Origin: Candidatus Methanoperedens sp.
GTDB lineage: Archaea; Halobacteriota; Methanosarcinia; Methanosarcinales; Methanoperedenaceae
Direction: 5' to 3'
DNA: 32,000 nucleotides
Assembly: GCA_041494705.1 (NCBI GenBank)
Contig: JBGQBI010000006.1
Location: 150,001 to 182,000 of the forward strand
Part shown: positions 1 to 32,000 of the stretch, piece by piece
Layout: each line of letters begins with the position of its first letter
Numbering within the stretch: position 1 is the stretch's first letter
The notes under the pieces: generated by a model
Seen by the model: the letters and a program-made list of their open reading frames with translations, nothing else
What the model was told of the DNA's origin: nothing
Database searches by the model: none
Position numbers and translations under genes: made by a program

Positions 1-2
1 CC

Positions 3-371
3 GCCGCAGCCTGTAATCTGTGTCACGACAACAATGGAATGTCTATAGGGAGTGGAGGTATCGGTACAATAACACATTACATCAAAAATGTGACTGATAC
101 AATGACAACTCCATATGGACATTTTGGTACGATTGATACTACCAATTGTCTCATTTGCCACAATGACCAATATACAGGAAATGCATCATGGGGCTCACCA
201 GTAAATATTACGACAAGTTTAAAGAGAAAACATACTGAAACGACAAATGTACAATGTGACGGCTGTCATAAAGACGATACCATTAGTACGCTGGCTAATG
301 TTGATTTCCATAATGCATCACTTAGTAATTTTGGAGGCAATTGTCTGGATTGTCATGCTAAGGCAGAATAA
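3..371 (+). CDS. multihaem c-type cytochrome, 5' end cut by the window edge
   Basis: The frame is open from base 3 (AAACNLCHDNNG precedes the listed Met at 39). Four CxxCH haem-binding motifs are present: CNLCH, CLICH, CDGCH, CLDCH. Stop codon at 369-371. Confidence 0.8.
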   Translation, partial: AAACNLCHDNNGMSIGSGGIGTITHYIKNVTDTMTTPYGHFGTIDTTNCLICHNDQYTGNASWGSPVNITTSLKRKHTETTNVQCDGCHKDDTISTLANVDFHNASLSNFGGNCLDCHAKAE

Positions 372-384
372 GGGGGAAAAATAA

Positions 385-531
385 GAACATAAAAGACCCC
401 ATAGTTCTCTCAAAGGAAAAACACCAGCCGAAGCCGCAGGAATTAAGCTTGACCTTACAAACAGATGGGAGAGCTTGATTGATTTGGCTACGAAATGGAA
501 AGCGAATAAAACCATAACAGAAGTATGTTAA
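385..531 (+). pseudogene. C-terminal fragment of an IS6-family DDE transposase
   Basis: My translation reads EHKRPHSSLKGKTPAEAAGIKLDLTNRWESLIDL...EVC*. This parallels the tail of the intact transposase at 2164-3333 (IRTHEGLDGKTPAEACGIEVMGENKWITLIQ). It has no N-terminal part and begins right after a stop codon, 13 bp downstream of the cytochrome stop. Confidence 0.6.
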
Positions 532-541
532 AGGAGATATT

Positions 542-703
542 ATGACAGATAAGGGATTGAGTACAACAGCGCAAGAATCAAAGGGAAAATTCACTACACC
601 GATACCGACAGCACTTGTTAATTTATTAGGAATTGAAAAAGGTAATAAGCTTGTTTGGAATTTAAACAACGGTGAAATAACAATAAAGGTTGTGAAAGTA
701 TGA
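542..703 (+). CDS. AbrB/SpoVT-like (MazE/VapB-type antitoxin fold) small DNA-binding protein, 53 aa
   Basis: This ORF is below the track cutoff and I translated it by hand: MTDKGLSTTAQESKGKFTTPIPTALVNLLGIEKGNKLVWNLNNGEITIKVVKV. The swapped-hairpin pattern (TxPIP..lv..LgiekGdkLvw) is present. AGGAG lies 7 nt upstream of the ATG. Confidence 0.55.
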   Translation: MTDKGLSTTAQESKGKFTTPIPTALVNLLGIEKGNKLVWNLNNGEITIKVVKV

Positions 704-786
704 CTAAAGATGTTGAAGGGGAATTGTCTCATCTCGATAAAATGATAACATCGCTTGTTGAAATCTTAAATAGGAACAATAAATAA
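700..786 (+). CDS. 28-aa ORF coupled to the AbrB-like gene by an ATGA overlap; possibly a truncated partner gene
   Basis: It reads MTKDVEGELSHLDKMITSLVEILNRNNK*. The start overlaps the upstream stop (ATGA at 700-703), the same junction type as in the cassette at 1435-2030. There is no other support. Confidence 0.2.
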   Translation: MTKDVEGELSHLDKMITSLVEILNRNNK

Positions 787-919
787 TAATGCTATAATTA
801 TTGCTAATAGATTGTCTTTAAAGGAACCCATAAAAAACGAAAATCCTATCAAATACAATAACCATTCATTTCTTGACCGTCGCTTTAGTAACTCCTCCAG
901 TTAGCTGGGCATCAGCCAT

Positions 920-1438
920 TCATTCACTCCCACAAAATAGCAACCGATTTTTGACAGCGATTCGGAAATGCCTGAGCAACCGAAGACTTGACAGAGCCAC
1001 CCATCGGGTTCTGTCAAGTCTTCGTCGGTTAATTTTTGTGTCAAAATCCGTCGGATATGGATTTAAGATTATTGTTTTTGATACTACAAATCTATATTCG
1101 ATACCATCTTGACCAATAGCGATGATAACTTCAGAATGGGGTTTATAATAACAAATAATAGGAATTTCTGCAATTCCCGTTAAATCCTTCGATAAATAAC
1201 ATGGAAAAATCTTTAATTTAGATTTTTTCTCAGACTTGATAATCCTGTAAAGAATACCATCCCAACCTTTAATTAAAAGGATATTATTATACGCATCTAT
1301 GACTTCAAAATAATGTTTAATAAATATTTCTTTTATATTTCCAACTTTTTCGATGTTGGAAAGGTGGCATTCGTGTGAATCAAAAAACTCTGATGATATA
1401 GTACTACCACATCGCTCACATTTTATAATATTTTTCAT
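920..1438 (-). CDS. hypothetical Zn-ribbon protein (172-aa ORF), third gene of the IS cargo cassette
   Basis: N-terminal CxxC...HxCH motif (CERCGSTISSEFFDSHECH) followed by a region that looks beta-rich. The start overlaps the upstream stop (ATGA at 1435-1438). The last ~50 codons read through the left inverted repeat and out of the element to a stop at 920, so the native C-terminus is uncertain. Confidence 0.5.
   Translation of the reverse strand: MKNIIKCERCGSTISSEFFDSHECHLSNIEKVGNIKEIFIKHYFEVIDAYNNILLIKGWDGILYRIIKSEKKSKLKIFPCYLSKDLTGIAEIPIICYYKPHSEVIIAIGQDGIEYRFVVSKTIILNPYPTDFDTKINRRRLDRTRWVALSSLRLLRHFRIAVKNRLLFCGSE
942..998 (+). mobile_element. solo right-end remnant of a related IS6-family element
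   Basis: Positions 980-998 (ccgaagacttgacagagcc) match 17 of the terminal 19 bp of the intact element's right inverted repeat, 18 of the terminal 18. A subterminal TTTTTGACA motif at 947-955 mirrors the one in the intact end. No transposase gene is attached. Confidence 0.6.
999..1006. repeat. 8-bp target-site duplication, left copy (ACCCATCG)
   Basis: It is identical to 3341-3348 and lies immediately outside the left inverted repeat. 8 bp is the duplication size typical of the IS6 family. Confidence 0.75.
1007..1028 (+). repeat. left terminal inverted repeat (IRL) of the IS6-family element
   Basis: GGTTCTGTCAAGTCTTCGTCGG is the exact reverse complement of 3319-3340. Confidence 0.8.
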
Positions 1439-1854
1439 TCAACATCACCTGTAAAATGCGGGGACATCTGTTCAAGTTCTTCGATTTTATTCTTAGCGTC
1501 TATAAGTTCTATATTTACCCTTTCAAGCTCTTTTGTAAGTTCGATATTCATATCAGAACATTCCTTTAATTTTTTGACTACTCCTTCCCCAGGTTTTACA
1601 ATTCCATGTGTAAGAGCTTGATTTATAATAAGTAAACATGTATTTGCAGTCACCCATTTACTTAATGGGTCGGAGATTTTTGCTTTCATTTCATATTCTG
1701 TCATTGCAATGGCTAAGTAATCTGACATTTCATCTTTTTTGTCCACAACCAATTCAAGATTTCTCATACGTTGGATAAAATCTTCTATTTGTATATATAT
1801 GTCTGATTTGAATAGGTCTTCTGATATCTTTTCTTGTTTATCCAATGCAGTCAT
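1435..1854 (-). CDS. hypothetical 139-aa helical / coiled-coil protein, second gene of the IS cargo cassette
   Basis: Long ORF with ATGA overlaps at both ends. The C-terminal heptad-like segment is ELTKELERVNIELIDAKNKIEELEQ. I recognise no family. Confidence 0.55.
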   Translation of the reverse strand: MTALDKQEKISEDLFKSDIYIQIEDFIQRMRNLELVVDKKDEMSDYLAIAMTEYEMKAKISDPLSKWVTANTCLLIINQALTHGIVKPGEGVVKKLKECSDMNIELTKELERVNIELIDAKNKIEELEQMSPHFTGDVE

Positions 1855-2030
1855 TTTGTAGCCTCCGCTTTTTTTATCTTAGCTATTTTTTTACCCTTCT
1901 CTATTTCCATAGTCCATTCGAGCTTATCTCCAGCCTGTATATCAAGAAATTCCACTATACCTTCAGGTACTGTGGCTCTAAGTGATTTCGTGCCGAGTTT
2001 AGCTATTCCAACTGTACTTGATAAACTCAT
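1851..2030 (-). CDS. AbrB/SpoVT-like small DNA-binding protein (59 aa), first gene of the IS cargo cassette
   Basis: Hand translation of the minus strand: MSLSSTVGIAKLGTKSLRATVPEGIVEFLDIQAGDKLEWTMEIEKGKKIAKIKKAEATK. It has the same fold signature as the ORF at 542-703 (TVPegiveflDiqaGDkLeW). Its stop overlaps the next start (ATGA). Confidence 0.55.
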   Translation of the reverse strand: MSLSSTVGIAKLGTKSLRATVPEGIVEFLDIQAGDKLEWTMEIEKGKKIAKIKKAEATK

Positions 2031-2163
2031 AATATCACATGTTTATTAAAAGTTATAATGGTATATATATCTATCGTCAAATTTGCTAATATAACTACCA
2101 ACCAAAAGGTATATACATCATTAAAACGATAGATAAGATAGTAGATAAATTGAGGTAATTAAA

Positions 2164-3333
2164 ATGTTTGCCAAAGATAACAACCTGCAAACCGTAGGAA
2201 CAAGAGAAGAAAGAGGTAAAGCCATAGCTGAAATGGGAAATCAGATAGAAAGGATAGATGAACATTCGTATAAAGTGAAATCACAGACAAGCAACGTTAT
2301 TTATAATGTGAAAACTACTGAAATAGGCTGGAAATGTTCATGCCTTGACCACGTTACCAGAGGCTTAAAATGCAAGCATATTTGGGCAGTTGAGGTCTCT
2401 TTTGCGATAAGAAAAGAAGTTGAGGTCAGAAAGATAGAGCCTATCGTTACTATTTCGACTTGTATCTTCTGTGGTTCATCCAACCTTGAAAAAGACGGCA
2501 TCAGACATAACAAACATGGGGATATTCAAAAATACCATTGCATTGATTGTAATCGCTATTTCTCATTCAATATCGGCTTCGAGAAAATGAAACATAATCC
2601 GCAAGCAGTCACAACAGCCATGCAGTTGTATTTTTCAGGAGAATCGCTCAGGAATACGCAGAAATCGCTTAGAATACTCGGCGTTGAGGTTTCATATCAA
2701 ACTGTTAGCAATTGGATTGAAAAATACACATTATTGATGAAACAGTATGTGGATAAGCTGAAACCTAATGTTGGCGATACATGGCGAGCGGATGAGGTTT
2801 TCGTAAAATTCAGCGGTAATATGAAATATCTCTTTGCATTGATGGATGATGAAACAAGATACTGGATTGCTCAGGAAGTCGCTGATACAAAGTTTAAACA
2901 CGATGCACAAAGCTTATTCCATGAAGGTAAAGAACTCATGGGAAAAAGACCTAATGTCCTGATAACTGATGGACTAAGAGCCTATCACGATGCTTTTAAC
3001 AGGGAATTTTACCAAAATTCAAGCCCACGCTCAAAGCATATCAACGCTATAAAGCTGGATGGGGACATGAACAATAACAAAATGGAAAGGATTAATGGAG
3101 AGATAAGGGATAGGGAAAAGGTTATGAGAGGATTAAAAAAGAAAGATACGCCCATCCTCAAAGGCTATCAGATTTATCATAACTTCATAAGAACTCATGA
3201 AGGTCTTGACGGAAAGACACCCGCCGAAGCCTGCGGAATAGAGGTTATGGGTGAGAATAAATGGATTACACTAATACAGAACGCCAGCCACCCGACGAAT
3301 TTTGACAGCAAGTCTAATCCGACGAAGACTTGA
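2164..3333 (+). CDS. IS6-family DDE transposase with N-terminal SWIM-type and ribbon zinc fingers
   Basis: 389 aa. It has a CSCLDHVTRGLKCKHIW motif (CxC..CxH, SWIM-like) and CIFCGS...HCIDCNRYF. Candidate DDE residues lie in WRADEVFVKF, LITDGLRAYHDAF and NNKMERINGEIRDREK. The RTHEGLDGKTPAE tail is typical of retroviral-integrase-fold transposases. The stop lies inside the right inverted repeat. Confidence 0.85.
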   Translation: MFAKDNNLQTVGTREERGKAIAEMGNQIERIDEHSYKVKSQTSNVIYNVKTTEIGWKCSCLDHVTRGLKCKHIWAVEVSFAIRKEVEVRKIEPIVTISTCIFCGSSNLEKDGIRHNKHGDIQKYHCIDCNRYFSFNIGFEKMKHNPQAVTTAMQLYFSGESLRNTQKSLRILGVEVSYQTVSNWIEKYTLLMKQYVDKLKPNVGDTWRADEVFVKFSGNMKYLFALMDDETRYWIAQEVADTKFKHDAQSLFHEGKELMGKRPNVLITDGLRAYHDAFNREFYQNSSPRSKHINAIKLDGDMNNNKMERINGEIRDREKVMRGLKKKDTPILKGYQIYHNFIRTHEGLDGKTPAEACGIEVMGENKWITLIQNASHPTNFDSKSNPTKT

Positions 3334-3340
3334 CAGAACC
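3319..3340 (+). repeat. right terminal inverted repeat (IRR) of the IS6-family element
   Basis: CCGACGAAGACTTGACAGAACC is the exact reverse complement of 1007-1028. Confidence 0.8.
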
Positions 3341-3348
3341 ACCCATCG
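3341..3348. repeat. 8-bp target-site duplication, right copy (ACCCATCG)
   Basis: Identical to 999-1006 and immediately outside the right inverted repeat. Confidence 0.75.
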
Positions 3349-3419
3349 GAATTCTTATATAGAACGACAAACATTGATTTGCCCAAATAGCAGCCCGGTA
3401 ATTGTATAATTATATTAAA

Positions 3420-3427
3420 TTTATATA
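3420..3427 (+). promoter_or_regulatory. candidate archaeal TATA box for the thermosome gene
   Basis: TTTATATA lies 58 bp upstream of the ATG at 3485, with GGAG at about 3470 as a ribosome-binding site. The region is AT-rich, so alternative boxes exist. Confidence 0.3.
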
Positions 3428-3484
3428 ATTAACCGGCGCATCAAAATAATATTACTAAAAACCGGAATCAGGAGATAATCATTT

Positions 3485-5122
3485 ATGGCAGCACAACTTG
3501 GCGGACAACCAATCATAATCTTAAGGGAAGGCACTGAGAGAACACGCGGGCAGGAAGCAAGGAACAATAACATCATGGCGGCAAAAGCAGTTGCAGATGC
3601 CGTGAGAACCACACTTGGACCAAAAGGAATGGATAAGATGCTCGTGGGCGGCGGGAACATTACAATCACAAACGACGGCGTCACAATCCTTAAAGAAATG
3701 GAAATAGAGCACCCTGCAGCAAAAATGCTCGTAGAGGTAGCAAAAACGCAGGATGATGAAGTCGGGGATGGAACCACCACAGCCGCAGTTCTTACAGGTG
3801 AATTGCTTTCACAGGCGCAGGTATTATTGGACCAGGACCTCCACCCCACAATAATAGTGTCAGGCTACAGGATGGCCGCTGACAAGGCAATTGAACTCCT
3901 GAAGGAAATTACCCACACAATCACAGAGGATGATGAGGAGCATCTGTTGAAAATAGCAACCACCGCAATGACAGGAAAGGGCGCCGAGGGTTCAAAAGAA
4001 AAACTTGCAAAAATCGCAGTTGCCGCTATCAAATCCATTGTTGATGAGGAAGACGGGAAAAAAATAGTTGATATTGATAATATTAAAATCGAGAAAAAAG
4101 TAGGAAAAAGCGTTGATGATTGCGAATTTATCAAAGGCATTGTTCTTGATAAAGATAAAGTCCACAACAACATGCCAAACAAGGTAACAGATGCGAAGAT
4201 TGCGCTCATCACGCGGCCTATTGAATTCAGCAAGATGGAACTTGAAGCCGAGATTAACATTTCAACACCGGGTGAGCTTTCACAATATCTTGACCAGGAA
4301 GAACAGATTGTCCATGATATCGTGAACCGGATAGCAGAGAGCGGCGCCAATGTCGTGTTGTGTCAATTGGGCATAGAAGACATCGCGCAGCATTACCTTG
4401 CAAAAGCGAATATTCTTGCAGTACAACGTGTTGCACAAAAGGATATCGAGAAAGTTGCAAGGGCAATAGGTGCAAATCTCATTACAAGCCTTGACGATTT
4501 TGACGCCTCGGACTTGGGAAGCGCGGGATTTGTTGAATTGAAGGGGCACGGCGAGGATAAGATGCTTTATATTACTGAATGCAGCAATCCCAGGGCAGTA
4601 TCGATCATTATACACGGCGGCACAGAGCATGTACTGGAAAGCACCGAACGGGCTCTTGAAGATGCGTTAAGGGTTGTGGGCGTTGCGGTTGAAGATGGGA
4701 AACTGGTTGCAGGCGCAGGCTCGCCTGAAATCGAGCTTGCCTTGCGGTTAAAGGACTACGCTTCGACATTGAAAGGCAGGGAGCAGCTTTCTGTGACAAA
4801 GTTTGCAGAGGCGCTTGAAATCATCCCGAAAACCCTTGCGGAAAATGCGGGGCTTGACCCTATAGATATGCTTGTGGAACTCCGCAGCCAGCATGAGAAG
4901 GGGAACAAGGATGCAGGGCTTAACGTATTCACAGGAAAAGCTGAAAATATGTGGAAGAACGGGGTTATTGAACCTCTTCGCGTCAAGACGCAGGCTATAA
5001 ACTCGGCAACCGAAACCGCTATCATGATTTTGAGAATAGATGACGTGCTTGCAGCTTCAGGCGGCGGCGCCGAACAGGGCGGAGCTTGCGGCATGGGAGG
5101 CATGCCTCCGGGCATGATGTGA
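3485..5122 (+). CDS. ths: thermosome subunit (group II chaperonin)
   Basis: 545 aa. TCP-1/thermosome signatures are [20 protein letters not shown] and [12 protein letters not shown], plus the C-terminal GGMPPGMM tail. Confidence 0.97.
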
Positions 5123-5240
5123 AAGCCGGGTTGCTTTCCCTTTTTGGCGATAAAATGGAAGAGGCGATGTATAATTGAAATACGCGCCTTATCCTTTGAT
5201 TTTTTGATATAACTAATAAAAAAGCTTGAGAATTTGGTTT

Positions 5241-5510
5241 TTATTTTGTCAACACAATTTCAATAATGGACACGTTGGAATCTCCCCTATCCGTGGCGAT
5301 TCTCTCAGTACCGATTTTTATATCCTTTATTTTGGAATCTGGTAAAAACCTGTTCCTTGAAACTTCCACCGCATCTACTGCCCTTGATATTGCTTTTCCC
5401 CTTGCTTTGACTGCAACTTCAGATGCGCCGTTGTTAAATTGCGTTACTACTGCAAGAACATAGTTCATCACTGGTTTGTTTCCGACATATACTATATTGT
5501 CATCTGTCAT
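5241..5510 (-). CDS. albA: Alba (Sso10b) chromatin / RNA-binding protein
   Basis: [21 protein letters not shown]...[18 protein letters not shown] is typical Alba. I placed the start at the internal Met (MTDDNIVYV) because GGGAGG lies 5 nt upstream. The longest ORF would start at 5534. Confidence 0.9.
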
Positions 5511-5676
5511 AACTGTCCTCCCTGAATTTAACAATCAATTACTATGCCACTACATATATTTACCGAAATTTTTTGATGAAAATTCAATACTTATTGAATC
5601 GATTATCACATTCCCGCCATCAATAAAGAGTGCAAAAGCGTCTCCTTTATATTCATAAAGTACCACTAAAGAACCC

Positions 5677-6399
5677 ATGATTAAGCGCTCGGAACTTTAT
5701 TCTGGCAAGGCAAAGACGGTCTTCAAAACAGACAATCCTGAAAAGCTGATAATGGAATTCAGGAACAGCCTGACGGCTTTTGACGGCAAGAAGAAAAGCG
5801 AAGCCCCAAAAAAAGGATATTACAATGCCCAGATAGCTGCAAAGCTCCTCCGGCTTCTTGAGGATAAAGGCATTAAAACGCATTTTGACAGCATGTTGTC
5901 CGGAACCGAGATGGTCGTGGATGCAGTGGATATCATAAAAATCGAAGTAATTGTGAGGAATATAGCAGCCGGTTCCCTTACCAAGAAATATCCTTTTAAG
6001 ACGGGGCAGAAACTTGACCCCCCGATAATACTATTCGATTATAAGAGCGATGAATACGGCGACCCGATGATTAATGAAGACATTGCGTTGGCGCTTGGGA
6101 TTGCAACTAAAGCTGAACTCTCAAAGATACGAAAACTTGCACTTTCGATTAATTCAATACTTATTCAATATCTTGATGAGAGAAACCTTTTGCTGCCTGA
6201 CTTTAAACTTGAGTTCGGACGGCGGAAGGGCAGGATAGTCCTGGCAGATGAGATTTCATGCGATACATGCAGGTTCTGGGATAAAACAACAGGCGAATCC
6301 CTTGATAAGGATGTGTTCAGGTTTGATAAGGGAGACCTTGTGGCTGCTTACCGTGAGGTTGCAAGACGGGTTGTGCCTGAGATATTTAAGGAAAAATAA
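5677..6399 (+). CDS. purC: phosphoribosylaminoimidazole-succinocarboxamide (SAICAR) synthase
   Basis: 240 aa. The N-terminal [22 protein letters not shown] and [14 protein letters not shown] are typical of PurC. Confidence 0.93.
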
Positions 6400-6435
6400 G
6401 CGAGCTTGTCTGGCGCTATTTGATTGTTTTATACT

Positions 6436-8922
6436 TCATCCCGCAGCCTCAGGTTCGGAAGCTGACGCCGCCCTCGGCGGATTCTCCTCAATCACTGGTC
6501 TCTCCTTCCTGTAATCCTTAAGCCTCCTGACTATTATCTCTGTTAAAAACAATCCAAGCGCCGCAAGCAGGAAAGGTTCTTTTTCACTCTTTGGCTCCTC
6601 CACTGTCCTGACTGCTTTTTCTTTTATATCAAGGAGAAGCAGACCTTCGACATCCTTCTCATCATACACGTGCCCGCCGTTTGATTCTATAACAGAAATA
6701 AGCTGGTCATTGAATCCAACATCCCTGTATTCAAGCGGGTAATTCACTGCTATCCCGTATCCTGAAAGGTCGTGGAATCCTTCTTTCTCAAGATTTATGG
6801 GTGATTCGTATGTCGTCGGTCCTGTTCTGGAAAGGTCAAGTGCCGCGCCGTCAAGTTTTACCTGCGGAAGCGTGTTAGAAGTAACCACTACCCTGCCGGG
6901 CGTTCCGCCCCAAATGTCCTCTGCCTGTACAACCACGCCTTCCTTCGGGCGCGGGTCGCCTATCGCCCAGTTTATCATTCCCGATATGAGGCGCGAGTTC
7001 TCGCCGCTGTAAACCTGGGGAGCCCACATTGTTAAGCCACCCCCGTTATCTGTTGTGAACGAAACAACCCTCCCGAGCCCGAAGCCCCAGCTCGTGAGAA
7101 TCGGTTTTCCGCGCGTGGTGGCTACGAGTCGGTCTCCTCCAAGTTTGGGTGTGACGTCATTATATCCTGTAACCGAGGCTGTGAGGTTGATATATTTTGT
7201 GATGAAATGGTTTGTGTCCACTGCTGCGAGGGGGTATTCGTAACTGACTTCGGGGGTGGGTGTGGGGGTTGGTGTAACCGAGGGACCCTGTCCGATTAAA
7301 GTGCTGGCTCGTTCATCCGGATTCAGGACTATGGCGGGACCATCCGAAGCAAGCGCAAGTCCATTATACAGTGGGTTTGCTTCTTTGGTTGCTTCAAAAG
7401 ACAACCTTACCTGGATAAAATGGATTTTAACATCATTATTTTTTAAATCCACAACGGTCTTTTTTATCTGGTCAAAACCCTCAGGCGGCATCATGCCATC
7501 AGATAATACTATTATTTCTTTTGTCCCACTGACAGTATTTAACAAGTCTCCGGCAGCGTGAAGTCCTTTATCAAGATCTGTAGGGTTGTCGCCGCCTTTC
7601 GGGCCAATATCCCTTATGAATTTTTCAAGAACCGCTTTATTGGCTTCGTTACCCATTGGCAATATATCCGTTTTTGCAGTCACGCCGCCAAAAGCAACTA
7701 CGCCCATGCGACTATCCTGTGCAATATTCTGGACCAAATTCAGGGCGTTCGCATCCTCAAGACCTATAAAAGAAAGCCCTGTTGTAGGGTCTTCCCCCAT
7801 AGTGCTCCCTGATGCATCGATCACAACAACAAGGTTCCTCCCGCCCTGGTACTCAGCCGCCCTGGAAATTATCGGCAGCATTGCTTCTACAGGCGAATTG
7901 TTGTAATTTCCCTTATCATAAGCAGAATCCCCACCCACCACAACAAGCCCGCCGCCCCCGCCCACGTATGTCCGTAAAATATCAGCGCTCAACTGCGCCG
8001 CGCCTTTGTTATCTATTATCACAGCCTTGTAAGCTGCAAGGTCGTCAGGAACGGAGTTCATGGTCGTGACATCATACAGGCTTGTAGAAATTTTATAAAG
8101 CGGCGAGCCTGTATCAGCGGTCACAGCGAGAACCTTAGGCTTCGGAACAACGAACACGGATTTATAGAACACGTTGTTGAGATTGAACCAGTCCTCTCCG
8201 CTCGGGGTTATGGTGGCGGTTACCTTGTGCGTGCCAAGTGAATTGAAGGTATAAGAAACCGGAATGACCCGGGTGCGCTCTGTTTGTGTGATTGTATCGC
8301 TTTTCACAGGCGTCCCGTCTATCTGGACATCAAGCCTGTAAGAGGTCTCATTCCCCGCCTGCCTCACCACGATATTGAATACGTTCTCATTCCCGATTAT
8401 AAGGTTCTTGGCGCTTTCTATCTCGACGCTTGCATCGTTATGTATGGGTGCCTGTTTCACAGCAAACACGCGCGTGCCGGTTTTGGAAACAAAGGAGATG
8501 GCATCGAACAGGTCTTTACCGTAGTTATTATTCCCGTCGCTCACAAGCACTATGTTGTTATTTCCCTCCGCATCCTGGATAACCTCATCCCCGATTGGCG
8601 ATTTTATACCTGCAAACTGCCTCGCTGTGGTCGGGGTTTTTGATTTTATAGCTTCGAATATCTTTCCGCCCGTATCCCTATTGAATAAATCCATGCTCAT
8701 CGTCTGGTCGGATACGATAGTCACCTTCGGCGCCTCATCCCGGACAGAACTTGCGCTCATGGTGAAAGGTTCAGCCAGGGCAATTATAAGAAGGCTCAGG
8801 ATTATCAAGCGAGAGAGTATGATGAGCTTCGGAATACCTTTCCTTATCGCATACCAGCCGACAAGAATCAGGGGGCTAATTAACAGGATAATAAAGGGAT
8901 TCGCGAACTGCGGGATATCCAT
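6436..8922 (-). CDS. large membrane-anchored vWA-domain protein (Bat-like), last gene of the MoxR operon
   Basis: 828 aa. N-terminal double-TM segment, MIDAS motif VVVIDASGSTMG, a PTPTPTP linker and a C-terminal TM helix. Its start shares 1 nt with the upstream stop (TAATG). Confidence 0.85.
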   Translation of the reverse strand: MDIPQFANPFIILLISPLILVGWYAIRKGIPKLIILSRLIILSLLIIALAEPFTMSASSVRDEAPKVTIVSDQTMSMDLFNRDTGGKIFEAIKSKTPTTARQFAGIKSPIGDEVIQDAEGNNNIVLVSDGNNNYGKDLFDAISFVSKTGTRVFAVKQAPIHNDASVEIESAKNLIIGNENVFNIVVRQAGNETSYRLDVQIDGTPVKSDTITQTERTRVIPVSYTFNSLGTHKVTATITPSGEDWFNLNNVFYKSVFVVPKPKVLAVTADTGSPLYKISTSLYDVTTMNSVPDDLAAYKAVIIDNKGAAQLSADILRTYVGGGGGLVVVGGDSAYDKGNYNNSPVEAMLPIISRAAEYQGGRNLVVVIDASGSTMGEDPTTGLSFIGLEDANALNLVQNIAQDSRMGVVAFGGVTAKTDILPMGNEANKAVLEKFIRDIGPKGGDNPTDLDKGLHAAGDLLNTVSGTKEIIVLSDGMMPPEGFDQIKKTVVDLKNNDVKIHFIQVRLSFEATKEANPLYNGLALASDGPAIVLNPDERASTLIGQGPSVTPTPTPTPEVSYEYPLAAVDTNHFITKYINLTASVTGYNDVTPKLGGDRLVATTRGKPILTSWGFGLGRVVSFTTDNGGGLTMWAPQVYSGENSRLISGMINWAIGDPRPKEGVVVQAEDIWGGTPGRVVVTSNTLPQVKLDGAALDLSRTGPTTYESPINLEKEGFHDLSGYGIAVNYPLEYRDVGFNDQLISVIESNGGHVYDEKDVEGLLLLDIKEKAVRTVEEPKSEKEPFLLAALGLFLTEIIVRRLKDYRKERPVIEENPPRAASASEPEAAG

Positions 8923-10793
8923 TATAACTCACCCCTCCAGCGCAGGTAAACAAGTTCAAGCGCAACAAAGAACATCCCCGCCATTATTAGATAAATATCA
9001 AGATATTTGGGTTTCCGGATAGTCTGGACATTATACGATATTTCCTTCGAAGTTGAAAGATTCAGAGTCCCGGCTGCAAGCCCGCCTCCCGCAAGGTTTG
9101 ATTCCTTTTCATCAAACAGGTTCACGGCTATATCCTTATCCGGCAGTTCATAAATTCCCACTTCATCAAGCAGTAAAAGGTCTGTTGTTACAGTATCTGC
9201 AGGGGTCTTTATTGTCTGCGTTGCAGGCAGCTTGATAAACTGTCCTGTTTTTGCATTATATTCGCTTACATCCGCGCTTCCGCTTATCCATTCAAGCATC
9301 TGCTTAAAGAAGAGCGGATAGCCCGGATTTGAGTGGAAATCATTCCACACATTTTCATTCAGGGGGTCATAGATATTATCGCCCCTGGGGTCAGCCAGTC
9401 CTGAGTAAATCACCATTCCCTTCCCGGATTTCCAGTAAGCCAGCATAACGGATTTATCCCCCCCTTCAACCAGTGATACTGCTCCTCTTTTCAACTGTGC
9501 CTTGAAATGTTTCTTGACTTCCGTCTTTTCAATGTCGATGCCGCTCGTTATGGTATTTGGGTAGGCAACATTTAAGGAGGTACTGTTTGAGAGGTCGCCC
9601 GGTTCGACAGGAAGGATATCCATGCCCGACAATCCCGGTGATGCGATAATAACCGCAGTTCCCCCGTTATTGACATAATCAGAAAGTGTTTTTACCGCAT
9701 CCGCCTGAAGGGGAGCGCTCACAAAAACAATACGGCCTGACAGCGAAGGGATGCTTTTCGGGTCAGCCTTTGTTACCTTTGTAAAAGGAATAAGACCGAG
9801 GGCGACCACTGAAGGCGATTTAGCGTTATCGGTGATATACAGGACATCTCGTTTTATTGTTTGCGGAATAATCACATAGGCTGTATTATCCACCGAAAGC
9901 GCATCGTCAATGTTCAGGGAGATTTTCGTTTTTCCGGGTTCAAGGTTGCTGACCGCAATATATTCACTTGACTGCCCTTTGATGTTTCTGGTATCTGAAA
10001 GCACGTTCCTGCCGTCTGTTGTAACATCTATCTTTACATCCCGCGCATCGTTATTAAAATTTTTAATGACTATCTTATAATCGCCGTTCGATTCGAACCA
10101 GCCGTTCACTATCCCGACATTATCCGTTCTTCCGCTAATCGTTACAAATTCTACGTTGATACCGTTGGCTTCGGCAAGCGCCTTTGCAACCGAAGGGTCA
10201 TCACCAATCCAGCTCGTAAAATCAGAGAGCACCACTATCCTGCCCCCTTCGGGAAGCACCCTTCGTCCGAGTAGAATGGCGCTTGACAGGTCGGTACTCG
10301 TTGCTTTTGCCTTCAATTTTTTAAGTGCATCCGATGCGCTGCTTGAAGGTGCGTCTTTCATAACCATCACAGGCACGTTTTCAGCGAGAATCAGGGTGTT
10401 CTTTGCCGAAACGAACTTATTCGCTTCCACAACTGCCCTATCAAACTTCCCATCAGCCTGCATGCTGGCGGAAGCGTCAAGGATTATCACGGTTGAACCG
10501 CCACCAGCTTCTTCATTTGCTATGATATAAGGCGCAGCCACAGCAAGAGAGACTAAGATAAGCACGAGCAGTTGTATCAGGAAAAGCGGGTCCTTGAGGA
10601 ATTTCCTGAAAATATTTAGCCGCTTTTTCTTTTCAATATCAAAAAGGAACATGAGGGAAGGGATTTTTAATTTCTTCGGCCTTGGTCTTAAAAGATATAT
10701 GATTATAAGCGGGATGATAGAAAGCAGCGCGTAAAGCCCTACCTCATTGGCGAATTGCATCGGATTTGCATATAAAAAATCCAAGAGACTCAT
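8922..10793 (-). CDS. BatA-like vWA-domain membrane protein
   Basis: 623 aa. N-terminal double-TM aerotolerance-regulator-type segment (LLSIIPLIIIYLLRPRPKKLKIPSLMFL), MIDAS VIILDASASM and a C-terminal TM helix. Confidence 0.85.
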   Translation of the reverse strand: MSLLDFLYANPMQFANEVGLYALLSIIPLIIIYLLRPRPKKLKIPSLMFLFDIEKKKRLNIFRKFLKDPLFLIQLLVLILVSLAVAAPYIIANEEAGGGSTVIILDASASMQADGKFDRAVVEANKFVSAKNTLILAENVPVMVMKDAPSSSASDALKKLKAKATSTDLSSAILLGRRVLPEGGRIVVLSDFTSWIGDDPSVAKALAEANGINVEFVTISGRTDNVGIVNGWFESNGDYKIVIKNFNNDARDVKIDVTTDGRNVLSDTRNIKGQSSEYIAVSNLEPGKTKISLNIDDALSVDNTAYVIIPQTIKRDVLYITDNAKSPSVVALGLIPFTKVTKADPKSIPSLSGRIVFVSAPLQADAVKTLSDYVNNGGTAVIIASPGLSGMDILPVEPGDLSNSTSLNVAYPNTITSGIDIEKTEVKKHFKAQLKRGAVSLVEGGDKSVMLAYWKSGKGMVIYSGLADPRGDNIYDPLNENVWNDFHSNPGYPLFFKQMLEWISGSADVSEYNAKTGQFIKLPATQTIKTPADTVTTDLLLLDEVGIYELPDKDIAVNLFDEKESNLAGGGLAAGTLNLSTSKEISYNVQTIRKPKYLDIYLIMAGMFFVALELVYLRWRGEL

Positions 10794-10796
10794 TTT

Positions 10797-11666
10797 TTAC
10801 CTCTGTTTTATCTGCTTTACCTGTCTCTGGTTTACAACCTCGAATATGGAATCAAATACAGGTTTATCGGTTGTAACACTATGAAAATCCGCCCCTACCG
10901 TAATACATGTCTCTTTTATCTTTGCGATATGGTCGTTTAAGCGCTTCTGATATTCGTCGCGAAGCCGCGGGCTTGTATAGATATCTAATTTCCTGTCTGT
11001 CTCAAGGTCGATTAATTTTGCCTCGCCGCCAAGGTCAAGGTTTTTCTCAACAGGGTCAAGCACCTGGACCAATACAAGTTCATTATCGCCGAGCCTGAAT
11101 ATCGCATTTTTGATAGCATCGGTTTCAGTCATGAAATCAGAAATAATAATAACAAGCGACCTTGATTTTATAATGCTGGCGTATTTTTCCATGCAATAAT
11201 CAAATCGGGTTTTCCCCAAGAGCGCCGTGCTATTCAGGAGGTTAATTGTCTGGGAGAGATACTTCCTTCCTCTCTTTGGTTTTGTGATATTCATCTCTTC
11301 GCCGAAGGTGGATACTCCGAACTTCTCATTATCTTTGGTCACAAGATATGCAAAACCAAGCGCAAGCATAGCGGCATAATCGAATTTATTCCGGAAGTCC
11401 ATGCTCTTGCTGGTATCGAGAAGTATATGGGTCGTCAGGCTCTTTTCTTCTTCGAATTCCTTGACATAGAGTTTCTCTGTGCGCCCATACACTTTCCAGT
11501 CGATTATCTTAAAATCGTCTCCCTGCGTGTATTCGCGGTAGCTCACAGGCTCCATGCCCCTGCCTTTTAAAATCGAACGGCGGCTTCCGCTGTACGCGGT
11601 GGATACGCGTTTGCGTACCATGAAAGTGAAGCGGTCAAGTTCCTTGAAGAATGAGGTATCGATCAT
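10797..11666 (-). CDS. DUF58 family protein (vWA-like partner of MoxR ATPases)
   Basis: 289 aa. REYTQGDDFKIIDWKVYGRTEKLYVKEFEEE and ILLDTSKSM are the usual DUF58 signatures. It sits 3 nt upstream of the next gene. Confidence 0.88.
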   Translation of the reverse strand: MIDTSFFKELDRFTFMVRKRVSTAYSGSRRSILKGRGMEPVSYREYTQGDDFKIIDWKVYGRTEKLYVKEFEEEKSLTTHILLDTSKSMDFRNKFDYAAMLALGFAYLVTKDNEKFGVSTFGEEMNITKPKRGRKYLSQTINLLNSTALLGKTRFDYCMEKYASIIKSRSLVIIISDFMTETDAIKNAIFRLGDNELVLVQVLDPVEKNLDLGGEAKLIDLETDRKLDIYTSPRLRDEYQKRLNDHIAKIKETCITVGADFHSVTTDKPVFDSIFEVVNQRQVKQIKQR

Positions 11667-11866
11667 AAAGCGACACCTCGCTTTATGCGGTATCCACGTA
11701 AACCGATACCCCGGTTTACGTGGTGTTGGGGTATGCTTTGCATACCCCTCGTTTGATAAACCTTTCTTAAAGGTTTACGTATGCCTGTGGGCATACGTGT
11801 CTGTGTCCTCAAGGGGCGCAACCCTTGATACGTGTCTGCGATGTAAAGCGGCGCAACGGTTTTCAT
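11663..11866 (-). CDS. candidate 67-aa very basic bridging ORF between moxR and the DUF58 gene; coding status doubtful
   Basis: The ATG follows the moxR stop directly (TAAATG) and the stop overlaps the DUF58 start (ATGA), so it fills the gap exactly. The sequence is dominated by hairpin palindromes and is Arg/Lys rich. I recognise no homology. Confidence 0.25.
   Translation of the reverse strand: MKTVAPLYIADTYQGLRPLRTQTRMPTGIRKPLRKVYQTRGMQSIPQHHVNRGIGLRGYRIKRGVAL
11665..11828. repeat. array of six consecutive perfect hairpins (7-12 bp stems) inside the moxR-DUF58 spacer
   Basis: The six stems are: ATAAAGCG/CGCTTTAT (11665-11686); CCACGTAAACCG/CGGTTTACGTGG (11694-11723); GGGGTATGC/GCATACCCC (11728-11748); TAAACCTTT/AAAGGTTTA (11757-11777); ACGTATGCC/GGCATACGT (11777-11798); TCAAGGG/CCCTTGA (11809-11828). 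Confidence 0.8.
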
Positions 11867-12814
11867 TTATTTCACGTTTTTCAGGATATCCGAAATCACC
11901 TGGTCTGTTGTCATGCCCTTACGCTCCGACTCGAAGGTGAGGATAACACGGTGACGTAGAATGGGATATGCCATTGTATCAATATCTTCCGTACTCACAT
12001 AATTCCTGCCCCTCATGAGCGCCCTTGCCTTCGCCGCAAGGATAATACCGATGGAAGCTCGTGGCGAGGCCCCATATTCGATATGCTCGCTCTTAGCCCG
12101 CGTTGAAGTCACGATATTAATGGCTCTTTTCTTGATATCCTCTGCTATGGGAACATCCCTTGTGAGTTTCTGCAATTCAAGAACCTCGCCCTTTGAAACT
12201 ACCTGTTTTACCGATGGTGAGATATTTTTCGTATACCTGTTAACAATTTCGTTCTCATCCTCAACCGTGGGATAATCCATTAAAATCTTAAGCAAAAACC
12301 TGTCAAGCTGGGCTTCAGGCAACGGATAAGTGCCCTCCATTTCAATAGGATTCTGGGTAGCAAGGATAAAAAACGGCTTATCAAGGGGATATGTTTTATT
12401 GCCAATTGTTACCTGTTTTTCCTGCATTGCCTCAAGGAGCGCGCTCTGTGTCTTGGGCGACGCCCTGTTAATCTCATCTGCAAGCACGATGTTTGAAAAA
12501 ACAGGCCCGGGTTCAAAGCGGTACTGTTTCTTCCCGCCTATATCCTCTATGATGGTTGTGCCTGTGATGTCCGAAGGCATAAGGTCGGGCGTGCACTGTA
12601 TCCTGCTGAATTTCAGGTCAAGCGCTTTTGATATGGTGCTTATGGTAAGGGTTTTTGCAAGCCCCGGGTTACTCTCAACAAGCGCATGGCTGTTGCAGAG
12701 AATTGCTATCATTATATGTTCAATCGCTTCATGCTGCCCTACGATTACCTTCCCGATCTCATCAAGAAGTTCCTTGAAAACGCCTTTTGAGCTTTTGTAT
12801 GTATCATCACTCAT
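11867..12814 (-). CDS. moxR: MoxR-family AAA+ ATPase
   Basis: 315 aa. Walker A variant ESNPGLAKT, Walker B VLADEINRASPKTQSALLEAMQE, and the typical MoxR C-terminal region (ASPRASI). Confidence 0.93.
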   Translation of the reverse strand: MSDDTYKSSKGVFKELLDEIGKVIVGQHEAIEHIMIAILCNSHALVESNPGLAKTLTISTISKALDLKFSRIQCTPDLMPSDITGTTIIEDIGGKKQYRFEPGPVFSNIVLADEINRASPKTQSALLEAMQEKQVTIGNKTYPLDKPFFILATQNPIEMEGTYPLPEAQLDRFLLKILMDYPTVEDENEIVNRYTKNISPSVKQVVSKGEVLELQKLTRDVPIAEDIKKRAINIVTSTRAKSEHIEYGASPRASIGIILAAKARALMRGRNYVSTEDIDTMAYPILRHRVILTFESERKGMTTDQVISDILKNVK

Positions 12815-12826
12815 GTTTTACCTCTT

Positions 12827-13705
12827 TCAAATCTTACTAACGTTAACTGCATAATCCTCGATTAATTTCTTTTCGGTCTCAGTTTTTTGCATGAGGAGAC
12901 TGTAACCTCCATCAGAAACATTCGAGCCAAGAACATCAACGGGGTACATCGCGGATTTGATGAACTGGTTTTGCGCCTGGCTTGCTTCCTTTATAGAGAA
13001 ACCAGTTCCCGTGCCCTGGTAAATCGTGAGGTCGATATTCTTTCCTTCAATAGAAGCAATTTTGGGTTTTCCGTAGATGTCCCCTCCTCCGCTAGTCCCC
13101 ACCTTCCCAACATCTTCCGGGCGCCCCACGACCTGCATGGTTTCATTCGTAATCGCTCCGGTAGTACCGGTTATGGTGCTTGAGATATTGGTAATGACTT
13201 CCGGCGGTATGCTATATTTCCCTGGGTCTAATGAAACCACAGTAACCCCTGAAATAAATACTATCGTTATTAGTATTTTTAAGACCGTCTTGCCAGCAGA
13301 CAAAAGATGCGAAGATGAGACATTTGTGAGCGCGACAGAAACATTGTCTTTTAATGAATCAACTATTACATTTGTTTCATCCCTGTTATCATACGCTGTC
13401 CTGAGTCTCTCTTTTAATTCATGATACTTATTTTCTATTAACAGGTTGACATTGATTTTACTGTCTTTTTTATGCAGCAATAAGGCGCTTATTATCGCGA
13501 TAATGAAAGCCAGGACAGGTGGAACGAATTTGACTGGAATCGGTAAATAGAAAGAAGATTTATTCAGGAAATACTCAACCTGGAAGATTATAAAAATTGC
13601 ATAAAATATGCTAAAAACGGAGATTAAATCCAGGATAAAAAGAAACCTCATGCGTGTTAAAAACCCTGACCTGATTTTTGAAAGCTTGTCCAGGAATTCG
13701 TTCAT
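12827..13705 (-). CDS. hypothetical membrane protein, first gene of the MoxR operon
   Basis: 292 aa. There are two N-terminal TM helices and one central TM helix. It lies 12 bp upstream of moxR on the same strand. I recognise no family. Confidence 0.7.
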   Translation of the reverse strand: MNEFLDKLSKIRSGFLTRMRFLFILDLISVFSIFYAIFIIFQVEYFLNKSSFYLPIPVKFVPPVLAFIIAIISALLLHKKDSKINVNLLIENKYHELKERLRTAYDNRDETNVIVDSLKDNVSVALTNVSSSHLLSAGKTVLKILITIVFISGVTVVSLDPGKYSIPPEVITNISSTITGTTGAITNETMQVVGRPEDVGKVGTSGGGDIYGKPKIASIEGKNIDLTIYQGTGTGFSIKEASQAQNQFIKSAMYPVDVLGSNVSDGGYSLLMQKTETEKKLIEDYAVNVSKI

Positions 13706-13846
13706 TCAGCCACCTTCTCTGGCTTTATTGGCATGAATTATATTAAGTCTTGGGGATGAACTCCTACTCACCTTAGATTCAATCCGGTTCCTATGCAATT
13801 TCCGAAGGATAGATATACGAGGTCAGCAATTATTAGCTCCCTGTAT

Positions 13847-13920
13847 GCCCAGATAGCTCAGCCTGGGAGAGCGCTGCGCTGAAGACGCAGATGTCCCCGG
13901 TTCAAGTCCGGGTCTGGGCA
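13847..13920 (+). tRNA. tRNA-Phe (GAA)
   Basis: Folded by hand as a cloverleaf: acceptor GCCCAGA/TCTGGGC, D arm GCTC/GAGC, anticodon stem CTGCG/CGCAG with loop CTGAAGA, T arm CCCGG-TTCAAGT-CCGGG, discriminator A. No CCA is encoded. Confidence 0.92.
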
Positions 13921-14031
13921 TGCCTTAACACTCCATGGATATTTTAAACTATCAAATAAGCAAATAATTATTATTTTTGAGATTAGAAATACATTCCTGG
14001 GACTAAAAAAAGTAAAAAATAGGTACCGGTG

Positions 14032-14985
14032 TTATCTTCTTCTAACCAGTACCATTATCAGCAATGCTGAAATTGCCAAAAGCGCTTCAAATGCCGGTGT
14101 TTTTGGCGTGGCAGTCGGCGCCGCTGTTGTGGCCACCGGTGTTGATGTTGCAGTTGGTGTTGCAGCAAGAGCTGTTGTATCTATAAACCCTTCATCAACG
14201 CCTGCTTTACCATAATGACACCTGTAACACCAGCCGTTGAGGGTTCTGATCTGCGTGAAAGTTGCTGGCTTCGTGTCCAGATTGATATGGCAGGTATTGC
14301 ATTTGCTGTCTGTCCCATTGTAATCGGATGCGTGATTCTTTTCGCCAAGCATCCATTCCGAAAAAGACGAATTGGTTGCGGTTGAAGTGCTCGGATGAGT
14401 GGGCATGGTCGGCGTGTAGTTATTTAATTGAGATGCCGTTCCAAGCGCGTTAATCTCAAGTTTCTGTGGACTGGTCTTGAGGGACAATATGGCATATGCA
14501 TATGTTTCTGGAGCCTCATTGGTGCCGTCGGAATACACAACAGCCGGATGTTCTCCCTGTCCTTTGGAGAACGTCTGTACCCGATAGGTCGGATCCGAAA
14601 GGCTGCCGATGACCGTTACCCGTAACTTTTGCCCCACGAACTGATTGATGGTCTTCGTCGGGTCATCGATGCGTGTTGGCACAAGGTCGTCGGCAAGGTT
14701 ATTCACCCTGATGAAATAATTTCCTGCAGCTATGCCGCTAAGATTAAACTGGGCTGTGCCGCCAGCCACTGTGCCGGTTATCATAACCGTACCGCCTGGA
14801 CCGAGAAGTTCGGCCGTGGTAATGGATGTTGCCTTGATATCTCCTTCCCTGTCAAGGCTGGGCTGCAGGCTGAGCGTCAATCTGCCTGTAGTTGTCTGGG
14901 CTGCCACCAATCCTATACATAGTGTAAGCCATACCAATAGCCCTATTAAAGATTTATTTAACAAATGTTTTCTATGTGTATTCAT
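14032..14985 (-). CDS. secreted dihaem c-type cytochrome with beta-rich N-domain and PGF-CTERM archaeal surface-anchor signal
   Basis: Signal/TM segment LIGLLVWLTLCIGLVAAQ; haem motifs CNTCH and CYRCH; Thr/Pro-rich linker; C-terminal PAFEALLAISALLIMVLVRRR of PGF-CTERM type. I chose the start at MNTHRKH because GGAGGAG lies 5 nt upstream. The longest ORF would start at 15024. Confidence 0.85.
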   Translation of the reverse strand: MNTHRKHLLNKSLIGLLVWLTLCIGLVAAQTTTGRLTLSLQPSLDREGDIKATSITTAELLGPGGTVMITGTVAGGTAQFNLSGIAAGNYFIRVNNLADDLVPTRIDDPTKTINQFVGQKLRVTVIGSLSDPTYRVQTFSKGQGEHPAVVYSDGTNEAPETYAYAILSLKTSPQKLEINALGTASQLNNYTPTMPTHPSTSTATNSSFSEWMLGEKNHASDYNGTDSKCNTCHINLDTKPATFTQIRTLNGWCYRCHYGKAGVDEGFIDTTALAATPTATSTPVATTAAPTATPKTPAFEALLAISALLIMVLVRRR

Positions 14986-15131
14986 AATTTCTCCTCCAAA
15001 AGAACTTATTGGAGTGGATACCATCCATTTTTTTTGGACTCCAATAGCTCTTAATCAATTTAATAAGTTTTTCTATATGATATATATCTTCCTATATGCC
15101 CAGGAAATTGGAAAACGGTTGGAAAAGTTAA

Positions 15132-15260
15132 GCCTCGCATTCCATAGAGATGGCTGCTTTTTTGGAGGATATGGCGGGAACGATACATCCGCATCCAACG
15201 CTTTCCGAAGCACTTGCAGAGGCGGCTGAAGTAGCGCTGGGGAAAGTGATTCATATTTGA
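15132..15260 (+). pseudogene. C-terminal remnant of a dihydrolipoamide dehydrogenase / pyridine-nucleotide disulfide oxidoreductase gene
   Basis: Hand translation: [42 protein letters not shown]. The [12 protein letters not shown] motif is the conserved tail of the dimerisation domain of this family. Only about 40 codons are present, bounded upstream by a stop. Confidence 0.55.
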
Positions 15261-15493
15261 GTGTGGAAAAATAAAATCCGATTGATTGGAGGGAGGAACC
15301 AAAAAAAGGAATTGTAATGGATAGGATATGCCTGTGGTTCCTCATGCTTAAAAGTAGTGTGAAGCATTTAAACCTATTTGGTATGATTTCATTAATATTT
15401 TTTACTATTTTTCCAAAAGATAGCATTTATAAAATCCCTGAAAAATCTTTAGAAATAACAAGCTATATCTGCGTTGGACGCTGAAATTCAGGT

Positions 15494-16210
15494 ATGAAAA
15501 TTGCATGGGGCATCACCGGCGCCGGACACTTCCTGCGCGAAAGTTTTGAGGTATTTAAAGAACTTAAACGAAATAAACCAGAGCTAAAAGTCACAACTTT
15601 TGTATCGCGCGCAGCCGAAGAAGTGATAAGGATGTACGGCCTTGCAAATGAGCTTTCAAATATTTCTTGCGGCAGCTACCTTGAAGAGTGCTTTTACGAA
15701 CGCGAGCAGGGAGCAAGTTTTCCCAAAACCGGCAGGTTTCTCCTGCAAAAATATGACGCCCTGGTAGTAACTCCCGCCACCTCAAACACTACCGCAAAAC
15801 TTGCATACGGAATAGCAGATACCCTTGTGACAAATGCAGTGGCGCAGGCTGTTAAAGGAGACGTCCCTGTTTATATTGTGCCGGTGGATATTGCAGGAAA
15901 AATAGAATCAAAAATGCCGTTCTTTATAGACAGGGAGATATGCATGAGATGCGAACTCTGCCCCCCGGCGCAGGAATGCCCGGACAACGCGATTACTGAC
16001 CAGATTAACCTCTTAAAATGCGACGGGTGCGGTCTATGCGTTACGCTTTGCAGCTACGGTGCGATAAGAGGCGGCTTAGCAAAACTCAAAGTGCGGGACG
16101 TGGACTCCAGAAATGTCACGATTTTGAAAGAACTCATGGGAATCACGGTAATAAATCATCCCCAAAAAGTCACTGGCATGATAAAAAAGCTTGAAAAATG
16201 CAAAAATTGA
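15494..16210 (+). CDS. iron-sulfur flavoprotein of the AfpA/DmrX type (possible dihydromethanopterin reductase)
   Basis: 238 aa. The N-terminal flavoprotein fold has WGITGAGHFL and VTPATSNTTAKLAYGIADTLVTNA. It is followed by two ferredoxin-type cluster motifs, CMRCELC...C and CDGCGLCVTLC. The specific function is inferred from the architecture only. Confidence 0.7.
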   Translation: MKIAWGITGAGHFLRESFEVFKELKRNKPELKVTTFVSRAAEEVIRMYGLANELSNISCGSYLEECFYEREQGASFPKTGRFLLQKYDALVVTPATSNTTAKLAYGIADTLVTNAVAQAVKGDVPVYIVPVDIAGKIESKMPFFIDREICMRCELCPPAQECPDNAITDQINLLKCDGCGLCVTLCSYGAIRGGLAKLKVRDVDSRNVTILKELMGITVINHPQKVTGMIKKLEKCKN

Positions 16211-16484
16211 AGTACTAAAGGAAATAAATGAAGAGGAAATAATAAGAAGGAGAAAAATCTTGTTCCCAACAAAAAAAGTTCAGACATTGACAGGTTCAAT
16301 TATACAGGTTGAGATGAAAGGCGATAAACATACACTTCAGGGCAAGCTTGAGAGTTCTGATGAGTATTTAAATCTGCATCTTGTTGAAACATATGAAGTT
16401 GTGGATGGAGTTAAAGCACGTTCTCTGGGTTCGGTGATTTTAAGGGGCAATAATATAATAATGTTAAGTCCAGTAGGGGAGTAG
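16191..16484 (+). CDS. archaeal Sm-like (LSm) protein
   Basis: Sm1/Sm2 pattern: IIQVEMKGDKHTLQGKLESSDEYLNLHL...GSVILRGNNIIML. The ATG at 16191 overlaps the upstream gene by 20 nt. An in-frame TTG at 16260, preceded by AGGAG, would give a canonical ~74-aa Sm protein. Confidence 0.85.
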   Translation: MKNAKIEVLKEINEEEIIRRRKILFPTKKVQTLTGSIIQVEMKGDKHTLQGKLESSDEYLNLHLVETYEVVDGVKARSLGSVILRGNNIIMLSPVGE

Positions 16485-16485
16485 A

Positions 16486-16827
16486 ATGGAAATAGAAGAA
16501 AAAATCCTTAAATTGATCAAATCCAGTAAAAATGGCATTTTACAGAACGAACTCTGGAAAAAAGCAAAAATAGACAGCAGCAAATGTTCACGTATTCTTG
16601 CCATGTTGGAAAAGGAAGGAAAAATAAGCCGGGAAAAGGAATCAAAAAAAGGTGTAAAAACATACCTTATTAAGTACATCGGGAAAAAAGAAGAAAAAAC
16701 CAGGAATTTCAAGTTATTGTTGATCGGGGATATGTTCTCCCCATGCACAGGATGCGCTCTTGAATGTGAACCTGAAAAATGTGTAATCCTCGCGGAATGG
16801 GTTTATGGTCTTGAAAAGGAAGGATAG
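16486..16827 (+). CDS. winged-helix DNA-binding protein with a C-terminal Cys cluster
   Basis: 113 aa. It has a wHTH-like N-terminus (ILKLIKSSKNGILQNELWKKAKIDSSKCSRILAMLEKEGKI) and a C-terminal CTGCALECEPEKC. The family is not recognised precisely. Confidence 0.7.
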   Translation: MEIEEKILKLIKSSKNGILQNELWKKAKIDSSKCSRILAMLEKEGKISREKESKKGVKTYLIKYIGKKEEKTRNFKLLLIGDMFSPCTGCALECEPEKCVILAEWVYGLEKEG

Positions 16828-16838
16828 GAAGGTAAGAC

Positions 16839-16912
16839 AGGCGGGTTTGAGGAGTGGGGGTTAGTATCGTTTTAAAAAAAAACCCGCCTATCTCGTTCGT
16901 TTTTTAACGAAC
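16839..16912. terminator. convergent terminator region between the wHTH gene and lig
   Basis: Inverted repeat AGGCGGGTTT (16839-16848) / AAACCCGCCT (16880-16889). It overlaps a 9-nt A run, which is a T run on the lig strand. A second hairpin GTTCGTT-tttt-AACGAAC lies at 16895-16912. Archaeal termination at oligo-T tracts is established, but use of these sites is inferred. Confidence 0.4.
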
Positions 16913-16955
16913 ATACGTATATTGGCGAACGATATAATATAGTTTTCGGTAGCCA

Positions 16956-18620
16956 TTATTTTCCTTTTTGTACCTTATAAAGCTGTTCAATCCTGTCTAT
17001 GGAATCGGCATCCTCAGCCGATTTATCGCTTCTCACATTGACAAGTCTCGGGAAACGAAGCGCATACCCTGAATCATAATTCGGGCTTTTCTGGATTTCC
17101 TCAAAAGCTACCTCAAATACTATTTTAGGTTCCAATTCGACATGAATGCCGCTTTCTAAAACAACAAGCTTTTTGAATAAATTCGTCAGCTCAGCCAGTT
17201 GTTCATCCGTGATTCCGGTTGCAACACGACCTATGGAAAGGAACCGGTCAGTATCAGGGTCGCGGCATGCCAGTAAGTAGGAACCAATCAGATTGGCTCT
17301 TCTTCCTTCCCCCCATTCTCCTCCGATTACCACCAGGTCAAGTGTCTCCATTACAGGCTTTAATTTGAGCCAGTTCTTTCCCCTTTTGCCGGGTGTATAA
17401 AATGAATCCGGGTTTTTCAACATGACTCCTTCATGCCCGGCAGCAAGCGCCTCTTTATAAATCGCTTCAATAATCGCCGTATCGCTGGTTACGATTTGCT
17501 TTGCGACAATGCTCTTGTCGCATATTTCCTCAAGTTTTTTTCGTCTCTCCGAAAGCGGAGCATCGATAAGCGTATCCCCGTTTAAATATAGTATATCAAA
17601 AAGGTTAAGGTATAGCGGAATTTCAATGGCGGTAGCGGAGATATCGTATTTTCGCCTGAAGCGCCGCAATATCTCCTGGAATGCCATCGGTCTTTTATCC
17701 CTGCCAATAGCCACTGCCTCGCCATCAAGAATCACGCTGTCTGCAGAAACATTGTTTCTTACAGCTTTTGCAATATCAGGCAAAGAAGATGTCACGTCCT
17801 CAAGTTTACGTGAATAAATCGTTATATTGCCGCCTTCCTTATGTACCTGGACGCGCGCCCCGTCAAATTTCCATTCGACGGCCACAGAACCCATTTCCTC
17901 CACAGCTTCCTTTATACCCGAAGCTATCTGTGCCAGCATCATTTTTAATGGCCTGTTTATTAAAACCCCGAGCCTGGAAAGTCCCGGCTCGCCTTCTTTT
18001 TTTGCAGTATAAGCAACCTGCCCGAAATCATTTGTAAGCATATACCCCCGCTCGACCAGTTCAGAAGATGTATCAAAAGCCTCGGCAATGGCATCCCGCA
18101 CGATTCCTTCCCCCACCCCTATTCGCAGTTCTTCAATCGATAAACGTGCAAGATAAACGATTTCCAGGGGTTTGGCTGAACTGAAAAGATACTGCAAATT
18201 CTTTATTTTTGCATCCTGCGAACCTTTCCCTGTAAGCCCTGCAATCTTCTGGAAGCGAAGGTACACTTCTTTAATAGAAAGTTCACCTTCAGAAAATAAA
18301 TTCAAGTGGGCTTTTCCAGAAGTTATTGCTTTTTCCGCTGCCAGCCCTATATCGCCTGTATCCCTCACAAATTCTTCTATGCGCTTGACAGGCAGCGACG
18401 AAGTTTTTGATATTGCAGAGTACAAAAGGTTTGGCCCGATGCCAAGTTCTTCCTTGCTCCAGACCGGAAAAACATGCCCCATAATAAAACGGGTAACAAT
18501 GGGAAGCTCCTCGTCGCTCACTTCCTTGAAAAAACCTGCAACTATAGATGTCATTTCAAGAGAACTTGAAATTTCTTCAATCCTGCTGCAGATTCTTGCA
18601 AACTCCAGAAATGAAGTCAT
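16956..18620 (-). CDS. lig: ATP-dependent DNA ligase
   Basis: 554 aa. Adenylation motif I EWKFDGARVQVH, LDGEAVA, and EGVMLK motif region. Confidence 0.95.
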   Translation of the reverse strand: MTSFLEFARICSRIEEISSSLEMTSIVAGFFKEVSDEELPIVTRFIMGHVFPVWSKEELGIGPNLLYSAISKTSSLPVKRIEEFVRDTGDIGLAAEKAITSGKAHLNLFSEGELSIKEVYLRFQKIAGLTGKGSQDAKIKNLQYLFSSAKPLEIVYLARLSIEELRIGVGEGIVRDAIAEAFDTSSELVERGYMLTNDFGQVAYTAKKEGEPGLSRLGVLINRPLKMMLAQIASGIKEAVEEMGSVAVEWKFDGARVQVHKEGGNITIYSRKLEDVTSSLPDIAKAVRNNVSADSVILDGEAVAIGRDKRPMAFQEILRRFRRKYDISATAIEIPLYLNLFDILYLNGDTLIDAPLSERRKKLEEICDKSIVAKQIVTSDTAIIEAIYKEALAAGHEGVMLKNPDSFYTPGKRGKNWLKLKPVMETLDLVVIGGEWGEGRRANLIGSYLLACRDPDTDRFLSIGRVATGITDEQLAELTNLFKKLVVLESGIHVELEPKIVFEVAFEEIQKSPNYDSGYALRFPRLVNVRSDKSAEDADSIDRIEQLYKVQKGK

Positions 18621-18626
18621 GTTAAT

Positions 18627-18869
18627 TCAGGGTCTTGCGTCTTTTCGAATCGTGTCATATACGATATATACCCCCAGCAATACCACGATTATAAAAATCG
18701 CACTGATAACCAGGGACAGGAGGGAATACCCGCCGCTATAAAACATTGAGCCTGTCCTTATATCCCCGATTATCATGCCATAACCGGTCAGCCTGTAAAC
18801 CAGACCCACGAGTCCGATTACTATTAAAACTACTCCTGCAAACAATCTTTCGCTCGGTTCTAAAGCCAT
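18627..18869 (-). CDS. small two-TM membrane protein
   Basis: 80 aa with two hydrophobic helices. It ends 6 bp upstream of the lig start on the same strand. Confidence 0.55.
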   Translation of the reverse strand: MALEPSERLFAGVVLIVIGLVGLVYRLTGYGMIIGDIRTGSMFYSGGYSLLSLVISAIFIIVVLLGVYIVYDTIRKDARP

Positions 18870-18918
18870 ACCTTCCTGGAACTATAGTAATAAGTAAAGG
18901 GTTTTGGCGCCCTTTTAC

Positions 18919-19521
18919 TTATTTTTTGGTCGCATTGCTAATTGCTGCCATATGGATAACGCCGACATCAGTACCATGGCAGTTCGTACAATATTTGCCT
19001 CTTGATAAATGGACTACTATCAGGTTGCCGTTGCTGGGTTTAAGTGAATCTGGGGGCGCAGCATGACATTGTTCACATACGCTGTAACTTCCCGGTCCTG
19101 TTCCATTCTGTATTGTGGGAATCTTTGGCGGGAACCCGTGGCATGTATCGCATTGCAGTCCGACTGTGCCCGGTCCTATATGAATATTATGCACCTGGCT
19201 TCCATGACAATTTATACAGAGTTTTCCCCCATTGACATGCGGGGGGAGGTTTTGTGGATTTGTATGACACAATTCGCATTTGACGGTTTCAATTTTCGGG
19301 GGAGCTGCAACAACAGGGGTTCCCTGTGCTCCCGTCTGTGCCGGGGTTTCTTTTGATGTCGATGCCACTGTTTTTTCAGGTGTTGGCGTAGCAGTGGAAG
19401 TTGTAGTAATTGGAGTGAATTTTGTCTTACCACCAAGAACAAAATAACCGCCGGCTGCAATAAGCAGGACTGCAACCAGAATTGCAATATAAATAGGAGC
19501 TTTCGAATCTTTTTCGGACAT
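18919..19521 (-). CDS. membrane-anchored pentahaem c-type cytochrome
   Basis: 200 aa. N-terminal TM helix (IYIAILVAVLLIAAGGYFVL), a Thr/Pro-rich linker, and five CxxCH motifs: CELCH, CINCH, CDTCH, CEQCH, CTNCH. Confidence 0.88.
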   Translation of the reverse strand: MSEKDSKAPIYIAILVAVLLIAAGGYFVLGGKTKFTPITTTSTATPTPEKTVASTSKETPAQTGAQGTPVVAAPPKIETVKCELCHTNPQNLPPHVNGGKLCINCHGSQVHNIHIGPGTVGLQCDTCHGFPPKIPTIQNGTGPGSYSVCEQCHAAPPDSLKPSNGNLIVVHLSRGKYCTNCHGTDVGVIHMAAISNATKK

Positions 19522-19591
19522 TTTACGTAATCACCATGGCTAATTAGGGTTCTGTATCGTTTTAAATGTTTTGGTTTTTGTCTATCATTTA

Positions 19592-19861
19592 TTAACTAGG
19601 GGATTCACCTGATTTTTTCCGCTCGTAAACGGGCATGCCGTCATATTCAATCCTGAATATCCTGTGGTAGGGAATATACACGTCCTCCACCACACCTTCA
19701 AGGATTAAAAATGACCTGTCGATATTTTTGATGGCGCTGCCTTCTACGATTTTCACGTTCCCGGGCGCACCCCTGTGGATGTAGTATATTTTACACCTGC
19801 GGAGGTCGAACCTCCACTTTATCTCGTTGAAGATATCGCGTGGGTGTTTGGATTTGAACAT
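19592..19861 (-). CDS. DUF504 / UPF0248 family protein
   Basis: 89 aa. The pattern IFNEIKWRFD...YIHRGAPG...IPYHRIFRIEYDG matches the small conserved archaeal UPF0248 family as I recall it. Confidence 0.75.
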   Translation of the reverse strand: MFKSKHPRDIFNEIKWRFDLRRCKIYYIHRGAPGNVKIVEGSAIKNIDRSFLILEGVVEDVYIPYHRIFRIEYDGMPVYERKKSGESPS

Positions 19862-19901
19862 AGAATAATGTCTTACTGCATGATATTTAAAGGAATGAGT
19901 A

Positions 19902-19986
19902 TGCGGAGGATGGGATTCGAACCCATGAACTCCTGCGAGAACAGCCCCTAAAGCTGTCGCCTTTGGCCTAGCTGGGCGACCTCCGC
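19902..19986 (-). tRNA. tRNA-Leu (TAG)
   Basis: Class II cloverleaf on the minus strand: acceptor GCGGAGG/CCTCCGC, 3-bp D stem GCC/GGC, anticodon stem ACAGC/GCTGT with loop TTTAGGG, long variable arm, T arm ATGGG-TTCGAAT-CCCAT, discriminator A. Confidence 0.9.
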
Positions 19987-20066
19987 ACCTGCCCCCAGAT
20001 TGATTTTTATCACATAAAGCTTTGATGTTTTAATTAAATTATAGTTAACTAACTATTGTAAACTAT

Positions 20067-20133
20067 CTTTGCGGCCTTTGCGTCTTTGCGGTGAACGACC
20101 ACATAACACCGCAAAGGCGCAGAGTGCGCAGAG
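20067..20133 (+). promoter_or_regulatory. long imperfect hairpin built from three CTTTGCG-type heptads per arm, just upstream of the DUF123 gene
   Basis: Left arm CTTTGCGGC-CTTTGCGT-CTTTGCGGTG (20067-20093), 13-nt loop, right arm CACCGCAAAG-GCGCAGAG-TGCGCAGAG (20107-20133). The inner 10 bp pair perfectly. It ends 13 bp before the ATG at 20147. Confidence 0.45.
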
Positions 20134-20146
20134 TTCAGGATGAACC

Positions 20147-20584
20147 ATGAAAGGAATTTACGTTCTAATCCTCAGGATGAATGAGACTAAAGACATCCGC
20201 GTAGGAAAACTCGGCAGGCTTCATTTCAGGAGAGGATACTACGCTTACGTGGGCTCAGCCCAGGGCAGCGAAGGAGATAAACGTGTAAAAAGACATTTCA
20301 ATGTAGCCCATGGCAGAAACACCACGAGAAAATGGCATATTGATTACCTCCTGCCGCACTCGGAGGTAATTTGCGCGGTTTTTTCGCCAACTGATGACGC
20401 GCTCGAATGCGTTGTTGCCAAGCTACTCGGCGAATATTCAATAGCTTTGCAGGGCTTTGGGTGCAGCGACTGCACCTGTGAATCGCATCTTTTCTTTACA
20501 GGTGGAAATATAATGGGCGAAGCTTCGGGAATCTGCGAAGGTGTCTCCGGGAACGAAAGTCTCATTATTTACCCGAACATGTAG
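20147..20584 (+). CDS. DUF123 / GIY-YIG nuclease-superfamily protein
   Basis: 145 aa. GIYVLIL...GYYAYVGSA and KWHIDYLL are the conserved DUF123 blocks. Confidence 0.8.
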   Translation: MKGIYVLILRMNETKDIRVGKLGRLHFRRGYYAYVGSAQGSEGDKRVKRHFNVAHGRNTTRKWHIDYLLPHSEVICAVFSPTDDALECVVAKLLGEYSIALQGFGCSDCTCESHLFFTGGNIMGEASGICEGVSGNESLIIYPNM

Positions 20585-20591
20585 GAACTAT

Positions 20592-21602
20592 ATGGACATC
20601 GGAATAATAGGAGGCTCAGGCTACACCGGGGGAGAGCTGCTGCGCTTGCTTGCACAGCACCCAGAAGCGAAAGTCATGGCCGTAACTTCACGCAGCAGGA
20701 AAGGACAGAAGGTCAGCGATACACACACGCATCTTCGGAAAATATACGACTTAAATTTCGAAGACATGGCGCCTGAAGAAGTGGCTTCACGCTGCGACAT
20801 CGTCTTCACAGCCGTCCCTCACGGCACCGCCATGCAGGTAGTTCCGGAGCTTCTTGATAATGGTATAAAAGTCATCGATCTGAGCGCGGATTACCGCCTC
20901 AGGACGGATGTTTTTGAAAAAACTTACAAGATGAAACATACCGACCCGCGTGATGCGGTTTACGGCATACCCGAACTCCATCCTGAAGTTGCAGAGCAAA
21001 ATTTCATCGCCAACCCCGGTTGTTACCCTACAGGAGCGTCGCTTGCCGCTGCGCCTCTTGCAGATGCGGGTCTTATCGAGCGCGTTGTTTTTGATTCAAA
21101 AAGCGGCATTTCAGGCGCGGGCGCGGAGCCAACGGTGGTATCCCATTATCCAAACATGGCAGAGAATATACAGGCGTATAAACTCACATCCCATCGCCAC
21201 CGCGCTGAAATCGTGCAGGAACTAACCCGGCTTGACAGCGGTTTAAAAAGCATAAGCTTCACGCCACACGTCATCCCATCCGTACGCGGCATCCTGACAA
21301 CGGCGCATATTTTTGTCAGGAAGGAATTGGATGAAGAGGATGTTAGCGAAATCTACCGGGATTTTTACCAGGATAAGCCTTTTATCAGGCTGATACAAGG
21401 AATACCGATGCTCGGCAGCGTGCGCGGCTCGAATTTCTGCGATATCGGTTTTGAGATTGAAAAAAACAGCGACAGGATAGTTGTCATATCCGCAATAGAT
21501 AATCTTGTAAAAGGGGCGTCAGGCCAGGCAATCCAAAATATGAACCTGATGTTCGGGCTCCACGAAACCACGGGCCTCTGGACACCTGCCATCGCTCCGT
21601 GA
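20592..21602 (+). CDS. argC: N-acetyl-gamma-glutamyl-phosphate reductase
   Basis: MDIGIIGGSGYTGGELLRLL N-terminus and active-site region ANPGCYPT. The start is placed at the internal Met that matches the family N-terminus and avoids overlap with the upstream gene. Confidence 0.93.
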   Translation: MDIGIIGGSGYTGGELLRLLAQHPEAKVMAVTSRSRKGQKVSDTHTHLRKIYDLNFEDMAPEEVASRCDIVFTAVPHGTAMQVVPELLDNGIKVIDLSADYRLRTDVFEKTYKMKHTDPRDAVYGIPELHPEVAEQNFIANPGCYPTGASLAAAPLADAGLIERVVFDSKSGISGAGAEPTVVSHYPNMAENIQAYKLTSHRHRAEIVQELTRLDSGLKSISFTPHVIPSVRGILTTAHIFVRKELDEEDVSEIYRDFYQDKPFIRLIQGIPMLGSVRGSNFCDIGFEIEKNSDRIVVISAIDNLVKGASGQAIQNMNLMFGLHETTGLWTPAIAP

Positions 21603-21610
21603 GGTAAAAT

Positions 21611-22084
21611 ATGAAAATAAAAGAAGTGATGAATAAGGACGTAATTACATGCAAACCTGATGACTCATTAAGCCAGATTTCAAAGCTGTTTCGGGAAAAC
21701 CACATCAGCGGCCTGCCTGTTGTTGAAAAGGGAAAAGTCGTCGGACTTGTTTCTGAAACGGATTTGATAAAGTTATTTAAATCCCCTGAGTTTTCAAATG
21801 AATTGTGGCTCCCCAGCCCTCTTGAAATAATTGAAATCCCCATCAGGAATATCGTGAGGCTTGAAGAGACAAAGAAAGCCCTTGAAAATCTGAAACTGCG
21901 CCCGGTGAGGGATATTATGACAAAAACCGTGCATGCCATTTCTCCGGACGATAGCCTTGAAAAAGCATCAGGCATCATGGTCAAGTTTAAAATCAACAGA
22001 TTGCCCGTTATCGAAAATGGCAGGCTTGTTGGTATCGTGGCGCGAAGCGACATAATAAGGGGGCTCTCGGAAGCCGCAGAATAA
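21611..22084 (+). CDS. CBS-domain pair protein
   Basis: 157 aa with two CBS repeats (VMNKDVITCKPDDSL...HISGLPVV and IMTKTVHAISPDDSL...INRLPVI). Confidence 0.85.
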   Translation: MKIKEVMNKDVITCKPDDSLSQISKLFRENHISGLPVVEKGKVVGLVSETDLIKLFKSPEFSNELWLPSPLEIIEIPIRNIVRLEETKKALENLKLRPVRDIMTKTVHAISPDDSLEKASGIMVKFKINRLPVIENGRLVGIVARSDIIRGLSEAAE

Positions 22085-22086
22085 TT

Positions 22087-23262
22087 ATGAAAATCATGAA
22101 GGGCGGTATCTGTGTGGTCAGGGGGGTCAGGGCAAACGGGATTAAGGAAGGTAAGAACGGCCTTGCAGTAATCGTAGCCGATTCAAAAAAACTTTCTTCA
22201 GCCGGCGTTTTTACGCGAAATAAGGTTATAGCGGCTCCACTTATCGTGACAAAAGAAGCACTCGCAAAAGGAGATTTAAAGGCGGTAATTGCCAACAGCG
22301 GATGCGCAAACGCTTTTACAGGTAAACGCGGGCTTGATGATGCCCGCTGGATGACGCAGATTCTGGCAAAAAAATTGAAGTGCAAACCTGATGAAATCGG
22401 TGTAGCTTCTACTGGTGTTATCGGGCGAAATCTTGATAAAATATGGATTGGGGAGCATCTTGATGGGGTTTATAATAATCTTGCAACTTCAGAGGATGCA
22501 GGAAAAGCCGCAGCCAGGGCTATAATGACCACGGATACATCCATGAAAGAGATAGCTATCGAGCTTGATAACGGGGTTCGCATTGGCGGGATGGCGAAAG
22601 GCTCGGGGATGATAGAGCCGAATATGGGGACTATGCTTGCGTTTTTATATACGGATGCGGCTTTATCAAAGGAAGCTCTCAACGCCTGCTTAAAAAAAGC
22701 AGTCGATAAGAGTTTTAACATGGTAGTGGTGGATGGCGATACAAGTACTAACGACATGGCGCTTATTACAGCTACGGGCTATCTGGAATGCGGTGCAGAA
22801 GTGTTCCAGCAGGGGCTTGATTTTGTATGCCGGAACCTTGCTAAAATGATAGCAAGGGACGGGGAAGGCGCGACAAGGTTAATCGAGGCAAGGGTTACCG
22901 GCGCGCAAAGCGAGGATGACGCGCGAAAGGCTGCAAAGGCTATTGTGCGTTCGCCGCTTGTGAAGACCGCAATATTCGGGAAAGACCCGAACTGGGGAAG
23001 GGTGGTGGCTGCGGTGGGGTATTCCGGCGCCGAGGTTGACCAGGATAAGATTTCACTTAAGTTCTCGGATAATAAAAATGAGGTCATGCTTGTTGATTCT
23101 GGCAGGATTGTTGAGGGAAAGCTTGAGGCGCTGAAGAGCATAATGGAGAGCAAGGAGATTTTTATCGAAGCGGCACTCGGTTTAGGCGACTTCGAGGCGA
23201 CTGCATGGGGATGCGATTTGACGTATGACTATGTGAAGATTAATGCGATGTATACGACTTAA
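22087..23262 (+). CDS. argJ: bifunctional ornithine acetyltransferase / N-acetylglutamate synthase
   Basis: 391 aa. IMTTDT, the self-cleavage region GMIEPNMGTMLAF, and the C-terminal DLTYDYVKINAMYTT. Confidence 0.93.
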   Translation: MKIMKGGICVVRGVRANGIKEGKNGLAVIVADSKKLSSAGVFTRNKVIAAPLIVTKEALAKGDLKAVIANSGCANAFTGKRGLDDARWMTQILAKKLKCKPDEIGVASTGVIGRNLDKIWIGEHLDGVYNNLATSEDAGKAAARAIMTTDTSMKEIAIELDNGVRIGGMAKGSGMIEPNMGTMLAFLYTDAALSKEALNACLKKAVDKSFNMVVVDGDTSTNDMALITATGYLECGAEVFQQGLDFVCRNLAKMIARDGEGATRLIEARVTGAQSEDDARKAAKAIVRSPLVKTAIFGKDPNWGRVVAAVGYSGAEVDQDKISLKFSDNKNEVMLVDSGRIVEGKLEALKSIMESKEIFIEAALGLGDFEATAWGCDLTYDYVKINAMYTT

Positions 23263-23330
23263 CATCGCCCGTGATAGTAGCATTTAAGTTTCTTAAAACT
23301 AAGGATTAATGGGCAGGGAATTGATATACT

Positions 23331-24506
23331 ATGAACCTCAAAAAATCCGGCTTCTCCACACGCGCAATCCATTCAGGTGAGCGGGAAGAAGAAACCGGAG
23401 CGGTCGTAACCCCAATTTACCAGACCGCGCCTTTTAAGTTCAAAAGCGCAGCCCATGCAGCAAGCGTGATGGCTGGTGAGGAAAAAGGGTACGTGTATTC
23501 CCGTGGCTTGAACCCCACGACAGAAGTGCTTGAAGAAAAAATGGCAGACCTCGAGGGCGGCGAGGCGGCGCTTGCGCAGGCTACGGGAATGGCAGCCATA
23601 AGCGCGGCGGTTTTCACTTCCATCAAAGCAGGCGACCATGTGATTGCAGATGAGGTTATCTACGGCAGCACATACGACCTGTTCGTTGACATGGCGAAAT
23701 TCGGCGTGGATGTGAGTTTCATAGATACATCCATTGCCGGAAGTGTGGAGGCTGCCTTCCGGCCGAACACGAAACTTGTATTTTTTGAAACACCTGCCAA
23801 TCCTACCATGAAACTTACAGACATAAAAACAGTCTCGGAAATCGCCCACGAGAGGGATGCAGCAGTGATGGTCGATAATACCTATATGACGCCTTATTAC
23901 CAGCAGCCGCTCGCGCTCGGCGCCGATGTGGTAGTTCACAGCGCAACGAAATACTTAAACGGTCACGGCGATACTCTCGGCGGCGTCATTGTTGGCTCTT
24001 CAGATTTCATAAAACGGGCAAGGCACACCGCAAAGAACATCGGCGGCGCAATAAGCCCTTTTTCGGCATGGCTTATCATACGCGGGATGAAAACGCTGAC
24101 GGTGCGCATGGAGAGGCACACTGAGAATGCAATGGCAGTGGCAAGATTCCTGGAAGGGCACAATAAAATAGAGCGGGTAATTTATCCGGGTCTTCCGGAC
24201 TTTCCACAGTACGACCTTGCAAAAAAACAGATGTCGGGGTTTGGAGGCATGATAGCCTTCCTGCTGAAAGATGCAAGTGATGTCCAGTTATTCCTCGATT
24301 CTCTTGAGCTATGCACGCTTGCCGTGAGCCTTGGCGAAACCGGGACGCTTATCCAGCATCCTGCCACCATGACCCATGCAGTTGTCCCGCGGGATGACAG
24401 GATAAAATACGGGATTGCTGATGAGCTTGTGCGCCTGTCAGTGGGGCTTGAGGATGTGGAGGATATAATTGCGGATTTGGGGCAGGCGCTGGATAGTGTC
24501 GGTTGA
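23331..24506 (+). CDS. Cys/Met-metabolism PLP-dependent enzyme (methionine gamma-lyase / cystathionine gamma-synthase family)
   Basis: 391 aa. PLP-lysine motif SATKYLNGHGD and the family N-terminus TRAIHSG. The exact reaction cannot be assigned from sequence alone. Confidence 0.88.
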   Translation: MNLKKSGFSTRAIHSGEREEETGAVVTPIYQTAPFKFKSAAHAASVMAGEEKGYVYSRGLNPTTEVLEEKMADLEGGEAALAQATGMAAISAAVFTSIKAGDHVIADEVIYGSTYDLFVDMAKFGVDVSFIDTSIAGSVEAAFRPNTKLVFFETPANPTMKLTDIKTVSEIAHERDAAVMVDNTYMTPYYQQPLALGADVVVHSATKYLNGHGDTLGGVIVGSSDFIKRARHTAKNIGGAISPFSAWLIIRGMKTLTVRMERHTENAMAVARFLEGHNKIERVIYPGLPDFPQYDLAKKQMSGFGGMIAFLLKDASDVQLFLDSLELCTLAVSLGETGTLIQHPATMTHAVVPRDDRIKYGIADELVRLSVGLEDVEDIIADLGQALDSVG

Positions 24507-24520
24507 AGTTTAATCCTCCC

Positions 24521-25393
24521 TCACTCCAGCCCGAAGTGCTTCACATTCCAGTCCGCAATCGCCTGTATCTTCTTAATCTCCTCTACGCCGCCTTCCATCG
24601 TAAACAGGTGCTTGAACCTGCCCTGAACTTTAAGATACTCTTCCACCGGCTTCCTGTTCTTAATCTTCCTCACGTTTGTAACAACGCCGTTCTCCATCTC
24701 GTACAGGGGCCACATCGCCGTCTCCACTGCAAGCCTCCCAACCTCGATGGTCTTTGAGCCTTCAAACTTCCAGCCCGTGCAGCAGGGCGCATGCACATGC
24801 ACGTACGTTGGTCCTTTTGTATCTGCGGCTTTTTTAATCTTTTTCATCATATCCGGCGCATACGCCACCGAAGCCGTGGCGACATAAGGCGAGCCGTGTG
24901 CCGCTATGATTGCAGGCATATTCTTTTTATGTTGCGGGTTCCCGAAGGAAACCTTACCTGCCGGGCTTGTTGTGGTGCTGGCATACAGTGGAGTCGCGCT
25001 GCTTCGCTGGATACCCGTGTTCATGTACGCCTCGTTATCCACGCAGATATACGTAAAATCATGTCCTCTTTCAAATGCGCCCGATATTGCCTGAAGTCCA
25101 ATGTCCATCGTGGCGCCGTCACCGCCAATTACCACGATTTTGGTGTTGTTCTTCCTGCCCAGAGCCTTGAGCGCCGCCTCAACTCCGGATGCGACAGCCG
25201 CTGCATTCTCAAAAAGTGAATGTATCCAGGGCACGCCCCAGGCGGATTCCGGGTAGGGCGTAGTAAAGACCTCAAGACAGCCTGTGGGGGAGACAACTAT
25301 GGTATCTTCACCAAGTGCATCAAGCACGAACTTCCCTGCAAGGGCATCGCAGCATCCGGCGCATCCGCGGTGACCCGGTCTTAATAGACTCAT
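24521..25393 (-). CDS. porB: pyruvate:ferredoxin oxidoreductase beta subunit
   Basis: 290 aa. TPP-binding [10 protein letters not shown] and an N-terminal Cys motif GCAGCC. It is the last gene of the por cluster. Confidence 0.92.
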
Positions 25394-26577
25394 GCCAGGT
25401 CCTCCCGCAGGTCTGCGAATTCGCTTTCTACGAAAATCCCCTTCTCTACCAACATTGCTTTTTTGATGATTTTCTTAATCGTACTCATAGGAATATCGCG
25501 CCCTCCGTGCCCCAGCATGAAACCGATAACAGGAACCTTGGTATCAGTATTATGAAGACATGCCTTGACCTCTGTGCACAGGGCGCCTTCGTTCTTGCCG
25601 ATAGATATATTCTTATCAAGGGTCACAACGACTTTTGCGTTTTTCAAAGCCGCACGAATTGCGTCAGCCGGGAAAGGCCGGAATGACCTGACTTTGAGAA
25701 GCCCCACTGATTCACCTTCACGGCGAAGCTCATCTATTGTATCTTTTATTGTACCGATAACCGAACCCATCGCCATAATTACAATCTCGGCATCATCAAG
25801 CGCATAGCCATCGATAAGACCGCCGTAGTATCGCCCGTATATATCTTTGAATTCATTTGCGATATCTTCGATTTTCTTTAAAGCCACGCCCATGGCTTTT
25901 TCCTGCTTGTACCTGAATTCGGTGTACGTGCTCGGGTCGGCAAAAGCCCCGAATGACATGGGATTCTTGGGGTCAAGCATGAACTCAGGAGAATAAGAAG
26001 GCAGGTATTCGTCTGTCAGGCCCTGCTCAAGCAAAATAACGGGTTCATAAACATGGGAAAGGATGAACCCGTCCATACACCCCATCGAAGGCAAAAGAAC
26101 CTCTGGGTCTTCTGAGAGCTTGAAGAGCTGCGGTATCATATCCGCCGATTCCTGGACATCTTCTGCATAAAGTTGTATCCAGCCGGTATCCCTCTGCGAT
26201 ATTGAGTCCTGCTGGTCGTTCCAGATATTGATGGGTGCGCTTAACGCCCTGTTAACTACGGTCATAACGATGGGAAACCTCATTCCGGACGCATTGAATA
26301 ATGCCTCATGCATCAGCGCAAGCCCCTGCGATGTCGTTGAGGAATATGTGCGCGCGCCCGCGGCGCTTGCCCCTATCAGCGCTGAGATTGCAGAGAACTC
26401 CGATTCCACGTTCATGTACTCGCAGTTCATCTCGCCGTCGGCAACGAATTGTGCCAGGTCTTCAACGATATGCGTTTGCGGGGTTATCGGATAAGCTGAA
26501 ATCACATTGGGCTTGCATACCTTGACAGCATGCGCTACTGCATACGAACCTTCAACAACAACCATATTTTTCCTCAT
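25390..26577 (-). CDS. porA: pyruvate:ferredoxin oxidoreductase alpha subunit
   Basis: Typical N-terminus [30 protein letters not shown] placed the start at MRKNM, where the ATG overlaps the porD stop (ATGA). The longest ORF would start at 26616. Confidence 0.92.
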
Positions 26578-26834
26578 TTTCCCTCCAGCACCATTTTTAT
26601 TGCTTTCTTGGGGCATTCGTTTGCGCAGATGCCGCAGCCTTTGCAGTATTCATAATCCGGTTCATAGAACCCATTCTCCAGTTTGTACACTACCCCTTCG
26701 GGGCAATATATTGCGCAGATGCCGCATTTGCTGCACAGCTTATGGTCAAAAACCGGCATGAACGAACGCCATGCTCCCGTCTTATTCGCCCGCGTGCTTC
26801 CCGGCTTGGTAACTGTTTTTATTACAAGTTTCAT
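26574..26834 (-). CDS. porD: pyruvate:ferredoxin oxidoreductase delta subunit (2x[4Fe-4S])
   Basis: 86 aa with two CxxCxxCxxxCP motifs: [12 protein letters not shown] and [12 protein letters not shown]. Confidence 0.92.
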
Positions 26835-27379
26835 CGCTGTTCCTCCATGAGGTCATAAGCAGCCTGGATAGCGGCGGCGTTCTTTTCTCCAACTTTTCCC
26901 GGGAACCGCTCCATCACTGCATTTTTTATAGATTCGGGATTTATGAGACCCGAAACTCCTGCGAATGCTCCCGCAAGGATGGTATTGACAATAGGTTTTC
27001 CGATGATATCCATTGCCAGTTTTGTAGCGTCAAGCGTTTTTACCTGGGCTTTGGTATTGAGAATGAAAGACGAGGGGCTTTTTTCAGTGTTAATAAGAAT
27101 AAAACCTTCAGGTTTAGCCCCGGCTGCAACGTTTACAACATCTACGAGCGTGGCGTCCTGCACTATGACATAATCGGGTTCGTATATCTGGCTGCGCAGC
27201 CGAATCGGTTTATCGTTCAGGCGCACAAAAGCCGTTACGGGCGCGCCACGCCTTTCCACGCCAAAAGCGGGAAAAGCCTGGCTGTATTTCCCGTCTTCAA
27301 AAGCAGCCACTGCTAAAAGTTCGGCAGCGGTCACGGATCCCTGCCCGCCACGACCATGTATTCTTATTTCCTTCATTTT
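26831..27379 (-). CDS. porG: pyruvate:ferredoxin oxidoreductase gamma subunit
   Basis: [22 protein letters not shown] is the family N-terminus, so the start is placed at that Met rather than at 27427. Confidence 0.9.
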
Positions 27380-27463
27380 TTTTCTCCGAGAATAACAAAT
27401 TAATATATTTTTCTTTTTAATAATCAATCGTGATGAATGCCTTCCACAATTGCATAAAGGTAT

Positions 27464-28228
27464 TTATTCTTTACGGAGTGGGGCAATAACCAGTAGTATC
27501 AGAATCCCCAGAACAAGAACAAAAAGGCCAAGCAAACCGGCCTCAGGACCTACAAGACCGCCTGTAATTTCCGGCTTCGCTGCGGTCAACCCGAAAATCC
27601 CGAAACCACCCCTTAATGAAAATATATGATACTGGAAAAAATTCCATGAAAAATGATATGCTGATGACATCTTAAGTCCGTCTATTAGATACAGGAGAGC
27701 AAGAATAATCCCGGCAGCAGTTATTGTCACAAACATGATTACTGCATTGAATTTCCCCAATCCCAGAAGCAATATGGAAGGGATGTGAAGCATTGCAAAC
27801 AGGAGGGATGTTGCGATCACGGCATCACGCCGCCCCATGCTTTTTATAAGGTTGGGCAGGATGTATCCGCGAAAAGACGTCTCTTCCCCTATTGATACGA
27901 GCAGTTCAAAAATCACGGCTCCCGCTAATATGTAAATTGCATCCCCGGACATCTCTTCGATTTTGATCCACCCAAAAACAAGTTCAATAACAAATATCGA
28001 TGAGATAAGAATAAGAGCAAATACAAAGCCGAATTTCCATGATACTCCCCACCTGAAGCCACCTTCTTTTTTTTTCAATAAATATGCAATAAGTATAATT
28101 ATCGAATATGCAACCAGGGCTGCACTGAGCGCAAAGAAATACATGGATACGAGGACAACTAACGTTAAAACCGCATAAAATATAATACTTTTAGTAATTC
28201 CATTTTTCCTATCCGTTTTGGAATCCAT
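27464..28228 (-). CDS. CPBP-family (CAAX / Abi-type) intramembrane metalloprotease
   Basis: 254 aa and polytopic. Conserved motifs are EETSFRGYILP (EExxxR) and FAMLH (FxxxH). Confidence 0.85.
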   Translation of the reverse strand: MDSKTDRKNGITKSIIFYAVLTLVVLVSMYFFALSAALVAYSIIILIAYLLKKKEGGFRWGVSWKFGFVFALILISSIFVIELVFGWIKIEEMSGDAIYILAGAVIFELLVSIGEETSFRGYILPNLIKSMGRRDAVIATSLLFAMLHIPSILLLGLGKFNAVIMFVTITAAGIILALLYLIDGLKMSSAYHFSWNFFQYHIFSLRGGFGIFGLTAAKPEITGGLVGPEAGLLGLFVLVLGILILLVIAPLRKE

Positions 28229-28309
28229 CCTTCTAATCCTTACTGAACCAATTCTTTTTATTAATATTAAAGTTTATTCTTGATATTATTATTATTATGA
28301 ATTTGGAAT

Positions 28310-28331
28310 TTGAGTAAACTTTGAGTAAACT
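28310..28331 (+). repeat. perfect tandem duplication of the 11-mer TTGAGTAAACT
   Basis: 28310-28320 and 28321-28331 are identical. They lie in the divergent spacer between the CPBP protease and AAA+ ATPase genes, about 25 bp upstream of the ATPase start. Confidence 0.6.
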
Positions 28332-28354
28332 ATATCTTGTTTAATAACCCAATT

Positions 28355-29638
28355 ATGAAGTTTAATATGACGGATGATAAACTCCTAATAACAGAACTTG
28401 TGCTTACCGCGCACCTGTATAACCAGTCGGATAAGCTCGGCGTTGACGACCTCCCCCAGAAAATACGAAAACATTACTGGGACGAAAAGGAAAAAACCGT
28501 GAAACGCCCCATCTATGTGACTGAAGGCGATGTAAAAACAATTTATGGCCTTGAGAATGTAAAAAACAGCACAAAAGCGCTTCCTTTCCTTGAATTCGAA
28601 GAGTTCGGGTCACAAATAAAACTCACTGTTTTCGACCTTGCGACAAAGTGGCTTGCAAAGCAGCCTGAGGCTGTTGAAAACATCAACAAGAACCCGGTAC
28701 TTGCCTCCTTTTTTGAAAACTATGATTCACTTCCCGTGAGCTTTGCAAAGGCGAAAGCGTCCAACATGCCAAAAGAGAGCGGCAGGGAATGGATACTATC
28801 CCTGGTTAAAAGCATAGAATCCGAAAAGGGCTCGGAGGAGATGCTAAAACTTGCCCATATCGTGGCCCCGGAAGATATAAAGCAGAATATTAAGGACCTC
28901 GTCCTCACAAAAGCACAGGAGGACGAGATAGAGAAAATGACAAAAGCCATCCAGTACCGCGATTACCTGAAGCGGATAGGACTTCGGGAAATAGGAAAAC
29001 TTTTGTTCGTCGGGCCTCCGGGAACAGGGAAAACCTCGGTTGCGCGCGCTCTTTCAGGAAGGCTTGGAATCCCGATAGTGGAAGTAAAACTCTCGCAGAT
29101 TGCTGACCAGTATCTTGGCGAGACGGCAAAGAACATCGACCGGGTTTTTGAACTTGCAAGACGCCTGAGCCCGTGCATACTTTTCATCGATGAATTCGAT
29201 TTCGTGGCAAAAGCCAGGGCTACGGATGAGCACGCCGCATTAAAAAGGGCTGTGAACACGCTTTTGAAGGCTATAGATGAGATAAGTCTGGTTGAGGATG
29301 GGGTGCTTCTTATCGGAGCAACGAACCATCCCGCAATACTTGACCATGCGGCATGGAGGCGGTTTGATGAGATAGTGGAATTCGCGCTCCCGGATAAGGA
29401 TATGAGGAAAAAGATACTTGATATCGTGCTCAGGGAAATAGAGGGAACGTTCAATACTGAAGAGATTGCGGAAAAGACAGAAGGATACTCGGGTTCCGAC
29501 CTGCGGTTAATCGTCCGGGAAGCTGTGCTTAATGGTCTTATAACCGAAAGAACAGTCCTTGGTCAGCCGGATTTACTGCGGGGAATTACAGAATTCAATA
29601 AAAGGATTCATTTGAAGGCACTGGATGAAAAAACATGA
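28355..29638 (+). CDS. classical-clade AAA+ ATPase with an uncharacterised ~200-aa N-terminal domain
   Basis: Walker A GPPGTGKT, Walker B ILFIDEFD, sensor-1 GATNHP, and an AWRRFD second-region-of-homology-like segment. The start is uncertain: ATG at 28355 or 28367, and the track ORF begins at 28337 with TTG. Confidence 0.85.
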   Translation: MKFNMTDDKLLITELVLTAHLYNQSDKLGVDDLPQKIRKHYWDEKEKTVKRPIYVTEGDVKTIYGLENVKNSTKALPFLEFEEFGSQIKLTVFDLATKWLAKQPEAVENINKNPVLASFFENYDSLPVSFAKAKASNMPKESGREWILSLVKSIESEKGSEEMLKLAHIVAPEDIKQNIKDLVLTKAQEDEIEKMTKAIQYRDYLKRIGLREIGKLLFVGPPGTGKTSVARALSGRLGIPIVEVKLSQIADQYLGETAKNIDRVFELARRLSPCILFIDEFDFVAKARATDEHAALKRAVNTLLKAIDEISLVEDGVLLIGATNHPAILDHAAWRRFDEIVEFALPDKDMRKKILDIVLREIEGTFNTEEIAEKTEGYSGSDLRLIVREAVLNGLITERTVLGQPDLLRGITEFNKRIHLKALDEKT

Positions 29639-30375
29639 AGATTACCCTGCTTGGAACAGGCGATGCCGTTGGTACGCCAAAGCTTGGGTGTTCCTGCCCA
29701 ACATGTCTGGACGCACATGCGGGAGGAAAAAGCAGGAGGCTTCGGTTTTCCATACTTGTGGAATCGGATAATGGCAGGCTTTTAATCGATACGAGTCCTG
29801 ACCTTCGATGGCAGCTTTTGAAAAAAGGCATAAGCCGCGTTGACGGGGTAATCTGGACGCACCCGCATTACGACCATTATGCCGGGTTCGGGGATTTTTA
29901 CAGGGTACAGAACGATGTCAACGTTTACGGACTCACAAGAACCCTTGATTATATAATGAATTACCTGTCTTTTATGAAGCCAAGAAGGCATGACGTGAAC
30001 TTTTATGAGCCTTTTGAGTTAATCGGTCTTAGCATAACCATGCTTGAAGTCACGCACCCTCCTGTAGAAGAATCGGCGGGCGTGCTGCTGACTTTTGGAG
30101 ACCGAAAGATTGTGATAACAGGCGACACCACAAGGAACATCCCCAGTAAAAGCCTTAATCTGATGTTCAGGCCTGACCTCCTTATTGCGGACGCAATAAT
30201 CCCGCCAAGGGGAACAATCCCCAAACACATGAACGCCGGGGAAGCGATGGACCTCGCTTCGGAATTGCAGGCAAAGACAGTCGTGCTTACCCATATGAGC
30301 CATATTTTCCCGCCTCATGATGAAGCCGTCAAGCAATGGCCTCTGGGTTATGACGGCATGGAGTTTGAATTTTAA
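29635..30375 (+). CDS. PhnP-like MBL-fold metallo-hydrolase / phosphodiesterase
   Basis: 246 aa. HxHxDH motif WTHPHYDHYAG and an N-terminal Cys cluster GCSCPTC as in PhnP-type enzymes. The start overlaps the ATPase stop (ATGA). Confidence 0.85.
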   Translation: MKITLLGTGDAVGTPKLGCSCPTCLDAHAGGKSRRLRFSILVESDNGRLLIDTSPDLRWQLLKKGISRVDGVIWTHPHYDHYAGFGDFYRVQNDVNVYGLTRTLDYIMNYLSFMKPRRHDVNFYEPFELIGLSITMLEVTHPPVEESAGVLLTFGDRKIVITGDTTRNIPSKSLNLMFRPDLLIADAIIPPRGTIPKHMNAGEAMDLASELQAKTVVLTHMSHIFPPHDEAVKQWPLGYDGMEFEF

Positions 30376-30542
30376 TATTTTTGCCCGGGGGTTGCATATC
30401 CCGGATAAACTGCCGTTCTTATTTTAGTCTATGCAGAAACTATATTAAATAAATCAGCTATTTTGTATACGCTTCTTCAAACTCAAAGAACAGGTGAATA
30501 CATCTGGGGTGCAGGAAGTTAAAATCGAAACAAGGTATTAAA

Positions 30543-31112
30543 ATGGAAACCACGCCTACAAATTTCAATGTAAAGGACATGAACGAGAACTCAAAAAACG
30601 TCAACGCCACTCTTAAGGTAATCGAAATAGGAGAGGTCAAGGACATACATTCAAAATTCGGAGATAAACGCGTCTGTGAAGTAAAAGTAGCCGATGCGAC
30701 CGGAAGTATATTATTATCTTTATGGGATGACCAGATCGGAAAAATAGCGGCCGGTGATACGATATCAATCCAGAACGGTTATATTTCAGTCGTCAGGAAT
30801 TCCATGAGATTGAACATAGGAAAATACGGGAAGATGCTGTTATCCGAAGAACCGCTCACCGAGGTCAATACCGAACTCAATATTTCGGATAAGCATGTGG
30901 AACAGCCCGAGCGGCCAAGGAGCAGCGGCGGATACGGCGGTGGAGGCGGCAGCGGGGGCGGAGGACGAGGCGGTGGAGGCGGGTACGGCAGCATGTACGG
31001 CAGCGGCACTGAGTTTAGCGGATTCAGGCGAAGCGGATACGGCGGTGGAGGCGGCAGCGGGGGCGGTAGAAAGGATTCGCGGGATAAAAAAGGCGGCAGA
31101 GGAAGAAGGTAA
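30543..31112 (+). CDS. ssb: single OB-fold ssDNA-binding protein with a Gly/Arg-rich (RGG-like) C-terminal tail
   Basis: The OB-fold segment is VNATLKVIEIGEVKDIHSKFGDKRVCEVKVADATGSILLSLWDDQ...ISIQNGYISVVRNSMRLNIGKYG. The tail is GYGGGGGSGGGGRGGGGGYG...GGRKDSRDKKGGRGRR. Confidence 0.8.
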   Translation: METTPTNFNVKDMNENSKNVNATLKVIEIGEVKDIHSKFGDKRVCEVKVADATGSILLSLWDDQIGKIAAGDTISIQNGYISVVRNSMRLNIGKYGKMLLSEEPLTEVNTELNISDKHVEQPERPRSSGGYGGGGGSGGGGRGGGGGYGSMYGSGTEFSGFRRSGYGGGGGSGGGRKDSRDKKGGRGRR

Positions 31113-31171
31113 TACCCCTTCTTTTATTTTTTTATTATCATTTTTTATAGTCAGCAGTATATTAGTAATTG

Positions 31172-32000
31172 ATGCTTGAAAGTATTTCAGAAACGTTTCT
31201 TAACATCACAAATAAAGAATTTCGGGTTCTCATTGCTATCGAGAACAAAATGAAATTCTATGAATGGGTTCCTATTGAAGAAATTGCCGGTTTTACAAAT
31301 TATGAGTTAAAAGAAGTCAGTTACATCCTTTCAAATCTTGCAGTAAATAAGCTTATACACAGGAATATCCAGGCGTATGAAGGGTACAGGATATATTTTG
31401 AGGCTTATGACCTGCTGGCGCTGAATGCGTTTGTGAAAAGGGGTTCAGTAAATGCATTAGGGGATGAAATCGGGATTGGCAAGGAATCAGTTGTATATGA
31501 GGCTACAGGTGGAATCATCGACCGGCATGTGGTCATAAAATTCCACAGGGAAGGAAAGATGAGTTTCAAAAATGTCAGGATAAAAAGAGAACACATCGGG
31601 GAGCGAAAACACCTTTCCTGGCTTTATGCCTCGCGCCTTGCTGCAAAACGGGAATATGATGCCTTAAAAACCCTTTATCCTGAGGTGAGCGTCCCCGAGC
31701 CTGTTGATTATAACAGGCACGCAATCGTGATGTCCGTGGCAAAAGGAGAGGAGCTTGCCCATACAAAGATAGACGAGCCGGACTGGTATCTTGATGAGAT
31801 ATTAAACCAGGTGAGAAAAGCATACAGGCTCGGTATAATCCATGGAGACCTGAGTGAATTTAATATATTCGTCAATCCCGAAGGATGCGAACTTATCGAC
31901 TGGCCGCAATACATTACACCATCTCATGCGAATGCCACAGAATTGCTTTATCGTGATATTGACAACGTCCTCTCCTTTTTTAACAGGAAATACAGGATTA
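31172..32000 (+). CDS. rio2: RIO2-type serine kinase, 3' end cut by the window edge
   Basis: This ORF is not in the track because it has no stop within the window. Hand translation gives an N-terminal wHTH (FRVLIAIENKM...IEEIAGFTNYELKEVSYILSNLAVNKLI), an ATP loop GIGKESVVYEA, a catalytic loop IIHGDLSEFNIFV and IDWPQ. Confidence 0.88.
   Translation, partial: MLESISETFLNITNKEFRVLIAIENKMKFYEWVPIEEIAGFTNYELKEVSYILSNLAVNKLIHRNIQAYEGYRIYFEAYDLLALNAFVKRGSVNALGDEIGIGKESVVYEATGGIIDRHVVIKFHREGKMSFKNVRIKREHIGERKHLSWLYASRLAAKREYDALKTLYPEVSVPEPVDYNRHAIVMSVAKGEELAHTKIDEPDWYLDEILNQVRKAYRLGIIHGDLSEFNIFVNPEGCELIDWPQYITPSHANATELLYRDIDNVLSFFNRKYRI

Follow-up and report, generated by a model that had tools for sequence, protein, structure and literature searches.

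Insertion sequences by definition carry only what their movement needs, and the IS6 family is described as single-gene and ~0.8 kb long. What, then, is a cassette of three coupled genes doing inside an IS6-type element of Candidatus Methanoperedens sp.? An earlier note on this DNA saw in the trio an unusual cargo of the insertion sequence (IS) and a candidate for a novel addiction or defence module. The window, which is the whole 32,000-nucleotide stretch of DNA that was analysed, contains the following features of the element and its immediate surroundings.

920 to 1438, minus strand: gene 3, encoding a 172-aa CCHC zinc-finger protein with invariant ligands and, by its internal duplication, a predicted duplicated small beta domain
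981 to 998: terminal repeat belonging to another IS of this type, which has decayed and lies tail-to-tail with the intact IS across an 8-bp spacer
999 to 1006: left copy of the target-site duplication, ACCCATCG, which doubles as the 8-bp spacer that separates the IS from the end of its neighbour
1007 to 3340 (2334 bp), no strand: complete IS6-type transporter IS, with perfect 22-nt inverted repeats and an 8-bp direct repeat, consisting of a cargo arm and a transposase
1007 to 1028: left inverted repeat, on the cargo side, GGTTCTGTCAAGTCTTCGTCGG, 22/22 and 100% complementary to the right inverted repeat
1435 to 1854, minus strand: gene 2, encoding a 139-aa protein predicted by AF2 to be all-helical (5 helices); it has a coiled coil at the C terminus and a short acidic tail
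1851 to 2030, minus strand: gene 1, encoding a 59-aa AbrB/MazE/SpoVT-like DNA-binding protein and putative regulator (PF04014, E = 3.7e-4)
2070 to 2077, plus strand: operator-like motif TCTATCGT, which towards gene 1 reads ACGATAGA, directly preceding the cargo promoter's A/T-rich box
2126 to 2133, minus strand: inverted copy of the operator-like motif, with the transposase start codon 30 nt downstream of it
2164 to 3333, plus strand: gene for an IS6/IS240-type DDE transposase of 389 aa that carries a SWIM-like finger at its N terminus as well as a second zinc ribbon (PF13610, NF033587)
3319 to 3340: right inverted repeat, which encloses the transposase stop codon
3341 to 3348: right copy of the target-site duplication, ACCCATCG

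The span from 1007 to 3340 is a single transposable unit of an archaeal IS6-like lineage, because it is closed by inverted repeats (IRs) and flanked by a target-site duplication. The same evidence, 22/22 IRs and 8 bp repeated on both flanks, bears out the earlier claim that the cassette is carried inside an IS. Imperfect similarity extends for ~58 nt inward of the 22-nt IRs. The 2.3 kb hold four genes, with the trio (genes 1 to 3) on the minus strand divergent from the transposase gene on the plus strand. As had also been observed from the letters, the cassette is AT-rich, with a GC content of 0.30–0.34 that lies below that of the transposase gene (0.37–0.40) and of the adjacent host genes (0.44–0.52). 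This genome has one copy of the IS, at a fixed site, and the same organisation is found at locus L001 and at ~25 genome loci. Duplications of 8 bp were found at L031, L116, L139, L143 and L136 and at 11 junctions. The transposase-side IR was missed in many loci by a simple local-alignment search, and some of the loci where it was not detected have a second arm past the transposase. Elements of this kind are also inserted precisely at the ends of copies already in place.

The transposase relates the element to IS6. It matches PF13610 with 55 bits (cut-off 27, E = 1.2e-14) and the NCBIfam IS6 model NF033587 over its full length, 1–202 (E = 8.6e-33), with a score of 113.7 bits that lies below the curated cut-off of 125, and it is 81% identical to the transposase of L001. 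Its nearest matches in a plasmid database are IS6 family transposases of Clostridium (27–30%), and it has extra N-terminal zinc fingers like the long clostridial IS6 transposases. The terminal repeats (GGTTCTGTCAAG...) begin with GG and contain an internal CTGT, which fits the published IS6 consensus (PMC7986276). The element thus resembles IS6/IS26 in its DDE_Tnp_IS240/IS6-type domain, its GG/CTGT termini and its 8-bp duplication. In contrast to the single ORF and ~0.8–0.9 kb of the IS6/IS26 norm, however, it has four genes in 2334 bp, and its relatives carry multi-gene arms in 2.1–5.7 kb. Movement through cointegrates is a further hallmark of the IS6 family. A 2021 review lists one IS6 member with a passenger gene, ISDsp3 (PMC7986276), and Harmer and Hall proposed that archaeal and long bacterial members, for which there were no experimental data, should be placed outside the IS26 family.

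The three minus-strand ORFs, of 59, 139 and 172 aa, are joined by 4-nt ATGA overlaps at 1851–1854 and 1435–1438, as the earlier note stated and as can be read directly in the sequence. The same three-gene order, again coupled, recurs in 23 non-redundant elements, in each of which the start codon at a junction lies between -20 and +11 nt from the upstream stop codon. Genes 1 to 3 are the passenger arm of the IS and form one translationally coupled operon divergent from the transposase gene. The coupling in 23 elements, the IRs and the duplication together sustain the picture of a tightly coupled operon that is headed by a small AbrB-type DNA binder and travels on a mobile element. Mean pairwise identity is 0.61 for gene 1, the highest of the four genes, 0.27 for gene 3 and 0.19 for gene 2, and genes 2 and 3 evolve at three to four times the rate of the transposase. 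Both are coding, because their pN/pS values are 0.28–0.74 (gene 2) and 0.22–0.63 (gene 3) and below 1 in every pair compared; pN/pS is given instead of dN/dS since every pair available for comparison has saturated synonymous sites.

The product of gene 1 is AbrB-like, as first suggested. Its best Pfam match is PF04014 (MazE_antitoxin), of which it covers positions 4–45 of 48 with 20.8 bits, just under the cut-off of 24.7, and 9 of 13 relatives match the same model with a best E-value of 3.2e-5. Relatives form 189 homologue clusters at ≥63% identity and are named 'AbrB family transcriptional regulator' by their sources and 'antitoxin component of YhaV-PrlF' by JGI. A search of the PDB with the gene 1 sequence profile matched no solved structure. 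Only ~7 residues follow the domain, and relatives have short tails that vary. Gene 1 thus resembles the AbrB/MazE/SpoVT swapped-hairpin proteins in model coverage and in the naming of its relatives, but its score and very high conservation set it apart as a distinct archaeal subfamily tied to the IS.

An 8-nt motif, TCTA[CT]C[GT][TA] (TCTAYCKW), keeps a constant geometry in 39 loci, where the 150 nt that precede gene 1 are ~50-fold enriched in it. Because it occurs at both divergent promoters with this enrichment, gene 1 probably encodes a small AbrB-type regulator of the transposase gene and of its own operon, and we infer from the pattern of sites that the TCTAYCKW copies would be its operators. 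Alternatively, the motif may simply belong to the promoter.

Gene 2 encodes a helical protein with a C-terminal coiled coil, in agreement with the earlier reading. An AF2 model of the protein alone, of moderate confidence (pLDDT 67), is all-helical and ends in a long C-terminal helix, and comparison of the gene 2 profile with the PDB returned matches to leucine zippers and coiled coils only, none of them significant. A Foldseek search with this model gave meaningless matches, the best of them (E = 0.03) to helical ribosomal proteins. Homologues occupy the same position in 23 elements; a word-indexed protein search returned no relative of gene 2, and scanning genomes with a pattern for gene 2 was equally negative. 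With the Bathyarchaeia sequence included, the gene 2 alignment diverged too strongly to serve as a seed.

Gene 3 leaves the IS through the left IR, as the earlier note had seen, with codons 1–144 inside the element and the last 28 codons and the stop in flanking DNA. In 23 of 24 elements the ORF crosses the IS end, so that the lack of an internal stop, with a tail drawn from the flank, is a constant feature of the IS backbone. The metal ligands C7, C10, H22 and C24 (CxxC-x11-HxC) and a G..DG.LY motif are invariant. The CxxC..HxCH ribbon described previously therefore stands as far as these four ligands go, while the histidine that follows, H25, is not conserved. An internal duplication lies within the region after the finger, and the beta-rich character proposed for this remainder agrees with a low-confidence AF2 prediction of beta structure from a two-sequence alignment (pLDDT 40). 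In a library of 1.8 billion proteins the gene 3 family comprises 122 clusters, all of similar size and none annotated. The word-indexed protein search returned a single relative, and a scan of viral contigs for gene 3 found nothing.

Both downstream proteins fall outside described families, as had been supposed. Searches of Pfam, NCBIfam, PADLOC and PHROGs with the single proteins 2 and 3 gave no significant match, as did a Pfam scan of 28 gene 3 relatives. Profile searches of the PDB with both found generic zinc-finger and coiled-coil similarity only, nothing of it significant, and the fold search was likewise negative. Neither protein matched the toxin models of Pfam, NCBIfam and PADLOC, including MazF, PIN, Doc and YhaV, and none of the three trio proteins had a match in PADLOC-DB 2.0 with E < 0.06. 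No toxin-like or enzymatic signature was found in gene 2 or gene 3, and we see no catalytic signature in gene 3 because its conserved residues are the zinc ligands and the glycine motif only.

The trio is a conserved unit elsewhere, a point on which the earlier proposal had been staked. Among 50 GTDB genome loci seeded on gene 1, about 25, in several archaeal phyla, show an IS6-type transposase facing genes for an AbrB-like, a helical coiled-coil and a CCHC zinc-finger protein. The relatives of the trio were reached by way of the conserved gene 1 and the transposase. Hosts of this layout are Bathyarchaeia, Nitrososphaeria, Methanomethylicia and Methanoperedens, with further metagenome loci from Bathyarchaeia and others; at L001 the layout is the same, with 41% identity for gene 2 and 31% for gene 3. 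Complete trios were found only beside an IS6-like transposase or its remnants, and none was found on plasmids or viral contigs. Because the deepest and most scattered branches of a rough neighbour-joining tree of the transposase belong to trio carriers, the trio is probably the ancestral arm of the whole archaeal IS6-like lineage. The idea that it is an unusual, private cargo of this one IS has thus been given up.

Sister elements show that the arm is replaceable. Long IRs and perfect 8-bp target-site duplications mark L116 (4076 bp), L139 (3201 bp), L143 (3771 bp) and L136 (2123 bp), and the cargo genes found among these elements match N6_N4_Mtase, ParB_N, MTaX1 with HNH_2, and N6_Mtase. Within the same transposase clade, the same arm holds DNA methylases, HNH nucleases, ParB-like genes or trios led by a ribbon-helix-helix (RHH) protein. 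The lead gene is of the AbrB or the RHH type depending on the element, with the three-gene layout kept, and the middle gene of the RHH-led trios is possibly homologous to gene 2 (hhalign probability 31%). L143 and L116 carry restriction-modification (RM) cargo and lack genes 2 and 3, and L139 has none of the trio genes. Because L139 has IRs and a target-site duplication, the trio is dispensable for transposition and lies outside its chemistry. An obligatory role of the trio as part of the IS core was considered and dropped after a metagenome scan seeded on the transposase found other cargo in the same slot.

What the arm does for the element can be approached through these neighbours. RM genes of the sister IS sit in the same slot and orientation as the trio, often behind a small RHH protein facing the transposase, as in type II RM cassettes with a small controller. 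By analogy, this argues that the trio keeps company typical of addiction or defence cargo, although, unlike those cassettes, it has no methylase or nuclease domain. Omega-epsilon-zeta and PaaR-PaaA-ParE are three-component addiction systems with a separate regulator, in which a small DNA binder is followed by a small helical protein and an effector. The trio resembles the omega-epsilon-zeta type in its stand-alone small regulator, small helical protein and third gene, and in the coupling kept in 23 elements, and it resembles both systems in having a regulator that lacks a neutralising tail and is AbrB or RHH by module. In contrast, gene 2 has no sequence or fold similarity to epsilon or PaaA, and gene 3 has none to zeta or ParE and shows neither kinase nor gyrase-poison features. 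In the Tn3 family, toxin-antitoxin (TA) pairs lie beside transposition genes, and a role in stable invasion during transposition has been proposed for them (Lima-Mendez et al. 2020, PMC7157771). As in other transporter IS and in TA-bearing Tn3 elements, the passenger module here adjoins the transposase gene and shares a regulatory region with it. The Tn3 passengers, however, belong to recognisable TA families (ParE, PIN, Gp49, HEPN), whereas genes 2 and 3 match none of these, in an archaeal host and beside a transposase of another family.

We tentatively favour, at slightly less than even confidence, an explanation in which the trio is a coupled, replaceable arm with gene 1 as regulator and genes 2 and 3 as a persistence module. 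In this process, the gene 1 product would bind the TCTAYCKW sites that border the two promoter cores, that of the operon and that of the transposase gene, coupling expression of the transposase with that of the arm. The products of genes 2 and 3, respectively a coiled-coil dimer and a zinc-finger/beta protein, would be non-enzymatic partners that aid persistence of the element in its host. The gene order would then read as a three-part module of regulator (gene 1), fast-evolving helical neutraliser (gene 2) and more conserved effector (gene 3). The exchange of AbrB and RHH lead genes, the higher conservation of gene 3 than of gene 2 and the low GC content of the arm follow the logic of such a module, and comparison with known systems hints that genes 2 and 3 may be an addiction- or defence-like pair. 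It is rather doubtful that they amount to a new non-enzymatic addiction or anti-invader module, native to an undescribed archaeal lineage of IS6-like transporter IS, interchangeable with RM and wired by AbrB to the transposase promoter.

Several observations count against a role in persistence. No toxin, antitoxin or defence protein was found to be homologous, and the restriction of complete trios to IS6-like transposases or their remnants is unexpected, since portable TA and defence modules usually occur in many contexts. The operator-like sites on the transposase promoter suggest transposition control, and the trio looks ancestral to the lineage, which would also suit a role in the element's own regulation. 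An effector with a C terminus that varies with the insertion site would be odd, and the IS in this genome, single-copy at a fixed site, gives no sign of activity.

The alternative to which some of these points lead is that the trio is a native module of transposition control, in which the AbrB-like protein would act as repressor or timer of the transposase promoter and genes 2 and 3 would modulate transposase activity, transpososome assembly or target choice, for example as an anti-repressor and DNA-end-binding pair. The element would then keep genes 2 and 3 for tuning transposition and not for host harm or protection. This is a serious rival and just as natural a reading, although on the whole somewhat less probable. 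In addition to the association of complete trios with this transposase clade or its remnants, on its deepest and most scattered branches, transposition control is favoured by operator-like motifs that abut both the transposase start and the promoter, by the physical interlocking, seen in 23 of 24 elements, of gene 3 and the left IR, by the lack of enzymatic motifs in genes 2 and 3, and by the N terminus of gene 3, a C2HC zinc finger of the nucleic-acid- or protein-binding type. However, the perfect IRs and 8-bp duplications of L139, L143 and L116 mean that these elements transposed without genes 2 and 3, and trio-less L139 also shows end-targeted insertion. The rapid divergence of genes 2 and 3 relative to the transposase would also be unusual for partners of a conserved enzyme.

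We consider it quite unlikely that the trio is a classical type II TA system in which the AbrB-like protein is an antitoxin of the MazE/VapB type and one downstream gene is the toxin. The match of gene 1 to MazE_antitoxin, the YhaV-PrlF label of its relatives and the tight coupling behind a small, first-placed DNA binder would all suit such a system. In contrast, gene 1 is at 59 aa essentially the swapped-hairpin domain, with no C-terminal extension to bind a toxin, and no other gene of the element is as conserved, whereas antitoxins are usually the fastest to diverge. On these two points gene 1 departs from a typical type II antitoxin and looks like a regulator. Moreover, the downstream proteins match no toxin model, and three genes are conserved instead of two.

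That genes 2 and 3 are decaying or spurious, function-free ORFs, open by chance in AT-rich DNA, would agree with their very low mean identity, their lack of a family assignment and the poor structure model of gene 3, but is highly improbable given that 23 diverged elements from several phyla preserve both as intact ORFs with unchanged order and start-stop coupling, that the zinc ligands are invariant, that pN/pS is below 1 throughout and that gene 3 has 122 clusters of similar size.

The element belongs to a widespread archaeal branch of IS6, with hosts among Methanoperedens, Bathyarchaeia and ammonia-oxidising archaea, whose members are two to seven times larger than the ~0.8-kb norm and whose cargo arms range from a conserved protein trio to complete restriction-modification systems. 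If the trio serves in transposition control, it would be the first set of accessory proteins for an IS6-like element. If, as we tentatively favour, genes 2 and 3 form a persistence module, they would be a new protein pair among the few archaeal addiction or defence systems and would mean that even the simplest transposons can bring their own retention device. The conserved operator-like motif and the habit of end-to-end insertion offer experimental handles on these elements.

The transposition unit around the three coupled genes and its left flank contain the following features.

Features of the insertion sequence (IS) and its flank, in window coordinates
394-495, plus strand: transposase C-terminal fragment (HMM positions 334-367 of 370)
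542-703: diverged AbrB-like ORF, 53 aa, ATGA-coupled to a 28-aa ORF at 700-788
920-1438, minus strand: gene 3 ORF, zinc-finger protein, 172 aa
981-998: terminal repeat of a second, decayed IS
981-1028: end-to-end junction
999-1006 and 3341-3348: flanking 8-bp repeat ACCCATCG
1007-1028 and 3319-3340: terminal inverted repeats (IRs), 22 nt, perfect
1435-1854, minus strand: gene 2 ORF, helical protein, 139 aa
1851-2030, minus strand: gene 1 ORF, AbrB-like protein, 59 aa
2070-2077 and 2126-2133: copies of an operator-like motif
2164-3333, plus strand: transposase ORF, 389 aa, opposite the trio over a 133-nt spacer

The transposase is a DDE enzyme of the IS6/IS240 type (PF13610, 55 bits), which aligns end to end with the NCBIfam IS6 model (113.7 bits, below the 125-bit cut-off) and has weak SWIM and zinc-ribbon matches at its N terminus. 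Hallmarks of the IS6 family are IR tips of the form GG...CTGT and an 8-bp duplication (PMC7986276). By these hallmarks, the perfect IRs and the copies of ACCCATCG on both sides indicate that 1007-3340 (2334 bp) moved as a single piece; the trio is inside the IS, as the earlier note had stated. The stop/start overlaps by which that note joined the three genes can be read in the sequence, with ATGA at 1851-1854 for genes 1 and 2 and at 1435-1438 for genes 2 and 3. Gene 3 does pass through the left IR: it has no stop codon within the IS, where 144 of its codons lie, and 28 codons and the stop are in the flank. The cassette is also AT-rich: its GC content is 0.30-0.34, lower than in the transposase (0.37-0.40) and in the thermosome gene and other host genes nearby (0.44-0.52). 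On one side of the IS is the 3' end of a multihaem (CxxCH) cytochrome gene of very large size (39-371; 1409 aa in the source contig), and on the other is a gene for a thermosome subunit (3485-5122). These surroundings are consistent with a Methanoperedens-like host, and several independent assemblies share the same insertion. The stretch between the cytochrome gene and the intact IS (372-1006) is a graveyard of related IS fragments. Elsewhere in the window, a glycine-rich GGC/GGT repeat region occupies 30916-31066.

A word-indexed protein search returned no relative of gene 2 and only a single one of gene 3. The latter is on a Methanoperedens MAG contig with an identical four-gene layout (L001; L-numbers denote fetched genome or metagenome loci), where identity to the window's element is 81% for the transposase, ~75% for gene 1, 41% for gene 2, and 31% for gene 3. 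The family of gene 1 is large and very conserved (189 clusters, identity at least 63%), and the metagenome neighbourhoods of gene 1 contain a transposase facing an AbrB gene, a 160-200-aa protein, and a zinc-finger protein of ~100-150 aa. An alignment scan for gene 1 over one genome per GTDB species gave 50 loci, which belong to Bathyarchaeia, Nitrososphaeria, Methanomethylicia, and a few bins with bacterial labels. Iterative HMM searches over the ORFs of these loci found the complete four-gene layout in ~25 of the 50, with 23 non-redundant complete elements; in most of the remaining loci, gene 1 occurs alone or together with transposase fragments. The 23 elements are most alike in gene 1 (mean pairwise identity 0.61), followed by the transposase (0.53), gene 3 (0.27), and gene 2 (0.19). 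Every pair gives a pN/pS below 1 for genes 2 and 3, although synonymous sites are saturated. At all 46 junctions between the genes, the start codon lies -20 to +11 nt from the upstream stop, with a 4-nt overlap in 21. An exhaustive HMM search of 1.84 billion representative proteins grouped the relatives of gene 3 into 122 clusters, all of 57-192 aa and none with an added domain. Therefore, the recurrence, the coupling, the pN/pS values, and the 122 clusters indicate that the genes of the trio are real, coding, and co-inherited. Five Bathyarchaeia loci (L036, L043, L048, L056, and L061; ~3600-4180 in each) hold a variant AbrB-like gene (MSLKSKTSIARPKSKSLRATVPEG...) facing an intact ORF of 80-94 aa, which corresponds to the SWIM-like N-terminal part of the transposase only. 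These loci are without the DDE domain and genes 2 and 3, and keep the operator-like motif; the pairs are either domesticated regulators or a recurrent product of decay.

At 59 aa, gene 1 encodes little more than a DNA-binding domain. It matches PF04014 (MazE/AbrB/SpoVT) over positions 4-45 of 48 with 20.8 bits, slightly under the cut-off of 24.7; 9 of 13 relatives match the same model, and the gene 1 sequence profile matched no solved structure. The product of gene 2 appears to be helical with a C-terminal coiled coil, as first proposed: its AF2 model (single sequence, pLDDT 67) is all-helical with a C-terminal helix of 40 residues, and the sole matches of its profile (30 relatives) are leucine zippers and designed coiled coils, via the C-terminal third. 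It has no family match in Pfam, NCBIfam, PADLOC, or PHROGs, Foldseek with the model gave nothing significant, and many relatives share a short acidic end motif (G/S-D/E-V/L-E). In gene 3, residues C7, C10, H22, and C24 (CxxC-x11-HxC) are invariant and are followed by a G..DG.LY motif. Its profile searches stayed below threshold, with similarity to FCS, C2HC, and UBZ zinc fingers only, and its AF2 model is unreliable (pLDDT 40). Family and profile searches with genes 2 and 3, and the fold search with gene 2, agree with the earlier note in placing neither in any family. A small beta unit is duplicated in the window's gene 3 (residues 28-135; 1034-1357, minus strand; 32% identity over 38 residues) and present as one copy in most relatives, which explains its 172 aa compared to ~100 in most of them. 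One gene 3 relative of 185 aa (P0189) has two full copies of the zinc-finger-plus-beta unit. In L046, an AbrB-family gene that has no transposase beside it is followed by a 139-aa ORF (4173-4592) with a C2H2-like finger, a short beta region, and a coiled coil at the C terminus, perhaps a fusion-like equivalent of genes 3 and 2.

The spacers between the transposase and gene 1 cannot otherwise be aligned but have in common copies of TCTA[CT]C[GT][TA], which read ACGGTAGAT, ACGATAGAT, or TAGGTAGAT towards each gene. Motif density in the 150 nt upstream of gene 1 is ~50 times that elsewhere (39 loci), and the geometry is constant, with one or two copies at -91 to -122 (counted from gene 1), adjacent to the start of the transposase, and an inverted copy at -26 to -42, directly upstream of an A/T-rich TATA-like box. 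The element's most conserved protein, gene 1, is a DNA binder, and its most conserved non-coding feature is this motif. From these patterns we infer that gene 1 may bind the motif and control the promoters of both the transposase and the operon. Alternatively, another factor could bind the motif, or the promoters themselves could include it.

A transposase-seeded metagenome scan yielded 545 confirmed relatives, and the best 80 of these (58-70% identity) were analysed. Among those of the 80 that have enough upstream sequence, only 6 carry the AbrB-family trio, and the rest have different genes in the same position and orientation. About 20 arms encode a small ribbon-helix-helix-type (RHH) protein, then a mid-sized helical protein, then a small last gene that runs through the IR; ~14 carry DNA methylases, restriction-modification (RM) enzymes, or ParB-domain proteins; and in further arms a second AbrB subfamily is accompanied by unrelated genes, among them that of a proteasome-like hydrolase. 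Arm domains confirmed with Pfam are N6_N4_Mtase, ParB_N, MTaX1+HNH_2, N6_Mtase with a specificity domain, RHH_5, and MazE-like.

Sister elements, shared-tail genes, and junctions, in locus coordinates
L098, 1169-5022: IS
L111, 823-6547: IS
L116, 578-4653: IS of 4076 bp, long IRs, perfect 8-bp duplication
L136: IS of 2123 bp, long IRs, perfect 8-bp duplication
L139, 1460-4660: IS of 3201 bp, 51-nt perfect IRs, perfect 8-bp duplication
L143, 883-4653: IS of 3771 bp, long IRs, perfect 8-bp duplication
L083 2357-2686, L088 2468-2719, L110 154-429, L118 1358-1720: last genes with a common tail, compared with L031 1898-2311
L039 1565-1586; L059 4731-4752 and 7774-7795; L087 2151-2172 and 6475-6496; L091 518-539; L098 1154-1175; L111 6541-6562; L121 3141-3162; L131 6354-6375; L139 1445-1466; L140 2562-2583: end-to-end junctions

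Long IRs and perfect duplications secure the boundaries of the elements in L116, L136, L139, and L143. The element in L139 has no trio gene yet has IRs and a duplication, and genes 1-3 are therefore unnecessary for the transposition reaction. In a rough neighbour-joining tree of the transposases, trio carriers are on the deepest branches and across the whole tree, and cargos of methylases, RM enzymes, or ParB proteins occur mainly within a single nested clade. From this distribution, the trio looks like an ancestral arm that would have been replaced several times later. The elements in L116, L139, L143, L111, and L098 (3-5.7 kb, same transposase clade) carry methylase/HNH RM sets, ParB_N-methylase fusions, ParB_N-HTH proteins, and type IIG-like enzymes, and in L111 and L039 cargo seems to flank the transposase on both sides. 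Unrelated last genes of different arms share a C-terminal peptide, such as ...DGSYHEGSNRRKVNRT or ...KKSDxDFTEP. This peptide is encoded by subterminal and IR DNA, and the IS backbone therefore gives a stopless open reading tail to whichever gene ends the arm.

The repeat of the decayed element (981-998) runs in the opposite direction, and the gap between it and the intact IS is exactly the 8-bp duplication. All 149 fetched loci were scanned for two IS ends, the first facing outward and the second inward, with any 4-12 nt between them; the 19 matches represent 13 independent junctions. The spacer is exactly 8 in all 19, and the junction 8-mer is repeated at the far end of the junction-bounded IS in 11 of the 13. 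Because these 8-bp spacers match target duplications, the elements insert exactly against the ends of resident relatives; in L087, the insertion is into the spacer of a pre-existing junction. The trio-less, RM-carrying element in L139 has the same habit, making it a property of the transposase and the ends, not of the trio. As a result of end-to-end insertion, the tail of gene 3 outside the IS is the reverse reading of another IR. Targeting of IRs is known for IS30 and targeting of existing copies for IS26, and we know of no IS6-like instance of the 8-bp end-to-end form.

We conclude with high confidence that the element is a transporter IS of an archaeal IS6-like lineage and that the trio is its passenger operon, with an AbrB-type regulator as the lead gene. 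We tentatively favour a persistence function for genes 2 and 3, possibly addiction- or defence-like, on five comparative grounds: RM systems, the classic selfish retention and defence modules, otherwise fill the slot; the lead regulator can be of AbrB or RHH type, a swap that also occurs in the control modules of toxin-antitoxin (TA) and RM systems; an arm of regulator, helical protein, then effector is ordered like the three-component addiction systems omega-epsilon-zeta and PaaR-PaaA-ParE; gene 2 evolves more quickly than gene 3, just as neutralisers usually outpace effectors; and the base composition of the arm is foreign. However, genes 2 and 3 resemble no toxin or defence protein in family and profile searches, nor gene 2 in the fold search, and no complete trio was found away from a transposase or its remnants. 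Both observations fit a trio that tunes transposition, as do its ancestral look and the operator-like sites on the transposase promoter, which also count against persistence; we consider such tuning a serious rival, though a less probable one. A plain TA pair of two genes is unlikely: its antitoxin would be gene 1, which has no tail for neutralising a toxin and evolves most slowly of all the genes. The conservation of the genes excludes non-functional ORFs. The earlier note was correct in all essentials of its observation, and its interpretation as TA- or defence-like cargo is partly supported: the genes are mobile, coupled, and conserved, with RM systems in the same slot, but have no similarity to toxins or defence proteins.

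Members of the IS6 family are 789-880 bp, with longer zinc-finger transposases in two clades, and one member with a single passenger gene has been mentioned (2021 review, PMC7986276). In a survey of thaumarchaeal mobile elements, the IS described have one or two genes and AbrB is not mentioned, and a 2026 IS survey of 17,237 archaeal genomes never uses the word 'passenger'. Our literature search found no account of the four-gene architecture, the trio, the variable arm, or the operator motif, although absence there is not proof. The nearest conceptual precedent for the placement of the trio is in Tn3-family transposons, where TA pairs adjoin the transposition genes and are proposed to help stable invasion (Lima-Mendez et al, 2020, PMC7157771). 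The IS described here is of a known kind, a transporter IS of IS6 type, but carries an undescribed conserved three-gene arm.

What the first reader, a model, noticed from the sequence alone, without database searches (positions are those of the whole stretch)
11663..11869. 200-bp spacer inside the MoxR operon consists of six back-to-back perfect hairpins and is exactly spanned by a 67-codon basic ORF
The other gene junctions in this operon are 12 nt or less, and three of the four are 3 nt or less. The moxR to DUF58 junction is 200 nt. Within 164 bp it contains six non-overlapping or barely overlapping perfect inverted repeats with 7-12 bp stems and 3-6 nt loops. Several arms are mutually interchangeable. 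ACGTAAACC (11696-11704) can pair with GGTTTACGT at either 11713-11721 or 11772-11780, and the GTATGC/GCATAC arms occur twice. ATACGTGTCTG is directly repeated (11793-11803 and 11828-11838). This supports alternative folds of the attenuator, thermometer or processing-site type. At the same time one frame is open across the whole spacer. It starts at TAAATG directly after the moxR stop and ends in an ATGA overlap with the DUF58 start. That looks like preserved translational coupling across an inserted structured element, or a real small Arg/Lys-rich protein. TAAAGCG flanks the block on both sides (11666-11672 and 11844-11850), which could be an insertion footprint. I know of no described element with this organisation.
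Basis: seen in the sequence. Interest (0 to 1): 0.65.

Follow-up and report, generated by a model that had tools for sequence, protein, structure and literature searches.

The report
Coupling-preserving hairpin repeat in Methanoperedens operons
The 200-base hairpin block between moxR and DUF58 is one copy of a repeat family, apparently undescribed, scattered through the genomes of the methane-oxidising archaeon Methanoperedens; it lodges exactly at gene-to-gene junctions and carries its own start codon, open reading frame, ribosome-binding site and stop, probably so that translation of the downstream gene is not cut off.

Summary
Window 11664-11828 holds six perfect hairpins, a cluster found nowhere else in the 32 kb, and it folds far better than shuffled sequence (z = -7). 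A 67-codon ORF runs from the ATG just after the moxR stop to a TGA overlapping the DUF58 ATG.

It is not a MoxR-specific regulator. The window is Candidatus Methanoperedens. In 48 related genomes this junction is 0-3 nt in about 14 and carries the hairpin element, 83-296 nt long, in 11. In all 11 the same frame stays open although single indels are not multiples of three.

The same modules occur at 20 or more unrelated junctions, including ribosomal-protein, RNase P, fpo and dapA operons. The usual layout is upstream stop/ATG, open frame, SD-like GAGGTG in the last hairpin loop, then TGA/ATG of the next gene. ATGA flanks both ends, also in copies that are not at a gene start. This points to site-specific insertion.

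Best reading: a mobile, modular hairpin repeat whose bridging ORF keeps termination-reinitiation coupling intact. Its closest analogue is the mycobacterial MIRU. I found no description of it in archaea. Translation and mobility are inferred, not shown.

The parts
11867..12814 (-). moxR (AAA_3 ATPase), upstream gene; stop TAA at 11867-11869
   Evidence: Pfam AAA_3 E = 3.9e-62 plus AAA_lid_2; ORF list
11667..11866 (-). Inserted hairpin-module element (200 nt, counting one of the two flanking ATGA copies)
   Evidence: Empty orthologous sites read gtgaaaTAA|ATGatc. Filled sites of 83-296 nt occur in 11 genomes.
11663..11866 (-). Bridging ORF: 67 codons, ATG directly after the moxR TAA, TGA overlapping the DUF58 ATG
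   Evidence: The same frame is open in all 11 orthologous copies. No Pfam hit.
11863..11866 (-). Upstream ATGA flank (start codon of the bridging ORF)
   Evidence: Sequence. ATGA flanks both ends of copies in other contexts too.
11844..11862 (-). Degenerate head module (AAACCGTTGCGCCGCTTTA), an imperfect hairpin homologous to the terminal hairpin
   Evidence: Direct-repeat family D1. Encodes TVAPLY in this copy and is read in another frame in other copies.
11809..11828 (-). Hairpin module, 7-bp stem and 6-nt loop (TCAAGGG/CCCTTGA); part of a 35-nt diverged duplicate of the head module
   Evidence: (I14, D2)
11777..11798 (-). Hairpin module, 9-bp stem and 4-nt loop, GTATG core (ACGTATGCC/GGCATACGT)
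   Evidence: (I8)
11757..11777 (-). Hairpin module, 9-bp stem and 3-nt loop (TAAACCTTT/AAAGGTTTA)
   Evidence: (I6)
11728..11748 (-). Hairpin module, 9-bp stem and 3-nt loop, GTATG core (GGGGTATGC/GCATACCCC)
   Evidence: (I7)
11694..11723 (-). Hairpin module, 12-bp stem and 6-nt loop (CCACGTAAACCG/CGGTTTACGTGG)
   Evidence: (I2)
11664..11687 (-). Terminal hairpin, 10-bp stem and 4-nt loop. SD-like GAGGTG (plus-strand CACCTC, 11674-11679) spans the stem-loop boundary. The DUF58 ATG (11664-11666) lies in the 3' arm.
   Evidence: I4. Identical in 41 copies. GAGGT 5-8 nt upstream of ATG is the usual pattern for genes in this window.
11663..11666 (-). Downstream ATGA flank: DUF58 start codon overlapping the bridging ORF's TGA
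10797..11666 (-). DUF58 gene, downstream partner
   Evidence: Pfam DUF58 E = 3.8e-44
29635..29638 (+). An empty ATGA stop/start overlap (AAA ATPase to metallo-beta-lactamase-fold gene). Its orthologous junction in another Methanoperedens (L059) carries a ~215-nt hairpin element.

Best explanation
The block is one long, six-hairpin copy of a dispersed, modular repeat family found in Candidatus Methanoperedens genomes. The family behaves like a small non-autonomous mobile element that enters at the tetranucleotide ATGA. In compact archaeal genomes ATGA is most often a stop/start overlap between co-transcribed genes. After insertion, ATGA lies on both sides.

The upstream ATGA keeps the upstream gene's stop, or sits just after it, and supplies an ATG. 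The interior is open in that frame. The last hairpin carries an SD-like GAGGTG and ends in the downstream ATGA, which is at once the stop of the short ORF and the start of the next gene.

The inferred mechanism is as follows. A ribosome finishing moxR re-initiates at once on the bridging ORF. It translates through and melts the hairpins. It terminates on the DUF58 start codon and re-initiates there. Termination-reinitiation coupling would otherwise be lost across a 200-nt structured gap, and this arrangement keeps it.

The peptide itself is probably a by-product. The perfect hairpins probably serve the element's own propagation, or are kept perfect by intra-palindrome template switching. They are not a regulatory device of the MoxR operon.

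Shown by sequence comparison: the block is an insertion, the family is dispersed, position and frame are constant, the stems are perfect and covary, and ATGA flanks the copies. Inferred: mobility, translation of the ORF, and coupling.
For: (1) Insertion. The junction is 0-3 nt in about 14 Methanoperedens genomes and in two outgroup loci. It is 83-296 nt with this element in 11 genomes.

(2) Frame kept despite turnover. All 11 spacer lengths, measured from the moxR stop to the DUF58 ATG, are 2 mod 3. Frame 1 has 0 stops in all 11, while the other frames carry up to 7. L008 differs from the window copy by indels of -1, -35, +2 and -8 nt, which sum to -42.

(3) Dispersal. Scanning metagenomes for the terminal hairpin gave 35 contigs at many unrelated junctions, including rpS9, rpL19e, rpL5, fpoC-like, dapA, map and epimerase genes. 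Annotated genomes show L32e|ORF|L19e and RNase P p30|ORF|Rpp14 with 4-nt overlaps on both sides. The window's own genome has a second copy, 350 nt with 10 hairpins.

(4) Position. In 33 of 44 copies the bridging ATG lies within -12 to +4 nt of the stop of an upstream ORF of 60 aa or more: 16 are ATGA overlaps and 12 are stop followed directly by ATG. 45 of 47 copies end in ATGA.

(5) ATGA flanks outside start codons. One copy lies inside a DDE transposase ORF. Another lies antisense in an intergenic region. An empty/filled pair exists at window 29635 versus L059.

(6) Structure is conserved, the peptide is not. There are 50 distinct perfect hairpins against 13 with one mismatch. In the GTATG-core family 95% of cells are paired, 5 of 9 pairs show double changes, and the covariation score is 0.41 against 0.16 for shuffles. 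Among 14 near-identical 80-nt copies, variation falls in loops and linkers at all codon positions. The same DNA module is read in two frames in different copies.

(7) GAGGT 5-8 nt upstream of ATG is the usual SD pattern in this window.

(8) In Haloferax, gaps of about 20 nt abolish termination-reinitiation (PMC10666635). This gives a selective reason for a bridging ORF.
Against: There are no expression data: no RNA-seq, ribosome profiling or proteomics. Translation of the ORF and coupling are therefore inferred.

The copies are related by descent, so the constant open frame is partly inherited. The independent support is the set of compensating indels and the use of modules in different frames.

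No transposase or other mobilising function was identified, and no strain-level insertion polymorphism was examined.

The patchy distribution on a single-gene NJ tree could reflect recombination or loss rather than repeated insertion. All moxR-DUF58 copies share a headless 5' end, which argues for one ancestral insertion at this site.

Two copies, L058 and L081, lack ATGA on the upstream side.

Mismatches show no bias towards G.U on the sense strand (3 versus 4). Nothing therefore points specifically to selection at the RNA level.
Confidence: 0.72

Rival explanations
1. The repeat has been co-opted by the host as an RNA-level module. In this view the stable hairpin arrays between cistrons act like REP/BIME or intercistronic ERIC elements. 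They would protect the upstream mRNA segment from 3'-5' decay or create processing sites, and so set the expression ratio of neighbouring genes. Alternatively they would lower downstream translation by hiding the SD and start codon in the last hairpin. This reading is compatible with a mobile origin.
For: Very stable predicted RNA structure (z = -6.96). The downstream start codon lies in the stem of the last hairpin and the SD lies at its loop. The number of hairpins at the same junction varies widely between species, from 2 to 7 or more. Copies sit in highly expressed operons.
Against: The element is absent from the same junction in about 14 congeners, with no sign of compensation. There is no bias towards G.U wobble on the sense strand. 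Some copies are antisense or lie inside a transposase gene. No Rfam family matches and there is no terminator-like tail.
Confidence: 0.15
2. The ORF encodes a real small basic protein of 28-117 aa, made of repeated peptide modules from MKNFRKVLSK to RIKRGVAL. The hairpins would then be incidental to a repetitive coding sequence.
For: The frame is always open. A start codon and stop codon are always present. N- and C-terminal peptide modules recur. Some pipelines call these ORFs as hypothetical proteins.
Against: The same DNA modules are translated in different frames in different copies, for example TVAPLYFADTY versus KPLRRFTSQTRM, and RIKRGVA versus HKARCRF. Substitutions among near-identical copies fall at all codon positions in loops and linkers, while stems stay paired. 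Length varies four-fold at one orthologous site. There is no Pfam hit, and only 21 singleton relatives were found in 5.8 billion proteins, all from Methanoperedens or unnamed archaea. The source genome's annotation did not call the ORF.
Confidence: 0.07
3. A locus-specific riboregulator of the MoxR operon (attenuator, thermometer or alternative-fold switch).
For: Arms that could pair with alternative partners. Location inside an operon.
Against: The element is not conserved at this junction across the genus, and other genomes have unrelated insertions there. Identical modules occur at unrelated operons. The alternative pairings follow from paralogous modules that share cores. The predicted minimum-energy and centroid folds both use the six local hairpins.
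Confidence: 0.02
4. Not mobile. In this view the family spread only by recombination or gene conversion between existing copies and by local duplication of hairpin units through slippage or template switching. The ATGA flanks would be a consequence of selection for start/stop overlap rather than of an insertion mechanism.
For: Module number changes rapidly at a single orthologous site. L025 shows dapA joined to DUF58 across a repeat copy, either by recombination or by misassembly. No transposase was found.
Against: Recombination cannot seed new junctions that had no copy. ATGA flanks also occur where no start/stop overlap is needed: inside a transposase ORF and in antisense intergenic orientation. 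Clean empty/filled pairs exist at two junctions.
Confidence: 0.04

Closest known systems
MIRU (mycobacterial interspersed repetitive units; Supply et al. 1997, as described in PMC12548453 and PMC3184786)
   Same: Both are short repeats scattered in intercistronic regions of operons. Both are oriented with the genes and contain a small ORF whose ends overlap the stop and start codons of the flanking genes (-4 nt spacing). Both have tetranucleotide direct repeats at filled sites and show empty/filled polymorphism between species. Both are interpreted as inserting at start codons with minimal effect on expression.
   Different: MIRUs are bacterial, occur as head-to-tail direct (VNTR-type) repeats of 46-101 bp, and are G+C rich. 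This family is archaeal. It is built from about eight different perfect hairpin modules, not from tandem direct repeats: Tandem Repeats Finder reports nothing here. It carries an SD inside its terminal hairpin. No sequence relationship is expected, and none was tested.
REP/BIME and other hairpin repeats (ERIC/IRU, Correia elements) of bacteria
   Same: Clusters of small palindromic units between co-transcribed genes; stable RNA hairpins; multicopy and lineage-specific.
   Different: REPs are imperfect palindromes of a single consensus, lie outside ORFs, usually follow stop codons, and are not spanned by a coupled ORF. They are linked to RAYT transposases, which could not be examined here. No start codon, SD or stop architecture is reported for them (my own knowledge).
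RPE (Rickettsia palindromic elements) and other repeats fused in frame to ORFs
   Same: Palindromic repeats that remain translatable, so that insertion is tolerated.
   Different: RPEs insert inside protein-coding genes and add a peptide segment. Here the element forms its own cistron between genes. Only rare copies run into a gene (L057/L084, and the upstream gene in L059).
Neisseria REP2
   Same: [quoted passage not shown]
   Different: REP2 also carries a promoter and acts as a 5' region. It is not a bridging cistron between coupled genes.
IS200/IS605-derived palindrome-associated elements (PATEs)
   Same: Hairpin-rich, no classical long terminal inverted repeats, and an association with a specific tetranucleotide at the insertion point (my own knowledge, used as a lead only).
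   Different: No Y1 transposase or partner IS was found or could be searched for. This is a mechanistic hypothesis, not a membership claim.
Borg tandem repeats in Methanoperedens extrachromosomal elements (PMC9879509)
   Same: Same host lineage; rapidly evolving repeats whose lengths respect reading frames (abstract).
   Different: Borg repeats are perfect tandem direct repeats and are reported as virtually absent from host chromosomes. The present elements are chromosomal arrays of inverted repeats. No match was found in viral contigs.

Membership tests
MIRU-like intercistronic coupling repeat (functional class) | Located between co-directional genes of an operon, in the same orientation as the genes | tested here: met
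   The window copy lies between moxR and DUF58. 33 of 44 copies abut the stop of an upstream ORF of 60 aa or more. Ribosomal-protein and RNase P operons also carry copies. Exceptions: L060 and L081 are antisense.
MIRU-like intercistronic coupling repeat (functional class) | Contains a small ORF whose start and stop overlap or abut the flanking genes' stop and start codons | tested here: met
   The window copy has TAA-ATG and ATGA. 45 of 47 copies end in ATGA, and 16 begin with an ATGA overlap.
MIRU-like intercistronic coupling repeat (functional class) | Short direct repeat at both ends of filled sites, and empty sites in relatives | tested here: met
   ATGA lies on both sides. Empty sites exist at moxR-DUF58 and at window 29635 versus L059.
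MIRU proper (Mycobacterium) | Head-to-tail tandem direct repeats of a 46-101 bp unit; mycobacterial consensus sequence | tested here: not met
   Tandem Repeats Finder finds no array in the block. The units are different hairpins. The host is an archaeon. Similarity to MIRU consensus sequences was not tested.
MITE | Terminal inverted repeats | tested here: inconclusive
   The head module and the hairpins resemble each other in inverted orientation (20 nt, 80%, I1). However, the canonical 80-nt form has no clear terminal inverted repeats, only internal hairpins.
MITE | Target-site duplication, multicopy, no transposase gene, under ~500 bp | tested here: met
   4-nt ATGA flanks; 20 or more junctions; lengths of 80-350 nt; no transposase-like ORF inside.
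MITE | An autonomous partner IS with matching ends | not testable with these tools
   No whole-genome search remained available. The one adjacent transposase (L057, DDE_Tnp_1) shares no inverted repeat with the element and appears to be a target, not a partner.
REP/BIME | A single conserved imperfect palindrome of ~35 nt, extragenic and untranslated, associated with a RAYT | tested here: not met
   There are about eight different, mostly perfect hairpin types. The element is spanned by an ORF. RAYT association was not testable.
RPE-type in-frame palindromic element | Inserted inside protein-coding genes as an in-frame segment | tested here: not met
   Nearly all copies form a separate cistron between genes. 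The copy inside a transposase ORF truncates it.
Known structured RNA family (riboswitch, attenuator, thermometer) | Match to a curated family, or conservation at the orthologous site | tested here: not met
   No Rfam match at the gathering threshold or at E <= 1. The element is absent from the orthologous junction in about 14 genomes.
IS200/IS605-type hairpin element (PATE) | Mobilised by a Y1 (HUH) transposase that recognises sub-terminal hairpins and inserts next to a specific tetranucleotide | not testable with these tools
   Only the association with the tetranucleotide ATGA and the richness in hairpins are observed. No transposase search was possible.

The most novel reading that the evidence does not exclude
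The family may be a new kind of archaeal mobile element. Its target would be the ATGA stop/start overlap itself, and its 'cargo' would be a translation-coupling adaptor: ATG, an open frame, an SD, and TGA/ATG. It would be moved as single-stranded hairpin DNA by a transposase not yet identified, of HUH/Y1 type or something unknown. It would grow by adding hairpin modules that are kept perfectly paired by intra-palindrome template switching. A further step would be that the host uses the variable number of hairpins to tune protein ratios within operons, including ribosomal-protein operons.
Probability: 0.25. Interest if true: 0.8.

Novelty: new variant of a known kind. Interest (0 to 1): 0.62.

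Why it matters
The finding bears on four questions.

First, it would be the first archaeal counterpart of the mycobacterial MIRU strategy, in which a repeat survives inside operons by carrying a bridging cistron. This would show that selfish DNA has adapted to translational coupling independently in both prokaryotic domains.

Second, it offers a natural experiment on archaeal termination-reinitiation and on how ribosomes unwind RNA. The same gene pair occurs in close relatives with 0, 2, 3, 6 or 7 or more perfect hairpins between stop and start.

Third, there are practical consequences. The elements break or mis-join Methanoperedens assemblies. They are called inconsistently as hypothetical proteins. 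Like MIRU-VNTR, they could serve as strain markers for an environmentally important methane oxidiser.

Fourth, the many different yet perfect palindromes raise a mechanistic question: is the pairing kept by selection, or by self-templated repair?

Tried and rejected
- Exact-protein look-up of the 67-aa ORF found nothing on record.
- Rfam gave no family for the block, either at gathering thresholds over the whole window or at E <= 1 over the block. Only two tRNAs were found elsewhere.
- The bacterial promoter and terminator scan found nothing in the block, and it is of little relevance to an archaeon.
- Tandem Repeats Finder found no array in the block.
- A search for other copies in the window and in the +/-4 kb flanks of 48 related loci found none beyond the junction itself, apart from L025. 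Within this window the element looks unique, and only the metagenome scan showed that it is dispersed.
- A viral-contig scan for the terminal hairpin gave 0 hits.
- I tested whether stem mismatches favour G.U on the sense strand, which would be a signature of RNA-level selection. There is no bias (3 versus 4), and the numbers are small.
- I looked for inverted repeats linking the element to the neighbouring DDE transposase in L057 and found none.
- A single-gene NJ tree intended to separate one insertion from many was not decisive.
- Literature searches for Methanoperedens combined with palindromic, MITE or hairpin terms, and for archaeal MITEs, found no description of this family.
- I rejected TAAAGCG as a target duplication (D1: it is an arm of homologous hairpins).
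- I rejected an assembly artefact. A different MAG carries a 137-nt stretch 99% identical to the window copy, and dozens of independent assemblies carry related copies.
Full report
**1. The observation**

The operon lies on the minus strand. It comprises a DUF7502 gene (12827-13705), moxR (11867-12814), DUF58 (10797-11666), a BatA/VWA gene (8922-10793) and a VWA/GATase1-like gene (6436-8922). The gaps between neighbouring genes are 12, 200, 3 and -1 nt.

The 200-nt gap contains six perfect hairpins, at 11664-11687, 11694-11723, 11728-11748, 11757-11777, 11777-11798 and 11809-11828. A scan of the whole window for perfect stems of 7 bp or more finds no comparable cluster anywhere else. The minus-strand RNA folds at -88.6 kcal/mol, z = -6.96 against dinucleotide shuffles, and both the minimum-energy and centroid folds use the six local hairpins.

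A 67-codon ORF (11663-11866, minus strand) begins at the ATG that directly follows the moxR TAA. It ends with a TGA overlapping the DUF58 ATG. The one caveat is that a plus-strand frame is also open across the block, so openness in this copy alone proves little.

**2. Source organism and the same junction in relatives**

The DUF58 protein maps to a Candidatus Methanoperedens MAG, GCA_041480985.1. A scan of one genome per species returned 48 related loci, almost all from Methanoperedens.

I measured the distance from the moxR stop to the DUF58 start in each locus.
- It is 0-3 nt in about 14 genomes and in two distant outgroup loci. The sequence there is gtgaaaTAA|ATGatc or similar.
- It is 83, 83, 119, 143, 149, 158, 176, 194, 200, 209 or 296 nt in 11 genomes that carry the same kind of hairpin block.
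- Other genomes carry a different, MITE-like repeat or whole extra genes at this point.

The block is therefore an insertion into a junction that was ancestrally tight. It is not a conserved part of the operon.

**3. The frame is kept**

All 11 spacer lengths are 2 mod 3. The frame that starts at the ATG after the moxR stop and ends at the TGA overlapping the DUF58 ATG has no stop in any of the 11. The other five frames carry up to 7 stops.

This is not because the modules are multiples of three. L008 differs from the window copy by indels of -1, -35, +2 and -8 nt, which sum to -42. The peptide changes accordingly: the same DNA is read as TVAPLYFADTY in most copies and as (K)TLRRFNSQTRM in L008. 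What is conserved is an uninterrupted frame from stop to start, not an amino-acid sequence.

**4. A dispersed family**

A very close relative (L025) has a second copy between the S17e and dapA genes.

A metagenome scan for the terminal hairpin, CATAAAGYGAGGTRTCGCTTTATG, found 35 contigs, 11 of them from a single metagenome. They lie at many unrelated junctions, upstream of rpS9, rpL19e, rpL5, an fpoC-like gene, dapA, methionine aminopeptidase, an epimerase and others.

The commonest form is 80 nt with three hairpins: ATGAAAAACTTTAGGAAAGTTTTATCAAAAGAAGGGTATGCTTCGCATACCCTATACCGCATAAAGCGAGGTGTCGCTTT|ATGA.

A protein search with the 67-aa ORF found only 21 singleton 'hypothetical proteins'. All are from Methanoperedens or unnamed archaea, and all are built from the same peptide modules. 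Their genomic contexts include L32e|ORF|L19e and RNase P p30|ORF|Rpp14, with 4-nt overlaps on both sides. They also include a second copy in the window's own genome: 350 nt, 10 hairpins and a 117-codon ORF, between an EamA-family gene and map.

Across copies:
- 45 of 47 end in ATGA.
- In 33 of 44 the bridging ATG lies within -12 to +4 nt of the stop of a long upstream ORF. Of these, 16 are ATGA overlaps and 12 are a stop followed directly by ATG.

No copy was found in viral contigs.

**5. Insertion site**

ATGA flanks both ends of copies. In the window these are 11863-11866 and 11663-11666 on the minus strand.

ATGA flanks also occur where no start codon is involved. One copy inside the 3' part of a DDE transposase ORF is bounded by ATGA...ATGA and truncates that ORF. 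An antisense intergenic copy is bounded by TCAT...TCAT on the gene strand.

The window also contains an empty ATGA overlap at 29635 (AAA ATPase to metallo-beta-lactamase-fold gene). Its orthologue in L059 carries a ~215-nt element.

These facts suggest insertion at ATGA, either with duplication of the tetranucleotide or with regeneration of it. Copies that disrupt genes would then be removed by selection. I did not demonstrate mobility and found no mobilising enzyme.

**6. The hairpins**

There are about eight module types. Across all copies I found 50 distinct perfect hairpins and 13 with a single mismatch.

The GTATG-core family has 29 distinct variants. 95% of cells are paired, 5 of 9 pairs show changes on both sides, and the covariation score is 0.41 against 0.16 in shuffles (0 of 500 shuffles reach it). 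These variants are paralogous modules, so the number of independent events is smaller than the number of cells.

Mismatches show no preference for G.U on the sense strand (3 versus 4). I therefore cannot say whether pairing is maintained at the RNA level or the DNA level. Conversion of quasi-palindromes to perfect palindromes by template switching is known in bacteria (my own knowledge). It could produce the same pattern without selection.

Among 14 near-identical 80-nt copies, variation falls in loops and linkers at all codon positions. This again argues against a conserved peptide.

**7. Likely mode of action**

The terminal hairpin is identical in 41 copies. It places GAGGTG 7 nt before the downstream ATG, and the ATG itself lies in the 3' arm. 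GAGGT 5-8 nt upstream of ATG is the usual pattern for genes in this window.

In Haloferax volcanii and E. coli, termination-reinitiation coupling falls steeply with distance and is essentially lost at about 20-40 nt (PMC10666635). Stop/start overlaps of the NTGA type are the commonest spacing in prokaryotes (PMC12548453).

An 80-350 nt structured insert would therefore break coupling and hide the downstream start, unless it is itself translated. The bridging ORF solves this: re-initiation at the upstream ATGA or TAA-ATG, translation through the hairpins, then termination and re-initiation at the downstream ATGA. This step is inferred.

**8. Comparison with known elements**

The closest analogue is the mycobacterial MIRU. 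MIRUs are intercistronic repeats with small ORFs that overlap the flanking stop and start codons and with tetranucleotide direct repeats. They are described as inserting at start codons so that the MIRU ORF is coupled to the gene at -4 nt spacing (Supply et al. 1997, as cited there).

The present family differs in three ways. The host is an archaeon. The architecture is an array of different perfect hairpins, not tandem direct repeats. An SD is embedded in the terminal hairpin.

REP/BIME, RPE, Neisseria REP2 and IS200/IS605-derived hairpin elements each share some features but fail others; see the membership table.

Searches of the held literature found no description of this family in Methanoperedens or in other archaea. 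That library is incomplete, so 'undescribed' remains provisional.

**9. Verdict**

The locus-specific regulatory reading is rejected. The 'coupling preserved across an inserted structured element' reading is supported and extends to a whole family. I class it as a new variant of a known kind, a MIRU-like coupling-preserving repeat. Interest is moderate to high, because it is archaeal, structurally distinctive, and directly testable.

Noticed in passing
L019, L029, L030, L031, L034, L035, L038, L041, L050 (moxR-DUF58 junction, about 3680-4000 in most loci); also L064 and L076 next to hairpin copies: A second, unrelated MITE-like repeat occupies the same junction in nine other genomes. Its terminal inverted repeats are made of three 10-nt periods (CCGCAGATAAACGCAGATGAACGCAGAT ... 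ATCTGCGTTTATCTGCGTTCATCTGCGG). A sister type is built on CACGGAT/ATCCGTG. The repeats are often nested. The window contains none.
   Followed up: partly
L010, L014, L023, L027 (spacers of 847-1610 nt between moxR and DUF58): In these genomes whole extra ORFs of 143-410 aa, not identified, sit between moxR and DUF58 together with the 10-nt-period repeat. The junction therefore seems to be a general hotspot for insertions.
   Followed up: partly
L025:2843-4004: In a MAG whose DUF58 is 99% identical to the window's, DUF58 is preceded by dapA instead of moxR, with hairpin-element copies on both sides of dapA. This is either recombination between repeat copies or an assembly mis-join at the repeat.
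   Followed up: partly
L002 (contig end 26 nt upstream of DUF58); L087 (contig ends 33 nt after the element): Independent assemblies break inside or right next to the hairpin element. This fits a multicopy repeat that fragments Methanoperedens assemblies.
   Followed up: no
window:981-3349: An insertion sequence with low G+C (32-36%). It has a 389-aa DDE_Tnp_IS240-type transposase (2164-3333) bounded by perfect 22-nt inverted repeats (1007-1028 and 3319-3340) and an adjoining 27-nt direct repeat (981-1007 and 3323-3349).
   Followed up: partly
window:29635-29638: The ATGA overlap between an AAA ATPase gene and a metallo-beta-lactamase-fold gene is an empty site. The orthologous junction in metagenome contig L059 carries a ~215-nt hairpin element whose upstream part has decayed, so that the upstream gene now ends inside it.
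   Followed up: yes
window:30916-31066: A Gly-rich, imperfectly repeated coding stretch (GGCGGTGGAGGCGG-type units) in the C-terminal part of an SSB-like OB-fold protein gene (30543-31112).
   Followed up: no
L057:6768-6853 and L084 (orthologous): A hairpin-element copy inserted at an internal ATGA near the 3' end of a DDE_Tnp_1 transposase ORF. It replaces the last ~45 codons with element-encoded residues. This is an RPE-like outcome and shows that the element can also land inside genes.
   Followed up: yes
window:13847-13920 (+) and 19902-19986 (-): Two tRNA genes. The first lies just upstream of the operon's first gene, on the opposite strand.
   Followed up: no
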